Source: Candidatus Latescibacterota bacterium
GTDB lineage: Bacteria > Latescibacterota > UBA2968 > SICM01
Direction of reading: 5' to 3'
Assembly: GCA_965217865.1 (NCBI GenBank)
Contig: CBDCJO010000002.1
Span: 5,056,001-5,120,000, forward strand
DNA: 64,000 nt
Shown here: in pieces, positions 1 to 64,000 of the stretch
Numbering within the stretch: position 1 is the first letter of the stretch
How the letters are laid out: every line of letters begins with the position of its first letter
The notes under the pieces: model-generated
Databases searched by the model: none
The model's input: the letters and a program-made list of their open reading frames with translations, nothing else
What the model was told of the DNA's origin: nothing
Translations under genes and position numbers: made by a program

Positions 1-349
1 GTACGGTACCGTCCTCTCCAAAAGGGCCGTGAAGTACCGGGAAGACCACGTCGACGGGTCCCAACGGGCCTTTTTGGCCTGAAATACCGACAAGCTTCTC
101 ATCGGGATTTCCAGGAACCAGCGCAACGTTCTGGGCCGAAGGGTTTAGCCGGATCAGGCTGGGATCGTCAGAGTTCAAAAGGAACTCCGGCGAATCGTTC
201 AAAGACCACCCGCCGCTTTTGTCGATGCCGATCAGGACGACCTCATATTTTTCCCTATCGATCGCTTCCACGATATTTTTCGCCGACTGAAGGGAGACTT
301 CGTGTTCGGCTGATTTCCCCCCGAAGAGGATCCCGACCCGGATCTTCAT
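1..349 (-). CDS. ddl: D-alanine--D-alanine ligase, N-terminal part (runs off window start)
   Basis: Manual translation from ATG 349: MKIRVGILFGGKSAEHEVSLQSA...DVVFPVLHGPFGEDGTV, hallmark Ddl motifs; absent from the ORF track because it is truncated. Confidence 0.93.
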   Translation of the reverse strand, partial: MKIRVGILFGGKSAEHEVSLQSAKNIVEAIDREKYEVVLIGIDKSGGWSLNDSPEFLLNSDDPSLIRLNPSAQNVALVPGNPDEKLVGISGQKGPLGPVDVVFPVLHGPFGEDGTV

Positions 350-541
350 AACCGCATTTTCCTCTGTTGCAACTTCATTCCCATACGAATGAACCGATCG
401 AGAAAATCGAAAGTAATAATCGAAAGTGTTAGGATGTTCAAATCAATAAATTTGGTTCCAGATCAATAAAGTTGATGCATCCCACGATCAATAGAAACCG
501 TTAAAAGCCCAGCGGTATTGTGAGTGAATGGATTGTGTCCG

Positions 542-1372
542 TCAAGGCAGTTCCCCGAACAGGTAGGCCACCAACGTGTCTTGCTCCCGATAGTCCGGTA
601 CGATTATGTCTGCGCCCGCATCGATCAAACGTTTCCGTTTCCACGCGTCGATTCCTTCCCGATTCACTTCATCCGAGGCTACCCCCACGGCGATGCCTCC
701 GGCCTCTTTGGCATCGTGAATCTCCACGTAGCCGTCGCCGAACACCACGAGTCCACTGCCGCTCATATTGTGCTTACGCAGGATTTTCTCGATGAGCATT
801 TTTTTTGAGAATTTTTCAAAATCGTCCTGAGCGCCGTAGATGCCCCCGTCGAAGATATTCGATACCCCGAGAGCATCCACCTCATGCCTCACGTAAGCTT
901 CGTCCGTTCCGCTGGCAAGGTAGAGGCTAACGCCTTTTCCCCTGAGATTTTCGAGAAACTCGAAGACACCGGGAACCACGAAATGAGAAGGTGGGATGGA
1001 TCCATCCTTTAAGGCGGAAAGGCGTCCCGAGATGTGAGACAACAGCCGATCGTGGTAAATTTGTTTATAGGCGAGCGGTTCGAGGGGCGTCCCGCCGCGC
1101 TTTTTCACCTCCTCGACGAGGCGTATCATCTGATAGATCGTCTGCTGGCCGGTTAACAGGTCGACATAATCTGTGACCGCCGAAGTCAACTCCGACTCCG
1201 TCTCCCCAGTCTGAAGTGAAGACAGGATCTCCACCATCATAGGGGTCATGACTTTCTGCCAGCCTTCTCGGAGGAGGGAGATGGTTCCGTCGAAGTCAAA
1301 CAGGGCATGCCCGCGAACCGGAAGATCGCGGACGATCTCAATCTGGGTGTCGGCGAGTGATCGGGTTGTCAT
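542..1372 (-). CDS. HAD-superfamily hydrolase
   Basis: Motif I FDFDGT, LASGT, C-terminal FGDG. Confidence 0.85.
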   Translation of the reverse strand: MTTRSLADTQIEIVRDLPVRGHALFDFDGTISLLREGWQKVMTPMMVEILSSLQTGETESELTSAVTDYVDLLTGQQTIYQMIRLVEEVKKRGGTPLEPLAYKQIYHDRLLSHISGRLSALKDGSIPPSHFVVPGVFEFLENLRGKGVSLYLASGTDEAYVRHEVDALGVSNIFDGGIYGAQDDFEKFSKKMLIEKILRKHNMSGSGLVVFGDGYVEIHDAKEAGGIAVGVASDEVNREGIDAWKRKRLIDAGADIIVPDYREQDTLVAYLFGELP

Positions 1373-2449
1373 CGGCTTTCTTCTTCTTCAATCGGGCCGA
1401 TGTCGATCATGCGGGGGCCTGAAGCGATGTAGTCTTCGGTCTTGAACACGTCCATGTTACGGAGACGCTTTGTGACCGCTGCGATGCGTTTGACCTGGCT
1501 TTCGATCTGACGGAGACGCTTTGCCGTCTTTTCGTCGACCTGACTGTTGGCCAAGCGAAGGAGCTGGGCATTCGCAAGGATGCTGGTAAGGGGGTTGTTG
1601 ATTTCGTGGTTGACGGTTATCACGAGTTCTCGGACGGCCTCGAGTTTCTCAGCTCGTATCTGTGTCGCTCGAAGATTCTCTTCCAGGCGGGTCCGATCGG
1701 TGACATCTTCTGAGACTTGGATTGCCCCGATGATCTCTCCCTTCTGTCCCTTCAGGGGGGTGATCTCGACGGAAAGTATGAGTTCTCCCTCGCCGGAGTC
1801 GTATACCTGGCGGGGATTTTCGTAAGACTCACCCCTCGTCAGAACCATTTGTTTGATTTCCTCCCATGTCTCCCCTGAGGGACTCGGCATCAAATCGGAG
1901 ATAGGAGTCCCGACGGCTTCGACGATGCTCACCCAGATGCCGAGGCGGCGGAGAAACTCCTCCTGTTTTAGGTTCCAGGATGTGATCTGCATCTCCCGAC
2001 CCATCACGACAACGCCGATCTGGATGTTGTCGAGGATGTCCTCCAGATATCGGGGCGTTTTGGAGGGTCTCTTCGATCCGAAACTGCTGGGTCACATCGT
2101 GGAAGATGAGCGTGAACACGGGTGGATCGGATTTTTCGAGGAGGGTAGCCGTTACGTCGTAAAAATGGCCGGATCGCTCCCACTTGAAATTCCCCTCATC
2201 ATCGAATGTTCGGAGACGGGGCGCTGTGGCCTCCCATTGTTCACGAAGCCCCCTATCTGATGATATGGTCCCGGCAAGTTCCGATAGGGCTTTCGAAATC
2301 CGGTCAGGCCGGGCGCGCAATCCGAAAATGGAAAACCCCTTTCTGCTGCATGAGAGGGGTTTCATATCTAGGTCGACTGTAAGGACCGCACCGGGAAAAT
2401 TCAACTGAATGGGGGGAAGCTCTTTCGATGGGAAGGAGGATCTTGGCAT
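1369..2449 (-). pseudogene. PAS-domain + HisKA-only signalling protein, frameshifted near 2052-2055
   Basis: ORFs 1829..2449 and 1369..2007 join as ...ETLQNA|RYLEDILDNIQIGVVVMG... if one C of a C4 run is removed; H-box NHEINNPLT; no HATPase domain follows. Confidence 0.75.
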
Positions 2450-2457
2450 CGAGGGAT

Positions 2458-3286
2458 TTATATCCTGATGATATCGGACAACTGATCGTTCATCGCATTC
2501 ATGATCTCCTGGATGTCTTCGACAGATAACTGAAGAAGATTGAGGGCTTCAGACGAGACCACCGGCACTTTCCTGTCGCCTCCGAACCCAAATCCCTCGG
2601 CGCGGACCAGGATATCGGCCAGATGTACTACCGCGGTCCGATCTGCATTTGTCCGAACGGGGTGGAATTCGTGATGATGAGAAATCGGCTCCCGGATCGG
2701 GGACGGAAGTTGCCATTTTTGCAGCAACCATCCACCGATGTTGGCGTGTGTGACGCCCATCACCTTCTCTTCAGCTTCGTAAAAAAGCATGTCGTCGTCC
2801 TTGACCAGTTTGGTGACCGCATCAATTTCCTCCGTGAGGTTCTCCTGCATGACGACCTTACCGAGGTCGTGCAGGAGGCCCGACACGCTGACTTCCTCCG
2901 GTTCCGGCATGTCCAGGTGTTTGGAGATAATTCCGCAGGTACGGGCGCATGCCAGAGAGTGCTCCCAGAGACCGACCATCGATTGCGACATCATGTCAAG
3001 CACGGAAGTGGTCAGAACCAGGGTCTTGACCACGTTGAATCCCAACAGGACCATCGCGTGCGGGATGGTCCTGTTGGGTTGGGAAAAACCGTAAAAGCCC
3101 GAGTTAACAAGCTTAAGGACTTTGGCGGAAAGGACCTGGTCTTTTGCGATCTCCTTTCCCACATCCGAGGCGGTGACATTCGGCGTTTCGAGCATGTGAG
3201 TGATGTGGGTGATGATACCGGGAAGCGTGGGGAGGGAAGTGATTTTCTCCACGACGCACGACGCGACGAAGATTTTTGCCTTCCAT
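2458..3286 (-). CDS. HDOD-domain protein; 5' end disrupted by a 7-bp tandem duplication (in-frame GTG restart at 3252)
   Basis: LPTLP, DQVLSAKVLKLVNS, GLLHDLGK, THANIG..W.LP; ATG 3286 overlaps the upstream TGA and is in frame only if one ACGACGC copy (3251-3264) is removed. Confidence 0.85.
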
Positions 3287-3699
3287 CACTCGACCGCCTT
3301 CTCCCGTGCCAGGATATGATCTCGTGCAAACGACTTGATGCTCATCATTACAGGGTTTTTCTCCAAACCCGCAAACCGAATTTCGAGATCAGCCAGGAAT
3401 TCTTCGGTGGTCTTTGGGGGCGGGGCGGAAGGGTCGTGGCCTTCGATGGTGACTTCGTCGATGCCTCGGCGCCTCAGGCTGTCAACAGTGAAAATCGTCA
3501 ACCGGCCCCCTTTGGGCAAGATGACCATCCCCTTTTCGTTGGTGACCGGTTTGGCGAGTTGATCGCCCGAACGGACCTTATCGATGGATACAGTATATCC
3601 CGAGCTCGGATCTTTTCCAGTAGCCCGAAAACTTACTCGTGAACCATTCCTGTGAGGACCGGATAAGGGCATTGAAACCGCCCCACGTCCATTGTACAA
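3286..3699 (-). CDS. Small protein resembling the N-terminal accessory domain of HD-GYP/HDOD partners; start uncertain
   Basis: VSIDKVRSGDQLAKPV..KGMVILPKGGRLT...L.RRGI.EV.I pattern; the only in-frame starts lie inside the upstream gene. Confidence 0.55.
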   Translation of the reverse strand: MYNGRGAVSMPLSGPHRNGSRVSFRATGKDPSSGYTVSIDKVRSGDQLAKPVTNEKGMVILPKGGRLTIFTVDSLRRRGIDEVTIEGHDPSAPPPKTTEEFLADLEIRFAGLEKNPVMMSIKSFARDHILAREKAVE

Positions 3700-4318
3700 T
3701 TCGGTCCCTGCCGGTCAAATCCCTGAAGAACCATCCTCGGTCCACGGTAAGAGGCAAGGCGCGGCTGAGTTCAATCATGGCCCTGTCGTAGACCCCCCGT
3801 ATCATCAGATCGGCGTGGCGGGTGATTTGCTCGGGGTTGAGGACCCTGGATTTCGTGCAAATGGTTGTGGATTCGATCGCCAGAAAACCGTTGATCCATT
3901 TCACCGGGATTAAATCCTTATTCCGGTGGGCGGTTTTGAGGAGGTGTTCCTGTCTGAGGACACCGTAGGTCCGGCACGTGAGGGGACGTACGGGATGGAT
4001 GGCGCATTGTCCCGAATCTGTGAGAAAAGGGCATCTTGCCGGTCTCTCCTCGATCACGCCAAATACTCGATCTCGCTCCTCAGGCGGGAAGACCGCCTCT
4101 ACGTACTCAACGATATTGAGGTATTCGACGGCATAGAGGGGATACATCGTAGCGAAATCGGACCGCATCTCTTCGGGGGTCAACTCACAGCATTGGCCGG
4201 GACGGTCACATTCGCAAGAGGTGTTTGGAATCCCACTGTATATCTGGTTGAGCGTCGTCCTGAAATCTTCACCTTGGCGATGATTTTTTAAGTTAAGCAC
4301 GTTGTCGATCATTGTCAA
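3578..4318 (-). CDS. YkgJ-family (CxxCxxCC-type) cysteine-cluster protein
   Basis: CECDRPGQCC ... RCPFL...CAIHPVRPLTCRTY. Confidence 0.8.
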   Translation of the reverse strand: MTMIDNVLNLKNHRQGEDFRTTLNQIYSGIPNTSCECDRPGQCCELTPEEMRSDFATMYPLYAVEYLNIVEYVEAVFPPEERDRVFGVIEERPARCPFLTDSGQCAIHPVRPLTCRTYGVLRQEHLLKTAHRNKDLIPVKWINGFLAIESTTICTKSRVLNPEQITRHADLMIRGVYDRAMIELSRALPLTVDRGWFFRDLTGRDRIVQWTWGGFNALIRSSQEWFTSKFSGYWKRSELGIYCIHR

Positions 4319-4354
4319 CTCATTTCAACCGACTTGCATCTAGAGGTGCATGTG

Positions 4355-5650
<1,296 letters not shown>

Positions 5651-5669
5651 TCAAGCGTGTATCTAGGGG

Positions 5670-6401
5670 TCACCCCGCCCTGAACATCTCGATCGCCTCT
5701 TTCAAGTCCACACGACCTTCATAAAGAGCCGTTCCCACGATTGCTCCATCCACTCCGACGTGTTCGAGGGTTGCTATTTCCTTAAGGTCGTCGATGGAGG
5801 AGATGCCTCCGGAGGCGATCACCTTTAATCCGGTGGCGATCGCGAGTTTTCCAGTGGCCTCCACGTTCGGCCCGGATAGCGTTCCGTCTGTAGAGATATC
5901 CGTGTAGATCACTCTCTCGATCCCAACGGCTTTCATATCCATGGCAAGGTTCACGGCACTCATTCTTGAGATTTCCACCCAACCCTCGACAGCGACGTGT
6001 CCGTCTTTCGCATCGACGCCGGCCAGGATCCGGTCGGGGCCGAATTCTTCGACCGCCGAGCGAACCGTATCGGGGTTTTGCACGGCCAGGGTGCCCAGGA
6101 TGACGCGATCAAGCCCCATTTCCAGCAGGTCGGAAATCGTCTTAAGGGATCGAACACCCCCGCCGAATTCGACGGGGATAGCGATGTTTCCCAAGATTTT
6201 TTTGACAACCGCTAGATTTTGAGATTGTCCCTCGAATGCCCCGTCCAGGTCCACCAGGTGAAGATAACTCGCTCCAAGTTCCTCCCATTGCCTGGCCACC
6301 GCAGATGGATTGTCGGAGTAGACGGTTTCATCCTCTTTTCGTCCTTGGCGCAACTGGACGCATCGCCCCTGTTTCAGATCCATGGCCGGGATGATGATCA
6401 T
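5670..6401 (-). CDS. hisA: ProFAR isomerase HisA
   Basis: IIPAMDLKQG.CVQL.QG, HLVDLDGA, GGGVR, YTDI..DGTLSGPN, ASGG. Confidence 0.97.
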   Translation of the reverse strand: MIIIPAMDLKQGRCVQLRQGRKEDETVYSDNPSAVARQWEELGASYLHLVDLDGAFEGQSQNLAVVKKILGNIAIPVEFGGGVRSLKTISDLLEMGLDRVILGTLAVQNPDTVRSAVEEFGPDRILAGVDAKDGHVAVEGWVEISRMSAVNLAMDMKAVGIERVIYTDISTDGTLSGPNVEATGKLAIATGLKVIASGGISSIDDLKEIATLEHVGVDGAIVGTALYEGRVDLKEAIEMFRAG

Positions 6402-6506
6402 CGAGGGCCGGAACGGAAGATGTGAGGTGGAAGAAGAGAGGTAAACACACCGAGCCGAAATAAAATCGCGCTTCGGAGGTCCGATTGGGCCTGTCCCGGT
6501 ACCGCG

Positions 6507-7109
6507 TTAAACCAACTCGGCGAAATTTTTCAGGATTCGCAATCCGATGTCCTGGCTCTTCTCCGGATGGAACTGGATTCCGAAGAGGCGGTTCCGGCCA
6601 ACTGTCGAGGCATATTCGATACCGTAATCGGTCATAGTCACGGTATCCTCGGGTTCCTCTGGATCTACAAAGTAGGAGTGGACAAAGTAGAAGAAGGCCG
6701 CGTCGGGGACACCTTCCAGGATCGGGACGGACTTCCGGATATGGACCTGATTCCAACCGATGTGCGGAACCCGCAGAGACGAGGGAAACCGACGGACCCG
6801 GCCGGGGAAGAGATCAAGGCCTTCGTGGGAGCCGTGTTCCTCACTCCGGGTGAAGAGAAGTTGTTGGCCCAGACAGATCCCAAGGAGGGGAACCTTTCGG
6901 TCCACCGCTGCAAGGATGGGATCGATCAAACCGGCCTTTCTCAGGTTGGACATGGCCTCACCAAAGGCCCCGACACCGGGCAGGACGAGTTTCCCCGCTT
7001 TTTCCAAATCCTCCGCGCGACTGGTGATGAAGGCGGGATTTCCTCCGTGCTCGAAGGCCTTCTGGACGCTGCGGAGGTTTCCCATCCCGTAATCGATGAT
7101 CGCGATCAT
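6507..7109 (-). CDS. hisH: Imidazole glycerol phosphate synthase, glutaminase subunit
   Basis: IDYGMGNL.SV, LPGVGAF, GICLG, PHIGWN, YFVHSY, QFHPEKS. Confidence 0.98.
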   Translation of the reverse strand: MIAIIDYGMGNLRSVQKAFEHGGNPAFITSRAEDLEKAGKLVLPGVGAFGEAMSNLRKAGLIDPILAAVDRKVPLLGICLGQQLLFTRSEEHGSHEGLDLFPGRVRRFPSSLRVPHIGWNQVHIRKSVPILEGVPDAAFFYFVHSYFVDPEEPEDTVTMTDYGIEYASTVGRNRLFGIQFHPEKSQDIGLRILKNFAELV

Positions 7110-7130
7110 GTGCTTGGCAGCACTCCCTCT

Positions 7131-7958
7131 CTAAGTCGAATTTGTGGGTTTTCCAAGTTCGATAGAACGACGGGTCGCGGCCTCCACCGCGGACATCAAT
7201 GCATCTCGAAAACCTCTTTTTTCGAGAGCCTGGAGGCCTGCGATTGTCGTTCCGCCAGGGGAGGTCACACTATCCTTCAATATGGCAGGGTGATCTCCGC
7301 TTTCGGCAACCATCCGGGCGGCCCCTAAGACGGTATGTGTGGCCAACTGAAGGGCAACCGATTTTGGGAGCCCCATGTTGACCCCGCCGTCGGCAAGGGC
7401 GTCGATAAGGAGATAGATGTAGGCCGGACCGCTTCCGGAGAGACCAGTCACGGCATCCATGTGCTTTTCCTCGACCCGGACGGTAGGCCCGGCCGAACCT
7501 ATGATTTTGCTCGCAGTCTCGACGTGTTCAGATGTGGCGTGGCGCCCGGGGCATATCGCAGAAATCGATGCTCGAATCTTCGCCAGGATATTGGGCATCA
7601 CGCGGACAACGGGGTTTGAGGATCCCAGCCCCGATTCGATCCTCTGCGTGGAAACCCCTGCCATAATGGAGATGATGAGACAATCGCTATTCAACCCCGG
7701 TGAGATTTCCCCCAGAATTATGGATGCTTCCTGAGGTTTGATACACAGTATGACGACTTCCCTTCCATCCGCTGCGGACCGATTATCCTGGACCGTCGAT
7801 ACCCCCCATTTTTCGGCCGCCGCCGTCAAGGCAGCCGGGTCGGAATCCGAGACAAAGATATTTGAAGAGGGAATGAGACCGGATTGGACAATGCTGCCGA
7901 TCATTGCCCGGCCCATGTTTCCGGCGCCGATCACGGCTATGCTTGTGTCTTGAATCAT
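7131..7958 (-). CDS. proC: Pyrroline-5-carboxylate reductase
   Basis: IGAGNMG, RVMPN, SGSGPAY, VTSPGGTT. Confidence 0.97.
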   Translation of the reverse strand: MIQDTSIAVIGAGNMGRAMIGSIVQSGLIPSSNIFVSDSDPAALTAAAEKWGVSTVQDNRSAADGREVVILCIKPQEASIILGEISPGLNSDCLIISIMAGVSTQRIESGLGSSNPVVRVMPNILAKIRASISAICPGRHATSEHVETASKIIGSAGPTVRVEEKHMDAVTGLSGSGPAYIYLLIDALADGGVNMGLPKSVALQLATHTVLGAARMVAESGDHPAILKDSVTSPGGTTIAGLQALEKRGFRDALMSAVEAATRRSIELGKPTNST

Positions 7959-8035
7959 GGCTTTCCTTGGGTCACACCACGGGTTAGAAAAAAGACGATC
8001 AGGTTTAAATCGACTATTCCAGAGGGGGACTTTGA

Positions 8036-8064
8036 AATATATCCAACCGATGGTCCAATGTCAA
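8036..8064 (-). promoter_or_regulatory. sigma70-like promoter upstream of proC
   Basis: TTGACA-17 bp-TATATT on the minus strand. Confidence 0.6.
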
Positions 8065-8100
8065 AAGAAAAAAGCGGAAGGTTCAGGAAACCTCCCGCTT
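8063..8100 (-). terminator. Intrinsic terminator after ilvE
   Basis: AAGCGGGAGGTT/AACCTTCCGCTT stem followed by a T-tract on the minus strand. Confidence 0.7.
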
Positions 8101-8123
8101 AAAAGGGTGGAAAAATCTGGGTT

Positions 8124-9053
8124 TCAGACCGGGGTCAGCCATCCGTAGCGGTCTTCAACCTCCCCCGACAGGATGGCGAAGAAGCCGTCCTGGACTTTCT
8201 TGGTGATTTCTCCCCGGACACCGTTTCCGACCGGGATATTATCGATCGTGCTTATCGGCGTAATCTCAGCGGCGCTCCCCGTAAAGAAGACTTCATCGGC
8301 GATATAGAGGGACTCCCTGGGGATCGACCGCTGTTCCACTCGAAACCCAAGGTCGCGAGCTATCGTGATGGCCGAGTGCCGGGTGATGCCCGGGAGTATG
8401 GAGTGTCCTGTGGAAGGCGTGTATATCGCGCCGTTCTTGATGATAAAGATGTTCTCTCCACTCCCCTCGCTCACATATCCCTGCGTATCCAGGGCGATGG
8501 CCTCGCTGTAACCACCGGCGAGAGCCTCCATCTTGATGAGCTGGGCGTTCATATAATTGCCTCCGGCTTTTGCCAGAGAGGGGAGGGTATTGGGGGCCAT
8601 CCGGTTCCAGGAGGAGGTGCAGACAGATACCCCTTTCTCAAGGGCTTCGGCTCCCAGATATTGGCCCCACTCCCACACCGCGATCACCACCTCGACCGGG
8701 CATTCGGCAGGATTCACGCTTAACTTTCCATACCCACCATATCCCCTGAAGACGATCGGCCGGACATAACAACCCCGAAGCCCGTTCACGCGGATGGTTT
8801 CGAGAATCGCGGAGGTTATGTCATCGGACGAATACGGAATCGGCATCCGATAGATTTTTGCAGAGTCGAACAAGCGACTGACGTGTTCCTTGAGGCGGAA
8901 GCATGCCGGGCCTATCTTTGTGTCGTAACAACGCATTCCTTCAAATACGCTTGAGCCGTAGTGGATGACGTGCGAGAGGACGTGGATTTTGGCATCGTCC
9001 CAACTGGAGAATTGGCCGTTGAACCAGATCTTGTGCTCTTTTGTTGATTCCAT
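8124..9053 (-). CDS. ilvE: Branched-chain amino acid aminotransferase
   Basis: [42 protein letters not shown]. Confidence 0.97.
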
Positions 9054-9093
9054 AATTCAGGCTCCTGTGATCGTTTTGATGTCCATAAACTTT

Positions 9094-10818
9094 CTACCGG
9101 AGGTCTTTCACCCTGAGCTGGATGGTTTTTTTACCTTTCCATTCGTTTTCATCTATGACGTAAGCGATATCGAGATTGGGTTCTCCGGGGTTGAGACGAT
9201 AGAGGAGATGGCCCATACCAAACCCGATACAGTCGAGAATTTTATTTTCCTGTCGTGCTTTGAAGCGCACGTGATTTTTCCCAACCACAGAAGGAGAACC
9301 GACCACTTCGACTCCGCGGGATGCAAGTGTGGGACGCAAGTTCAGAGGTCCGAATGGCGCGAAATCCTTCAAGGTGTTTACCAGCCGCTCATCGATCTGA
9401 CCGAGGGTCAATTCTTCGTCGATGACAATTTTGGGGGTCAGGTCATCAGGTGAGAGGGTATCGATAGCCACGTGTTTAAAGGCTTCCCTGAAACCGTCCA
9501 GCCTTTCTCGTTCAATCGTCAAACCCGCAGCATACTTATGTCCTCCGAAGGCAAAGAGATGGTCCTGACATTTCACGAGTGTTCCGAATAGATCGAAGCC
9601 GGGGATACTCCTCGCGGACCCCTTTCCCTTGGTGCCATCCATGGCGATCAGGATCGTAGGGAGGTAGACCATTTCGGCGATACGTGAAGCGACGATTCCG
9701 ATAACCCCCGGGTGCCATGTATCGGAGGCCAGGACGATCGCGTGATCCTTTTCGAGGTCTACCTCGTCATCGATCATATCGAGGGCCTCGGACAAGGTTC
9801 GGTCGTCTGTTTCTCTTCGAAGTTGGTTCTGGGTTTCGAGACGATGGGCAGCTTGAACGGCAATTTCAGGGTCATCCGTCGTGAGCATTTGAACCGCGTC
9901 GACCGCATTTCCCATTCGCCCGACCGCATTGATTCGTGGCGCCAGCACGAAGACCACCTGGCCTGTGCCGATGGTTTTTCCCTTCAGGCCGACATTTTCG
10001 ATCAGGGCTTTAAGCCCAACGTTACACGTGGTCTGCATACGTTCCAGCCCGTGTTTGACCAGGACGCGGTTTTCACTGATAAGGGGCACGATATCAGCCG
10101 CGCAACCGAGGGCAACCAGATCCAGGTCTTCGTAAAGTTGATTGTGGTCCAGACCCTGTCTTCTGAAGAGGGCATCCGAGAGTTTAAACGCCAGGGCCAC
10201 ACCCGACAGGTCCTTAAAGGGATACTCGCAGTCCTCCCGTTTGGGATCGATCACGGCTACCGCGTTGGGAAGGGATCCGGGCTGATGATGGTCGGTGACA
10301 ATGATATCGATTCCGTTCTGCCGTGCATATTCGATTTCCTGGCAAGCCGTGATACCACAATCGACAGAAATCACAAGCTTGACTTCCCGCCGAAGGGCCT
10401 CGTGGATTCCGACCTGGGAAATACCGTATCCCTCCTTGATGCGATGGGGTATGTAAAAAGAGACCTCCGCATTCAATCCTCTAAGGGCCCTGAGCAGAAC
10501 GGCCGTGCTGGTCACACCGTCCACGTCGTAGTCGCCATAGACCATGATCCGTTCACCCTTTTGGATCGCCTCAAAGATTCGATCCACGGCGGGCTCCATG
10601 TCGGTGAGCAGGAATGGGTCCAGAAGCTGGTCGAGGGAAGGGTTCAAGAAATCTTGTGCGGAGGCGATGTCCGTTATGCCCCTGTTGAGCAGGATTCTGG
10701 CAACGACGGAGGGAATGGATAGGTCCCGTTTCATCTGCCCCAGCAGGTGGGAATTCGTCTTTCCAGACAACACCCACTTGGGCTCAACATTTCGAGAAAG
10801 TATCCTTCTTCCTTCCAC
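9094..10818 (-). CDS. recJ: Single-stranded DNA exonuclease RecJ
   Basis: GDYDVDG, VDCG, TDHH, PRINAVGR, GSARS, GGHKYAAG. Confidence 0.98.
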   Translation of the reverse strand: MEGRRILSRNVEPKWVLSGKTNSHLLGQMKRDLSIPSVVARILLNRGITDIASAQDFLNPSLDQLLDPFLLTDMEPAVDRIFEAIQKGERIMVYGDYDVDGVTSTAVLLRALRGLNAEVSFYIPHRIKEGYGISQVGIHEALRREVKLVISVDCGITACQEIEYARQNGIDIIVTDHHQPGSLPNAVAVIDPKREDCEYPFKDLSGVALAFKLSDALFRRQGLDHNQLYEDLDLVALGCAADIVPLISENRVLVKHGLERMQTTCNVGLKALIENVGLKGKTIGTGQVVFVLAPRINAVGRMGNAVDAVQMLTTDDPEIAVQAAHRLETQNQLRRETDDRTLSEALDMIDDEVDLEKDHAIVLASDTWHPGVIGIVASRIAEMVYLPTILIAMDGTKGKGSARSIPGFDLFGTLVKCQDHLFAFGGHKYAAGLTIERERLDGFREAFKHVAIDTLSPDDLTPKIVIDEELTLGQIDERLVNTLKDFAPFGPLNLRPTLASRGVEVVGSPSVVGKNHVRFKARQENKILDCIGFGMGHLLYRLNPGEPNLDIAYVIDENEWKGKKTIQLRVKDLR

Positions 10819-10859
10819 GGAAAGATTCCTCCTATTATTTCTACACGGAATTCGGGTCG

Positions 10860-11699
10860 TTATGAAACTTCCTGTACTGCCCTTGAGAGATTTTCGAATT
10901 CGGGGATGCTCATCGTCTCCGGCCGGCGCTGGAGATCGATACCGGAACGGGATGCGATCGCTTCCAATTGAGAAGGTCCCAGAGGGTGTCCCGGGAGACT
11001 ACGAAGGGTCCCTCGAAGCATCTTTCTTCGTTGGCCGAATGTCCATCGAACAACCTGGAAAAAGGTCCCTTTGATTGAGGGGGACAACGTATAAGCCGGC
11101 TGGCGCAAGTCGATATCCAGCAGGGTGGATCGGACCCGAGGGGACGGCCTGAAGGCATGGGGCTCAACATCGAACAGGCGTCGTGGGGTCGCACAAATCT
11201 GCACAGCAATAGAAAGAGAACCGTAATCCTTGCTTCCCGGATTTGCGATGATCCGAAGGGCGACTTCGCGCTGAACCATAACAACAACCTTTCGAATCCC
11301 GAATCCTCCTCCCGCGAACCGAAGGATCAACGGGGTCGCAATGTTGTAAGGGAGGTTTCCGACCACCAGTGCACCTGCGTGGTGGTGGTCCCGCGCGATC
11401 GCTCCAAAGTCGACCTCCAGGGCGTCGGCATTAAGGATGTGAAAGCCCTCTGCTGACCCGAAGCGATTCGAAAGGAGGTCGCATAAACCTCGATCGAGTT
11501 CGATTCCCACGACGTTTCGGCCCCGTTGAATCAAAAAGCGGGTAAGGGCTCCCTTGCCCGGACCGATCTCAATCACCAGATCCCCCTTTTGAATCCCCGC
11601 GGACTCCGCAATTCTCTGGGCCACACGGGTATCGGTGAGGAAATTCTGGCCGAGGCTTTTTTTGGGACGGAACCCGCGGTGGCGCGCCCCGGGGGTCAC
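10860..11699 (-). CDS. rsmA: 16S rRNA dimethyladenosine transferase
   Basis: KKSLGQNFL, EIGPGKG, GNLPYNI, MVQREVA, QRRKML. Confidence 0.97.
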   Translation of the reverse strand: MTPGARHRGFRPKKSLGQNFLTDTRVAQRIAESAGIQKGDLVIEIGPGKGALTRFLIQRGRNVVGIELDRGLCDLLSNRFGSAEGFHILNADALEVDFGAIARDHHHAGALVVGNLPYNIATPLILRFAGGGFGIRKVVVMVQREVALRIIANPGSKDYGSLSIAVQICATPRRLFDVEPHAFRPSPRVRSTLLDIDLRQPAYTLSPSIKGTFFQVVRWTFGQRRKMLRGTLRSLPGHPLGPSQLEAIASRSGIDLQRRPETMSIPEFENLSRAVQEVS

Positions 11700-13639
11700 G
11701 AAACTTTCGATCCCGGCTCGGCAGGGCCATCTGTGGTAATCAGCGTCAGACCGCCTTCCCCGTGCGCGGCCAGGAGCATTCCATCGGACTCGATTCCCCT
11801 GATTCGAGCGGCTTTGAGGTTGGACACCACAACGATCTGTTTGCCGACAAGGGATTCGGGGGCGTATTCTTGGGCGACTCCGGCCACGATCTGGCGCTTC
11901 GAATCGCCAAGGTCGATCTGGAGCTTGAGGAGCTTGTCCGCCCCGGAGACACGCTCTGCGGTAAGGACCGTGGCCACCCGCAGTTTCAGTTTTTGAAATT
12001 CGGTGATATCGATTTGCTCCATATCCTTTTGCTCCGTTCGTTTTCCGCCATCCAATGACTTTGAACTTTGAGGTGCACTATGAACGGGGTTCGTTGTCCC
12101 CTCGATGCGGGGGAAAAGGGCCTTTGATTCTGCGAGTTGGGAACCGGATTGGATTCCCCCCCAAGTTTTGACGGCATCCAAACCCTCTTTTTCCAGATCG
12201 ATCCGAAGACCGATCTGTTTCCAGATCTCCGAGGCCTTTCCGGGCATAAATGGAGTGAGCAGGATGGACAGATAACGAAGTGTCTCGAGAAGGACGTAAA
12301 GAACGGTCTCCAGATCCTCCCGTCTGGATGGATCTTTCGCGAGGGCCCAGGGGGCGTGGACTTCGATATAGCGGTTGGCCTCCCTGACGAGATTCCATAT
12401 CGCGTCCAATATACCGTTCAGATTGAGCTCGGGAATTCCGCGCTCGATGATACGGACGGTTTCCAGAGCTACCTCGCGAAGGGGTGAGGTCAGATCCCGA
12501 TCCCGGGGAGCTGGGGGGACCTTCCCATCCGCGTAGCGATTCGCCATGACAATCGTTCGGTTGACGAGATTGCCGAGGTCGTTGGCAAGATCGGCGTTGT
12601 ATCGGTCGATGAAACGGTCCATCGAAAAATTTCCGTCCTCGGTCGTTGGAATTTCACGGAGGAGGTAATACCGGAGACTGTCTGTCCCGTATCTTCGTGA
12701 CACTTCGACGGGATCTATGACATTACCGGAGGACTTGCTCATCCTTTGTCCCTTGTGGTTGTTCACGAATCCGTGGATGAAAACGGACCGGGGGAGGGGC
12801 AGCCCCGCGGAAAGGAGCATTCCGGGCCAGATCACCGTGTGGAAGCGCGTAATATCCTTTCCGATGCAATGGAGGTCGGCGGGCCAGTACTTCTGAAAGA
12901 GGGTGGACTCTTCCGCGTAGTCGACAGCAGAGAGGTAGTTGGTGAGGGCATCTCCCCACACGTACACGGTCTGCTCCGGGTCTTCGGGCACGGGTATTCC
13001 CCAGGGCAGAGATTTCCGGGTACGGGAGAAGCTGATATCTTTCAAACCCTCCCGCAGAAGGTTCAAAACTTCATTTTTTCGAGTTTCCGGGATGATCCTG
13101 AGTTCGTCCGATTTGACCCGGGAAGCGATTTCTTCAGAGTACCGGGAAAGACGGAAGAAATAGTTCTCTTCGTGAATCGACTCCAGCTCGAGGGTCGGGT
13201 GGAGCGGGCACACGCCATCCAGGATATCTCTATCCGTAAGGAATTTTTCACAGCCTGAGCAGTAGAGTCCTTCGTAGTATTGTTTGTATATGTCTCCGGC
13301 CGCCGCCATCCCGCTCCATAATTTTCGGACCGAGGGCCAGTGTCGACCGCGGTCCATGGTCCGGATGTAATCATCGTAACGGATGTTGAGAAGCCGATTG
13401 AGTTCCAAGAAGGCAGCGGTATTCTCTTCCACGAGATCTTCGGGGGGAACGCCGAGGGCTTTGGCGGTACGGTAGAGTTTAATTCCGTGTTCATCCGCGC
13501 CAGTCAGGAAACGGACATCGTATCCCGCCAGACGGTGAAGGTGCGCGATGGCGTCGGCCTGGATAAATTCCAGTGCGTGACCTATATGGGGCTTCGCATT
13601 TACATATGCGATGGCGGTGGTAATGTAGAACTTTTTCAT
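11696..13639 (-). CDS. metG: Methionyl-tRNA synthetase with C-terminal tRNA-binding domain
   Basis: HIGH, YVWGDAL.NY, IGKDI.RFH, RMSKS, C-terminal RGIESDGMLL OB-fold. Confidence 0.98.
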   Translation of the reverse strand: MKKFYITTAIAYVNAKPHIGHALEFIQADAIAHLHRLAGYDVRFLTGADEHGIKLYRTAKALGVPPEDLVEENTAAFLELNRLLNIRYDDYIRTMDRGRHWPSVRKLWSGMAAAGDIYKQYYEGLYCSGCEKFLTDRDILDGVCPLHPTLELESIHEENYFFRLSRYSEEIASRVKSDELRIIPETRKNEVLNLLREGLKDISFSRTRKSLPWGIPVPEDPEQTVYVWGDALTNYLSAVDYAEESTLFQKYWPADLHCIGKDITRFHTVIWPGMLLSAGLPLPRSVFIHGFVNNHKGQRMSKSSGNVIDPVEVSRRYGTDSLRYYLLREIPTTEDGNFSMDRFIDRYNADLANDLGNLVNRTIVMANRYADGKVPPAPRDRDLTSPLREVALETVRIIERGIPELNLNGILDAIWNLVREANRYIEVHAPWALAKDPSRREDLETVLYVLLETLRYLSILLTPFMPGKASEIWKQIGLRIDLEKEGLDAVKTWGGIQSGSQLAESKALFPRIEGTTNPVHSAPQSSKSLDGGKRTEQKDMEQIDITEFQKLKLRVATVLTAERVSGADKLLKLQIDLGDSKRQIVAGVAQEYAPESLVGKQIVVVSNLKAARIRGIESDGMLLAAHGEGGLTLITTDGPAEPGSKVS

Positions 13640-13692
13640 CGACTCAATCGTTTAGTAGGTTGATCAGGAACGTGAGATCCATTCGATACTTC

Positions 13693-13730
13693 CTTCACTT
13701 CAGTACGTTCGCTCAGGGAAAGACTTCGGC
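13693..13730. repeat. Degenerate REP-like palindromic unit (CCTTC...TTCGCTCAGG...CTTCG)
   Basis: Shares a TTCGCTCAGG core and flanking CCTTC/ACTTCG with 60156-60206; both copies are intergenic. Confidence 0.45.
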
Positions 13731-13807
13731 TTCGCCGCCAAGAGATGCAGCCCCAGGATAGGCCCTGGCTCTGCCGCCAACCCAGGACGGCGGAAGGAGA
13801 AGATGAA

Positions 13808-14902
13808 TTAATCCGAACTTTTCATGCGGGTGCGGCGGATCTGTGCCCATAAGGCCAACAGGATGAGGGATATGTTGACATTACGTCGATACATATCCCG
13901 ACATCTCTCGAGCTCCGCAAGCGTTTCAAACACCGCTTCCGGGTTCAAAGGGGGCGCCAATTTCTTTATATCCCGAATCCGGTCTTCGAATAGAAGACTC
14001 TGGGTGAAACCTTCCCTGAATAGAAATACATCCCGCAACCAGATCCCGATGGGCTCGAAAAGTTCTTCAATCGGATTTCGGTCTCTGGTCCATTTTTCGA
14101 TCAGGGGTACCACAGCCATGTCGTCCCTGAAGAGGCCGTCGTGCAAAAAGATATAGGCCTGGTTCCTGAGGTTTTCAACATCCTGGCCTTCCAGCTGGTA
14201 GGCTCTGGACAGACTTCCCTGGCAGAGTCTTGAAATGATGGGCAAACTGGCTTCCGGGATCTCTGTGGTGGCTCTCAGGGCCTTCCGGATATCCTCGGTG
14301 GAAAGCGGGTGGAACCTGATTCTTTGACACCTTGAAACGATGGTCGGCAATAGGGCATTGGGCTTTGAGGTGGCAAGAATCAAGATGGTATTTGGAAGCG
14401 GTTCCTCAAGAATTTTTAAGAGGGCGTTTGCGGACTCTCGGCGCATCCGCTCTGGTTCCAGGAAGATCGCCACCCGGCAGTCCCCTTCGTGCAGGCTCTT
14501 TGCCAGGTCCCTCTGCAGACGCCGGACGCGGCCAATCGGGATGGTATCAGAAAGCCCCGAACCGGGATATCGATACGGATCCCGGGAAAGTGCAGCCCTG
14601 ATTCGAACCTCCACCTCCGGATCGACATCTTCGTGCTCACCCCGTCCCCGTTTAGCAGGGAAGAGGAGGTGGACATCTGGATGTGTCAGTTTAATAATTT
14701 TTCCACAAGGAGGGCAGCTGCCGCACGGGTCCGGCCCCTCACTTTGGCAGTTGACGGCTCGAGCAAGGGCGAGCGCAAGGGGGGTCTTCCCGACACCTTT
14801 CGGTCCGGAAAACAGGAGGGCGTGCGGAATACGATGCGCCCGGACGGCTCGACGAAGGACCTCTTTGGCATGATCCTGGCCCAGTACGGAATCGAAGGAC
14901 AT
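13808..14902 (-). CDS. holB: DNA polymerase III delta' subunit
   Basis: HALLFSGPKGVGK, CG.C.PC zinc site, HPDV, ANALLK.LEEP, LLPTI.SRC. Confidence 0.95.
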   Translation of the reverse strand: MSFDSVLGQDHAKEVLRRAVRAHRIPHALLFSGPKGVGKTPLALALARAVNCQSEGPDPCGSCPPCGKIIKLTHPDVHLLFPAKRGRGEHEDVDPEVEVRIRAALSRDPYRYPGSGLSDTIPIGRVRRLQRDLAKSLHEGDCRVAIFLEPERMRRESANALLKILEEPLPNTILILATSKPNALLPTIVSRCQRIRFHPLSTEDIRKALRATTEIPEASLPIISRLCQGSLSRAYQLEGQDVENLRNQAYIFLHDGLFRDDMAVVPLIEKWTRDRNPIEELFEPIGIWLRDVFLFREGFTQSLLFEDRIRDIKKLAPPLNPEAVFETLAELERCRDMYRRNVNISLILLALWAQIRRTRMKSSD

Positions 14903-15001
14903 TATATCTTATTCTTGTTCGCGAATGATTGAAGACACGTAATTTCGGATTGAACTTTCTTACATTGAAGCAGTGATGCGGGAAAAGTCACGTGGTTTAA
15001 G

Positions 15002-15030
15002 AAACTACTTTTGTCCACCGGGCGTGTCAA
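15002..15030 (-). promoter_or_regulatory. sigma70-like promoter upstream of holB
   Basis: TTGACA-17 bp-TAGTTT on the minus strand. Confidence 0.5.
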
Positions 15031-15071
15031 GAGGGATGCGCTAATCGATATTAACTCAATAACCCGTCGAT

Positions 15072-15563
15072 TTACGGCCAGGGATCCTCGCTGATTCTCT
15101 TCAGCATAACGATCGCATCTTCCCCGGGATGGGCATAATAATTTTCACGTATGGCGATCTGCGAGAACCCGGCTTTTTCATAGAGGGCGATTGCCGGCGC
15201 GTTGGACATCCTAACTTCGAGCGTGATGAGCTTTGAACCCTCGTCCTTCACACGGTTCACTACGCTTGACAGGAGGAAAGTCCCCAACCCTTGGCACTGT
15301 ATATCGCGTCTGATGGCCAGGCTGGCAAGATGGAACTCCTGACGCACGAAAAAGCCCAGCGCGTAGCCGACCAGGAGATTCGAATTGTAAGCCACGATGG
15401 CGTACCCGTTGGGTTTATTCAGGACGTATTCGAAGTCGTCTCTTTTCCAGGGATGAGGAAAGGCTTCCTGCTCTATCTTCAACACCCTTTCAATGTGGTC
15501 AAAGGACATCGAAATGATATCGAGGGGAGGCTCGGGATTCATCTGTTCTGCGGCCTGGGACAT
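15072..15563 (-). CDS. rimI: Ribosomal protein S18 alanine N-acetyltransferase
   Basis: IEQEAFPHPW, LEVR.SN..AI.LY.K.GF, R.NYY...EDA; adjacent to tsaB. Confidence 0.92.
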   Translation of the reverse strand: MSQAAEQMNPEPPLDIISMSFDHIERVLKIEQEAFPHPWKRDDFEYVLNKPNGYAIVAYNSNLLVGYALGFFVRQEFHLASLAIRRDIQCQGLGTFLLSSVVNRVKDEGSKLITLEVRMSNAPAIALYEKAGFSQIAIRENYYAHPGEDAIVMLKRISEDPWP

Positions 15564-15624
15564 AGCACATTCCTCTCCGGAAGGTAGAATTCTGAATTCA
15601 CAATCCAGGATAAACCAAAACTTT

Positions 15625-16356
15625 TCATTCTGAATTCTGCACTCTGACCGTTCTGACTCCTGATTTCCGCTTTTCTTTCGCTTTTAGTTCAGCTTCAGAT
15701 TTCCTGAGGTAAACGGGTTCGACCCTCACCAGGTCCTCGGACTCTCCACGCTTCAGTCTTTGAATACCCAGCAATGCCACAAAAGAGGCCGACGGCCTGT
15801 CAAGTGGAAGGGGGGCGAATCTTGCATTTTCTCCGAGTGCCGCCACAATTTCTTTGCGATAGCATCTCGCCCCTTCCCCGGCAAAAAAGACTGACCCCGT
15901 CAACTCCGCAAGAAACATGGTGGGGGGGACAGCGACCGGAGCGATCAGGGTTGTGGGTTCTCCGGATGAGGTGTCATACAACGCGGTATAGATCTCCTTT
16001 TTACGAGCGTCAAGTGCCGGGCAGACAGGTATTGCCGCGTGCTTGAATTGAGAGGCCATGGCTTCCAGGGTAGAAACTGTGAAGAGAGGCACGCCCGCCG
16101 TCCAGCAAAGAGATTTTGCGGTTGTTAATCCGATTCGGAGGCCCGTGAAGGACCCCGGGCCAATTGAGATTGCGATTCCATCAAGATCTCCGAGCTTCAG
16201 ACCGGTTTCATCCAGGACATCCCGGATCATCGGCAGGAGCCGCTCAGCGTGATATGTCCCTATATTCAGGCTGCGTTCGCATAGGATAATATCCGCGTGT
16301 GCGATGGCGACGCTGCAGACGGATGTGGCCGTTTCGATCGCTAAAATGGTTGGCAC
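15625..16356 (-). CDS. tsaB: t6A37 biosynthesis protein TsaB
   Basis: ILAIETAT, H.E.LLP, GPGSFTGLRIG, DARKKE.Y, P.YLR; likely start GTG 16356. Confidence 0.95.
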   Translation of the reverse strand: MPTILAIETATSVCSVAIAHADIILCERSLNIGTYHAERLLPMIRDVLDETGLKLGDLDGIAISIGPGSFTGLRIGLTTAKSLCWTAGVPLFTVSTLEAMASQFKHAAIPVCPALDARKKEIYTALYDTSSGEPTTLIAPVAVPPTMFLAELTGSVFFAGEGARCYRKEIVAALGENARFAPLPLDRPSASFVALLGIQRLKRGESEDLVRVEPVYLRKSEAELKAKEKRKSGVRTVRVQNSE

Positions 16357-16465
16357 GTGAAATATCCGGATATAAACGATTGAGCGTTGCCCGAAGAGAA
16401 GCCTGGGCCCTGCTGTAGGACTGAATGATTGACCTTCCGTCCATACCTCATCCCGATGCTCATTA

Positions 16466-17584
16466 TCACAACAACCGGGCTTTCCGAACACAATCAGACA
16501 GGATCCGGATGCCTGTCTCGATTTCGTCGACGCTCGGGTATCCGAAGGCCAGTCTGACGTATTTCAGGTCGTGTCCGTAAACGTGGAAGGCTTTCCCGGG
16601 TGCGTATTCGACGCCTTTCGAGGATGCCAACTGCTGGAGAGCATCCATGTCGGTTTGCTCCGGAATCTCGACCCAGATGAAGAGTCCCCCGATCGGGTGA
16701 GACCAGGAGGCGATATCTCCCATGTGCCGCTGGAGGGAATTGATAACCGCATCGCGTTTTTTCTTGAGGATCCGACTGATTTTGGCGACATGGTCCCACA
16801 TATTCTCCCGGAAGTATTCCCCAACAATACAAGCAGCCAGGACACTGTTTCCCCCGTCGAACCGGCGTTCCAGGATGCGATCCATCAATGCCGGTCTTGA
16901 TAGAAAATAACCCAGACGTACCCCGGGGGCCAGGACTTTTGAGAGGGAACAGATATATATTACATTGTCGCTTCCATCCAGAGTGTAGAAGGCCGGTACG
17001 TGCCCGCCCCCGAATTTCACATCGGCGTAGCAGTTGTCTTCAACAATAATGGTGCCGTTTCGGTTTGCGATATTCAGGATCTGCTTCCTGCGTTCCAGAG
17101 GCATGACCGAACCGGTGGGGTTCTGATAAGTTGCCAGTATGTAAATGAATTTCGGCCGCCGATCTTCCGCGGCCAGTTGCCGGATCTTCGCTTCAAGGAG
17201 GTCCGGCCGCATACCATCCGCATCGAGGGGGATCCCCACCAGTTCTGCCCCGATCCTTTTGTAAGCACCGATGGTTCCGGAATAGGTGAATTCCTCCGTG
17301 ATGATGACGTCCCCGGGTTTTTCTGAAAACGTCTCGGCCATCAGGGTCACCGCCTGCATGGACCCTGTTGTCAGTGCGATATCATCCGGCGAGACGGTCA
17401 CGGCTTCACGTTTTGACTCCCGGGCAGCCATCACCTCCCGCAGTCCGACGTGTCCCCGGTCTCCCGGATAGAGGACGAAGTCGCCGCCGATCCTGGGGAT
17501 GGCGTGGATGGCGGCTTCAACGAGGCCTTCCGTGGGGAAGGAGCCTGGGTCAGGACGGCCGCTTCCGAATGGATATGTCTTCAA
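16466..17584 (-). CDS. PLP-dependent aminotransferase class I/II (LysN/MocR-like, no HTH); 5' start unclear
   Basis: YQNPTG, EDNCY, SLSKVLAPGVRLG, GGLFIW, RLAF. Confidence 0.85.
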   Translation of the reverse strand: MKTYPFGSGRPDPGSFPTEGLVEAAIHAIPRIGGDFVLYPGDRGHVGLREVMAARESKREAVTVSPDDIALTTGSMQAVTLMAETFSEKPGDVIITEEFTYSGTIGAYKRIGAELVGIPLDADGMRPDLLEAKIRQLAAEDRRPKFIYILATYQNPTGSVMPLERRKQILNIANRNGTIIVEDNCYADVKFGGGHVPAFYTLDGSDNVIYICSLSKVLAPGVRLGYFLSRPALMDRILERRFDGGNSVLAACIVGEYFRENMWDHVAKISRILKKKRDAVINSLQRHMGDIASWSHPIGGLFIWVEIPEQTDMDALQQLASSKGVEYAPGKAFHVYGHDLKYVRLAFGYPSVDEIETGIRILSDCVRKARLL

Positions 17585-18413
17585 TGGACATCCGAAAATA
17601 GGGGTCAGGTGCCGGGGGTCGGAAATGATGTTTCTCCCGAAATTCTCTCTTTACTTTCCGTTAGGGACGGCTACATCCCATCGTAATTCAGGACGACTTT
17701 TATCGCCCCGTCGGTTCGTCGGGTGAATATCTCAAATCCTCGTTGCACACGGTCGAAAGGCAATTTGTGGGAGATGATGGGCGAGACGTTCACGCGTCCC
17801 TGAACGATCATGTCCATTGCCAGGGGAATATCGTTCTGCATCTCGGGACCGACCGACCCGATAAGCGTGAGGTTTTGGCGGTAGAACCGGCCAAAATCAA
17901 AACGGTATACCTCATCATCCGGCACGCCGAATGCCAATATCGTTCCCCCTCTCTTCACCAGGTGGAGGCACTGATTCAAAGTTTCCTGCTGGTGTCCGAC
18001 TATCTCCACCACGAGATCTGCCATTCGGCCTTCGGTTACCTCCCGGACTAATTCGATCGCATCTTCCTTGTCCACGTTGACCGTATGGGTGGCGTGCATC
18101 TGTTTCGAAACCAGGAGGCGATAATCAAGCTTGTCGAGGGAAACGACCGTCTTTGCGCCCAGGTTGCTGAGGACATGTGTCATCAAAAGGCCCATCGGCC
18201 CATGGCCCATCACAACGGTATCTTTTAATAGCATGTTGGGAAGTTTTCGACAAGCCCACAAGACTGTGCCCAGGGGTTGGGACAAAAGGAGTTGTTCCTT
18301 CTGTGGAACGGTGAGGAGGGGGACGGTTCTGCCTTCCGTTGTCAGAAAGTATTCCGCCAGGCCGTTTGACTCTTCCGGGATGGCGATGACCGGATCGCCC
18401 TCCTTGAGCCTAG

Positions 18414-19939
18414 CAGCCTGTTGAAAAAGTGCGTTTATGCCAAGATGACTGTTGTCTTTCCTTGTGGTTTGGTCCTATGATATATCAGGTTCAAACTGAG
18501 AAGGGAGGACGAGCAAATGGCAATGGGAAAACGAGGACGACAGAGACAGGAAAACCTGTTCATCGCATCGAACACTTTGGTGAAATCTCCGGGTCATCCG
18601 TTCTACGAGAAGCTGAATCAGGTATTGGGGGCGAACGGCTTCGACGAGTTCGTCGAGGGGCTTTGCCAGCGGTATTACGCTCCTCATATGGGTCGCAAGG
18701 GCATTCCGCCCGGGGTTTATTTTCGGATGCTTTTGATTGGGTATTTCGAGGGACTTGATTCGGAACGTGGGATCGAATGGCGTGTATCTGACTCGCTGAC
18801 GTTGCGCCGGTTTTTGGGGTATGCCCTTGACGAACAGACCCCGGATCATTCCAGCCTGTCTCGCATCCGGCATCGGCTTCCCTTGGAAGTTCACGAAGCG
18901 GTTTTCAAGTGGATCCTGAGGGTCTTGTGCAAAGCGGGTCTGGTGAAGGGGAAGACGTTGGGCGTGGATGCTACGACACTGGAGGCCAACGCCGCGATGC
19001 GCAGCATTGTACGCCGTGACACGGGTGAAGGCTACCAGGCATTCCTTGAGAATCTGGCCAAGGCCTCGGGCATTGAAACGCCTACCCGCGAGGACTTGTC
19101 CAAGATCGATAAGAAGCGACCGAAGAAGGGATCGAACCAGGACTGGGAGCACCCGCACGACCCGGATGCCAAGATCGCTAAGATGAAGGACGGTCGCACG
19201 CACATGGCGCACAAGGTGGAGCACGCGGTGGATCTGGACACCAATGCCATTGTGGCAGTGGCGTTGTCGGGAGCAGATGAAGGAGATACCGAGTCGTTGC
19301 CCTGGACGCTGCTCGAGGCGCAGCTCAATCTCAAGCAGGTCGCGAAGGACGAAAAAGCTGCCAAACGTTTGCACAGACAGCGTATACGGGAGGTGGTTGC
19401 GGACAAAGGATATCATAGCAACGATGTATTGACCAGTCTGAAGCAAGGCGGCATCCGGAGTTACATTTCAGAACCGGATCGGGGACGCCGCAAGTGGAAC
19501 GGCCGACGAGATGAGCAGGCCGCGGTATATGCGAATCGACGCCGGATCAAGGGAGATCGCGGCAAGGTCTTGCGCCGAAGTCGTGCAGAACGGGTGGAAA
19601 GAACCATCGCTCACACATATGATACCGGTGGCATGCGCAGGTTGCACTTGAGAGACCGCGGCAATATCCTCAAGCGTTTGCTGATCCACATCGGGGGCTG
19701 CAACCTGGCTCTGCTCATGCGCAAAGTGATGGGCGTAGGTACTCCGAAGGCCCTCCAGGACCTGGCCAAGGCCTTGCAGCGTCTACTGCTCGTCCTACAA
19801 TCACGTTTGCTGCCCTCGGTCACCTTTTTAACCTCTTATCAGCGTCTCCTGCTCAATCTCCTTACCTTGATTTATCTGACCCGCACTCCAGGCGTCTTTT
19901 CCGTTTATGTGCGTTGAAAGGTAGTTCTTCAACGGGCTG
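18414..19939 (+). mobile_element. IS1182/IS5-like insertion sequence, copy 1 (1526 bp)
   Basis: Ends CAGCCTGTTGAA / TTCAACGGGCTG; flanks CTAG / CTAA; near-identical to 48149-49674. Confidence 0.93.
18517..19917 (+). CDS. IS1182-family DDE transposase
   Basis: DUF772-like N-terminus (SERGIE...PDHSSLSR), DATTLEANA, VADKGY, R..VER.IA. Confidence 0.92.
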   Translation: MAMGKRGRQRQENLFIASNTLVKSPGHPFYEKLNQVLGANGFDEFVEGLCQRYYAPHMGRKGIPPGVYFRMLLIGYFEGLDSERGIEWRVSDSLTLRRFLGYALDEQTPDHSSLSRIRHRLPLEVHEAVFKWILRVLCKAGLVKGKTLGVDATTLEANAAMRSIVRRDTGEGYQAFLENLAKASGIETPTREDLSKIDKKRPKKGSNQDWEHPHDPDAKIAKMKDGRTHMAHKVEHAVDLDTNAIVAVALSGADEGDTESLPWTLLEAQLNLKQVAKDEKAAKRLHRQRIREVVADKGYHSNDVLTSLKQGGIRSYISEPDRGRRKWNGRRDEQAAVYANRRRIKGDRGKVLRRSRAERVERTIAHTYDTGGMRRLHLRDRGNILKRLLIHIGGCNLALLMRKVMGVGTPKALQDLAKALQRLLLVLQSRLLPSVTFLTSYQRLLLNLLTLIYLTRTPGVFSVYVR

Positions 19940-20387
19940 CTAAGGGACCTCGATGCAGAAATTACACCGATGCATTCATGGGCGGAGAGGCCCGGGGGGA
20001 ATGGATATTCGGTCGGTGGATGTTCGTAAGCGAACGTCGCGATGTCGGAACCGCAGATCCCTGCGAGTTCAACCTTAACGATGATCGCTCCCATGGATTG
20101 GGGGGCAAGGTTTGGCGCGGGTACATCCACGATCTCGAATCGTTTCGGGGCGACGAGTTGGGCGGCTTTCATGATAAAACCGTGAATCGTGAATCGTTGT
20201 TCGTGGATCGCAAAGTCAAGCGCGCGAGTCTCGGATTAAAACCGAGGCCACGAAGGACGACCATTCTTTGGTTGGCTGGCACCCGGTACTGATCCTTGGG
20301 ACCCTTCTCGGGTATAATCGAGGGCCAATAACTCTGGGACGTATCCATAGGACCACAAAATCGAACCGAGGATAAAATATTTACCTT

Positions 20388-21392
20388 TCATGTTTTCAGT
20401 TCGTTTGTAATGACCCGAATTGTGCTGGAGAGGGACGCACCAGGCTCCAGGACGATAAGGCCCGCATCGACACCCTTCGGCTGGAGGTTGAAGGCGTCGG
20501 TGGTACACGTATAGGGTTCGAAACAGATCGACGCGCGACCTGGAGGCGTGTAGACGACGACTTGGAAAAAAGGGCCGTCGGATTCGACGACGAGCTCCAC
20601 CCCTGCACCCCGGTCCGTCAGCGTAGACCGCAACAGACCGTCGGGGTCGTTGACGACGTCCGTGAACACCGCATCGAACGTGGCTCCGGCCATCGATTTG
20701 CCAGCGAGAAGGTTTAGTGCCCCGTCGGCGGGGAGCAGGCGACCTGTCGGGAGGAGATCGTCCAGTTCCCAGAGCTTTCGAACCGGAACCCGCACCGTAC
20801 ATAACGCAGGATCACCCCCGGGAAGGAGTGGGGCCAAGAAGTAGGGGTGGATGCCGTATCCGACGGGCATGCGTGACGTTCCGACGTTTTCTCCCTTAAA
20901 AGCGTGTGTCAGCACTCCCGCTTCGAGGCCGATCGTCAATTCCGCTCTAAAAGGGAAGGGGAACTGGCGGTGAACATCTGGATGATCGGCCGAGTCGAAC
21001 GACAGGGTCAGGGAAGCAAGACCCGAATCAACGCTTTCGAGGACCCTCCACGGGCGGTTGTTCACAAACCCATGGATCGTGTTTCCACCCGGTTCAGGGA
21101 CGTCCATCTGATAGTTCTTCCCTTCGAATTCGAAACGCCCTCCCCGGACTCTGTTCGGAAAGGGAAACAAGATCGGGTAGCCGAAGCCCGAGGGGTGATC
21201 GGACAGGGAGCGAGGATCGGGCGGTGGCTCGAGGATGTCGAAGCGACGGCCGGAGAACTCCCGGGAGAATGCGATACAATTCGCCCCGATCGATGGAAGG
21301 ATCTTCGCTTCGGTCCGGGTCTCATCGTCGCGAAGGAGGTAGATTGTTTCTCCTTCAAACAGACCCTGTTGGACGGTGTATCGGTTGGACAT
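20388..21392 (-). CDS. Aldose 1-epimerase family protein
   Basis: PILFPFPNRV, IHGFV, GIHPYF, FDAVF, ICFEP; likely ATG 21392. Confidence 0.9.
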   Translation of the reverse strand: MSNRYTVQQGLFEGETIYLLRDDETRTEAKILPSIGANCIAFSREFSGRRFDILEPPPDPRSLSDHPSGFGYPILFPFPNRVRGGRFEFEGKNYQMDVPEPGGNTIHGFVNNRPWRVLESVDSGLASLTLSFDSADHPDVHRQFPFPFRAELTIGLEAGVLTHAFKGENVGTSRMPVGYGIHPYFLAPLLPGGDPALCTVRVPVRKLWELDDLLPTGRLLPADGALNLLAGKSMAGATFDAVFTDVVNDPDGLLRSTLTDRGAGVELVVESDGPFFQVVVYTPPGRASICFEPYTCTTDAFNLQPKGVDAGLIVLEPGASLSSTIRVITNELKT

Positions 21393-21427
21393 TTGACCAT
21401 TCCTCAAATAATCCGCATAGATCATTA

Positions 21428-21472
21428 ACGAATCACGAATCACGAATCACGAATCACGAATCACGAATCACG
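21428..21472. repeat. Perfect heptamer tandem repeat (ACGAATC) x6.4
   Basis: Read directly; abuts the stop codon of the 21468..22637 gene. Confidence 0.95.
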
Positions 21473-22637
21473 TGTTTAAGATTTCCAGCGCGGCTTTCAC
21501 GCCCGCACCTTCGTGAATTTTGGTCCCCTGGACCCGGATGGCATCCTCCAGGGCGGTGAGGCAGACGACGACATTGCGTGCCGAAGATGCGTGGCCCATC
21601 AGGCCAATTCGCCAAATTTTTCCCTTAAGGGGTCCCAAACCTCCTCCGATTTCGAGGCTGAAACGTTCAAGGAGATGCCGACGTACCTTAGCCTCATCGA
21701 TATTGTCGGGCACTCTCACGGTGTTAAGCGTCGGAAGTCGAAATGCCTTATCGACGAGCATCTCCAGGCCTAAGGCCTCCAGACCGGCGACCAGGGCCAG
21801 GTGGTGTTTCGTGTGACGGGCGATTCGATTGTCAAGCCCTTCCTCGTGGACAAGGACAAGGGCTTCGCGCAGGGCGTAGTTCATGGAAATGGGTGCGGTA
21901 TGGTGGTAGACTCGGGCTTCTCCCCAGTATTCCGAGATCATGGTGAGATCGAGGTACCAGGACTGAACCTTTGTCTTTCGATTCCGGACGATCTCCATCG
22001 CCCGGTCGTTGAAGGTTACGGGAGAAAGGCCCGGTGGGCAGCTCAGGCACTTCTGTGTTCCGCTGTAGGCCACATCGATGCCCCAATCATCAATCCTTAC
22101 ATCACAGCCCCCAAGAGACGTGACGGTATCGAGCAAGAGCAGGACTCCCTGGGAATCTGCAATCCGGCAAATGTCATCGAGCGGTTGGAGCACCCCGGTT
22201 GACGTCTCGGCGTGGACGATCGCGAGGAGTTTTGCCCCCGTTCCTTTTATCGAACCTTCAACATCCATAGGATTGATGGGCTGACCCCATGGGCATTCGA
22301 CGATGATCGGGGTTGCTCCACAGCGTTCGACAATGTCTTCCATCCTCGTTCCGAACACCCCGTTGATGCAGACTACGGCCTTGTCGCCCGGCTCAAGAAG
22401 GTTGACTATGCAGGTTTCCATGCCGGCACTTCCCGTCCCGGACATGGGGATGGTCAAGTCGTTTTTGGTTCGGAATACGAATCTTAGAAGATCCTTTACC
22501 TCCTCCATCATCTTCAGGTATTCGGGGTCGAGATGGCCCACGATGGGGGAGGCCATGGCGGTGTAGATCCGTGGATGGACATCCGAGGGGCCTGGACCCA
22601 TGAGGATGCGTTGTGAGGGATTCAGTTGGTCGTACAT
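21468..22637 (-). CDS. Alanine-glyoxylate/serine-pyruvate aminotransferase (class V PLP)
   Basis: [38 protein letters not shown]. Confidence 0.93.
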
Positions 22638-22730
22638 AATTAGGCTCCTTGACCGGTGAAAAACTGAAATTCAGAATGAAATGGGAGTATGAAAAAGTCT
22701 GATACCCCTTAGCAAATGACTGCAAGATAA

Positions 22731-23541
22731 GTAGGGCCTATTTTCGTGCAGCCCGTTGGGGTGGAAAAAGGCGATGTCCAAGCTGCGATTATCAGCGCAG
22801 GTTGCCCTTATTAAAAGACGATCGGTTCAGGTGTTCACGGTGTGGATATCGGTTTAAAGATTTCACGGGCACTTATCTTGAAAGGCTTCGAATTTCATTT
22901 GACGAGCTTGCCCATTTACTTTATCTGTTTGTATTGGGAGTGCCCTCTTACCGATCCAGGCACTACCTGTCCGTATCGCTGAAAACGGCTCAGCGGATTT
23001 ATACCACGTTTCGCCAGGCCATCTACGATCATAGCTTTACGGACCAGGTGCTTTGGGGTGAGATCGAGTTGGACGAGGCGATGTATGGAGGTCATCATAA
23101 GGGTAAGCGTGGATGGGGAGCAGCCGGAAAACACTTGGTTTTCGGGCTTTATCAGAGGAACGGAAAAGTCCTCACCTTTCCCATTCCGGATCGAAGTCGA
23201 AACACCCTTACACCGCTTGTGACCTCACACACCAAAGCAGGCAGTCTATACTACACCGATGACTGGCACGCCTACACTTGGCTGTCAGTCAAAGGTGACC
23301 ACGTGGTTGTTCGAAAAGAAGAAGGGGTGCCCAAAGGCAAAGGCCGACATCACATCAATGGCATCGAAGGCTTCTGGAGTTTTTCTAAAAATTGGCTATA
23401 TCAATACAGAGGAATCCCTCGACATCATTTCCATTTATACCTGAAGGAAACAGAGTTCAGATTCAACCAGGAAGACGAGGATCTCTTCCCAATTATTGCT
23501 TCATATCTGGTGAATCTGGTACCAATATCTTCCTAATTACC
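22731..23541 (+). mobile_element. IS1595-family (IS1016-like) element, probably 5'-truncated; transposase ORF 22802..23536
   Basis: GEIELDEAMYGG..KRGWGAAGK, YTDDW.AY, HINGIEGFWS, YLKE.EFRFN; open frame with CPSC...CSRC extends upstream with no start codon; ends uncertain. Confidence 0.85.
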
Positions 23542-23996
23542 TAAGATTAAAGAAGACCATTATCAGCGATCTTAAGCTCGGTGACTCACAAATCCGTTGG
23601 GTTGAAATATATCATACCCCCATCATCGGGGCAAGGGTGGTTTCAATTCGGACTGGATAAGAAGAATCTTCCTAGTTTTTGGTGGAAGCGAGGTTCTGTG
23701 AGGTGACGCATCAGCGGGCCAACGGTCAGCGATCCGGATCAATCCCACACATACCGTTCATCGTAGGCCACTCGATCAAATTGCTAAGATAGGGTCCATT
23801 ATATTCCACGGAGAGCCAAAATTTCAAATCGAGGCATGGGGGTCGGCCATATTCCCGGGGGAATGTGCCTAAGGCGTGGCTCACCGGATAAATCCACCCC
23901 CTACTCATCTCCTGCGATATTTTCCTTTTACTGCGGAAGGTATAGTTATATTTTTTTAACTCCTTTATTTGTATCCCATCAAGCCGGAGAGAATTT

Positions 23997-25199
23997 ATGG
24001 AGATGACTATGTTTCCACGGAAATTGGTGGTTGGAGCGATCGTTGTTTTCCTTATTTGGAACATAGAGGCGGCCCCCCAAACGGAAAGATCGGACTTCGA
24101 CGGAAACGGCAAAGTCGATTTCGATGATTTCTTCCTGTTTGCAGAAGCATTCAACACGGGTGAGGAACGGTTCGATCTCAACGGTAATGGGAAAGTAGAT
24201 CTCGACGGCTTCTTCCTGTTCGCTTCGGACTTCACAGCCGAAAATCCCCCAACGGAATCGAATTCAGATCCGGAATGGATGCGGGTCACCGCTACGAACC
24301 CGGGACCCTCAGCGAGATTCGATCATACCCTGGTCCACGATCCGGTTCGGGATCTCCTCGTGGTTTTTGGCGGGCGTACAACGGGGTCGCTCGGGGATAC
24401 GTGGATTTTCGACCTCAGCAGCAGCTCCTGGCGGGAAGTCCAGACGACGCCTTCCCCCGCACCACGCCACGGATATACGGCCATCTACGATGCACCGCGC
24501 ATGCGCATCGTTATCTTCGGAGGTCAGAGCCCAAGCGGCTTCTTCAACGATGTTTGGGCCTTCGACTCGGAGGGCGAAACGTGGGAGGAACTGACCGTAT
24601 CTGGAGATTCTCCGTCGACGCGATACGGGACATCAGCGATTTTCGACGCCCCGCGCGAAAGGATGATCATCTCGCACGGATTTACCTCCCAGGGGCGTTT
24701 TGACGACACCTGGGCATTCGATCTGACCCTTAACCGGTGGTCGGACATCACGCCGGCGAGCGGCTCCAAGCCGTTGAAACGATGTTTGCACGAGGCCGTT
24801 TACGATGCGACCAACGATCGCATGCTTCTATTCGGGGGTTGCTCTTCCGGTTTTGGGCCCTGCCCGCAGGGAGACTTGTGGGGTTTGGACTTGAAGGCGG
24901 ATATCTGGACCGAGCTGACTCCCTCAGGCGAGTCCCCGGCGTCCAGGAGCAACCCTGGCCTGGTCTACGATACGGGCGGTAAACGGGCGCTTCTGTTCGG
25001 CGGGGGAAATACGGACGACGACACCTGGAGTTTCGACGTGGCATCCGGAAATTGGGAGAAACTCATTTTTCAGGGGGCCACCCCTTCTCCCCGGCGCAGC
25101 CACGATATGACGATCGATCCGGAGAACGGGAGGCTCTTCATGTTCGGTGGCACGGGCTCAACGGGGATCACCGATGATCTTTGGGAGTTAAAATTTTGA
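23997..25199 (+). CDS. Secreted Kelch-repeat protein with N-terminal EF-hand/dockerin-like repeat
   Basis: Signal peptide; DFDGNGKVDFDDF and FDLNGNGKVDLDGF repeats; about 6 Kelch-like units (P.PR..H...YD...R..LFGG...DTW.FD). Confidence 0.85.
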   Translation: MEMTMFPRKLVVGAIVVFLIWNIEAAPQTERSDFDGNGKVDFDDFFLFAEAFNTGEERFDLNGNGKVDLDGFFLFASDFTAENPPTESNSDPEWMRVTATNPGPSARFDHTLVHDPVRDLLVVFGGRTTGSLGDTWIFDLSSSSWREVQTTPSPAPRHGYTAIYDAPRMRIVIFGGQSPSGFFNDVWAFDSEGETWEELTVSGDSPSTRYGTSAIFDAPRERMIISHGFTSQGRFDDTWAFDLTLNRWSDITPASGSKPLKRCLHEAVYDATNDRMLLFGGCSSGFGPCPQGDLWGLDLKADIWTELTPSGESPASRSNPGLVYDTGGKRALLFGGGNTDDDTWSFDVASGNWEKLIFQGATPSPRRSHDMTIDPENGRLFMFGGTGSTGITDDLWELKF

Positions 25200-25231
25200 G
25201 GAAGGCTGAGAACGGGAACGAGATGGACCCT

Positions 25232-26221
25232 TTAATGTTGGAAAAAGGTTTGAAAATCGACCACGCGTTTCTCGTCGGAGGATACCCCGACGGCTTCGAC
25301 GAGAGCCACAGTGATCAGATTCTGGTGGCCTCCGAAGTCGGGTTCCACTCCCTCGGCAATGTACCGGTAGAAGCCATCTAAAAGCACCGTCTCTCCAGGA
25401 GGAACCTCGTCCAGGGGAAGCCTTTCATCAATCTCTGTTCCGGGCCGTTGAAGGCGCAATTCCCTCCCGTCCGACTCCAAAGTTCCCCCTTCGAACTCAA
25501 TACGGAAATTCGTCCCCGGTTTATGGGCGCTGAATGTACAAAGGGCGCCGCAGGTTGCGCCCCCTTCAAACCCCACCCAGGCATAGGTCCCCGCCCCGTG
25601 ATCATACGGACTCCATTGAGGGTTGAAGCTGTGACCCCAAACGTGGGTCGGACGTGCGTCGAAAAGGGACCTCATTGTGTCGAAATCGTGGATGCCCCGC
25701 TCCCAGAGGTAAGAATGACGGACCTTACCGGAATGGTGCGTGCCTCTCCGCATACCGTACTTCGTCAGCAGGCCGAAGGAGGTTTTTCCGTAGGTGCCCT
25801 CCCGGACCAGCCGCCGGATCGTGACGGAAGAAGCTGAATATCGATCGTTCTGGCAAACCGCGACACGCAGGTCGCGGGAATCCGCCTCCTTCACGATTTG
25901 ACGGGCTTCCGAAAGATCCAAGGTAAAGGGTTTCTCGACCATCACGTGTTTTCCAGAACGTAGCGCCTCCATACACTGTTGGGCGTGAAGCTGCGGCGGT
26001 GTGATCACCACGATCGCATCGGCATCCACTTTGTCCACGGCCTCTTTCATGTCCCTGAAGCAGGCCGACTCGGGAAGCCCCGAGACCTCACGGGCAGCCG
26101 CCAGGTTTTCCTCGTTAACATCGACCAGGGCAACACTCTCAAAGTCCTCCCGTTCTGCGGCCCGACTTATGGGCCATTTCCCCCTACCACCGACCCCCAA
26201 GTGGATTAAACGAATCTTCAT
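25232..26221 (-). CDS. Gfo/Idh/MocA oxidoreductase
   Basis: G.GG.G, ITPP.LH, GKHVMVEKP, GIH.FD. Confidence 0.9.
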   Translation of the reverse strand: MKIRLIHLGVGGRGKWPISRAAEREDFESVALVDVNEENLAAAREVSGLPESACFRDMKEAVDKVDADAIVVITPPQLHAQQCMEALRSGKHVMVEKPFTLDLSEARQIVKEADSRDLRVAVCQNDRYSASSVTIRRLVREGTYGKTSFGLLTKYGMRRGTHHSGKVRHSYLWERGIHDFDTMRSLFDARPTHVWGHSFNPQWSPYDHGAGTYAWVGFEGGATCGALCTFSAHKPGTNFRIEFEGGTLESDGRELRLQRPGTEIDERLPLDEVPPGETVLLDGFYRYIAEGVEPDFGGHQNLITVALVEAVGVSSDEKRVVDFQTFFQH

Positions 26222-27009
26222 TGCACTCCCTCGATATGAGCATCGGCTGAGCTCGTCCTCCGTCCACTGACTTCCATAAGAATACTCTCGATGAACGTCT
26301 GCATTCGCTGGTAGTGGGAACCCTTCCAGTATATGCGGTCACAATTGCCACAGATGTGAAATTCGTCATAGGTTTTCCGAGTCATGGGTTGGAGCCGATC
26401 GTCGATGGTTTCTTTCTGGACGAACTTTAAAAGTCCGTTGCAGCTCAGACATCTTTTAAAAGGCCTTACCGTCTCAGACAAGTCGAACCGAAGGAGCACC
26501 TCCCTCAGTTGGCATCGGGGGTTGGTTTCTCGAAGATAGTATCCGTGGGAGACGGAGCGACGTTTCAGGAGGCCAAGATCCCGGGTCAAAAGGGTCCGCC
26601 TTTGATCCCTTGAGATGAGGGCAAGCTCCTCATCCGGGTAATCATTCCGATACATGGTGTCGAACCCCAACATGCGGAGGTAGGAGGCCAACCTGCCCAG
26701 GTGCGTGTCCAGAACAAAGCGGGGTACTCGAAGGGGCCTAGGCCGGACCCGAAGGATGGGGGAGATATCGATGGCTTCAAAGGTGGGATAGACGGCGATC
26801 CGGTCACGAGCCTTTACCCGGTAGGAGAAATCCACTGATTCGCCGTTGGCCAGAATCAGATCGATTTCGGGATGGGGAACACCGAGGGATTCGATTATAT
26901 CTTTGACCGACGGTGTTCCCTCTGTTTGATGGGGAAATTCCACCATCCTTCGCTCGGATGGGAGGAAATCATTCAATTCGGCGTAGAACCGGAAAGAGGC
27001 CTGATTCAT
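26218..27009 (-). CDS. Ub-Mut7C + Mut7-C RNase (PIN-like) domain protein
   Basis: FRFYAELNDFL..SVKD.IESLGVPH.E (ubiquitin-like); FVLD.HLGRLA.YLRMLGFD, LLTRD, RC..CN..C..C.RIYW.GSH. Confidence 0.92.
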   Translation of the reverse strand: MNQASFRFYAELNDFLPSERRMVEFPHQTEGTPSVKDIIESLGVPHPEIDLILANGESVDFSYRVKARDRIAVYPTFEAIDISPILRVRPRPLRVPRFVLDTHLGRLASYLRMLGFDTMYRNDYPDEELALISRDQRRTLLTRDLGLLKRRSVSHGYYLRETNPRCQLREVLLRFDLSETVRPFKRCLSCNGLLKFVQKETIDDRLQPMTRKTYDEFHICGNCDRIYWKGSHYQRMQTFIESILMEVSGRRTSSADAHIEGVQ

Positions 27010-27111
27010 TTGTTCAATACAATCTATGCCTTACAGCCGTTCCAAAAAAAGCCCTTCAGATGGAATTCCGCCGCGTTCATCACAAAACGCTTTAATGGCT
27101 TTTTTCACGGG

Positions 27112-27846
27112 TCACTTTTTAGCCACCCGACTGCAAAGGGCTTCGATTTTGCGGCCGCACTCGGCCCTGGCTTCGCCCAGTCCCTTTGGCGTGGGCGAAC
27201 CGCTCTTGAGGTGGTCTAGCACAATCTGTTCCGCTGCCACGTACTCTTCGCAGGCGTGGGCGACATCGGAGGCAATTTCATTTGGGATGGTGGTGACCCC
27301 GTTGGCATCGCCGTGTAGCAGGTCACCGGGAAAGACGGCGATTCCTCCGACGTGGACTGGAACGTGAATAGAGATGGTGTGGCAAAACCCGTGGGCGCAT
27401 ATGGCTCCGTTGCTGAAGGCGGGAAAACCGATCGCCCGGACCTGGTCCAGATCGCGCGCAGCCCCGCTGGTTACGAGACCTGCGGCTCCGAAGGTTTTGT
27501 ATGCGGTGCACATGACTTCACCAAAAGTTGCCGCTGCCGTAGGATCATCCAGGTCCTGGTAGACCACGATGGGGGGAGAGGGGATCTAAACAAACGCGGC
27601 GACCTGTTTATCCATGCTGGAGTATACGTCGCCGGCTCCCGGGAGCGCATAGGTTCGGAGCGTGGCCGTGGCCGCATAACCGACCATTGGGGGCATTTCC
27701 GGGAAGCAGGACCGGATCCGATTGTCCATGTAACCGGTGTTGCGAGACCGGACCTTGAAGACCTCGATCACATTGCAGATGGTCGGCGTGTCGAATTTCC
27801 GAAGAAGGTCGAGATCGGCTTGAGCGAGGCCTTTTTCACTCATCAT
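27112..27846 (-). pseudogene. RraA/HMG-aldolase family protein with in-frame TAG at 27586-27588
   Basis: Two same-frame ORFs separated by one TAG: ..[15 protein letters not shown]..; [24 protein letters not shown]. Confidence 0.85.
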
Positions 27847-27975
27847 TAACTCCTTATATATAACTTAGGTTAGACGATTAGAAAAGGACCGATGCCACAG
27901 CGTGAAGCCTTGTAAAGAAGGGGGGAGTATAACACGGCTTTTAAGAGGTGTCAAGCAAAAAGGCAGCCTTCAAGA

Positions 27976-29295
27976 TCATCTGGTGTAAGGAATAGCGCCC
28001 GTTTCATGGACTTTATACCCGAAGCGATCCAGGTACGCCCCTGATGGAAGCAATTCATCCCCCGGACCGCGAGCATCCGGTTCAGCAGGTGGTCAAGTTC
28101 TCTCTGCAAATCTCCAAACCGGGGTGAATCCAAAAGGTTTTCCAACTGGTAGGGGTCCTCACGGTTGTCGTAGAGGAGCCATGGGCCGTCGAGCTTCCGG
28201 ACATAGGTGTAGCGTCCGGCACGAACCCCCCGCCATGGTTCAAAACGAGGATCGGGAAAGGGGGCGATGGACATTATCAACGATGCCTCGTTCCCCTCAA
28301 AGGGCTCTCCCCTGATTTCGGGGGAATGGTCCAATCGATACCACTGTCGCAGGAACAGCTACTTCCGCGAGGCCGAGAAGGGTCGGAAGGATGTCCACCA
28401 CGTTGAATGGCTTTATGATCCTCATTCCGGGTTCAGATTGGTCGGGAGCCGTTAGAACGAATGGAACCAGGATGGATTCGTCCCAGGGGTGCTGTTTTGT
28501 CTGGACGTTCTGAGAGCCGAGCATATCCCCGTGGTCGGATGTAAAGCAGAAGATGGTATTTTCCATCAGCCCGTTCTCGTCCAGGGCCTTCCAAAGCCGC
28601 CCCAACTGATCATCCAGGGAAGAGACGTGGGCATAATAACCCCTAAGGTTTTCCCGGGATGGATGCGGACAGTTCGGGCGGACTTCCATCCGGCCCTCTG
28701 GAACCATGTCAAGATATCGCTGGGGTACTTTCCGATAAGGGTTGTGAGGGGGCCCCAGGAGAGGACGAGGGCGAAAGGCATCTTCCTGTCGTGGGACCGA
28801 ATAAAGTCGATTGCGGCGGTGGTCTTGCTCTTCCGCGTCGTAACCGTTCCAGTAGAGGGGTTCTGGGGTATCCCGGTAATAGATGGAATGGAAATAGTCG
28901 TGGGTGCAGTTCCCTACCATCCAGAAGTCGAATCCCTGACGACGGGGGCCGGGGGGTGTGAAGGCGCTGCGCTCAGGTCCGTCAAGATGCCATTTCCCGA
29001 TGTAACCCGTTTTGTAGCCTAGCCTCTCGAAAGATTGTGCCCAGGGTCGGGAACCCTCCCTGAGAGAGGAAGATCATTCAGGAAGATGCCGTTTGAGAGG
29101 GGGTACTGACCTGTTAGAAAGGCCGCACGCCACGGTGTGCATACGGGAATATTGGAGACCGTGTTTTCAAAGACGACCCCACGGTCAGCCATCCTATCCA
29201 TCGTTGGGAGTTTGAACTTGCTGGCATCCTCCGAAACCAGTAGTCTGGGCGCGGAGTTGGTCCGCAAATGCAAAGACGACGTTTGGACGGGCTAT
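27976..29295 (-). pseudogene. Sulfatase pseudogene (at least five frameshifts)
   Basis: PNVVFAFADQLR, CTPWRA (CxPxR), GYIGKWHL, FTSDHGDM, DILPTL and LYD...DPYQL.NL lie in different reading frames. Confidence 0.9.
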
Positions 29296-29411
29296 TGGAA
29301 TTTCCGGGAAGGATATGGGAATGTAGGAGAAGTCTTAGTGGAAAACTGTAACCCTGAGCCCAGTTTGTCAACAATATTCAAAGAGACAACAATTCGAACC
29401 TTCGGTTGCAC

Positions 29412-29439
29412 TTGACACGCGTCGATTTAATGCTATCAT
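29412..29439 (+). promoter_or_regulatory. sigma70-like promoter upstream of FIST gene
   Basis: TTGACA-16 bp-TATCAT with TG extension. Confidence 0.55.
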
Positions 29440-29488
29440 GATCCCCGGACTTGGGGTTGAGATGATTGTCTAAACCGGAGGAACTCAC

Positions 29489-30694
29489 GTGGACTGGGCA
29501 TCTGCAGTCTCCCGGGAACGGGTGTTGTCCGCTGCGGTGGAAGAATTGGCCGAGGCCTTAACGAGTCAGCTCGGCGGCGAAAAGCCTAATCTGGTCTTGG
29601 GATTTATTTCCCCTGACCATCGCGACAACTATGAACAGCTTCCAGACCTGATCCACGATCGATTAAGCCAGAATGTATTTGTTGGGTGTTCGGCCATGGG
29701 GGTGATTGGAGGCGGCGAAGAGATCGAACACCAGGTTGGACTTTCGCTTACGGCGGCCTTTCTTCCCGGAGTCACGCTCCATCCCTTTCATATCGAGTCG
29801 AACCAGATTCCTAATCCGGATGCGGAACCCAAGGCGTGGGTTGAATCGCTGGAGGTTTCTCAAAGGCCAGCGGCTCACTTCATCATTCTTGCGGACCCCT
29901 ACACCTTCGACCCGAGGGCCCTCTTGATGGGTTTAGATTTTGCCTATAGCGATGGGGCCAAGATCGGTGGACTCGCATCGGCGCCGGATGGCAATGCCCT
30001 ATTCCTGAATCGGGATCTGTTCTCTTCTGGAGCCGTTGGAGTCGCCCTTCAAGGGAACCTCAAAATAGATACGGTTGTGGCTCAGGGTTGCCGCCCCATC
30101 GGGACACCTATGACGATCACAGGATGCCAGAACCATTACCTATTGGAAGTGGATGGCAAGAAGCCCATGGAGACCCTCGCGGAACTCTATGGGATACTTC
30201 CCCCGAAGGACCAGGAACTGGTAAGGCACTCCCTTCACATTGGGATTGCAAGCACTGAGCTTCAAGAGGAGTTCAAGCAAGGGGACTTTCTGATCAGGAA
30301 CGTCATGGGGGCAGATCAGGAAAAGGGGATTCTTGTCATCGGGGACAACTTGCGGAATGGCCAGACCATCCAGTTCCACGTTAGGGATGCAGATACCGCG
30401 GCTGAAGATATAGATCAGATGCTTTCTCTATATCGGGACGAGATTGGCGGAAGGTCACCCTCCGGCGCACTGCTCTTTTCGTGCGTGGGAAGGGGTGAGC
30501 ATCTTTATGGACAGTCCAACCACGACTCGAATGTGTTCAAAAGGAAACTCGGGAAGATTCCAATCGGGGGATTCTTCTGCAACGGAGAAATCGGTCCCGT
30601 CGTTCAATCAACCCATCTTCACGGGTTTACGAGTTCTTTTGGAATTTTCAGGCCGTTGGAGATAGAAGGCGTAGAACGTGAAACAGAGTCGTGA
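29489..30694 (+). CDS. FIST N/C sensory-domain protein (NosP-like)
   Basis: GCSA.GVIG, GGLAS, QGCRPIG, QFHVRD, LFSCVGRG, GFFCNGEIGP..LHGFT. Confidence 0.92.
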   Translation: MDWASAVSRERVLSAAVEELAEALTSQLGGEKPNLVLGFISPDHRDNYEQLPDLIHDRLSQNVFVGCSAMGVIGGGEEIEHQVGLSLTAAFLPGVTLHPFHIESNQIPNPDAEPKAWVESLEVSQRPAAHFIILADPYTFDPRALLMGLDFAYSDGAKIGGLASAPDGNALFLNRDLFSSGAVGVALQGNLKIDTVVAQGCRPIGTPMTITGCQNHYLLEVDGKKPMETLAELYGILPPKDQELVRHSLHIGIASTELQEEFKQGDFLIRNVMGADQEKGILVIGDNLRNGQTIQFHVRDADTAAEDIDQMLSLYRDEIGGRSPSGALLFSCVGRGEHLYGQSNHDSNVFKRKLGKIPIGGFFCNGEIGPVVQSTHLHGFTSSFGIFRPLEIEGVERETES

Positions 30695-30730
30695 ACCGTT
30701 TTAGGGGATGGGAATCGGAGGAGATTTTCG

Positions 30731-31330
30731 ATGAAAGAGATCTTGAAAGATATCTATACGTGGGCATGGTACTCGGAGATGAAGGGTTTTGATTTCAACG
30801 GATGGTTGATTCGCACCTCCGATGCGACAGTGATGGTCGATCCACCGATAATGACGGGTGATGAACTGGCTCGCATCGATGAGCTCGGATCTCCGAAACA
30901 TATCATCGTGACCAATCGGGATCACGATCGGGAGGTCGCCGATTATCGTGAACGTTTCGGAGCGGAGACCTGGATGCACAAACTGGATGCCCCCCTTGTG
31001 GACATCCGGATCGACCATACTTTCGAACACGGGAACGTGCTCCCGGGGGATCTTGAGGTCATTCATATTCAGGATAACAAATCCCCGGGAGAGTCAGCCT
31101 TGCTGCTTCACCGGATTCCCAACGTGCTTATATTGGGCGATGCTCTGATCGGAAACCCTCCCGGGAAGCTGACTCTTCTTCCGCCGGATAAGTACGCGGA
31201 AGTATCCAAGGCTCGAGAGGGCATCCGGATCCTTCTCGACTACGAATTCAGCCCAATCCTGACCAGCGACGGATCCTCCATCCTCGAAAATGGGCGTGCT
31301 GCGATAGATTTTTTTCTGAGCGATCCTTAA
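30731..31330 (+). CDS. Metallo-beta-lactamase-fold protein (degenerate motif)
   Basis: VDPP, TNRDH.R, KSPGE, GDAL. Confidence 0.7.
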   Translation: MKEILKDIYTWAWYSEMKGFDFNGWLIRTSDATVMVDPPIMTGDELARIDELGSPKHIIVTNRDHDREVADYRERFGAETWMHKLDAPLVDIRIDHTFEHGNVLPGDLEVIHIQDNKSPGESALLLHRIPNVLILGDALIGNPPGKLTLLPPDKYAEVSKAREGIRILLDYEFSPILTSDGSSILENGRAAIDFFLSDP

Positions 31331-32016
31331 CCCGATATGGCCTCCAGGACCATGTCCGTGTTCTCAAGCGTTTCAAATAGGTGATCGGCACCCCGTTCCT
31401 CGAGCTGTTGAATATCATAATTTCCGGTCGCCACAATCACGGTTCGGGCGCCGATATGTCTGGCACACCGAATATCGTTCGGTGTATCCCCGACCACCAC
31501 AACTTCCTCTCCTATAAACGTTCTGCCCGCGATTTCGCCCCCTCGCTGCACCGCGATTTCAGCCAGGACACATCGGTCGGGGTGATCATCACCAAATGCC
31601 CCGAATTCGAAAAAACCGTCCAATCCCACAGCATCCAGCTTAACGGATGCACCCGCCCGAATGTTTCCCGTCAACAGGCCGAGGAGTGTCCGTGGGTCAT
31701 CGTGCAATCTGTTGACGACTTCGCGAACGCCGGGATATAGCTTGGCCTCAAATCCGTTCGATAAACGGACCGCCATTTCAGATACATAAGACTCCCAAAC
31801 CCGGGGAAGCCTTTCGAGCACCTCTGTTTCCACCAGGCCCGCGGAGGACATCAGTTCGAGACAGATTTGCGTATCGGTCTTTCCGCTCATGGTGTACCCC
31901 TCGTGGGAAAAATCTCGACGAAAGACTTCCCTTAGAGCGAATAACAGAGAGCTTCCGCCCGCACCCCCGGAGCTCAGGAGGGTGCCGTCGATATCGAATA
32001 AGACAAGACGATCCAC
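31327..32016 (-). CDS. HAD-superfamily hydrolase (phosphoglycolate phosphatase-like)
   Basis: FDIDGTL, LTGN, VGDTPND. Confidence 0.88.
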   Translation of the reverse strand: MDRLVLFDIDGTLLSSGGAGGSSLLFALREVFRRDFSHEGYTMSGKTDTQICLELMSSAGLVETEVLERLPRVWESYVSEMAVRLSNGFEAKLYPGVREVVNRLHDDPRTLLGLLTGNIRAGASVKLDAVGLDGFFEFGAFGDDHPDRCVLAEIAVQRGGEIAGRTFIGEEVVVVGDTPNDIRCARHIGARTVIVATGNYDIQQLEERGADHLFETLENTDMVLEAISG

Positions 32017-32033
32017 GGGGACACCGAAAAGAA

Positions 32034-32118
32034 AAGCAGAATACAGAATGCAGAATTCAGAAGGAAAACCGATTTATTTTATCCTCTATTGAATTCTGAC
32101 TCCTGGATTCTATATTCC
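32034..32118. repeat. Inverted arrays of degenerate heptamers (CAGAATN)n ... (NATTCTG)n
   Basis: CAGAATA-CAGAATG-CAGAATT-CAGAA ... AATTCTG-ACTCCTG-GATTCTA; related units at 15585-15665. Confidence 0.7.
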
Positions 32119-32140
32119 GGTGGAGAGGGGTGGATGGGTA

Positions 32141-33322
32141 TTATTCTTTCGCTTCGTAGACTATTTCACCCTGGAAAATGGTTGCCTCGATCTTCATCCG
32201 CTTCAGCTCATCATCCCACCTTAAAAGGACCATGTCTGCGGATTTTCCGGAATCCAAACTACCTGTCTTCCCTTCGATCCCGAGGGCTCTCGCAGGGTTG
32301 TAAGAGGCCATACGCACCGCTTGGGACAGGGGAATGTCGCAAAATCCGACCGCGTTCTGGACGCCGGAGTCGATCAAGAGACCTGCTCCGGCCAGGTATG
32401 GGGTCCCGGCCAGAGATATTTTTCCTTCCGGGCTCAGATCCACTTCGCGGGGATCTTCAACACCGGAGATCGCTTCGCCATCATATCTTCCTGGGGGCAT
32501 CCCGGCGAGGGCGACCGCATCGCTCACGAGTATGGATCTGTTCAGGCCCTTCGCCCGGACAAGGCATTTGACAACGGAAGGGGGGAGATGGTGGCCGTCG
32601 GCCATAAAACCCATCCAGAGTTCGTCTCGGGATAACTGTTCCCATATATAGTTTGAATGGCGTGGAAGCATACTGTGGGAACCATTTCCCAGGTGGGTTG
32701 ACATTCTCGCCCCGGCTTTTATCGCTGCGTCGATATGGGTCGGTTCCGCCGCCGTATGGCCGAGTGAAACGATCACGCCGCTTTCAACCACCTTTTCGAT
32801 GAATCGGATTGCTCCTGACCGTTCAGGGGCAAGGGTGAGAATCCGGATTTTCCCCCCGGATGTCTCCTGCCACCGGCGAAACTCATCCCAATCCGGATCA
32901 CGCACATATTGCAACATGTGCGCCCCCCGGGGCCCATCTTCGGATGAAATGTAAGGACCTTCTACGTGGATCCCCGGGATTGCCCCATCGACCTTCGAAT
33001 CCCGACAGGCTTCTCGAATCGCGGTCAAGGAACGTATCATCTGCTCCTGGGGCCCTGTAATGATTGTGGGGCAAAATCTGGTCGTACCGCTGGGATACAA
33101 TTTCCCCGGGATTTTTGCTATGATCTCTGGGGTGACCTTATTGCCGTTTACGTTGAGCCCTCCAACCCCATTGACCTGCAGGTCGATGAAGCCCGGAGCG
33201 ATGACCAGGTCGTCATCGCCCAGGTCTTCGCCTTGTCCCTGACCCACCTGTCCGATCATTCCGTGGTGGACTCCGATCGTAACGCTCCGAGTCTCTCCCA
33301 GAGGTTTTCCCCTGATCTGCAT
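32141..33322 (-). CDS. nagA: N-acetylglucosamine-6-phosphate deacetylase family amidohydrolase
   Basis: PGFIDLQVNG, H.EGPY, GAH, LAPE, GHT, THLGN, DGHH, SDA. Confidence 0.8.
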   Translation of the reverse strand: MQIRGKPLGETRSVTIGVHHGMIGQVGQGQGEDLGDDDLVIAPGFIDLQVNGVGGLNVNGNKVTPEIIAKIPGKLYPSGTTRFCPTIITGPQEQMIRSLTAIREACRDSKVDGAIPGIHVEGPYISSEDGPRGAHMLQYVRDPDWDEFRRWQETSGGKIRILTLAPERSGAIRFIEKVVESGVIVSLGHTAAEPTHIDAAIKAGARMSTHLGNGSHSMLPRHSNYIWEQLSRDELWMGFMADGHHLPPSVVKCLVRAKGLNRSILVSDAVALAGMPPGRYDGEAISGVEDPREVDLSPEGKISLAGTPYLAGAGLLIDSGVQNAVGFCDIPLSQAVRMASYNPARALGIEGKTGSLDSGKSADMVLLRWDDELKRMKIEATIFQGEIVYEAKE

Positions 33323-33661
33323 CTAATCCTCTCGTGAATTTCAGATTCTGGATCGGAATCCGGATTCAAGTTCCTTCGAGATTCAGCCCAATAAGATTCG
33401 CGTTCAGTGTTCGGGAAGTTATCCCCCCAACATCCTTCGACCAGACTCTGCAAAGGGGTTCACACCCTCTGTTTGATTAATCTAGGGTGGTCCCATTCCT
33501 TTGTCAATACATGAAAAGGTAAGCCGGAGGGTTGATTTCCGTTGACAGGTTTTTCCTCAATCGTTATTTTTGGTTTCGCGTCCGTCGAAAAACCGAGCGG
33601 TTTTTTGCGTAAACTTTTTGGGTGAATTGAGGATCAAAGCTGGAAAATCTGAGAACAGGAG

Positions 33662-34951
33662 ATGGATCTGCCTATGGCCGAAGGAACGATTAAAATTGCG
33701 CTTATAGGGGCGGGGATGTTCGGGGGGGATGTTCATCTGCGAACCTACGCGGATATGCAAAGGTCTGGACTCGCGGGTTCCCTTGCCCGCATCGGGTTGG
33801 ACGATTTCATCCGTGAGACGGCCCCTATAAAGGTTGAACTCGTGGCGGTAGCAACCCGTACAGAGGCATCCGCGCTCCGGGCCCAGGGGGATTTCGAAGC
33901 ATGGACGGGTCACAAACCCCAGGTATACCACGGTGAAACCCCCTGGGTGGATGTCCTGAAGGACTTTCCCGATCTGGATATTTTAGCGGTGGCAACTCCG
34001 GATCACCTTCACACCCCTATCGTTTTGGCGGGCCTGGAAAAAAGGGTCCATGCGATCACTGAAAAACCTATGTGTTTGGACATCGAGGAAGCCGATGCAA
34101 TGATCGACGCGGCGCGAAGCCAAGGCCTTGTGGTCGCGGTAGACATGCACAAACGATACGATCCGGACCATATCCGTATCCGACACGATATCGCGGACCG
34201 GATCGGACCGCCGGTATACGGATTCGCTTACCTCGAAGAGCCGCTGGAGGTTTCCACAAAGACCTTTAAGTGGGTTGAGTCGAGCGATCCTTTCAGCTAT
34301 GTCGGGCCCCACTGGACAGATCTATTCTATCACTACTATGGGTCAAAACCCGTATCCCTGACCGCTGTGGGGCAGAAGAAGCGGTTGATCCGCGACGGGA
34401 TCAACGCTTACGACGCCGTTCAAGTTCGAGTGGATTTCGAGAACGGGATGAGCGTCAACTTTATGAACAACTGGATCAACCCCGAGGATTTTGAGGGAAA
34501 TGTCAACCAGGGCCATGAAATCGTCGGCGCTGACGGAAAGGTTGAGTCCGATCAGCAGTACCGGGGTTTCCGGTTCTGGAGGGCCAAAGGGGGAAGTCGC
34601 ACGGCCAACAACCACTTCACCCGAAACGTACCCAGACCCGACGGGACGAACGGCTATATCGGCTATGGAGCAGACGGTTTGTTTGCCGGCGTACTTGCCG
34701 TTGCCCGCGTCAAATTCCTGGGAGCGACATTGGATGAACTGGCAGGAACCTACCCGACTGCGGAGGAGGGGCGGATTACGGTAGCCATCGTGCACGCGGC
34801 ACGCGTGGTGCGAGACCGAAATTTCACCTATTTGAAAGAAGGAAAATTCCCGGCTGTTTCCGCGGGTTTCGGGGAAGAAGGCATCACGATCATCGACCCT
34901 TACCAGAAACCTGATCGGGTCTTCGAGCGGATTTATCAGAAACCGATTTAA
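33662..34951 (+). CDS. Gfo/Idh/MocA oxidoreductase
   Basis: GAGMFG, ATPDHLH, TEKP, HKRYDP; upstream TTGACA-17-TATTTT near 33542. Confidence 0.85.
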   Translation: MDLPMAEGTIKIALIGAGMFGGDVHLRTYADMQRSGLAGSLARIGLDDFIRETAPIKVELVAVATRTEASALRAQGDFEAWTGHKPQVYHGETPWVDVLKDFPDLDILAVATPDHLHTPIVLAGLEKRVHAITEKPMCLDIEEADAMIDAARSQGLVVAVDMHKRYDPDHIRIRHDIADRIGPPVYGFAYLEEPLEVSTKTFKWVESSDPFSYVGPHWTDLFYHYYGSKPVSLTAVGQKKRLIRDGINAYDAVQVRVDFENGMSVNFMNNWINPEDFEGNVNQGHEIVGADGKVESDQQYRGFRFWRAKGGSRTANNHFTRNVPRPDGTNGYIGYGADGLFAGVLAVARVKFLGATLDELAGTYPTAEEGRITVAIVHAARVVRDRNFTYLKEGKFPAVSAGFGEEGITIIDPYQKPDRVFERIYQKPI

Positions 34952-35156
34952 CAAAGTCCGTGGATCGTCGTACGTGGATCGGGGAACGAAAGTCCGAGGC
35001 ATGGGGTTTATGAATCGCGGTTCGCACATCCCCAAAGGGTTCTTGATTTCCTTATCTGAACAGTAAATTTGAGCATCGTTTGCAGAATATTGAGCGTATC
35101 ACCAATGAACGAATCACTGACCACGAACCACGAACGACAGCATTAGAGAGGGCCAT

Positions 35157-36542
35157 ATGACTCAGACCATAGACACCGTTTCACCTGTCAAACAAAAGAT
35201 TGACATCGTGACTGAACTTCCAGGTCCGAAGAGTGCAGCCCTCCAGCTTCTGTCCGGGGGTTATGAGCCCGACACCTTCGCCCACGGACAGGTCCCGTTC
35301 GGGTTTAAGCGGGGCAGCGGCGTCTTCGTCGAAGATGTGGATGGAAACACGTTCCTGGATTTTACTTCGGGTGTCCTGGTTGCCAATATCGGACACAGTC
35401 GATCACGTGTAATGAAACGGATCGAAAAGATGGCCCAAAACGGGGAGATCACAAATATTTACAATTTTCTGAATCCCTATCGCCCAGCACTAGCGCGCCT
35501 CCTGATAGAAACCGTCCCGGATTATTGTACAGACCTTAAAGTGGGAAAGGCTTTTATTCTAACGACAGGCTCGGAGACCATAGAATGGGCAATGGGTATG
35601 GCCATCAAGCACCAGGGGGTGGCCGGGAATCCTGAAAAGAAGAAAATCGTCGCGTTTGACGGGGCGTTTCACGGCCGTACGGCCGGGGCTCGACATGCAG
35701 GAGGCATCGGGGAGGTGACGTCGGGTTACGGGCTCGATATACCCGATTTCGTGCATATTCCATTCCCGGATCTTTACCGGCCGGCAAAGCAACCGGATGA
35801 TCGTCCCTACACGCTTCAGGATTACATCGACGCGATCGAGCGGATCGACCCCGACCCCGTAGCGGCCGTTCTGTTCGAAACCTATCAGGGTACTGCGGGT
35901 TCCCGCATCTTTCCAGCAGAATACTTAAAGGCCCTGGCCGCATGGGTCAATCGCAACAACATCCTTCTCCTTGTGGATGAAGTACAGGCATCTTTCGGTC
36001 GAACGGGAAAGTTCTACGGGTTTGAGCACTACGGTCTCCAGCCGGACATTCTTTGCCTGGGTAAGGGAATCAGCGGCTCGGTACCCCTCGCAGCCATCAT
36101 CGCCCGGAGAGACATCGTGGCCTCGCAGGGTGGGATGTCCAGCACCTGGGGGGGAAACATTTTGAGTTCTGCGGTCGCACTGGAGACGATCAAGATCCTG
36201 ATCGAGGAGAATGTGGTGGAAAATGCCGCTAATGTGGGGAATTTCATGATTCGCCGGTTTCACGATATGGTCGAAAGGCATCCCACCATGGGAGATTCCC
36301 GTCAAATGGGTCTGGTTGGAGCCCTGGATATCGTGACAGACAAGGCATCCAAGGCCCCGAACCCCAGGGTGGCGGAGGAGGTTGTCAAGGGGTGCTACCA
36401 GAAAGGCCTCCTGCTGATTGAGCCGATTGGATTGGGACGTAACGTCATCCGAATCGCGCCGCCTCTGATCATTACCGAAGAACAGGCCGAGAATGGGATG
36501 GATATCATCGATGGGGTGTTATCGGAGGTTGAGGGGGGATGA
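35157..36542 (+). CDS. Class III PLP aminotransferase (GabT-like)
   Basis: DVDGN.FLDF.SG, TGSE, FHGRT, DEVQ.SFGRTG, GKG, STWGGN, IRIAPPL. Confidence 0.9.
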   Translation: MTQTIDTVSPVKQKIDIVTELPGPKSAALQLLSGGYEPDTFAHGQVPFGFKRGSGVFVEDVDGNTFLDFTSGVLVANIGHSRSRVMKRIEKMAQNGEITNIYNFLNPYRPALARLLIETVPDYCTDLKVGKAFILTTGSETIEWAMGMAIKHQGVAGNPEKKKIVAFDGAFHGRTAGARHAGGIGEVTSGYGLDIPDFVHIPFPDLYRPAKQPDDRPYTLQDYIDAIERIDPDPVAAVLFETYQGTAGSRIFPAEYLKALAAWVNRNNILLLVDEVQASFGRTGKFYGFEHYGLQPDILCLGKGISGSVPLAAIIARRDIVASQGGMSSTWGGNILSSAVALETIKILIEENVVENAANVGNFMIRRFHDMVERHPTMGDSRQMGLVGALDIVTDKASKAPNPRVAEEVVKGCYQKGLLLIEPIGLGRNVIRIAPPLIITEEQAENGMDIIDGVLSEVEGG

Positions 36543-36686
36543 GGCAGTAGGGAGGGTCGATGGTTGGATCGTTGGTCAGGATTACAGATCTAAATCGGTT
36601 GATTATTCGGTGACTGATTTTCGGCGATTTATGGAAGTGAGCCAGAGGAATCGAACGAGCCGTGGGCCATCCGTATGAGGTCCAAA

Positions 36687-36884
36687 TTAAGAACCTGAAT
36701 TCCCTTGAAAGGGTTTGACAGTCGCGATGGCGATCGCGAAAAGAGAGCAAGCCATCGACAGTTGAAAGAACCCCTCTGCGACAACGTTCATCAGGGGCTG
36801 ATTGAGTAGATTCAGACCCTGCAGTCCCCCCAGGAGTAGAGCAATTGCAGAAACTGCCATTAGAATCAGGCCAATTGTATTCAT
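36687..36884 (-). CDS. Small two-helix membrane protein, hypothetical
   Basis: 65 aa, two hydrophobic segments, GGAGGG RBS upstream. Confidence 0.6.
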   Translation of the reverse strand: MNTIGLILMAVSAIALLLGGLQGLNLLNQPLMNVVAEGFFQLSMACSLFAIAIATVKPFQGNSGS

Positions 36885-36960
36885 GTGGATCCCTCCCTCC
36901 GGTAAGTTGGCATTTGGGCTGTCGTTCCTCTGGGCTCACGTTCCATAAAGCTTAATATAC

Positions 36961-38376
36961 TTAACTTAAGTTGAAACAGACAAGCTTTAACTCCGTCATC
37001 TCCTCAACGGCATAGCGCGGGCCTTCTTTGCCGAAACCACTCTCTTTAAGACCGCCGTATGGCATCAGATCCGCCCGCCACATCGGACCCCAGTTGATCA
37101 TCAGATTGCCGGAGTCGACCTCTCGAGCGAATTTCATCGCCCAATCGATATTCTCGGTGAAGATTCCAGCGCTGAGGCCATAATTGGAATCATTGGCCGA
37201 AGCAATGGCCTCGTCGATATCGTTAAAGGGGGTCACGGCCACCGCCGGTCCGAAGAGTTCGTCGCAGGAAATTCGCATCTTAGGGTCCACATCGGCGATG
37301 ATGGTGGGCTGGTGGAAGGCCCCATCCCTTTCCCCACCGGCCAGTACGCGCCCCCCCTCAGAAACCGCCTCCCCGACCCACTCATTCACCCGGATAGCGT
37401 CGCTCTCACGGATCATCGGTCCCATCTTGATCTTTTCATCGAGGGGATTTCCGCTCGTGATGGATTCCACACTGGGTACCAGGGCGTCCAGAAAGTCCCC
37501 ATAGATTTTTTCGTTCGTGAGGATCCGTTGTGCGGAGATACACACCTGCCCGGCGTTTGCATAACCTGTCGTGGTAACGGCTTCGACGACTTTCGATATA
37601 TCTGCGTCGGGCATGATGATAACCGGGGCGTTGGATCCCAGCTCCATCGTAACCTTTTTCAGGCCGGCGGCGTGGCAGATGTGCTCTCCCACATCCCGGC
37701 TGCCTGTAAAGGTGATTTTTCGTGCCCGCCGGTCTGAGCACAGGGCATCGCCGATTTCTCCGCCCGATCCAGTCACACACTGAAGGGCCTCAGGGGGGAT
37801 TCCCGCCTCCAGCAGCAACTCGGTTACCTTAATGCCGGAGAGTGGGGTGTCGGTGGCGGGTTTGAGGACCACCGAGTTTCCTCCCGCCAAGGCGGGGCCA
37901 ACCTTGTGGCAGACCAGATTCAGGGGGAAGTTGAAGGGAGTGATGGCAATGACCACCCCGCAGGGAACCCGCATCGTAAAACCGAACCGCGTGCTCCCCC
38001 CCGGTGCGCCGTCCATCGGTACGGTTTCGCCGTGGAGCCGCTTGGCCTCTTCCCCGGAGAGCATCAGGGTTTGGACACCACGAGCCACTTCGACGCGGGC
38101 TTCGGTGATGACCTTACCCTCCTCTAAAGAGATCGTGCGTGCGAAGTCCTCGGTGCGCTCCTCGAGCAGATCCGAGGCCTTCTTGAGGATCTGATATCGG
38201 TCATAACCCGGCATGGCCGCCATGACCTTGGCCCCACGCGTGGAGCTTTCCAGGGCAGCATCTATATCTTCAAGGTCTCCCTTGGGAACGGTATCGATGA
38301 CGCTTCCATCGAAGGGATTGATGACATCGATCCTTTGTGTTTTTTCGATCCATCGGCCCCCGATATACATCTTCAT
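36961..38376 (-). CDS. Aldehyde dehydrogenase
   Basis: ITPFNFP, LKPA, FTGS, ELG.N, GQVCIS, ELFGP, PYGG.K.SG. Confidence 0.95.
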   Translation of the reverse strand: MKMYIGGRWIEKTQRIDVINPFDGSVIDTVPKGDLEDIDAALESSTRGAKVMAAMPGYDRYQILKKASDLLEERTEDFARTISLEEGKVITEARVEVARGVQTLMLSGEEAKRLHGETVPMDGAPGGSTRFGFTMRVPCGVVIAITPFNFPLNLVCHKVGPALAGGNSVVLKPATDTPLSGIKVTELLLEAGIPPEALQCVTGSGGEIGDALCSDRRARKITFTGSRDVGEHICHAAGLKKVTMELGSNAPVIIMPDADISKVVEAVTTTGYANAGQVCISAQRILTNEKIYGDFLDALVPSVESITSGNPLDEKIKMGPMIRESDAIRVNEWVGEAVSEGGRVLAGGERDGAFHQPTIIADVDPKMRISCDELFGPAVAVTPFNDIDEAIASANDSNYGLSAGIFTENIDWAMKFAREVDSGNLMINWGPMWRADLMPYGGLKESGFGKEGPRYAVEEMTELKLVCFNLS

Positions 38377-38484
38377 ATCGGATCTCCTGATGTGTGAACA
38401 AGGGTAAGCACCGACCCAAAAATACCGTCTAGAGGGGCAGTTTACGAACAAATGGGGCCAGAGTCAAGGAAAAAGGCCGCTGAA

Positions 38485-39156
38485 TCAGGGACTGCGGTCC
38501 GAGGTTCCAAGGACCAGGGAGACAGCAAGCCAACCCCCGACCGGCAATATGTTGGACACCAGTTCGGGATGACGGGCAACTGTTAGATTGTAGTTCTGGA
38601 TTCCCTTCCTGCCATCACCGTCTTCGAGGGCCTCGTGGACGTGACCGTGGCCGTTTGCGTTGTCTGCGATGATCAGCCCCCCTGCACGGGTGTGCCCCAT
38701 CGCGAAGTCCAGATAAGACGGATAGTTCTGTTTGTCGGCATCGATAAAGACCAGATCGAACGGCGCATCATGAGCGACACTTGCCAAGTGGTCCGTCGCC
38801 GGTCCCACGAGTATCCGGGATTTGTGAGCTATGCCTGCGGTTTCATAATTTTTCGTGGCGATCGCGGCATATCCCGGGTCGATCTCCAGGGAGATAAATT
38901 TTCCGTCATCTGGCAGGGCTCGGGCAAGCCAGATTCCCGAGTAACCCGCAAGTGCTCCAAATTCGAGGATCTTCCGAGCATTGATGAGCTTTGCCAGGAG
39001 AAACAGGGTCTTTCCGGATTCCGGGCTCACCGAGATATCGGGCAAACCCCGAGCAACGGCGGCGGGCATTATCCCCTTAAGGAGGTCATCTTCGGGGGCA
39101 AAGACTTCACGCCGGTAGGTGTCCAGGTCGGGAAAATTGGGAGGCATTTGAATCAT
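38485..39156 (-). CDS. O-methyltransferase (Methyltransf_3-like)
   Basis: ILEFG..GYS, FDLVFIDADK.NY, IADN; ATG 39156 overlaps the ndh stop. Confidence 0.9.
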   Translation of the reverse strand: MIQMPPNFPDLDTYRREVFAPEDDLLKGIMPAAVARGLPDISVSPESGKTLFLLAKLINARKILEFGALAGYSGIWLARALPDDGKFISLEIDPGYAAIATKNYETAGIAHKSRILVGPATDHLASVAHDAPFDLVFIDADKQNYPSYLDFAMGHTRAGGLIIADNANGHGHVHEALEDGDGRKGIQNYNLTVARHPELVSNILPVGGWLAVSLVLGTSDRSP

Positions 39157-40481
39157 TCCTCCTGCGCGCCCCTGTTTTTGCCCCGGGGTTGGACGAGGGG
39201 AAAGGGATCTCCTCCAGTGATCAGCCTGGCGCCGCGTTTTCGAGTGAAATAGTTCCATGCCCACTGGAAAAGGACGAGCAATTTGTTGTCGTATTCGATC
39301 AGGTACGCGATATGCACGAAAAGCCATATCAACCACGCGGGAAATCCACTAAATCTGAGAGATCCGAAGTCCGCGACTCCCGAGTGTCTGCCGATTACCG
39401 CAAGGCTCCCTCTGTTCCGGTAACGAAAAGGGGGCAGGTTCTTTTTTTCGAGCCGAAGCCCGATCAGGTCCGCCACATATCTTCCCTGCTGCATGGCCAC
39501 CGGAGCCACTCCGGGGAGTGGATTCCCGTTCTGGTGTGAAAAATTCGCAAGATCGCCGATCACGAAGATTCCCGGATGACCCGGTAATGTGAGATCGGGT
39601 CCAACCATCACCCGTCCGGATCGATCCAGCTCAACGCCCGTCTTTCGAGAGAGGATCTCTCCCAAACCCGAGGCCTTCGTCCCCGCGGCCCACAACAGGG
39701 TCCGGGCTTTTAACCTTTCGGTGCGAGACTTCCTGCTTATTGTTACGGCGTTTCCCCGAATGTCCGTTACCTGAGCCTCCGTCCACACCTTTACTCCCAG
39801 GCGGGAAAGGGAGACCTCCGCCTTTGCGGAAAGTTCTGGTGGATACTGGGGTAAGATCCGGGGCCCACCCTCCAGCAATACGACAACCGCGTCGGTCGAG
39901 TCGATGTTACGAAAATCGTTTTTGAGGGTGGTGTGGGCGAGTTCGCCGATTGCCCCGGCCAATTCTACTCCGGTGGGCCCTGCCCCAATCACCACAAAGG
40001 TCATCCATTCCCGGCGTTTTTGCGAATCGGACTCGCGTTCAGCAGCTTCAAAGCCAAGGAAAATTCGCCGACGTATTTCCAGGGCATCTTCAACGGTCTT
40101 AAGCCCCGGAGAAACGGACGCCCAATTATCGTGGCCGAAATAATGGTGGCTTCCCCCGGTGGCGACGACCAGAGTATCGTAGGTCAACTCCCCGTCACGA
40201 AGCACGATCCTTCTTTGAACCGGGTCGATGTCGGTGACTTCGGCTTTTAATACCCGGGTGTTTCGGGATCGGTTCAATACCCCCCGAAGGGGAGACGCGA
40301 TATCCCCGGGAGAGAGCCCCCCGGTGGCGACCTGGTAGAGAAGGGGTTGAAACAGGTGAAAATTGCGTTTGTCCAAGAGGGTGACGGTCACCGGCGTCCG
40401 CCGCAGCGATTTGGCGGCATACAAACCACCAAACCCCCCTCCGACGATCACGACGTGCTGGGTATTGGTCTGAGTTCCCAT
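39153..40481 (-). CDS. ndh: Type II NADH dehydrogenase
   Basis: GGGFGG, FQPLLYQVATG, GAGPTGVELAG, WAAG, IGD, A.VA.QQG. Confidence 0.92.
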   Translation of the reverse strand: MGTQTNTQHVVIVGGGFGGLYAAKSLRRTPVTVTLLDKRNFHLFQPLLYQVATGGLSPGDIASPLRGVLNRSRNTRVLKAEVTDIDPVQRRIVLRDGELTYDTLVVATGGSHHYFGHDNWASVSPGLKTVEDALEIRRRIFLGFEAAERESDSQKRREWMTFVVIGAGPTGVELAGAIGELAHTTLKNDFRNIDSTDAVVVLLEGGPRILPQYPPELSAKAEVSLSRLGVKVWTEAQVTDIRGNAVTISRKSRTERLKARTLLWAAGTKASGLGEILSRKTGVELDRSGRVMVGPDLTLPGHPGIFVIGDLANFSHQNGNPLPGVAPVAMQQGRYVADLIGLRLEKKNLPPFRYRNRGSLAVIGRHSGVADFGSLRFSGFPAWLIWLFVHIAYLIEYDNKLLVLFQWAWNYFTRKRGARLITGGDPFPLVQPRGKNRGAQEE

Positions 40482-40486
40482 TTCGA

Positions 40487-41230
40487 TCAAAGACCCGGAT
40501 TCCGTCCCCCGAAGATCGCCTGACCGGCTTTCATCCAGAATAGATCGATTTCCACAAAACCCGCCTGTTCCATCCAGCGGAGTTGCTCAAACAGGCCGGA
40601 CATCTTGTCGATCGGGTCTGAAAACCGATAGGCGTTCCATTTTCCCCTTTGAAAGATCTCAAAGGCCCTGGTGTTTCCGTCGATCTCGAGTGAACGCCTC
40701 CTCACGGCCTCGTCCCAGGCTTTCGCAGCGACCGCCACGCCTGGCCCGAAGACGGGTTGGATGACATCGGCGATTAGGAAGGCACCGTCGGGTACCAGGA
40801 GGTTCCGGATATCGCGGAAAAGGGACTGCTTCTGAGAACTGTCGAGGTGGTGAATCGCAAGAGAAGAGACGGCGTAATGGATCTGCGCATCCGGATGCCG
40901 CCATGCCCGTAAGGCGAGGTCGCTTTGTTCCGCAGAGAAGCGATCGCCGAATCGAACCAGGTTTGCCACCGCCCGTTTCAGCATCTCCGGGGACACATCC
41001 ACACCGTGTACCACGCAACCCGGAAACCGTTCCAGCAACGCTCCCGCAAGCACGCCTTCACCGCAACCGAGATCGAGGAGGTGAAAAGGGGGATCGACGG
41101 GCGTAATCAGATCGCACAGGATTTCGATCTGAACTTCCCGGTCAGGCACGAAATAAACCCCGCAATCGAGGAATATCCGGGTATCCTCCTCATCCCATCC
41201 GGCCTTCCTGTCGTCTGGTCGCGGGTCCAT
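40487..41230 (-). CDS. Class I SAM-dependent methyltransferase (CmoA-like)
   Basis: LDLGCGEG, DVSPEML, SSLAIHHL; start uncertain (41230 or 41287). Confidence 0.85.
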   Translation of the reverse strand: MDPRPDDRKAGWDEEDTRIFLDCGVYFVPDREVQIEILCDLITPVDPPFHLLDLGCGEGVLAGALLERFPGCVVHGVDVSPEMLKRAVANLVRFGDRFSAEQSDLALRAWRHPDAQIHYAVSSLAIHHLDSSQKQSLFRDIRNLLVPDGAFLIADVIQPVFGPGVAVAAKAWDEAVRRRSLEIDGNTRAFEIFQRGKWNAYRFSDPIDKMSGLFEQLRWMEQAGFVEIDLFWMKAGQAIFGGRNPGL

Positions 41231-41237
41231 TGGATCC

Positions 41238-42977
41238 CTATCTTCCCATGGCGTATCCGATATTGCCTTTGGGCGAGACGGCTCCACAGATCAGGCCGAT
41301 TTTCGGTTCGAACGTAATGGCCATCACCTTTCCGTGGACCCAATCGTCGGCAACAGCAAGATCGTGTCCCCGCCGCCGCAGCTCATCGCGGACCCCTTCT
41401 GCGATCCGGCCCTCCACCCGGACACGCCCGGGCAGGGATCCGTGTGGATAAAAAGAACTGGGAAAGTGGTTGGTGTTGAAACTCGGGGCGTCCAGGGCTT
41501 CCTGCAGGTCCATCCCGAAGTCGATCACGTTCAGGAAGAATTGAAGCGTCCACTGGTCCTGCTGATCCCCTCCCGGGGTTCCGAAGACCATGTAGGGGTT
41601 CCCGTGTTTCGTCGCCAGGGATGGAGTGAGGGTCGTCCTCGGACGTTTCCTGGGCTGAAGGGCGTTGGGGTGTTTGGGATCCAGGTAGAACATCTGTCCC
41701 CGGGTACCAAGGGGGAAGCCCAGCCCCTCCACGACGGGAGAGGAGGGGATCCAGCCGCCGCTCGGGGTGGCCGCCATCATGTTACCCTCCGCGTCGATTG
41801 CATCACAATGTGTGGTGTCGCCTGTATAGACGGTCGGATCCCCCTCGACGACCTTGGGGATCGTGGACGGCGCATCGCCGGGACGAAGTTCCATCGAGGC
41901 CCTCTCCGGGTCGATCTGGGAACGACGCCGGTCCGCATATTCCTTCGAAAGGAGTTTTTCCAACGGCACGGTCACGAAGTCCGGGTCTCCGTAATAGTGC
42001 TCCCGGTCTGCGAATGCGAGCTTGGCTGCCTCGACACAGGTATGGATGTAATCCGCAGAGTTGTGTTCCATGGCCCCCAGATTGTAACCCTCGAGAATTC
42101 TCAACTGTTGGAGAAAGACGGCACCCTGAGTCCAGGTGTTGCATTTGTGAACGCGGATGCCTCTGTAATCGGACCCAATCGGGGCTTCGAGCTTTGTCGT
42201 ATAGGCTGCGAAGTCGTCCAGATCCAACAGCCCCCGGTTGGTTTTTCCCGAAGCATCGAGCACCTCCGTGTTCCTCGAGAAGGTCACGATCGTTTCCGCG
42301 ATCTCCCCTCTGTAGAAATAGGATATCGCCTCATCGATGGCATCTGCCCGCCCTTTTGATCGATTTCGAATCTCGACATCCACGACCTTTTTAAAGGTGT
42401 TTGCCCAATCCGGATTCCTGAAAATATCCCCTACTTCGGGGGCAGAACCGTTCGGGAGATAGACCCTGGCGGAGGAAGGCCATTTCGTTTCAAACTTTTT
42501 GGAAAGGTTCGCGATCGCTTTTTGAAGACCCTCATAGAGTGGAAACCCTTCCTCCATAAGTTCGATCGAGGGTTCCAGGACATCCTGCAGGGTCAGCTTC
42601 CCAAAATGCCTAAGACCGGTTGCCCAGGACCCGAACGCACCCGGCACGGTGGCAGGAAGGAAACCATCGCCGGGGATGACTTCGATTTCCTGCGATCTGA
42701 ACCAGTCGATTGTCGCCGCCCGGGGGGCGTATCCCTGCCCGTTCACAGCGAAGGTACGGTTTTGTTTGGCGTCGTAGATCAGGATCGGGACTTCGCCTCC
42801 GATGCCGTTTGATTGGGGTTCGAGTACGTTGCACGCAAAGCCTGCGGCCACACAGGCATCGATGGCGTTTCCCCCCTTTTCAAACATGCGAAATCCCGCG
42901 GCAGAGGCCAGATAGTGTCCTCCGGTAACCACCCCGTGGACGCCCATGATGACGGGTCGCGTCGTAAATCCGGCCAT
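41238..42977 (-). CDS. ggt: Gamma-glutamyltransferase family protein
   Basis: GGNAIDA, VPG, KLAFADR, DTTH (Thr nucleophile), RPRTTLTP, GTPGGD. Confidence 0.9.
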   Translation of the reverse strand: MAGFTTRPVIMGVHGVVTGGHYLASAAGFRMFEKGGNAIDACVAAGFACNVLEPQSNGIGGEVPILIYDAKQNRTFAVNGQGYAPRAATIDWFRSQEIEVIPGDGFLPATVPGAFGSWATGLRHFGKLTLQDVLEPSIELMEEGFPLYEGLQKAIANLSKKFETKWPSSARVYLPNGSAPEVGDIFRNPDWANTFKKVVDVEIRNRSKGRADAIDEAISYFYRGEIAETIVTFSRNTEVLDASGKTNRGLLDLDDFAAYTTKLEAPIGSDYRGIRVHKCNTWTQGAVFLQQLRILEGYNLGAMEHNSADYIHTCVEAAKLAFADREHYYGDPDFVTVPLEKLLSKEYADRRRSQIDPERASMELRPGDAPSTIPKVVEGDPTVYTGDTTHCDAIDAEGNMMAATPSGGWIPSSPVVEGLGFPLGTRGQMFYLDPKHPNALQPRKRPRTTLTPSLATKHGNPYMVFGTPGGDQQDQWTLQFFLNVIDFGMDLQEALDAPSFNTNHFPSSFYPHGSLPGRVRVEGRIAEGVRDELRRRGHDLAVADDWVHGKVMAITFEPKIGLICGAVSPKGNIGYAMGR

Positions 42978-42988
42978 TCGGACCCTCT

Positions 42989-43023
42989 AAAAAACTCAGG
43001 GGCGCCATCTTTGCGCCCCGAGT
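42989..43023 (-). terminator. Intrinsic terminator after archease
   Basis: ACTCGGGGCGC/GCGCCCCTGAGT stem then a T-tract on the minus strand. Confidence 0.65.
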
Positions 43024-43025
43024 CG

Positions 43026-43448
43026 TTAAACGTCGAAGATTACGGACCCCCGCCAAATTCCCTGGACCTGCTCCACACGCAGTTCGTGGTAGGTTACGGC
43101 CTTCAGTTCCCTGTAGAGTTCGTGGCGTTTCGGATCATAGACCTCTCCTGAAGCCTGACCCGATAAGGTCCGATGTGAACGCATCCGGACCTGGAAATAT
43201 TTAAGAACAATCAGGTCGGTCTCAAACCGGAAGAGGAGCTCTCGCAGCCAGTCGGCGAACAGCTCCTCGAGGGTTTCAGCCTCTAGATCAACCCGGATTT
43301 CTTCCCGTGATTCGATCCCGTTCAGGTCCCCGATCAGGTCGAACATTCCAAACGCGGCATCCTCGAACAGGCCCTCGAGCGAGGCGTTCTCGACGGCAAT
43401 GCCGATGTCGGCCGTATGATCGAAAATCCGGTACCTGGTTCTGGACAT
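43026..43448 (-). CDS. Archease
   Basis: DHTADI, ELKAVTYH, C-terminal FDV. Confidence 0.95.
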   Translation of the reverse strand: MSRTRYRIFDHTADIGIAVENASLEGLFEDAAFGMFDLIGDLNGIESREEIRVDLEAETLEELFADWLRELLFRFETDLIVLKYFQVRMRSHRTLSGQASGEVYDPKRHELYRELKAVTYHELRVEQVQGIWRGSVIFDV

Positions 43449-43543
43449 CCCTCCAAGGCCGTCAAACGGGTATGGAACCCTGAGCGACTATTTCGGGTGA
43501 GGGCGACTTGAACTCCCCGGTATTGATATATTGGCCAGCGCGC

Positions 43544-44350
43544 TCATCGAATACCCAGGACATCCCGCATGTCGTAGAGCCCAGTGCCCGCTGTTACAAC
43601 GAACCGGACAGCTCGAAGGGCTCCGGATGCGAATGCGTCCCGGCTTTGCACCCGATGAGCGAACTCTATCCGCTCACCCCCGCCTATGAACATCACCGTG
43701 TGATCACCCACTATGTCCCCACCCCTGACGGCGTGGATGCCGATTTCCTCCGGTTTTCTCTTTCCTGTGGCGCCTTCCCGCCCGTAGACGGCCACCCCTT
43801 TAAGCTCCCGATCCAGCCCACGAGCCGCGGCATCGGCAAGGGCAAGGGCTGTCCCACTGGGTGCGTCCGTTTTGAGGTGATGGTGCATCTCGACGACCTC
43901 CACTTCGAAGCCGTCCCCTAGGACCTTCGCGGCTTCCTCGACAAGGCCGGTCAAGAGGGTGACGCCGGCAGTGAAGTTGGGCGCGAAGACGCATGGTATG
44001 TTCGCTACGTTCTGTTTAAAGGCTGTCACCTGATCCACATCCATTCCTGTCGTCCCCACCACCATCGATTTTCCCAAACGCCCGGCGACTTTCGAGGCCG
44101 CAAGGGTCCCGTCCGGGGGCGCGGTGAAGGCGATTATCACGTCCCCTCGGTCGATCACCTTTTCGAGGTCATCCACAACGGGTGCATCGATGTGCCCGGC
44201 CCCGACGAGATCACCCGCATCTTTGCCGATGGACGGATGTCCTGGGTTCTCCACACCGGCGACGACCCGAAGGTCGTCGCTCTGAAGCGACAGGTGGGCG
44301 AGTCGGCCTCCCATCTGACCCCCGATGCCGCAGATGACAACCCTGATCAT
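43544..44350 (-). CDS. dapB: 4-hydroxy-tetrahydrodipicolinate reductase
   Basis: GTTG, APNF..G, EMHH..K.DAPSGTA, RGGDIVGDH. Confidence 0.97.
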   Translation of the reverse strand: MIRVVICGIGGQMGGRLAHLSLQSDDLRVVAGVENPGHPSIGKDAGDLVGAGHIDAPVVDDLEKVIDRGDVIIAFTAPPDGTLAASKVAGRLGKSMVVGTTGMDVDQVTAFKQNVANIPCVFAPNFTAGVTLLTGLVEEAAKVLGDGFEVEVVEMHHHLKTDAPSGTALALADAAARGLDRELKGVAVYGREGATGKRKPEEIGIHAVRGGDIVGDHTVMFIGGGERIEFAHRVQSRDAFASGALRAVRFVVTAGTGLYDMRDVLGIR

Positions 44351-44371
44351 AGCGTTCCCCTGTCTGTTTGA

Positions 44372-46165
44372 TTAACCGTGCAGGCGTTTTTCAAGGGCGT
44401 CGATTTCAACGTTCAACACATCGGGCAAACGATCTCCGAATTGGGCGTAATATTCACGGATCGGGTCTATCTCGGAAAGCCAGTCCTCAGGCCGGACGGT
44501 CAGGAGTTCTTCCATGTCGGATTCAGGGATGTCCAATCCGTTAAGGTCCAGGGAATCCCTCGTTGGCACCAGACCGATCGGCGTTTCCACGGCATTCGCC
44601 TTTCCCTCGATCCGTTCACAGATCCACTTGAGAACCCGGCTGTTTTCCCCGAATCCGGGCCACAGCCAGTTGCCTTCTTTATCCTTTCGGAACCAATTCA
44701 CATAAAAGATCCTCGGTGTATTTTTTCCGAGCTTTCTCCCCATGTCCAGCCAATGCTTGAAATAGTCGCCCATGTTATAACCGCAAAATGGGAGCATTGC
44801 GAATGGATCACGTCGTAGCTTACCGACCGCTCCGGCCGCGGCGGCGGTGGTTTCGGATGCCATGATGGAGCCCAGGAAGACCCCGTGCGTCCAATTAAAG
44901 GCCTCGTGAACCAGCGGTACCACACCAGAACGTCGTCCCCCGAAGATGAAGGCCGATACGGGGACGCCGTCCGGATTTTCCCAATCCGGATCTATGATCG
45001 GACACTGAGAAGCGGGCGTGGTATACCTTGCGTTGGGATTAGAGGCTTTGTCCGAGGAACCGGGCTCCCAAGGTCGGCCGTGCCAGTCCACAAGACGGGC
45101 GGGCGGATCCGGGGTCATCCCCTCCCACCAGACGTCCCCTTCCGGGGTAGAGGCGGTATTGGTAAAGAGGCTGTTTTTTGACAACGTGACCATCGCGTTG
45201 GCGTTCGACTCTTCGCTTGTCCCGGGCGCGACGCCGAAAAATCCGGATTCCGGGTTTATCGCATAGAGCCGGCCGTCTTGGCCCTGCCGCATCCAGGCGA
45301 TGTCATCCCCAACACACCCCGCGTGCCAATCCGATACGGTGGGCTGGAGCATGGCCATGTTGGTCTTCCCGCAGGCCGAGGGGAAGGCGCCTCCGATGTA
45401 GTATTTTTTCCCTTCGGGTGAGGTCAGCCCAAGAATCAGCATATGCTCCGCCATCCATCCTTCGGCCCGCGCCATGGTCGATGCGATTCGAAGTGCAAAA
45501 CACTTTTTCCCAAGCAGTGCATTCCCTCCGTAACCCGAGCCATAGGACCAGATGGAGGGTTCTTCCGGAAAATGGACGATGTATTTGCTATCGGGATTGC
45601 AGGGCCACGGGACGTCTTTCCGGCCGGGTTCCAGGGGTGCGCCCACAGAGTGTAAGCAGGGAAGAAATTCACCGTCACCCATGGCCTCCAAAGCCCTGTC
45701 CCCCATGCGTGTTATGATTCTCAAACTGCACACGACGTATGGTGAGTCCGTCACTTCCACACCGATCTTTGAACTGTGTGCTCCCACTGGGCCCATCGAA
45801 AAAGGAACCACATACATGGTCCTGCCTCTCATGGAACCTCCGAAAAGGCCGAGAAGGAGACTTTTCATTTCCTCTGGATCGTGCCAATTATTGGTCGGGC
45901 CCGCGTCCTGTTGATTTTGGGTGCAGATAAACGTGCGATCTTCAACCCTGGCCACGTCTCCGGGGTCGGAACGAATGATGAAACTGTTGGGCCTCCGTTG
46001 TTCGTTCAACCGTGTAAATGTACCGTTCCGGCACATCATCTCGGCGAGCCGGTCATACTCCTCCTGCGAGCCGTCACACCAGTGAATCCCATCGGGATTA
46101 CAAAGGGCGGCCATTTCCTCAACCCAGTCGAGCAATTTCGAATTGGTCGTTTTTTGCTTCTGCAT
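44372..46165 (-). CDS. pckG: Phosphoenolpyruvate carboxykinase (GTP)
   Basis: [52 protein letters not shown]. Confidence 0.97.
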
Positions 46166-46179
46166 ATCCCCGTCTCGTG

Positions 46180-47214
46180 TCAATCGGAATAGGCCAGTCC
46201 TTCGAGTACGGATCGATCCTCGAGCCGTTTGGAAATATCGACTTTGAAGTGGTCCTCCACAGGTGCAAAGATCTCGGGATTTTGGGCCTGGACTGTTCGG
46301 GCAATGTTCAAAACCTTTTCAAGGCCGCTTCGGTTCATCTTTCCCAGGGGTCGCCTGCAGGGTCCGGCTCGCATACCCAGAATATTCATTAAGGACTTGA
46401 CCGGAAGGGGATTTCGGGCTTTTACCTCAGTGTTTCCAAAGGGTGTTTTCTCCTCAGACTTCACCCCGACCATGCCGAACACGGGTCGCAACCCTTCGAG
46501 AAGCCTTTCGCCGGTCGCACGGTCCCCGTTCCGGAGTGCGGATATGAATTCCTGAACGGCCTTCGGAACGACGTTTGAAATAACTGAAATCACACCGCCA
46601 GCAGAAATGTCTGGCCTGGTCATCATGTCGAATGTCTTGTCGTCGTCTCCCGACAGGATATTGTAATTCTTTCCGCAGAGCTTCCGGGTTCGGGCCATAT
46701 TATTCAGATCTCCCGTGGCCTCTTTCACAGTACCTACATTGGGATGCTTCTCATATAGAATAGCCAGATCTTCCGGCAACAGCTGGCACCCGGTCCTTCC
46801 GGGGATGACATACGGGATGATCTGAATCTCCGGAAAGGCCTTTGCGACGGGTTCGACGTATTCTCGTCTGATCTCAATCGAGCTGGGACCATTGTAGTAG
46901 GGGTCTACAAGGAGGACAGAGTCTGCCCCGGATTGGGCGGCGTGCTCAGTTCCTCTCAGGGTCTCCTCAGTAGAGTTGCTCCCGGTCCCTGCAATCGCCT
47001 GTCCGTGCCCTTTTACCAGACGACAGACCGTATCGGTTACCTGGTTGTGTTCTTCCCAGGTAAGGGTCGGACTTTCACCCGTTGTACCAACGGCCAGGAG
47101 GCCCTGCACACCCGATTCGATCTGATACCCGATCAGGCTTTCAAGGCTCGCTTCATCCACGGTCCTGTCAGATTTGAACGGTGTGATCAACGCTGTATAG
47201 CATCCACCGAACAT
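46180..47214 (-). CDS. dapA: 4-hydroxy-tetrahydrodipicolinate synthase (long form)
   Basis: TALITPF, GTTGES, GSNST, PYYN, KEATG, LSGDD, NP.PVK; in an operon with dapB. Confidence 0.92.
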
Positions 47215-47375
47215 GGGGAACCTCCATAATAAAGCGTAAAGCGCCGGATTTAGCGATTGTCCGAATAGGTGTCTACAACGATTCGCGATACATGACTTAC
47301 GGAACCGTGGAAGCATTGTCAAGAGGAAAAGCATAAAGGAAATTCAACGTATCCACATCCCGCAGCTCTTTTTAT

Positions 47376-47403
47376 TAAAGAAGTTGGGGAGACTTGCCGA
47401 TAT
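47376..47403 (+). promoter_or_regulatory. sigma28 (FliA/SigD)-type promoter
   Basis: TAAA-16 bp-GCCGATAT, matching the SigD consensus. Confidence 0.7.
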
Positions 47404-47541
47404 TACGAACAGGCGGATTGTTTTCGCCTGCAAGCCGGTCGGGAATGTGATGCTTCAGCCAAAAATTGGCCTCGTGGACCTCCCACCTCGAGCCTTTAGC
47501 TCAGGTCCTTCGGGGGACGTGTCAGATTGGAGGGAATCGAC

Positions 47542-48042
47542 ATGCCCAGCGGGATCGGAGCCCCCATCGCCTTTCCCCCCATCACGAATTCCACAGGGAC
47601 TTATACCTCCAGCGGTCAAGCAGGAATCAGCAGTCATATCGGCATCGGCATAACCGAGATCACACCCCCGGACATCGTCGAGATATCTGCCGGGGCGTCA
47701 GGCCAGACCGGGAGTTCCCCGGGCGGGACCGTTCGCACGTATTCACCCCAGTCTCTTTCGGATCGATTCGGTTACGAGATCAGTAACGGGTTTTTCAGGC
47801 AGGGAGGGAGACTCCTGACCAACACAGTCCGTAGCGGGTCTCAAGCTGCGGCTACCTACAGGTCCAGGGGCCAGGCAGGTCGGCTCTTCGTTGGGAAGGA
47901 ATTTGCGGGCCTACACGGAGCGATCTTTTCCCTCCGATACCAGGGCGCCTCGCCAGATGGGAACGGGATCCTGAACCGACAGGCAATCAATGAGTTCAGA
48001 CGAATCGCTTCACAGAACTTACCCCTTCTGTCCACCCTTTGA
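47542..48042 (+). CDS. Hypothetical protein, probably sigma28-controlled
   Basis: GGAGGG RBS, ATG 47542; G/S/T-rich N-terminus with DIVEIS. Confidence 0.6.
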   Translation: MPSGIGAPIAFPPITNSTGTYTSSGQAGISSHIGIGITEITPPDIVEISAGASGQTGSSPGGTVRTYSPQSLSDRFGYEISNGFFRQGGRLLTNTVRSGSQAAATYRSRGQAGRLFVGKEFAGLHGAIFSLRYQGASPDGNGILNRQAINEFRRIASQNLPLLSTL

Positions 48043-48148
48043 CACCGTACGCATCTTACCGCGACGCCTACCTCTATCACCGGCTCCCTTCCAGTTCTCC
48101 TGGTCTCCAATCAGCATTCCCAGTATTCCCCTTCAATCCATCCCTTAG

Positions 48149-49674
48149 CAGCCCGTTGAAGAACTACCTTTCAACGCACATAAACGGAAAAGACGCCTGG
48201 AGTGCGGGTCAGATAAATCAAGGTAAGGAGATTGAGCAGGAGACGCTGATAAGAGGTTAAAAAGGTGACCGAGGGCAGCAAACGTGATTGTAGGACGAGC
48301 AGTAGACGCTGCAAGGCCTTGGCCAGGTCCTGGAGGGCCTTCGGAGTACCTACGCCCATCACTTTGCGCATGAGCAGAGCCAGGTTGCAGCCCCCGATGT
48401 GGATCAGCAAACGCTTGAGGATATTGCCGCGGTCTCTCAAGTGCAACCTGCGCATGCCACCGGTATCATATGTGTGAGCGATGGTTCTTTCCACCCGTTC
48501 TGCACGACTTCGGCGCAAGACCTTGCCGCGATCTCCCTTGATCCGGCGTCGATTCGCATATACCGCGGCCTGCTCATCTCGTCGGCCGTTCCACTTGCGG
48601 CGTCCCCGATCCGGTTCTGAAATGTAACTCCGGATGCCGCCTTGCTTCAGACTGGTCAATACATCGTTGCTATGATATCCTTTGTCCGCAACCACCTCCC
48701 GTATACGCTGTCTGTGCAAACGTTTGGCAGCTTTTTCGTCCTTCGCGACCTGCTTGAGATTGAGCTGCGCCTCGAGCAGCGTCCAGGGCAACGACTCGGT
48801 ATCTCCTTCATCTGCTCCCGACAACGCCACTGCCACAATGGCATTGGTGTCCAGATCCACCGCGTGCTCCACCTTGTGCGCCATGTGCGTGCGACCGTCC
48901 TTCATCTTAGCGATCTTGGCATCCGGGTCGTGCGGGTGCTCCCAGTCCTGGTTCGATCCCTTCTTCGGTCGCTTCTTATCGATCTTGGACAAGTCCTCGC
49001 GGGTAGGCGTTTCAATGCCCGAGGCCTTGGCCAGATTCTCAAGGAATGCCTGGTAGCCTTCACCCGTGTCACGGCGTACAATGCTGCGCATCGCGGCGTT
49101 GGCCTCCAGTGTCGTAGCATCCACGCCCAACGTCTTCCCCTTCACCAGACCCGCTTTGCACAAGACCCTCAGGATCCACTTGAAAACCGCTTCGTGAACT
49201 TCCAAGGGAAGCCGATGCCGGATGCGAGACAGGCTGGAATGATCCGGGGTCTGTTCGTCAAGGGCATACCCCAAAAACCGGCGCAACGTCAGCGAGTCAG
49301 ATACACGCCATTCGATCCCACGTTCCGAATCAAGTCCCTCGAAATACCCAATCAAAAGCATCCGAAAATAAACCCCGGGCGGAATGCCCTTGCGACCCAT
49401 ATGAGGAGCGTAATACCGCTGGCAAAGCCCCTCGACGAACTCGTCGAAGCCGTTCGCCCCCAATACCTGATTCAGCTTCTCGTAGAACGGATGACCCGGA
49501 AATTTCACCAAAGTGTTCGATGCGATGAACAGGTTTTCCTGTCTCTGTCGTCCTCGTTTTCCCATTGCCATTTGCTCGTCCTCCCTTCTCAGTTTGAACC
49601 TGATATATCATAGGACCAAACCACAAGGAAAGACAATAGTCATCTTGGCATAAACGCACTTTTTCAACAGGCTG
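48149..49674 (-). mobile_element. IS1182/IS5-like insertion sequence, copy 2 (1526 bp)
   Basis: Same terminal IRs as copy 1; perfect TTAG direct repeats at 48145-48148 and 49675-49678. Confidence 0.93.
48171..49571 (-). CDS. IS1182-family DDE transposase
   Basis: Same protein as 18517..19917 except VKSP to VKFP. Confidence 0.92.
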   Translation of the reverse strand: MAMGKRGRQRQENLFIASNTLVKFPGHPFYEKLNQVLGANGFDEFVEGLCQRYYAPHMGRKGIPPGVYFRMLLIGYFEGLDSERGIEWRVSDSLTLRRFLGYALDEQTPDHSSLSRIRHRLPLEVHEAVFKWILRVLCKAGLVKGKTLGVDATTLEANAAMRSIVRRDTGEGYQAFLENLAKASGIETPTREDLSKIDKKRPKKGSNQDWEHPHDPDAKIAKMKDGRTHMAHKVEHAVDLDTNAIVAVALSGADEGDTESLPWTLLEAQLNLKQVAKDEKAAKRLHRQRIREVVADKGYHSNDVLTSLKQGGIRSYISEPDRGRRKWNGRRDEQAAVYANRRRIKGDRGKVLRRSRAERVERTIAHTYDTGGMRRLHLRDRGNILKRLLIHIGGCNLALLMRKVMGVGTPKALQDLAKALQRLLLVLQSRLLPSVTFLTSYQRLLLNLLTLIYLTRTPGVFSVYVR

Positions 49675-49735
49675 TTAGGGGTGGTCGTTGATGTTTAACT
49701 TGCATGCTTTTTCTCGAATCGATCGGGTTTGTGTC

Positions 49736-49764
49736 TTGACAGTCCTTAAACCCGTGGGTATATT
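49736..49764 (+). promoter_or_regulatory. sigma70-like promoter upstream of short ORF at 49801
   Basis: TTGACA-17 bp-TATATT (the -10 box ends near 49764). Confidence 0.5.
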
Positions 49765-50011
49765 TTTGATAACTTCACACATTCAAAAAAGGATCCACCT
49801 GTGGAAGACGATAAGATTCCAAACTTTCTCCTGCCTTTAAGCCCGGAGGAAAAGAAGAAAGCGAAAGAATACGCAATTAGAACTCAAGGGCTTGACTTTT
49901 GGTCCCTTGTTGGTTATATTTCCCCCACTTTGAGCGGCGAAACGCCTGACTGGCCAAGCCGGACTAGGGTTTCGTTAGTCTGATTGGCCACGCTAAAGGG
50001 AGGACTGCACA

Positions 50012-51151
50012 ATGGATTTTATCGACGAAGTTCGGACGCGCTCATCTCGTTTCGCACAGCGGACTGAGCATTTTAACGATCAGGAATCCACCGAGGAATC
50101 AACCAAAACCTCGCTCGTTTTACCGTTCATTCAGATGCTTGGCTACGACATATTCAATCCTGCTGAAGTTCTTCCCGAATTCACGGCGGATATTGGAACC
50201 AAGAAAGGCGAGAAAGTGGATTTTGCACTAATGCAGGACGGCCACCCCATAATACTTATCGAGTGCAAGAAACTGGGAACAACGCTCTCTAGCGATACTG
50301 TGTCCCAGCTGCTTCGGTATTTTGGCGTTACGGAATCGCATGTCGGCATATTGACGGACGGTATCTTTTACCGGTTCTTTTCCGATCTTGATCAGTCAAA
50401 TGTCATGGACCCTCGCCCGTTTTTTGAATTCAATATGCTCGACTTCACCGAGATCCAGGTGAAGGAATTAAAAAGATTTACCAAAGACGAGTTTGACAAA
50501 TCGTCGATCATCGGCGCGGCAAGAGAATTAAGATACACCGCCGAGATCAAAGGTCTGCTGGCACGGGAATTAATGAAACCTTCGGACGACTTTGTGAGAT
50601 ATGTCATCCGTCAGGTTTATGAAGGAAGGGTTTCGGTGGCATCCCGTAATATGTTTAAGGAGCTTACTTTTTCTGCCTTTAACCAATTCATAAGCGACAA
50701 AATACAGGACCGTCTGGCAAGTGCGCTAAAACAGGAAGGCGACGCAGCACAGGAGCAGCGGCCCGACAAAATTTCAGAAAAAGAAACTCCCGAGTTTGCA
50801 CCGGCCGAACTTGCCGCGCTAAACACCGTAAAAGCTATCTTGGGCGGCATTGTGAATGCTAGCCATCTCGGTTTAAGGCAAGCCAAGCGCTACTGTTCGG
50901 TTGTGCTGCATCGCAGTCCCGAAAAGAAAGATTACGGGACCGTCCTATTCCATTTGTATGCGAGGCGCCCTGAGTCTGTAAAGGTGAAGGGGCCGGGAGT
51001 CACACCTATCGCACTCGATACGATTGAAGACCTTTTTGCACACACAGACCACTTACGCAAGTTCGTCCAGGAAAACGAAGCGATCGCTGCGCCAGCCTCG
51101 GATCATGCAACACCGCCCGTTGAAATCATTACGCAAAGCACCCCATCATGA
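50012..51151 (+). CDS. HsdR_N-like PD-(D/E)xK nuclease domain protein (IS passenger)
   Basis: TEESTK..LVLPF..LGYD, EV.PE, KVDFAL, IECKK, QL.RYF, ILTDG..YRFFSD; no helicase or methyltransferase motifs. Confidence 0.85.
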   Translation: MDFIDEVRTRSSRFAQRTEHFNDQESTEESTKTSLVLPFIQMLGYDIFNPAEVLPEFTADIGTKKGEKVDFALMQDGHPIILIECKKLGTTLSSDTVSQLLRYFGVTESHVGILTDGIFYRFFSDLDQSNVMDPRPFFEFNMLDFTEIQVKELKRFTKDEFDKSSIIGAARELRYTAEIKGLLARELMKPSDDFVRYVIRQVYEGRVSVASRNMFKELTFSAFNQFISDKIQDRLASALKQEGDAAQEQRPDKISEKETPEFAPAELAALNTVKAILGGIVNASHLGLRQAKRYCSVVLHRSPEKKDYGTVLFHLYARRPESVKVKGPGVTPIALDTIEDLFAHTDHLRKFVQENEAIAAPASDHATPPVEIITQSTPS

Positions 51152-52013
51152 ACGTATCAAATGTCCGCTTGTTCTTGCGGTTATTGTATTTGTAGCAGGC
51201 TTCAGCCACGTAGAACGGCGTGTATCGCTTCGTATAGTGATGATGGGAACCGTACCAGGCACGCTTGAGTAAAGACCACACGCCTTCAATCGTGTTGGTA
51301 TGTATATCACCGTCCGCGTAATGCCTGGCGTGGTGGATCACCGCGTGATCCATGATTTGCCTTACGGCGTTGTAGGCCCCGAATTCGTCCGTGACAAGCA
51401 TCGACTCCGAAGGGTCTATCGCCTGCTTGATGAAGGCCAGAACTCCCCTGCCCGACAGATCGTCCGCCACGCGGGCAACTACCTTCCCGCCGCGTTCCAC
51501 GGCTCCTATAACCGGAGTCTTGCTGGTTCCGCGTCCCCTGGGAGCGTTGCCGCCGCCATCCGACCGTCTGTTGCGTTTCCTGGGCTTGCCTCCGACGTAG
51601 GTCTCATCGGCTTCGACGATCCCTCGCAACAATACCTTCCCCTGCCTTGTTGCCATCTCGGCACGAATCCGCTGTTGCATGTACCATGCAGACCGTTGCG
51701 TAAGGTTCAGGTCCCGGGCAAGCTGGCAACTGGACAGGCTTTTCTTGGCGTTCACGATCAAGGCGATCGCCATAAACCACTTCTGAAGCGGAAGGTGCGT
51801 TTTCTGAAATATTGTCCCGGAAAGGACGTTGAAGCTGGACTTGCAGGCATGGCAGTTCCAACGCCCGACGCGGTTTCCCTCTTTCTTCTGGGCGCACTCC
51901 CCAACCGCCCCACACAGCGGACAAAACGGATCACTTCCGAACCGCACCCGCTCCAGATGCTCAATGCACGATTCCTGCGTCGGGAACTTTTCAATCGCCG
52001 TCAACAAGTTCAT
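51129..52013 (-). CDS. IS1595-family transposase
   Basis: Zn ribbon CPLC..CHAC, VEADETYVGG, RGRG, VTDE..AY, HTNTIEG.WS.LKR. Confidence 0.95.
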   Translation of the reverse strand: MNLLTAIEKFPTQESCIEHLERVRFGSDPFCPLCGAVGECAQKKEGNRVGRWNCHACKSSFNVLSGTIFQKTHLPLQKWFMAIALIVNAKKSLSSCQLARDLNLTQRSAWYMQQRIRAEMATRQGKVLLRGIVEADETYVGGKPRKRNRRSDGGGNAPRGRGTSKTPVIGAVERGGKVVARVADDLSGRGVLAFIKQAIDPSESMLVTDEFGAYNAVRQIMDHAVIHHARHYADGDIHTNTIEGVWSLLKRAWYGSHHHYTKRYTPFYVAEACYKYNNRKNKRTFDTFMMGCFA

Positions 52014-52192
52014 TTTCCTTTCTCCCTTTTTTTGGTTAAGTTGGTTGTTTTCACTACACTTAATATAACCAAAAAAGGGTTGAAAGTCAAGCCCTTAAAT
52101 TCTAATTGCGTTCTTTTTTATCCTGCCGATACCCGCCGCCGGTCCGACCCTTTGGCGTTGCCATCCCCGATTCGTTTTTTATATTCGCATCC

Positions 52193-53131
52193 ATGATAAA
52201 CCGTTCTGTCAGGGTCACGATCTATTCAAAAACCGATTGTGATCTGTGCGAAATCGCCAAAGAACGGGTTGAAAACGTCAGGCGTTCGCTGCCTTTCTGC
52301 CTGGAAGAGGTCGATGTCGGGGCTGACCCACGACTTCACGATCGCTACGGGGAACGTGTCCCTGTAGTGACCGTGAATGGAGAAGAGGTTTGCGTCTACC
52401 GCGTCAACGAGAAGCTGTTAACTCGAAAGGTGAAAGAGGCCGCTCGGAAAGGGACTGTGCGGAGAGGGGGGAGCTCGACAGACCGGGCTCCCGCAAGGTT
52501 GGCTCATAGGCTCCTGGGGACTTTTTTACATCCCAGCAGAACGTTTTCTTCGATACGGGTCCATTCTTCACGGTCCGACTGGGTGGTGCCGTGGTCCATC
52601 GGATCGGTGGTATCAGTAGGAGCCGTGTACGGAGTCGGCCCCATCATTTTGCGTGAGGCCCTTATCGATCGAGCGCCATCAAGCATGACAGGGATGACGG
52701 GGTTATTGATCGGTGTGACTCCGTTGATTAGCCTCAGCGTTTTGTTCCTTCTTTCCGGAATCTATTTCGGGGTGGCGAACTTCATGTTAAATGGCTTCGC
52801 CACATTCCACAAGGTTCTGGTGGTGCAGGCTTATAGCGGGATGATCAGGACACTGGGCGACTTGATCCTTTCATTTTTGGTCGTGATGAAACAACCCACG
52901 CACGTGGAGGTTGGTCCCGCGCTTCTTATGCCCCCTGGCACGGAACTCGATTCGAAGTTCCTGCTGGCATATGAGATCGATATTTTCACAATCTGGTACC
53001 TCACTGTTGTCTCTATCGGGATTGGCATCGTATCGGGGATTCCCTGGAAGAAAGTCGGGATTGTCTTATTCACCCTCTGGGTGCTGTTCGTTGCCGCCAA
53101 ATCGGTGATGAGAATTATCTTCGTCGGGTAA
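52193..53131 (+). CDS. Glutaredoxin-like (DUF836) + Yip1-type membrane domain fusion
   Basis: TIYSKTDCDLC...YGERVPV; then L.PS.TF, several TM segments, IDIFTIW. Confidence 0.7.
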   Translation: MINRSVRVTIYSKTDCDLCEIAKERVENVRRSLPFCLEEVDVGADPRLHDRYGERVPVVTVNGEEVCVYRVNEKLLTRKVKEAARKGTVRRGGSSTDRAPARLAHRLLGTFLHPSRTFSSIRVHSSRSDWVVPWSIGSVVSVGAVYGVGPIILREALIDRAPSSMTGMTGLLIGVTPLISLSVLFLLSGIYFGVANFMLNGFATFHKVLVVQAYSGMIRTLGDLILSFLVVMKQPTHVEVGPALLMPPGTELDSKFLLAYEIDIFTIWYLTVVSIGIGIVSGIPWKKVGIVLFTLWVLFVAAKSVMRIIFVG

Positions 53132-53176
53132 ACAGGACATCCGACTTTTTGATGAACCGCCTTTGAGAAGGAATTC

Positions 53177-53602
53177 ATGGATAAGCCCCTCAAGGAACTC
53201 GAAAAGGTCGCCATCTTCTTCCTTGCGATCGGCCCCGAAAGAGCCGAGGTTCTTCTTAAACGGCTGGGGACCGATGCCATGATGCAGATCGCAGCGACGA
53301 TGAAGCGGCTTAGCCCTGTCTCCTCGAGTGAGAAACAGGCTGTTTTACGTGAGATGCTGGATATTATGGTGGGCGGACAGGGGGGGCACCCACCTGGAAA
53401 TCAAAGGGATTTCCCGGAGCCGGGGGAGACAAAATCAATCGATCCAGAAGACCAGCTCTTGGGAAGGGTGTCCGACCTCTTCCAAAAGGATGTCGATGTG
53501 AGGAATCTGAACTGGGAAGAAGCCGGGTATGATTTCAGCTCTTCTTCGCCTGAGTCCTCCGAGGACGATGATGAAGATCTTTCCTCGCAAGATCGCAGAT
53601 GA
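53177..53602 (+). CDS. Stand-alone FliG N-terminal-like domain protein with acidic tail
   Basis: EKVAIFFLAIGPERA..LLK.L......IA..M..L..VS......VL.E resembles FliG_N. Confidence 0.65.
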   Translation: MDKPLKELEKVAIFFLAIGPERAEVLLKRLGTDAMMQIAATMKRLSPVSSSEKQAVLREMLDIMVGGQGGHPPGNQRDFPEPGETKSIDPEDQLLGRVSDLFQKDVDVRNLNWEEAGYDFSSSSPESSEDDDEDLSSQDRR

Positions 53603-54948
53603 ACACCCCGGACCTGTTCAATTTGCCATCACACCGGACCCGGACGAATTCTCCCCTCGCGGACCGGATGCGGCCGAGAACCCTCGATGAGATCATCGGT
53701 CAGGAGGACCTGCTCGGGCCCGAAAAACCACTCAGGGTCATGATCGAAACCGACCAGGTACCGTCCATGATCTTGTGGGGCCCTCCGGGGAGTGGAAAGA
53801 CGACGCTCGCACGGGTGATTGCACGAATGACGGATTCCCGATTTGTCGCCTTTAGCGCCGTGACATCGGGGATCAAGGAGGTCCGGGAAGTCATTGCGCG
53901 TGCCAGCCAAGATCTACGATCGGATGGTCAAACCACCCTGTTCGTGGATGAAATCCACCGTTTCAATAAAGCCCAGCAGGATGCCTTCCTCCCCCACGTG
54001 GAGGACGGGACCGTGGTTCTGATCGGTGCCACGACGGAGAATCCATCTTTCGAAGTAAACGCTGCGCTGCTTTCTCGGACCCGCGTGTTCGTTTTGAAGG
54101 CTTTGACCGAGGCGGGCATTGAAATCCTGGTACGGCGGGTGCTGGAGGACCCGGAAAGAGGGTTCGGGGGAAGGGTGAGTCTTGGGAAGGATGTTCTCCG
54201 CCATCTTTCCCAAACCGCGGAGGGGGATGCCCGGAGGGCTTTGAACCATCTGGAGATGGCGATTGGTGCCACGAAGCCCGGTAAGGGAGAGGGGGTGGAG
54301 ATCACTCTTGAGACCCTGCAGGATGTGATGGGGCGGAAGGCCCTTCTCTATGACAAATCGGGGGAGGAACATTATAATCTGATTTCGGCCCTTCATAAAA
54401 GCCTGCGGGGGAGTGACCCCGACGCAGCCCTTTACTGGATGGCGAGGATGATTCAATCGGGGGAGGACCCCCTTTACCTTGGCCGGCGCATGGTGCGGTT
54501 TGCGTCGGAGGATATCGGAAATGCCGATCCCCGGGCTTTGTCGATTGCGTTGGCGGCAGTGGAAGCATACCGGTTTCTGGGGAGTCCGGAAGGCGAGCTT
54601 TCCCTGGCGCAGGCTGCGTGCTACCTGGCCACCGCGCCCAAGAGCAACTCCGTCTATATAGCCTATGGGTCCGCCGAGAACGATGTGGCCGCGCAACCGA
54701 ATCTTCCCGTTCCGCTCCACGTGCGAAATGCGCCAACCCGCCTTATGAAAGATCTGGGTTATGGCGCCGGTTATCGGTATGCTCACGACGATCCCGAAGG
54801 TTTTATTCCGCAGGACTACCTCCCCGAAGTTTTGAAGGGGCGCCGTTACTACAAACCAACGGATCGAGGATACGAGGAACGCATTCGAGATATGATGGCC
54901 CATTGGGAGCGTTTGAAGAATTTTTCCGTCCAAAAGGATAAGACCTGA
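53599..54948 (+). CDS. rarA: Replication-associated recombination protein A
   Basis: PLADRMRP, WGPPGSGKTT, DEIHRFNKAQQD, ATTENPSF, ISALHKS.RGSD, SEDIG.ADP. Confidence 0.97.
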   Translation: MNTPDLFNLPSHRTRTNSPLADRMRPRTLDEIIGQEDLLGPEKPLRVMIETDQVPSMILWGPPGSGKTTLARVIARMTDSRFVAFSAVTSGIKEVREVIARASQDLRSDGQTTLFVDEIHRFNKAQQDAFLPHVEDGTVVLIGATTENPSFEVNAALLSRTRVFVLKALTEAGIEILVRRVLEDPERGFGGRVSLGKDVLRHLSQTAEGDARRALNHLEMAIGATKPGKGEGVEITLETLQDVMGRKALLYDKSGEEHYNLISALHKSLRGSDPDAALYWMARMIQSGEDPLYLGRRMVRFASEDIGNADPRALSIALAAVEAYRFLGSPEGELSLAQAACYLATAPKSNSVYIAYGSAENDVAAQPNLPVPLHVRNAPTRLMKDLGYGAGYRYAHDDPEGFIPQDYLPEVLKGRRYYKPTDRGYEERIRDMMAHWERLKNFSVQKDKT

Positions 54949-54951
54949 CCG

Positions 54952-55842
54952 GTGAGGGTATCCCCCTACTTTGTCCTTTCCCTAGGGGTCCTCGCCGCCT
55001 CGTCCGCCGCAACGATCATCCGTCTTTGCGATGCGCCGTGGCTGGTGATTGCCGCGTACCGGCTGCTGTTTGCGACCGGGATCCTTTTGCCGTTCACCCT
55101 GGTCCGGGCAAAGGCCGAGATTCGACACTGGCGCCTCCGTGACGGGCTTGCTATAACGGCTTCGGGTATTTGTCTCGCCCTCCATTTTGCCCTCTGGATC
55201 AGTTCCCTGAAGTACACGTCGGTGGCGAGTTCGGTCCTGCTCGTTTCTACAACACCCCTTTTCGTCGGGTTGGGCGCGTGGATCTTTTTGCGGGAACCGG
55301 TCACGCTCTGGACCGCCGGCGGGATCGCGGTAGCATTCTTCGGATCCGCGATCATTGCCGTTAGTGATCTTTACACCGGAAGCACCTCCCTCCACGGCGA
55401 TCTTCTCGCCTTAGGCGGGGCGTTGGCGATGGCCTGCCATCTTCTGATCGGTCGCAGGCTAAGACAGCGGATTTCAAATCTTCCGTACGTAACTTTCGTC
55501 AATGGGATTGCCGCTCTTGTTTTGATCGCGGGATCCCTTGTGGCTGATGCGGCCTTGGGGGGATATTCCCCCCGGACCTATATTCTCCTGCTATTGCTTG
55601 CCCTGTTTCCCCAAATCGTGGGGCACAGTTCATTTAATTGGGCCCTTCGAAGAATTTCGCCTTCCTTTATCTCCATCGTCCTGCTTGGAGAACCGATATT
55701 AGCTTCTCTGGCGGCCTATCTCGTCCTTGCCGAAGTCCCTCCCGCGTGGGCCTGGGTGGGCGGTCCTGTCGTGTTGGCGGGCATCGTGCTGGCGGCTCAC
55801 GGAGAGGACGGACGGCGGATGTCGGATGACGAAAACAATTAA
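54952..55842 (+). CDS. DMT/EamA-family transporter
   Basis: About 10 hydrophobic segments, ALHF..WI.SL.YTSVA, GEP. Confidence 0.9.
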   Translation: MRVSPYFVLSLGVLAASSAATIIRLCDAPWLVIAAYRLLFATGILLPFTLVRAKAEIRHWRLRDGLAITASGICLALHFALWISSLKYTSVASSVLLVSTTPLFVGLGAWIFLREPVTLWTAGGIAVAFFGSAIIAVSDLYTGSTSLHGDLLALGGALAMACHLLIGRRLRQRISNLPYVTFVNGIAALVLIAGSLVADAALGGYSPRTYILLLLLALFPQIVGHSSFNWALRRISPSFISIVLLGEPILASLAAYLVLAEVPPAWAWVGGPVVLAGIVLAAHGEDGRRMSDDENN

Positions 55843-55873
55843 TATTCACCTGAAAAATGAGTAGAATTATCAG

Positions 55874-55902
55874 TTGACAATCCAATTATTTTATGTTAAA
55901 AT
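55874..55902 (+). promoter_or_regulatory. sigma70-like promoter upstream of FAH gene
   Basis: TTGACA-17 bp-TAAAAT with TG extension. Confidence 0.65.
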
Positions 55903-55997
55903 GGTCCCCTTGTTTCCCGGGTTTCGTCAAGGATGGAGAAAAACGTTGTCCACTCCCAGGTACGGCCTCGTCGTGATCTCGTGCGAATGATAATCTT

Positions 55998-56900
55998 GTG
56001 AAAGTCGTCACCTTTGAATATGAGGGCGCCCAAAAATTCGGGGCGTTGGACCAAAAGGGGATCGTCGATATGACATCCCTTTTTGGTTCATCCCTCCGTT
56101 TTTTGGAGCTCGGTCCTCTGGGTGTTGAAGCGGCGAAAGGCCTCGTGAAATTCGCGACGGAAAGAGGCGAAGGGATTTTCCGCCCGGAAGACGTTCGTCT
56201 GAATGCCCCGATCCCCCAACCGCGAAAGGTCCTGTGCCTGGCCGGCAACTACGCGGAACACATCCGAGAGGGGGGTGAGGAGGCCCCGGAAAAATTGACC
56301 TCAACCCCCCGGGTTTTTATGAAACCACCCTCCACTACAGTGATCGGACCAGAGGATGCGATCGTCCTTCCACGGAATTCGAATAATATCGATTGGGAAT
56401 GTGAAATCGCCGCGGTGATCGGTCGAAAAGCCCGCTTTGTGTCCGCAGAAGAGGGCCTGGACTATGTGGCCGGCTATACCGTGATGAACGATGTCTCCGA
56501 GCGGAAACTCAAATTCGATACGAATCGGGTGCCCCGGGAAGGGGACAAGTGGTTCGACTGGTTGAACGGGAAATGGTTCGACACATTCGCTCCTCAAGGC
56601 CCGTGCATTGCGCTTAAGGATGAGATTCCCGACCCTCAAGGGCTCGGCATCCGGCTTCGTGTGAACGGCGAGACAAAACAGGATGCAAATACCGGTCAGA
56701 TGATCTTCTCGATCGCAGAACTCGTGGCGTGGGCGTCTACGCTGATCACCCTGGAACCTGGAGACCTAATTTCCACCGGCACGCCTTCCGGGGTCGGGTC
56801 TGCCTCGGGGACCTTTCTGAAGCCGGGTGATCTGCTCGAATCGGAAGTCGAGGGGATCGGAACGCTCCGGAACAGGGTGGAAGCCGAAAAGGTGAATTGA
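55998..56900 (+). CDS. Fumarylacetoacetate hydrolase family protein
   Basis: NY.EH, DWECE, NDVSER, GK.FDTF, GD.I.TGTP.GVG. Confidence 0.93.
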   Translation: MKVVTFEYEGAQKFGALDQKGIVDMTSLFGSSLRFLELGPLGVEAAKGLVKFATERGEGIFRPEDVRLNAPIPQPRKVLCLAGNYAEHIREGGEEAPEKLTSTPRVFMKPPSTTVIGPEDAIVLPRNSNNIDWECEIAAVIGRKARFVSAEEGLDYVAGYTVMNDVSERKLKFDTNRVPREGDKWFDWLNGKWFDTFAPQGPCIALKDEIPDPQGLGIRLRVNGETKQDANTGQMIFSIAELVAWASTLITLEPGDLISTGTPSGVGSASGTFLKPGDLLESEVEGIGTLRNRVEAEKVN

Positions 56901-56953
56901 CCTTCAGCAATCGAAACTCAAGCAGAGTAAGCCCTTTATTGAAAGGTTGAGAT

Positions 56954-57784
56954 TTGAACTGGTTCGACAAGATGAAAAAGGGGATCCGTACCAGGTTTTC
57001 CCGAAGCCTGGAGCAAGATCTCTGGATTCAGTGCCCTTCGTGTCAGCAGCCTCTCTACCGGCCACTCGTTGAGCGGAACCTGGATGTATGCCCGGAATGC
57101 GATCACCATTTCACATTGGGGGCGCGCCAGCGGTTGAAGCTATTGATCGACGATGGTACGTTTGAGGAGATGGACGCGGGAATGACTTCGAAAAATGCAC
57201 TCGGATTCCCGGAATACAGGCAAAAGATCGCAAGAGACCAGAAGAAGACAGGCAATGCATCGGCGATCGTCGGCGGGAAGGGAAAGTTGGGGGGGAGGGA
57301 AGTCATCATCGGGGTCACGGACGCCCGGTTTCTTATGGGGAGCATGGGTTCGGTTGTCGGGGAGAAGGTCAAGCGGCTGATTGCGCGGTCATTGAAAACG
57401 GGTTATCCTCTCATTCTCGTATCCGGGTCGGGGGGAGGGGCCAGAATGCACGAGGGCATCCTGTCGCTCATGCAGATGGTCAAAGTCTCGGCGATGTTGC
57501 GCCGATTGCATCAGGCGGGAGTCCCGTATCTCTCCGTCCTGACGAATCCCACGGGTGGGGGAGTGACTGCAAGTTTCGGTATGCTAGGCGACGTGAATCT
57601 ATCGGAACCCGGAGCTCGCATCATGTTTTCAGGAAGGCCTGCGATAGAGGGAATGCCCGGTCAGGTATTGCCGGATGATTTCCAGACCGCTGAATTCTGT
57701 CTGAATCACGGTCTGCTCGATATGATCGTTCACCGAAAAACAATGAAAAAAGAACTAGATGATCTGATCGGGTTGTTGAACTGA
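56954..57784 (+). CDS. accD: Acetyl-CoA carboxylase carboxyltransferase beta subunit
   Basis: W.QCP.C...VCP.C.HH zinc finger, GSMGSVVGEK, GGARM.EG..SLMQM, PT.GGV.ASF. Confidence 0.93.
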   Translation: MNWFDKMKKGIRTRFSRSLEQDLWIQCPSCQQPLYRPLVERNLDVCPECDHHFTLGARQRLKLLIDDGTFEEMDAGMTSKNALGFPEYRQKIARDQKKTGNASAIVGGKGKLGGREVIIGVTDARFLMGSMGSVVGEKVKRLIARSLKTGYPLILVSGSGGGARMHEGILSLMQMVKVSAMLRRLHQAGVPYLSVLTNPTGGGVTASFGMLGDVNLSEPGARIMFSGRPAIEGMPGQVLPDDFQTAEFCLNHGLLDMIVHRKTMKKELDDLIGLLN

Positions 57785-57875
57785 TCGAATCCTTATGGTT
57801 AACGGCGTCCGTTATCCGGTTCGAAAAACACCGATTTTTTTCCGTGTGATCTGAAAAGGCAAGAAAGGAGTGCAG

Positions 57876-58229
57876 ATGGCGGCCAGAAGGCGGATGGATG
57901 CGAAACGGGTTGCTCAAATGAAGCGATATGTGGGCCAAAATTGTACCCGGAATATCCGGCTCAAAGATATCAGTGCGCGATTTAGAATCAGCCCAGGGCA
58001 TGTCTGCCGAATCTTCAAAGAACAACTCGAGTTGTCGTTTACAAAGTGTCTGAATGCCTATCGGATTAAAGAGGCCAAAAGGCTGCTTAAGCAGACGAAA
58101 TGGCCGGCCTATGTGGTCGCCAAAAAGGTCGGTTTTCGAAATCGGGACTACTTCTTCAAGGTCTTCAAACGGGTGGAAGGGAGCACCCCGGAAAATTACC
58201 GCCAGGGGACGCGTGGAAAAAGCTCCTAA
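57876..58229 (+). CDS. AraC-family HTH-only regulator
   Basis: L.DIS....SP.H..R.FK, RI.EAK.LL, VGF....YF.KVFK..EG.TP..YR; no sensor domain. Confidence 0.85.
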   Translation: MAARRRMDAKRVAQMKRYVGQNCTRNIRLKDISARFRISPGHVCRIFKEQLELSFTKCLNAYRIKEAKRLLKQTKWPAYVVAKKVGFRNRDYFFKVFKRVEGSTPENYRQGTRGKSS

Positions 58230-58326
58230 GTGTTCTGCCGGGCAGAATTATTGGGTTTATATAGCCATATATACTTTTATTAAACAATATATTAAGGCTA
58301 TTTTTCGGTCCACTATAAGAAAGGCA

Positions 58327-58356
58327 TTGACATCTTAGGAAGGGTGGCCTTAATTT
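58327..58356 (+). promoter_or_regulatory. sigma70-like promoter upstream of the aminomutase gene
   Basis: TTGACA followed 17-18 bp later by TTAATT/TAATTT; AT-rich upstream region. Confidence 0.5.
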
Positions 58357-58572
58357 AAAATATGAGGTCGGTCAGACGGATATTCCCAGTGGAAAGTCCG
58401 CTGAAGGACCGGATATAAAAACATCCTGGTTGATTGAACAGAGGGCGGGCCCCGAATCCGGGACGCGCCGGTTGTTTTGGTGGGCTAGCGGAGGAGTATT
58501 CAGGCACCGCTGGCATTTTTATTTAGAAAATTATCATTTTTAGCCCTTGCATCACATCACGGGGAGGTGATT

Positions 58573-60024
58573 ATGATGCACACGAGTGCAGCAAAACGGG
58601 TTGGGGGTATAGACGGGGAAGGACTTGACTACGGAGGGGATCTCGCACGGATAGAAGCGGTTTGGGGGCAGAATGTGCCCCCATCCTATGGCCTCCAAGT
58701 TCCAGAATATCAACCCATTACCCTTCGAAATTATAAGAATATCCCTCAAATTCAAGTTCTCACCGAGGAAGAGCGGTTTGCCATCGAAGTGGTGGGTCAG
58801 GTCCTTCCATTTCGGACAAATAACTATGTGGTGGAGGAGTTGATCGACTGGAAGGACGGACCGAACGATCCATTTTTTAGGCTTACTTTTCCCCACAAGG
58901 AGATGCTCAAGCCAAGACACTTTGAAGAGATGTCCAGGTCCATCCGGAGGGGGGCAAGTCGGCAAGAAATCCGAGAAAAGGCCGATGAAATTCGATGGGA
59001 GCTGAACCCTCATCCGGCCGGACAAATGGAACACAATACGCCTTCGCTCGGGGATCAAAAGTTGACCGGAATGCAACATAAATACAGGGAGACGGTCCTC
59101 TTCTTTCCCACCCAGGGACAGACTTGCCATGCTTACTGCTCATTCTGTTTCCGATGGCCGCAGTTTGTCGGTATGGATGGTCTCAAATTCGCAATGCGTG
59201 AGGTTGAACTGTTGATTCGGTATGTCCGCCGGCATCCGGAGATCACGGATATTCTGATTACGGGGGGTGACCCTCTTATTATGAAGAGCCGACTCCTCGC
59301 ATCCTACATCGAACCTCTCCTCGCGGCGGAGATTCCGAACCTTCGAACCATCCGATTCGGGACAAAGACCCTCGGTTTCTGGCCCTATCGATATTTGACC
59401 GATCCTGACGCGAATGAGCTCTTAGGGCTTTTCCGGAAAATTGTCCAGGCCGGGAAGAACCTGGCGTTTATGTCTCACTTCAGCCACCCCCGGGAGTTAA
59501 TGACTGATGCCTCCCGGGAAGCGATCTTCCGTATTCAGGATACGGGTGCCCAGATCCGGACGCAATCGCCGATTCTGGGCAATATCAATGACCGGGCCGA
59601 ACTCTGGACCGAAATGTGGAAGGAGCAGGTAAATCTCGGTTGCATTCCATATTATATGTTCGTGGTTCGGGATACGGGGGCCCAACATTATTTCGGAATC
59701 CCATTGGAAAGGGCCTGGCGAATTTTCAGGAAGGCCTATCAGGGGGTGAGTGGACTGGGGAGGACGGTCCGTGGGCCGAGTATGTCTACCGATCCCGGAA
59801 AAGTCGAGATCCTGGGGGTCGATGAGATCGCAGGAGAAAAAGTTTTCGTGCTGCGTTTTTTGCAGGCTCGGGACCCCGATTGGACCATGCGCCCGTTTTT
59901 TGCCAAATATAATCCGACCGCCCTCTGGCTGAGCGATCTGGAGCCGGCCGTCGGCGATGGGGAATTTTTCTTCGAAAAGAACGGCGATCTACCTGAGCAC
60001 TGTTATTCTCAACTGAAAAACTAG
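58573..60024 (+). CDS. KamA-family radical SAM aminomutase (lysine 2,3-aminomutase-like)
   Basis: HKY.ETVL, CHAYCSFCFR (CX3CX2C), TGGDPL, HFSHP.EL, QSP..IND, PYY, GPSM. Confidence 0.88.
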   Translation: MMHTSAAKRVGGIDGEGLDYGGDLARIEAVWGQNVPPSYGLQVPEYQPITLRNYKNIPQIQVLTEEERFAIEVVGQVLPFRTNNYVVEELIDWKDGPNDPFFRLTFPHKEMLKPRHFEEMSRSIRRGASRQEIREKADEIRWELNPHPAGQMEHNTPSLGDQKLTGMQHKYRETVLFFPTQGQTCHAYCSFCFRWPQFVGMDGLKFAMREVELLIRYVRRHPEITDILITGGDPLIMKSRLLASYIEPLLAAEIPNLRTIRFGTKTLGFWPYRYLTDPDANELLGLFRKIVQAGKNLAFMSHFSHPRELMTDASREAIFRIQDTGAQIRTQSPILGNINDRAELWTEMWKEQVNLGCIPYYMFVVRDTGAQHYFGIPLERAWRIFRKAYQGVSGLGRTVRGPSMSTDPGKVEILGVDEIAGEKVFVLRFLQARDPDWTMRPFFAKYNPTALWLSDLEPAVGDGEFFFEKNGDLPEHCYSQLKN

Positions 60025-60155
60025 TAGGCCAATCGTGAGAACTGGTTTATAATGTGGGACACAGAGCGGTCTGTGTCCCTTTTTTTCAGCAATTTAGAGA
60101 CTTATAACAAAAATTCTTCGCGCACAAAGTCCAGATCGGACTTCTGTTTCCTTCG

Positions 60156-60206
60156 ACCTTCGACTACACAGGCTGTCGCGCTGCTTCGCTCAGGATGTAA
60201 CTTCGA
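60156..60206. repeat. Degenerate REP-like unit
   Basis: CCTTCGAC x2 ... CTTCGCTCAGGA...ACTTCG; same core as 13693-13730. Confidence 0.45.
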
Positions 60207-60315
60207 GAAGTCTGGTGGCTTCATTGAGCTTGGTTGGAACGATCAAAAGACCTAAGAATACAGTTAGACTTCCGCATAAATCCAGCAGATTGATGATTCC
60301 CCATTGGTGGAGGAG

Positions 60316-61614
60316 ATGAAATCCAATAACGAATTCGCGCCAGAGATCAATCTAAATTTGAATGTCCGAGGGCTTGCCCAGTCGGCAACGCTCGCGGTCA
60401 ACGAACGCAGCGCAATACTACAACATCAAGGCCGCCGAATCTTTAAACTGGGTTTGGGGCAGTCTCCCTTTCCCGTGCCGCAACCGGTCGTCGAAGCGCT
60501 AAGGCTGAATGCTTCTCAAAAAGATTATCTTCCTGTGAAAGGATTGCGGGAACTGAGGGGAGCGGTTGCGGATTATTTCAGGCGTTCCCAGGGACTTGAG
60601 TGCTCCCCCCAGGACGTGCTGATCGGTCCGGGATCCAAAGAGCTGATGTTTCTCTTGCAGCTGGTCTATTACGGAGACCTGGTCATCCCCACGCCCAGTT
60701 GGGTCACATACGCCCCTCAGGCCCACATCATCGGGCGCCACGTGAGTTGGCTGAAGACGTATATAGAGAACGAATGGCATATGACGCCGGATGAGTTGAA
60801 GCTGGTCTGCGAGAAGGATCCAAATCGCCCGCGGATCGTTGTCCTGAACTATCCTGCCAACCCGACCGGTAGGACGTACGATGTCGAGGAGCTGAAGGCC
60901 CTTGCGCAGGTCGCCCGGAAGTATCGGGTGGTACTGCTCTCGGACGAGATATACGGTGAGCTTCATCATGAAGGCCAGCACGTCTCCATCGCAAGGTTTT
61001 ATCCGGAAGGGACGATCGTGAGCAGCGGTTTGAGCAAGTGGTGCGGTGCGGGGGGGTGGCGACTCGGGACCTTTGTTTTTCCTCCTTCCCTCAGCTGGCT
61101 CCTCGATGCGATGGCGGCCGTCGCGAGTGAATCTTTTACGTCGACGTGTGCCCCCATCCAGTATGCCGCGGTCCGGGCTTTTCAGGGGGGCATCGAGATT
61201 GAAAATTATTTGTGGCAATCACGTCGCATCTTGAAGACCTTGGGGCATTATCTCACCTGGCGGCTGAGAGAGTGCGGAGCGCCCGTGCCGATAACCCAAG
61301 GCGCATTCTATCAGTTCCCCGACTTCAGCTGCTTCGCGGAAACGCTTCGTGCCAGGGGCATTACAACCAGCGAAGTTTTTTGCGAACGTCTCCTTGAAGA
61401 GACCGGCATAGCCGTCCTTCCGGGGAGTGTTTTCGGAAGGCCTTCAGAGGAGCTCACTGTTCGTATTTCGTACGTGGACTTCGACGGGTCCCGTGCCCTG
61501 GCCGCCGCGGAGCTGTGGCCATGGAACAGGGAACTGGACGATGAATTTCTGAAGGAATATTGCGGAAGTGTCCTCTCGGCGGTGGATCGGCTGCATGAGT
61601 GGCTCCACCAATAG
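60316..61614 (+). CDS. Class I/II PLP aminotransferase (aspartate aminotransferase-like)
   Basis: GL.ELR, NYP.NPTG, SDEIY, GLSK....GWRLG, PG..FG. Confidence 0.9.
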   Translation: MKSNNEFAPEINLNLNVRGLAQSATLAVNERSAILQHQGRRIFKLGLGQSPFPVPQPVVEALRLNASQKDYLPVKGLRELRGAVADYFRRSQGLECSPQDVLIGPGSKELMFLLQLVYYGDLVIPTPSWVTYAPQAHIIGRHVSWLKTYIENEWHMTPDELKLVCEKDPNRPRIVVLNYPANPTGRTYDVEELKALAQVARKYRVVLLSDEIYGELHHEGQHVSIARFYPEGTIVSSGLSKWCGAGGWRLGTFVFPPSLSWLLDAMAAVASESFTSTCAPIQYAAVRAFQGGIEIENYLWQSRRILKTLGHYLTWRLRECGAPVPITQGAFYQFPDFSCFAETLRARGITTSEVFCERLLEETGIAVLPGSVFGRPSEELTVRISYVDFDGSRALAAAELWPWNRELDDEFLKEYCGSVLSAVDRLHEWLHQ

Positions 61615-61623
61615 GTCGTCCGG

Positions 61624-63738
61624 ATGACACAGAGACCCACTGTTGAACGGTTTATCGATGCGGGGTTGGAACCTTCGACTGCGGCTGCCGTAATAGAACG
61701 GGCAAACCGACTTCTATCATCCCTACCCCCCGAATCCTCCTGGCTGAAGCTCACCCAAGAGGTCCTGAAACCAGAACATCCCTTTGAAATCCACAGGCTG
61801 CTCCATGAGATCGTTTTTTCAGATTGGGACCACAGCCAAGGGCCTCCTCCCGCGTGGATCCCGTCTGAGGATCAGTTCAATCATTCAAATATCGCCGAGA
61901 TCCTGGAATCGCGGGGTTTGAAAACCTACGAGGAACTCCGTGCCTGGTCGTCACGCGACAGGGGGGGGTTTTGGGAATTCATGACATCCAGGCTGGGTAT
62001 TCGGCTCAAGGCAAGATTCAATAAAATTCTGGATCTTTCCGATGGCATAGAATCCCCCAGGTGGCTCTTTGGGGCGAAGCTCAATATTGCTGATAGCTGT
62101 TTCAACGCGGGCGGGGATGCGCCTGCGATCGTGTTTCAGGAAGAGGGAGGGACGCCATCGATCCTGACCTATTCTGAGCTGGATACCCTGACCAACCGGG
62201 TGGCCAACTCGCTCAGGGATGAAGGATTCAATCCCGGAGATCGAATCGCGATAGACATGCCCATGACAATGGAATGTGTCGCGATCTACCTGGGGATTAT
62301 CAAGGCGGGTTGCGTAGCCGTTTCTATCGCGGACAGTTTCGCGCCGCACGAAATCGAGATGCGCCTGCGCCTTTCCAGGGCCAAGGGGATTTTCACACAG
62401 GATTTTATTCCCCGTTCGGGAAAAAGATTGCCGTTGTATGGGAAGGTCGTCTCCGCGAAGGCACCCCGTGCGATCGTCGTTTTCAGCCAAGAGGATTCTT
62501 CGGATCCACACACCGAAAGAATTCAGATACGCGAAGGAGACTTGACCTGGGAGCAGTTTCTGGGAAGCCGGGATCGGTTTGAATCGGAATCCCGCGTACC
62601 TACCGATCATATAAATATCCTGTTCTCTTCAGGAACGACGGGAGAACCCAAGGCGATTCCCTGGACACAGACCGCCCCGATCAAATGCGCCTCGGATGGA
62701 CACCTTCACCAGGACATCCACCCGGGCGATGTGGTGGCGTGGCCGACGAATCTGGGCTGGATGATGGGTCCATGGCTTATCTACGCGAGTTTGATAAACC
62801 GGGCGACGATCGCACTATACTATGGTGTGCCCACGGGAAGGGGTTTCGGCAGGTTCGTGCAGGATGCCCGGGTGAACATGCTGGGTGTTGTTCCCAGCCT
62901 GGTGAGGGTCTGGCGGGAATCGGAATGCATGGTGGGTCTGGATTGGAGTTCCATCAGGGCTTTCAGCTCCACGGGAGAGAGCTCCAATCCCGAGGATATG
63001 ATGTATTTGATGTCCCTGGCGGGTTATCGCCCAGTGATCGAGTATTGCGGGGGTACGGAGATCTCCGGAGGTTATGTCACCGGGACAGTGGTGGAAGCGA
63101 TGGCGCCGGCGACGTTTACAACCCCCACCCTCGGACTGGATTTTAGCATACGCGATGAAGAAGGCCATCCCGCCGACAGTGGGGAACTGTTCCTGATCCC
63201 CCCATCGATCGGGTTTTCCACGGAGCTGCTGAACCGGGATCATCACGAAGTCTATTATGAAGGCGTCCCCGAGTTCTCATATGAAGAGGGCGATTCTAAA
63301 AAAGGTGTGAGGAAAGATGCGAAATTGCGCCGCCACGGGGATCAGATGGAGCGGTTGGGGAAGGGCATCTACCGGGCGCTGGGTCGCGCCGATGACACCA
63401 TGAATCTGGGCGGCATCAAGGTGAGCTCGGCGGAGATCGAACAGATCCTCAATTCCGTCAAGGGCGTCGGCGAGACGGCCGCTATCGCGGTATCCCCCCC
63501 CGAAGGAGGGCCGGGCCTGCTGGTGATTTACGCTGTGGTATTACCCGGCGTGGAGACGGAGGGGTTGAAGAACCGTCTGCAAGCCACTATCAAGGAGGAA
63601 CTCAACCCCCTTTTCAAGATCCATGACCTGATCACCGTCGATTCTCTGCCGCGCACGGCCTCCAACAAAGTGATGCGGCGAGTGTTAAGGGATGAACATA
63701 CGAAACGGCAAACCGATGATGGAAACATTTTTTTTTAA
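61624..63738 (+). CDS. Acyl-CoA synthetase (acetate/acetoacetate-CoA ligase-like, AMP-binding)
   Basis: W..GAKLNI, FSSGTTGEPK, GWMM, GGTE, HGD, GR.DD....GG, LPRT.SNK. Confidence 0.88.
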   Translation: MTQRPTVERFIDAGLEPSTAAAVIERANRLLSSLPPESSWLKLTQEVLKPEHPFEIHRLLHEIVFSDWDHSQGPPPAWIPSEDQFNHSNIAEILESRGLKTYEELRAWSSRDRGGFWEFMTSRLGIRLKARFNKILDLSDGIESPRWLFGAKLNIADSCFNAGGDAPAIVFQEEGGTPSILTYSELDTLTNRVANSLRDEGFNPGDRIAIDMPMTMECVAIYLGIIKAGCVAVSIADSFAPHEIEMRLRLSRAKGIFTQDFIPRSGKRLPLYGKVVSAKAPRAIVVFSQEDSSDPHTERIQIREGDLTWEQFLGSRDRFESESRVPTDHINILFSSGTTGEPKAIPWTQTAPIKCASDGHLHQDIHPGDVVAWPTNLGWMMGPWLIYASLINRATIALYYGVPTGRGFGRFVQDARVNMLGVVPSLVRVWRESECMVGLDWSSIRAFSSTGESSNPEDMMYLMSLAGYRPVIEYCGGTEISGGYVTGTVVEAMAPATFTTPTLGLDFSIRDEEGHPADSGELFLIPPSIGFSTELLNRDHHEVYYEGVPEFSYEEGDSKKGVRKDAKLRRHGDQMERLGKGIYRALGRADDTMNLGGIKVSSAEIEQILNSVKGVGETAAIAVSPPEGGPGLLVIYAVVLPGVETEGLKNRLQATIKEELNPLFKIHDLITVDSLPRTASNKVMRRVLRDEHTKRQTDDGNIFF

Positions 63739-63844
63739 ATATTCGAAAAATTTAATTCTTTTTGATTCCCAGGGTGTCTAACTAAAATGAGGCGCCTATG
63801 CTTTTGACAAACCCAAGATTTTAATTTTACAAAAGAGGAGATGA

Positions 63845-64000
63845 ATGAAGCCCTGGTTCATAAGCAGGGATTGTTGCCCTGATCGTTGGGTTCTGGACCA
63901 CCGCAGACGCCCAGCGGGATCACCGGCCCCGAATGGGCTGGAAGAATATGATGTTGGAAAAGCTGGACTTGACTGACGATCAGAGGGTTAAGATCCGGCA
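63845..64000 (+). CDS. Spy/CpxP-like (LTxxQ) secreted protein, partial, with an apparent +1 frameshift near 63862
   Basis: MKPWFI then, after one extra A, AGIVALIVGFWTTADAQ...MLEKLDLTDDQRVKIR. Confidence 0.6.

Follow-up and report, generated by a model that had tools for sequence, protein, structure and literature searches.

What is a lone restriction-type nuclease gene doing inside an insertion sequence, and what might it do for its host? The question is raised by positions 49872-52110 of the window (the whole analysed stretch of 64,000 nucleotides), which form a ~2.2-kb transporter element of the IS1595 family, with a transposase and one convergent passenger gene between inverted repeats. 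An earlier note on this DNA had reported 50-bp inverted repeats (42/50 identical) and an element spanning 49871-52111. The repeat pair was reproduced at these coordinates and the element is real, but its true ends lie one base further inside (41/49 identical), since the target duplications of sibling copies fix them there. Chance does not explain the inverted repeat: no other of the 46 inverted pairs found in the 10 kb around it is as long (57 nt, 81%), and sibling copies throughout the genome end in the same motif. The features are:

49864..49871, no strand: left flank 8-mer, different from the right flank 8-mer and likely the end point of an adjacent deletion
49872..49920, plus strand: left terminal inverted repeat of 49 bp; an inward sigma70-like promoter lies within it
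49921..50011, plus strand: passenger 5' leader with a ribosome-binding-like site
50012..51151, plus strand: passenger gene, 379 aa, a stand-alone HsdR_N-type PD-(D/E)xK nuclease (PHROG 4225 family)
50789..51079, plus strand: C-terminal alpha/beta domain of the passenger (residues 260-356), no Pfam family
51129..52013, minus strand: IS1595-family DDE transposase, 294 aa, with a CxxC-CxxC zinc ribbon
52062..52110, minus strand: right terminal inverted repeat, whose sigma70-like promoter points inward at the transposase
52111..52118, no strand: right flank 8-mer, likely the original target duplication because it also stands before the left end in one contig from sequencing run X3

Only two genes fill the element. 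As had been noted before, they are convergent and overlap by 23 bp (51129-51151), and both reading frames were confirmed; an IS1182-like transposase gene and a glutaredoxin/Yip1 gene flank the element. The putative left-end promoter, called from sequence, has its -35 box at 49892, a 17-bp spacer and a -10 box ending at 49920. The passenger leader folds modestly (z -2.4; 5/200 shuffles were equally good), and among five variant positions in its hairpin two are pairing-compatible, two are pair-breaking and one is unpaired, which makes the hairpin weak and not covarying. Given this and the lack of any Rfam match for the leader, a structured-RNA leader was set aside. The RNA run X15 yields short contig fragments from the two genes and nothing from the flanks; such contigs cannot show transcription.

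The transposase matches NF033547 at 184.5 bits (cut-off 75) and the Pfam families DDE_Tnp_IS1595 (PF12762) and Zn_ribbon_IS1595 (PF12760), and carries the motifs CPLC/CHAC, EADETY, TDE and TNTIE. It is present in 12 copies in the genome (91-100% identity); the passenger nuclease is present once. An AT-rich 8-bp target duplication surrounds 8/12 copies (seven exact, one with one mismatch), two others have paired ends without duplication and the last two have no partner end within 9 kb. Similarity between the sibling copies ends at the transposase stop codon, behind which seven different sequences follow across the 12 copies. Besides the nuclease, this slot holds four intact N6_N4_Mtase-HNH fusions and one split one, a 541-aa methylase inside a nested element of 10 kb, three copies of a 108-aa gene without a name and genes for small membrane-like proteins. 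Methylases are numerous in this genome, and several of them lie on these sibling elements; the genome's other IS1595 elements include some with Panacea/SocA antitoxin genes and a partner gene. The passenger stop codon sits antisense to the last codons of the transposase, which fits capture directly at that junction. Tabulating passengers between homologous ends, a check proposed earlier, thus gave seven cargos in the slot, and related IS1595 elements enclose close homologues of the nuclease in two other genomes.

The copy under study has no 8-bp target duplication in the assembled allele. All or part of the stretch is present in seventeen public runs, which come from seven studies; contigs were compared over the whole element for X1, X3, X4 and X15 and over the left junction for X1, X3, X4 and X12. 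At the junction, contigs of three of the four runs (X3, X4 and X12) show an empty site, in which the left flank continues without the element, and in contigs of the same three runs the left end adjoins other flanks. A contig of X12 joins the left end and the cargo-specific leader, with 0 differences, to a different flank, and the alternative left flank in X3 finishes in the same 8-mer as the right flank of the copy in the window. In one contig of X1 an extra 692 bases separate position 49871 from the left end. The likely course of events is an insertion with normal duplication, followed by deletion of 692 bp next to the left end, and the duplication is missing because this deletion likely removed it. 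Deletions next to an insertion sequence are a typical product of intramolecular transposition. Flank swapping with another copy was rejected in favor of deletion because neither the empty-site continuation nor the alternative left flank occurs in the genome assembly, which is 96% complete. One of the examined runs may be the source of that assembly. Among 40 relatives, none has both flanks together as an empty site. Transposase, two ends and cargo form one mobile unit that sits at several sites with different slot contents in different copies, a conclusion we hold with high confidence; the former suggestion of a self-mobile single-gene nuclease unit agrees with the empty site and with the element end at other sites in the run contigs.

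The passenger itself matches HSDR_N (E 9e-13) and HSDR_N_2 over its first 130 residues. The D...ExK and QxxxY motifs that the earlier note had read in it are present (D70, E84-x-K86, Q99-xxx-Y103) and near-invariant in 476 aligned rows (D70 in 470, E84 in 471, K86 in 471, Q99 in 472 and Y103 in 473, the rest being gaps). In the predicted model (pLDDT 85, pTM 0.59) a nuclease (~1-160) is followed by a helical region (163-244), a disordered linker (245-259), a separate alpha/beta domain (260-356) and a disordered tail (357-379). Structural matches of the nuclease are HsdR 3h1t (Z 11.0, rmsd 3.7, 126 aligned) and DrdV (Z 10.9, rmsd 3.4, 140 aligned), then BpuSI (Z 9.7) and EcoR124I (Z 7.8) in the wide search; Foldseek also returned DrdV, at E 2e-3. 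Compared with its homologue in locus L035 (see below), the gene has a dN/dS of 0.16 overall (0.09 in the nuclease, 0.16 in the helical region and 0.17 in the C-terminal domain), at a dS near saturation. Conservation and fold make HsdR/type IIG-like DNase activity of the N-terminal domain very likely; PADLOC gave only weak partial matches on the passenger (E 6e-4 or worse). No helicase, methylase or specificity partner was seen beside the gene, as previously claimed, and when ORFs of the window longer than 150 aa were scanned crudely for motifs, none showed a DEAH/DECH helicase motif and a single DPPF match lay at 40487, ~9 kb from the element. Membership in type I systems fails, as there are no HsdR helicase/translocase domains and no linked hsdM/hsdS was seen.

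What had been taken as a surprise, an HsdR_N nuclease without partners, is the normal state of a very large family. Residues 8-353 of 379 match positions 5-352 of 357 in the PHROG 4225 profile (E 2.7e-93), a match that spans the nuclease, the helical part and the C-terminal domain. Of 8000 scored, at least 6001 are near-length homologues, and 4662 representatives of 50%-identity clusters matched at E 0.001. The family appears in 19 phage records and is patchy across many phyla and phages, where it has no linked methylase; phage Juicebox gp33, which directly follows the repressor, is a member. At 211 distinct loci the commonest neighbor clusters, labeled by reading their sequences, are integrase (23), HExxH peptidase (12), ABC transporter (8) and HTH repressor (7). 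For 74 loci, chosen to fit the limit of the tool and with proteins cut at 520 aa, 0/148 immediate neighbors match a methylase, HsdS or HsdR model of PADLOC and 11/148 match any PADLOC model; linkage to defence islands is therefore weak. The only longer relative among 6566 candidates is a methylase fusion. We take this stand-alone family of PHROG 4225 type to be COG4748. In the accessible text of the respective papers, COG4748 is listed among the restriction-endonuclease cargo of Tn7-like transposons (PMC8649781), grouped with HSDR_N (PMC3424549) and present in rhizobial prophages (PMC12429752). According to the available text of a Campylobacter study (PMC8713573), it is unclear what a lone HsdR N-terminal protein does, although that protein may not belong to this family.

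The same cargo also occurs in a second IS1595 lineage. In locus L035, from a MAG titled Acidobacteriota, a 69%-identical passenger homologue is convergent with an IS1595 transposase between perfect 23-bp repeats with an exact 8-bp duplication, and the insertion splits a gene that reads as peptidase-like. Locus L257 (genome G207) holds a relative of the L035 element (70% DNA identity) with a frameshifted passenger and no duplication. The transposases of L035 and L257 are 32-34% identical to that of the window and their ends differ, whereas the cargo DNA is 73-77% identical; the cargo has therefore passed between two IS1595 lineages or been caught twice by them. All three elements (3/3) share a TTGAC-17-TAnnnT site pointing inward from the cargo-side end. 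Using a profile built from the transposases of this analysis, an IS1595 transposase was called in only 2/242 homologue loci and not in the remaining 240, 207 of the 242 loci having >=600 bp downstream. In a 55-row tree the three IS-borne nuclease genes fall in one 23-row clade (support 100/99), which also takes in 18 proteins without context and two non-IS genes with a different tail; in this tree the clade is mixed, and the three need not form a group of their own. Among the five members of the window's clade whose context was seen, three are IS1595-borne. No IS-borne copy was found in 80 JGI metagenome loci or in 37 viral loci, sets of 351, 151, 33 and 10 genomes around other carriers yielded no further one, and no viral contig carrying this transposase was found.

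The clearest hint at function comes from the other end of the protein. The earlier note had proposed a C-terminal region of ~130 aa as a candidate sensor; the folded domain covers only ~97 aa (260-356) between the disordered linker and tail. Among 452 relatives with a full core and a tail >=70 aa, 409 have the default C-terminal domain and 43 have another tail, a few of the 43 looking out of frame (frameshift artefacts) and several matching no named family. The largest group of replacement tails has 16 members, at least six of which match a five-sequence SeqA-like tail profile at E 0.0013 or better; with Pfam SeqA_C, one tail lies above the cut-off and five below. In another group, two of the five members score above cut-off for DUF4357, and further tails are RAMA (single), HARE-HTH (single) and DUF4268 (two). 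In about nine further proteins a SeqA-like domain is added behind the default domain, and other fusions are an N-terminal Mrr_N in one protein and TerD in three. These Pfam names come from scans of 45 and 17 proteins chosen for partial or long matches. The C-terminus is also the least conserved part of the protein (35% mean identity vs 72% for the nuclease), and in the clade of the window the most conserved loop of the family, DDNNRKPICRL, is replaced, so that specificity may be changed. Taken together, comparison of these sequences supports a C-terminus that behaves like an exchangeable recognition module.

The default domain itself carries no family name. A scan of 110 members gave scattered weak Pfam matches and no convincing family, profile comparison showed no similarity to two alternative tails, searches of PDB sequences, Pfam and the ESM Atlas gave no usable match, and none of these searches identified it as wH, SRA or PUA. 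A single-sequence structure model of this domain was unusable (pLDDT 49). Fold matches are middling (YdhG-like Z 6.1, YjbR Z 5.4, frataxin Z 5.1), and an unrelated Mediator subunit matches equally (Z 6.4). The double-wing domain of T4 MotA binds modified DNA, which we do not count as evidence. With regard to the replacement tails, SeqA binds hemimethylated m6A, and RAMA and HARE-HTH have been proposed as modified-base readers in restriction systems (PMC4738411, in the text accessible). Another source states in its available part that the methyl preference of RAMA is not confirmed experimentally and that HARE-HTH may sense cytosine marks; it also argues that stand-alone reader-nuclease fusions need modified targets and so avoid self-toxicity (PMC11037411).

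We infer a role in defence, and the reading we favor, at a little under an even chance for the whole chain, is that the cargo is a modification-dependent (type IV-like) restriction enzyme directed against foreign DNA and carried by a mobile IS1595 unit. Transposase, ends and cargo move as one unit, as the copies at several sites show, and the slot behind the transposase stop takes different genes. The left-end promoter-like site could transcribe the cargo wherever the element lands; the N-terminal domain, to judge by conservation and fold, would cut DNA in the manner of HsdR/type IIG enzymes; and the C-terminal domain, as the domain swaps suggest, would bind a DNA mark that the host lacks and license cutting. 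No cognate methylase would be needed in this proposal because the mark that is read is absent from the host. The host would gain a barrier against phages and plasmids bearing the mark and the element would gain retention. This reading was chosen because it explains both a lone nuclease that crosses phyla and the replacement of its tail by known or proposed readers. Against it stand the default domain, which has no family and middling fold matches, the unconfirmed methyl preference of RAMA, the minority share of the swaps (43/452), the weak linkage to defence islands and the frameshifted L257 copy, and also the three TerD fusions, which do not fit a pure DNA-reader logic.

Other explanations have to account for the same observations. 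A C-terminal domain that detects a phage protein or DNA structure and then releases indiscriminate DNA cutting and cell death (abortive infection) is a possibility of clearly lower weight. It would suit the finding that temperate phages carry the family in their lysogeny cargo slot (Juicebox gp33; integrase-like neighbors at 23/211 loci) and the low conservation of the C-terminal domain (35% vs 72%), and stand-alone DNases have been proposed as suicide back-ups (PMC10853773, in the part available). However, the replacement domains named by Pfam are mostly DNA-binding modules of restriction systems and not protein sensors, and tail replacement by SeqA, RAMA, DUF4357, HARE-HTH and DUF4268-type domains, several of them proposed readers of modified DNA, favors modification-dependent restriction over abortive infection and over addiction alike. 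Addiction, i.e. post-segregational killing that stabilizes the element, had also been suggested before; here it is unsupported and we regard it as very improbable, because no antitoxin was seen, an empty site exists and one copy (L257) is frameshifted. Other IS1595 elements of the genome do carry the Panacea/SocA antitoxin genes with a partner gene, but this element holds neither an antitoxin nor a methylase gene that could be seen, the empty site is common in the examined runs, and the leader hairpin is weak and not covarying.

Another alternative is sequence-specific restriction of unmodified sites, with protection by an unlinked methylase or a site-free host, or service as an extra nuclease subunit of a resident type I complex. 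The closest solved folds are indeed nuclease domains of type I/IIG/IIL enzymes, and the genome is rich in methylases, several of them on sibling elements. The passenger has, however, no helicase or HsdM-docking region, and a new host would rarely be protected, given how scattered the gene is over many phyla and phages with no methylase linked to it; we consider this explanation improbable. Still less probable is a neutral hitch-hiker, captured by chance and carried without benefit. The single copy in the genome, the frameshift in L257 and the unnamed small genes in the same slot are what such a passenger would lead one to expect, but purifying selection (dN/dS 0.16), intact catalytic residues, a strong promoter-like site and the presence of the cargo in two IS1595 lineages speak against it. 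Modification-dependent restriction can also be extended to a bolder and rather doubtful form: residues 260-356 would be a so far undescribed modified-DNA reader and the hallmark of one of the largest type IV-like restriction families; one clade would have specialised on IS1595 and moved between distant IS lineages and phyla, with methylase-HNH genes being spread by sibling elements.

The natural tail swaps turn modification-dependent cutting into a concrete and cheaply testable hypothesis for a family that is frequent in prophages. If it is true, restriction enzymes encoded by one gene would gain a large class and reader domains a new member, and 2-kb insertion sequences would be expression-ready delivery units for immunity genes. 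If in addition the domain is a reader and the clade is specialised on IS1595, insertion sequences would spread both methyl marks and the enzymes that destroy marked DNA, and barriers to gene flow would be set within a symbiont community.

How much of this is new? Since the vehicle has been described before and the gene family is widespread, the pairing by itself is a modest finding. In the full-text literature (most subscription papers, ISfinder and supplementary tables being outside this scope) neither a published IS1595 element bearing this nuclease nor a functional assay of its family turned up. We take Panchino gp28 to be a single-gene prophage defence; it was rejected as a member of the same family, as its N-terminal nuclease is 22% identical over 108 aa and the 827-aa protein is otherwise unalignable. 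Passenger-carrying IS1595 elements are already a named class: in the available text of TnCentral (10.1101/2021.05.26.445724), tIS are insertion sequences with passenger genes and are limited to IS1595 and IS66, and in that of PMC5704250 the IS1595 examples have 25-bp repeats and 8-bp duplications. The value of the case lies in the recurrent carriage of one nuclease clade by IS1595 and in a testable hypothesis of type IV-like function for a very large family.

The element resembles the tIS of the IS1595 family (tISCpe8, MTnSag1), as portrayed in the accessible parts of these sources, in its DDE transposase, its terminal inverted repeats and a passenger inside the ends; the 8-bp duplication is likewise shared by its siblings, and for this copy indirectly only. 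Unlike the tIS portrayed there, its passenger is a stand-alone HsdR_N nuclease, one backbone carries seven cargos in one genome, mostly restriction-modification-like, and the same cargo clade rides on two distant IS1595 lineages. With the PHROG 4225 'endonuclease' family the passenger shares a full-length match, the catalytic residues and the default C-terminal domain; members of that family usually lie beside prophage repressors or alone in chromosomes, whereas the passenger is IS1595-borne and its clade has the DDNNRKPICRL loop replaced. Type I HsdR and type IIG/IIL enzymes (EcoR124I, 3h1t, DrdV, BpuSI) have the same N-terminal nuclease fold (Z 7.8-11.0), but the passenger protein contains no helicase, methylase or specificity domain and has none encoded next to it. 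Lack of a paired methylase is part of the definition of type IV enzymes (PMC12707154, in its available text), and the PD-(D/E)xK members of this type (DpnI, PvuRts1I, wH fusions), as far as the accessible text of PMC11037411 and PMC12707154 describes them, are like the passenger single chains of a nuclease and a C-terminal module without cognate methylase. The passenger differs from them in that its nuclease is of the HsdR_N type with QxxxY, and from the wH-, SRA- and PUA-bearing enzymes in a C-terminal domain that matched none of these in the searches made.

The left neighbourhood of the element (window 49872-52110) comprises two features:
window 48171-49571, minus strand: IS1182/IS5-like transposase
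window 49736-49871, plus strand: strong promoter-like site and start of a reading frame

The reading frame is interrupted by the element; in the empty site, as found in contigs of public sequencing runs, it continues uninterrupted. Near-identical copies of the IS1182/IS5-like transposase occur at other places in the genome, and its contig depth was very high in the public runs compared.

In the same genome (G000; contigs C1 and C2) N6_N4_Mtase-HNH genes, intact or split, were identified as cargo of IS1595 elements from two lineages, and most genes of this type have an IS1595 transposase within 2 kb. The elements concerned are:
G000:C2:651746-654387, 1809778-1812419, 4039344-4042258, 5530183-5533097, 3670489-3674882, 312143-316744 and 4587905-4592506: IS1595 elements with N6_N4_Mtase-HNH

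An exact 8-bp duplication flanks a nested element of 9974 bp (G000:C2:4583550-4593523). Besides a second IS1595 element, this nested element encloses two methylases, an IrrE-like gene and one further transposase-like gene. The 8-mers flanking four element ends (G000:C2:3359123, 3584753, 3670489 and 3674882) match crosswise, which suggests a large rearrangement between two element copies by way of inserted IS1182-like copies. A 47-bp unit of two element ends placed head-to-head (G000:C1:432502-432548) is a minimal MITE-like relic.

A Panacea/SocA antitoxin gene is also carried by IS1595 elements together with an unnamed partner (G000:C2:898860-901085 and 4296392-4298617; locus L275:1237-1960), and the two genes are a candidate toxin-antitoxin pair as insertion sequence cargo. 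An unnamed cargo protein of 108 amino acids, which matched no Pfam family, is present in three copies in G000, and a look-alike is located near a related transposase in genome G011 (the two at L267:430-756 and L024:3366-3740).

A Pseudomonas phage record without annotation (KM389229.1:7599-8660) contains a member of the stand-alone HsdR_N family. Directly behind a truncated member, the ORF at L068:5708-6106 matches the C-terminal parts of the PADLOC PDC-S14 and DUF3780 models and probably represents a further (RAMA-like) tail separated by a break. At L314:1-2765 (genome G168) an IS1595 transposase is directly followed by a gene in which HsdR_N is fused to a methylase, an arrangement resembling type IIG enzymes.

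Follow-up and report, generated by a model that had tools for sequence, protein, structure and literature searches.

Does a KamA-like radical SAM gene that is followed by genes for a PLP enzyme and an acyl-CoA ligase mark a pathway from an amino acid, via its beta isomer, to a 3-oxoacyl-CoA, and from which amino acid would it start? The original prediction proposed such a route, beginning with glutamate or lysine, for a locus near the end of the window, by which we mean the whole 64,000-nucleotide stretch that was analysed. The features of the locus are as follows.

57876-58229, + strand: AraC-type HTH-only protein of 117 aa, ATG start, without an effector domain (Pfam/NCBIfam).
58573 or 58576 to 60024, + strand: KamA-like radical SAM protein (the mutase), ATG start, CxxxCxxC at 59125 (Pfam/NCBIfam).
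60056-60086, + strand: intrinsic-terminator-like hairpin, a 10-bp perfect stem and then T7 (pattern match).
60157-60250, strand not applicable: short intergenic, REP-like repeat with 17 other BLAST matches genome-wide.
60316-61614, + strand: class I/II (fold-type I) PLP enzyme, ATG start (PF00155).
61624-63738, + strand: acyl-CoA ligase, AAE17/18-like (PF27750 on close relatives).

The layout was largely as described. All four co-oriented reading frames (AraC-HTH, KamA-type, class I/II aminotransferase and acyl-CoA ligase) were found on the + strand, the PLP enzyme and ligase genes are indeed 9 bp apart (61614/61624), the gap of about 290 bp after the mutase measured 291 bp to the PLP enzyme gene, and the quoted motifs GWMM, GGTE, HGD and GR.D....GG were all located in the ligase. 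When 54 other ORFs (1-55.9 kb) and a further six were scanned with Pfam, the families KamDE, Kdd, EpmA/EF-P and NRPS were likewise absent. One GNAT, conceivably an AblB, is encoded in the window, 43 kb from the locus. Pfam and NCBIfam agree on the families, although every specific NCBIfam model scores below its cut-off. An assembly artefact is ruled out by two overlapping contigs of run X7, from another study, which span 56071-60693 and 60664-64000 and differ from the window by about 2%.

A single operon is not supported, given the strong terminator-like hairpin directly 3' of the mutase gene (the region 60040-60095 folds at -19.5 kcal/mol), which makes it probable that synthesis, by the mutase, and breakdown, by the PLP enzyme and ligase, are encoded on separate transcripts. 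The hairpin with its T7 and the genome-wide repeat are two features of the gap that the earlier reading overlooked. In a search for a riboswitch, Rfam gave nothing at E<=1 across 56-64 kb, and its matches in the mutase leader were at chance level only. Nor is a role for the AraC gene in the unit supported: there were just two weak (26-30%), distant matches among 187 loci, and the HTH-only protein probably lies outside it. FAH and accD, considered as partners, had zero matches among 187 loci.

The mutase has the CxxxCxxC motif, the fold and the PLP lysine of a KamA-fold aminomutase, the lysine being assigned by motif (a C-terminal GK), together with an equivalent of Arg134; its AlphaFold model (pLDDT 85.7) superimposes on 2A5H with Z 30.9 and an rmsd of 3.2 over 317 residues. 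It scores 126 bits against KamA TIGR00238 (cut-off 199), and is a member neither of the lysine 2,3-aminomutase family TIGR03820 (104 bits vs 525) nor of the glutamate 2,3-aminomutase family TIGR04368 (83 vs 650). We take Asp293 and Asp330 of lysine aminomutase to be its lysine-binding residues; in the clostridial/methanogen glutamate 2,3-aminomutase (TIGR04368), position 293 is characteristically basic. Arg occupies the Asp293 position in all 213 of the 213 mutase relatives; the Asp330 position holds Ser by an ungapped count from the GK lysine, in a region outside the profile alignment to 2A5H, which ended at residue 323. The mutase is 50% identical to that of locus L189, which also has Arg at 293 and is flanked by a VinJ-type peptidase on one side and a PLP enzyme on the other; the surrounding PKS cluster contains the beta-amino-acid starter set. 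The gene content of L189 indicates an incednine-type macrolactam cluster, and the likeness to IdnL4 comes through this cluster pattern, not through the IdnL4 sequence. The IdnL4/IdnL3 gene pattern is known from PMC10662134 and PMC11284099, and the latter describes IdnL4 activity as so far unseen in vitro. Among ammonia-oxidising archaea, the mutase gene adjoins MscS in 35 of 80 loci and type I glutamine synthetase in 28 of 80, and Nitrosopumilus maritimus contains 730 mM beta-glutamate (PMC8269262).

The mutase is thus probably a glutamate 2,3-aminomutase, IdnL4-like and of an Arg293 clade. Of the two substrates originally offered, glutamate is favoured by Arg293, the macrolactam-cluster relative and the archaeal context, and lysine is disfavoured by the same Arg293 and by a separate lysine-type KamA (Asp293/Asp330) elsewhere in the genome. 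We rejected the lysine route on these two grounds and on the lack of a BKACE in the genome. A KamD search gave zero matches, controls included, and is hence uninformative.

What is conserved is the pairing of mutase and PLP enzyme, which extends across many bacteria and archaea. The proposed functional link between these two held up in both synteny and co-occurrence: 20 of 80 mutase loci contain the PLP enzyme, 14 of 80 PLP-enzyme loci contain a mutase of the same (Arg293) clade, and in one Bacteroidota order of 111 genomes, eight have the mutase, nine the PLP enzyme and seven both (p 9e-8 with the centre genome excluded, the related genomes not being independent). The two genes lie on different contigs in three of these seven. 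Four further PLP-enzyme loci pair with a second clade of mutases, one with Lys at position 293 and Asn at position 330, and the mutase neighbouring the PLP enzyme in L148 has Glu at 293, not a basic residue. There is no mutase in 61 of the 80 PLP-enzyme loci, many of which are short, and no Arg- or Lys-type mutase in four of four PLP-only genomes checked (one gene unread). None of 13 longer matches fused the PLP enzyme to a mutase or ligase, which is weak evidence.

The neighbourhood check that had been set beforehand went against a conserved trio. The exact trio occurred in none of 80 mutase loci and none of 80 PLP-enzyme loci, being seen only here and in near-identical strains; a ligase of the window type was found in 0 of 80 mutase loci, and 37 of 150 other genomes of the phylum have the ligase, none of them with the mutase. 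G009 was the only one of these 37 to carry the PLP enzyme, on another contig. Ligase neighbourhoods contained no recurring pathway partner, and no fusion with the PLP enzyme or mutase was present among the 120 matches listed.

The PLP enzyme (PF00155, catalytic motifs intact) does not belong to the aspartate aminotransferase models NF041091 (189 vs 550 bits) or NF004769 (140 vs 617). In a tree against only five of its own paralogues, it forms one clade with the macrolactam-cluster PLP enzyme (support 100/99), to which it is 33% identical (E 4e-61). At this identity the two are best taken as members of one subfamily, and as no more than putative orthologues. IdnL3, its only characterised relative, is a decarboxylase, and is selective for beta-glutamate (PMC11350588). 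Clusters that lack a mutase altogether also contain relatives, at 33-36% identity. The window enzyme belongs to a fold-type I, aminomutase-associated subfamily and likely acts as a transaminase or beta-decarboxylase on beta-glutamate; that beta-glutamate is its substrate we consider probable.

Its neighbours in other genomes bear on the product. The nearest relative, at 69% identity, lies together with the mutase in L063, and in L063, L173, L180 and L181 PLP-enzyme orthologues adjoin true acetoacetate-CoA ligases, all above both cut-offs; an acetoacetate end point gains comparative support from this recurrence. The acetoacetate ligases of L180 and L181 can be otherwise explained, because both loci look like leucine-breakdown clusters. 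A window-type ligase lies beside a PLP-enzyme orthologue in L178, and L147 has the order ligase-thiolase-PLP enzyme, again with a window-type ligase. Genomes that encode the PLP enzyme show no enrichment for acetoacetate ligase (2 of 9 vs 7 of 102, p 0.16), and a true one occurs in one of 151 phylum genomes, too rare for a test of mutual exclusion. A family I CoA-transferase was seen in five of five tested pair-bearing genomes without acetoacetate ligase, a figure that stands without a background rate and that we do not count as evidence.

The ligase falls below every ligase model cut-off: it is not a member of the acetoacetate-CoA ligase families NF002937 (250 vs 639 bits) and TIGR01217 (205 vs 521), nor of the acetate ligase NF001208 (226 vs 657) or the AcsA model (224 vs 725). 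It shares GWMM and GGT[DE]I, presumably substrate-pocket motifs, with acetoacetate ligases, where AcsA has GWVT and WWQTE. PF27750 (SAM_AAE17_18) is present on 119 of its 120 closest relatives, and the AAE17/18 assignment of the window ligase is read from a 93%-identical relative and the top matches. The resemblance to acetoacetate-CoA ligases that was first noted therefore survives in the shared motifs and not in family membership: the protein is AAE17/18-like, and its identity of 25-26% with true acetoacetate ligases does not exceed that with AcsA (27%). It would be a bacterial AAE17/18-like enzyme and a candidate stand-in for acetoacetate-CoA ligase.

From the observed genes and their neighbourhoods, the fold and residues, and the content of the genome, and with every activity inferred, we tentatively propose, at somewhat less than even confidence, the route glutamate, beta-glutamate, 3-oxoglutarate, acetoacetate, acetoacetyl-CoA, including the window ligase. 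The mutase would likely convert L-glutamate to beta-glutamate and the PLP enzyme would likely remove its amino group, producing 3-oxoglutarate, whose decarboxylation would yield acetoacetate; the AAE17/18-like ligase would then form acetoacetyl-CoA for thiolysis. The genome, 96% complete, encodes two thiolases, an AcsA and ordinary aspartate-aminotransferase-like genes (449 and 357 bits) elsewhere, and was found to have no acetoacetate ligase over cut-off, no family I CoA-transferase and no BKACE. With the mutase probably on its own transcript, disposal by the PLP enzyme and ligase would be controlled apart, which fits an osmolyte made under salt stress and later recycled or scavenged. What remains of the 3-oxo-acid route as first drawn is the mutase-PLP enzyme link, glutamate and the acetoacetate end point; the lysine analogue, a conserved trio and a single operon are not supported.

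Several other readings of the same genes have to be weighed. The PLP enzyme may be an IdnL3-type beta-glutamate beta-decarboxylase, a reading that the original prediction leaves aside, so that the pair makes (S)-3-aminobutyrate outside polyketide clusters, with the ligase forming 3-aminobutyryl-CoA or the 3-aminobutyrate later being transaminated to acetoacetate. The 100/99 clade with the cluster enzyme to the exclusion of five ordinary paralogues, the 33% identity (E 4e-61) and the selectivity of IdnL3 for beta-glutamate (PMC11350588) speak for it, but the cluster enzyme sits on a long separate branch and its own orthology to IdnL3 rests on gene order, not on the IdnL3 sequence. Moreover, the neighbours are acetoacetate ligases and a thiolase, with no recurring gene that handles 3-aminobutyryl-CoA, and we think this reading unlikely. 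We also doubt that the ligase is a bystander with a short- or medium-chain acid substrate of its own, next to a beta-glutamate unit of mutase and PLP enzyme whose product, acetoacetate or 3-aminobutyrate, is exported or dealt with elsewhere. Its frequent, unlinked occurrence in the phylum (37 of 150) and its absence from 80 of 80 mutase loci would suit a bystander, but its gene starts 9 bp behind that of the PLP enzyme, the pairing recurs elsewhere in the tree (L147 and L178), and a search of the genome gave no other enzyme to activate acetoacetate.

It is less probable again that the PLP enzyme is an ordinary transaminase of alpha-amino acids (Asp/Glu or Leu), feeding glutamate to the mutase or serving other routes. 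Aspartate aminotransferases are its best named models, it retains the GSKE lysine, which we take to be the class Ib dicarboxylate-binding lysine, it also adjoins glutamate-synthase-like, 2-oxoglutarate dehydrogenase and leucine-breakdown genes, and it occurs without the mutase. Yet 189 bits against a cut-off of 550 is poor beside the better candidates of this genome (449 and 357 bits), and the gene, although rare (9 of 111), follows the mutase and pairs with two distinct charge-reversed mutase clades. Arg at 293 tells of an acidic side chain and not of its length, and we found no assayed member of the clade in the literature, so the mutase might act on another acidic amino acid, for instance in a route from 2-aminoadipate through 3-aminoadipate and 3-oxoadipate to 3-oxoadipyl-CoA; the macrolactam cluster, the glutamine synthetase and the measured beta-glutamate all favour glutamate instead, and we regard this as very improbable.

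If the route from glutamate to acetoacetyl-CoA is correct, its significance lies in beta-glutamate, a major osmolyte of marine archaea for whose sink the locus supplies concrete candidate enzymes. According to PMC8269262, beta-glutamate is the most abundant identified metabolite of N. maritimus and rises with depth in two ocean profiles. Our literature search found no described route of beta-glutamate breakdown besides IdnL3 in antibiotic clusters. More speculatively, and with rather low confidence, a widespread PLP subfamily may take beta-glutamate to acetoacetate, including in microbes whose only source of it is scavenging, and orphan ligases of the AAE17/18 type may form a second acetoacetate (3-oxo-acid) CoA ligase family; this would give the bacterial relatives of plant AAE17/18 a first candidate substrate. 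The mutase family is very large (at least 8000 members, all 8000 scored candidates having matched), its named matches are labelled lysine aminomutase or generic KamA, and if our assignment is true this mis-annotated family would be re-labelled. The aminomutases of hitachimycin, andrimid and chondramide are, we presume, MIO enzymes. Mycetohabitans HabB, considered as a counter-example, groups with these Phe/Tyr aminomutases in its published description, and was set aside on that grouping as another clade.

Among known systems, the closest is the IdnL4/IdnL3 pair of incednine, in which a radical SAM mutase likewise neighbours a PLP enzyme of fold-type I; a cluster with this pattern encodes the proteins to which the window mutase and PLP enzyme are 50% and 33% identical. 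Unlike that system, the locus has no PKS, carrier protein or starter-loading gene, looks like primary metabolism and has as its partner enzyme a CoA ligase from another family. The window mutase has its fold (Z 30.9), three-cysteine motif, GK lysine and Arg134 equivalent in common with the KamA of C. subterminale (2A5H), to which it is 25% identical; it differs in having Arg for Asp293, in falling below the TIGR03820 cut-off and in having no lysine-fermentation genes nearby. The clostridial/methanogen glutamate 2,3-aminomutase (TIGR04368) has the reaction predicted here and a basic residue at 293, although it belongs to another clade and the window mutase has Arg there, not Lys. Acetoacetate-CoA ligase resembles the window ligase in GWMM and GGT[DE]I and, in other genomes, in standing at the same place next to the PLP enzyme, and differs in sequence (25-26% identity) and in lacking the extra N-terminal AAE17/18 domain. 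Plant AAE18 has been reported as a bacterial acquisition (PMC3493653). Finally, the plant peroxisomal AAE17/AAE18 share the PF27750 domain, and the top Atlas clusters are plant proteins carrying it, a likeness by domain and not by direct alignment; unlike them, the window ligase is bacterial and stands in a putative amino-acid operon.

All four ORFs, encoding an AraC-type HTH-only protein (57876..58229), a KamA-fold radical SAM protein (58576..60024; the mutase), a fold-type I PLP enzyme (60316..61614) and an acyl-CoA ligase (61624..63738), were confirmed in the window sequence, as were their common orientation and the gaps of 291 bp (mutase to PLP enzyme) and 9 bp (PLP enzyme to ligase). Broadly, the family assignments in the original prediction hold, but the mutase, the PLP enzyme and the ligase each fall short of the cut-off of every specific NCBIfam model. 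The locus is genuine and persists in close relatives, since two overlapping contigs from another study's sequencing run (X7) span the entire region with ~2% differences, and members of the mutase and ligase 90%-identity clusters lie on contigs of the same four sizes, a match of size alone. Two features that follow the mutase make it probable that its transcript is separate from that of the PLP-enzyme/ligase pair:

60056..60086, + strand: perfect 10-bp hairpin with T7 directly 3' of the mutase, a terminator-like pattern
60157-60250: short intergenic repeat, part of the mutase-PLP gap, matched at 17 other places in the genome

The scan gave 12 terminator-like sites versus 6.8 in shuffles, so we credit the mutase hairpin for its quality and position and not for the count. 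Long hairpins are possible in the mutase leader (58360-58470), which contains motifs that we take to resemble those of the c-di-AMP riboswitch; a comparison of this leader with Rfam gave nothing above chance level. Elsewhere in the window are a stand-alone FliG N-terminal domain protein of 141 aa (53177-53602) directly upstream of an MgsA/RarA gene, and two DUF772 and two IS1595-family transposases (18517-19914, 48171-49571, 22802-23533, 51129-52013).

The mutase likely converts glutamate to beta-glutamate. Among PDB sequences it matches only lysine 2,3-aminomutase (2A5H), to which its structure model (pLDDT 85.7) aligns with Z 30.9 and rmsd 3.2 over 317 residues; the next-best fold has Z 13.0. 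Asp293 and Asp330 presumably hold the lysine side chain in lysine 2,3-aminomutase, and we take glutamate 2,3-aminomutase to have Lys and Asn at these positions. With the PYY...HF segment aligned to 2A5H without gaps, the Asp293 position is Arg in the mutase, in 213/213 clade sequences and in 7/7 plasmid relatives read, and the genome's second KamA retains both aspartates (293, 330). In ammonia-oxidising archaea the clade lies beside MscS in 35/80 loci and type I glutamine synthetase in 28/80, and one account of N. maritimus gives 730 mM beta-glutamate (PMC8269262). Two Nitrosopumilus loci (L062, 8498-9853; L070, 8432-9787) lack the glutamine synthetase that usually follows the mutase and instead have the PLP enzyme divergently upstream.

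It is likely that the PLP enzyme would bind beta-glutamate. It retains the catalytic Lys, Asp and Tyr and both carboxylate-binding basic residues, roles that we assume here. Against the genome's five ordinary paralogues, the window, archaeal, gammaproteobacterial and macrolactam-cluster PLP enzymes form one clade (support 99 in a tree of 109 rows and 100/99 with 23 selected rows), both trees having a small outgroup and long branches meeting. Oomycete proteins (P0241-P0245) include a domain that shares 46-53% identity with the PLP enzyme; two of them, put in the tree, were nested among bacterial sequences, and acquisition by gene transfer is possible.

The PLP enzyme occurs in 20/80 mutase loci (identity 53-68% in 15 and 32-35% in the other 5), in several gene orders, from Bacteroidota, Ignavibacteriota, one gammaproteobacterium and Nitrososphaerota. 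The 80 PLP-enzyme loci, with at least 1.5 kb of flank upstream in 55 and downstream in 50, contain a same-clade mutase in 14 and another KamA in 5. Four of these five fall in a clade of ~600-residue proteins in which position 293 is Lys and 330 is Asn; in the single member scanned, the glutamate model tops the substrate-specific models at 222 bits, under its cut-off. The fifth, in L148 (10004-13860), is a third mutase type, a KamA with Glu at 293, and stands in a row with the PLP enzyme and a glutamine-synthetase-like gene. Across 111 genomes of the order of genome G041, the mutase is present in 8, the PLP enzyme in 9 and both in 7, on different contigs in 3 of the 7, and the only partnerless mutase has an internal stop (Fisher p = 9e-8 for co-occurrence, centre genome left out, a value overstated by kinship). 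PLP-only genomes and mutase-less clusters count against a strict link: an Arg- or Lys-type mutase was found in 0/4 PLP-only genomes checked (one gene's type was not read), a KamA match was absent in two of the 4, and clusters with PLP-enzyme relatives at 33-36% identity were without a mutase in 4/4 viewed. In two Dehalococcoidia loci (L031, 11752-13104; L032, 11641-12963) a HemL-like class III PLP enzyme comes next after the mutase and may stand in, as a non-homologous enzyme, for the PLP step; the L032 gene scores 338 bits, below cut-off. An Amycolatopsis plasmid (L188, 6014-18218) carries the mutase facing a convergent PLP enzyme that belongs to this same subfamily, surrounded by CoA ester lyases, MaoC dehydratases and a CoA transferase.

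By the original prediction's own criterion of synteny elsewhere, the trio as such does not hold up, because the ligase is absent from mutase loci (0/80) and is never linked to the other two in 150 other genomes of the window's phylum (ligase in 37, PLP enzyme in 2, mutase in 1). The ligase is found in 2/80 PLP-enzyme loci (L147, L178), with the order ligase-thiolase-PLP enzyme in L147. Its AAE17/18 domain was assigned through its relatives; plant AAE18 is described as having residues and indels in common with bacterial homologues (PMC3493653). GWMM and GGT[DE]I are common to the ligase and acetoacetate ligases, but overall identity is 25-26%, and with AcsA at 27% the acetoacetate ligases are no closer overall. 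A group of intermediate acetate/acetoacetate ligases (genomes G013, G019, G027, G029 and six more of family f2; ~340-358 bits on TIGR01217) occurs in genera where the AAE17/18-like ligase is missing; the two are mutually exclusive, though kinship confounds the pattern.

We suggest that the mutase would form beta-glutamate from glutamate, that the PLP enzyme would bind it and hydrolyse the ketimine to 3-oxoglutarate, which readily loses CO2, and that the ligase would activate the resulting acetoacetate for thiolysis. Alternatively, the ketimine might be decarboxylated on the enzyme and 3-aminobutyrate released, as described for IdnL3, the beta-glutamate beta-decarboxylase of incednine biosynthesis (PMC11350588). 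Sequence cannot separate these outcomes; we favour acetoacetate, towards which the gene neighbours point. A true acetoacetate-CoA ligase lies beside the PLP enzyme in L063, L173, L180 and L181, and L063, where the window PLP enzyme's nearest relative (69%) occurs together with the mutase, matches the window trio except in its ligase. The ligase of L180 and L181 could instead serve leucine breakdown, given the HMG-CoA-lyase-like, carboxylase and acyl-CoA dehydrogenase genes also present there, and enrichment of acetoacetate ligase in PLP-enzyme genomes was not significant (2/9 vs 7/102). In the acetoacetate route, ligase activation and thiolysis are the least certain step. The window genome (96% complete, 9% contamination) has AcsA and two thiolases away from the locus; no acetoacetate ligase or HMG-CoA lyase scored over cut-off, and family I CoA-transferase and BKACE were not found in it. 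The ligase is the visible candidate for acetoacetate activation, if acetoacetate is made. As a whole, the route from glutamate to thiolysis is a tentative and somewhat doubtful proposal.

The leading matches of the open-access literature held no description of a primary-metabolic route for beta-glutamate breakdown; one related paper is a design study via another route. What is already known is beta-glutamate as an osmolyte and the mutase/PLP pair in antibiotic starter synthesis. IdnL4, the glutamate 2,3-aminomutase of incednine biosynthesis, is described as having genetic but no in vitro support (PMC11284099), and the IdnL4/IdnL3 gene pattern as typifying 3-aminobutyrate macrolactams (PMC10662134, PMC11284099). 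In a Streptomyces plasmid PKS cluster, a mutase relative (50% identical) is flanked on one side by a proline-iminopeptidase-family gene and on the other by a PLP enzyme; the cluster further encodes an ACP acyltransferase, a carrier and two AMP-binding proteins. The layout of this cluster is that of the IdnL4/IdnL3 pattern, a likeness judged by gene content, with the caveat that the plasmid has a small B12-binding gene 50 kb away.
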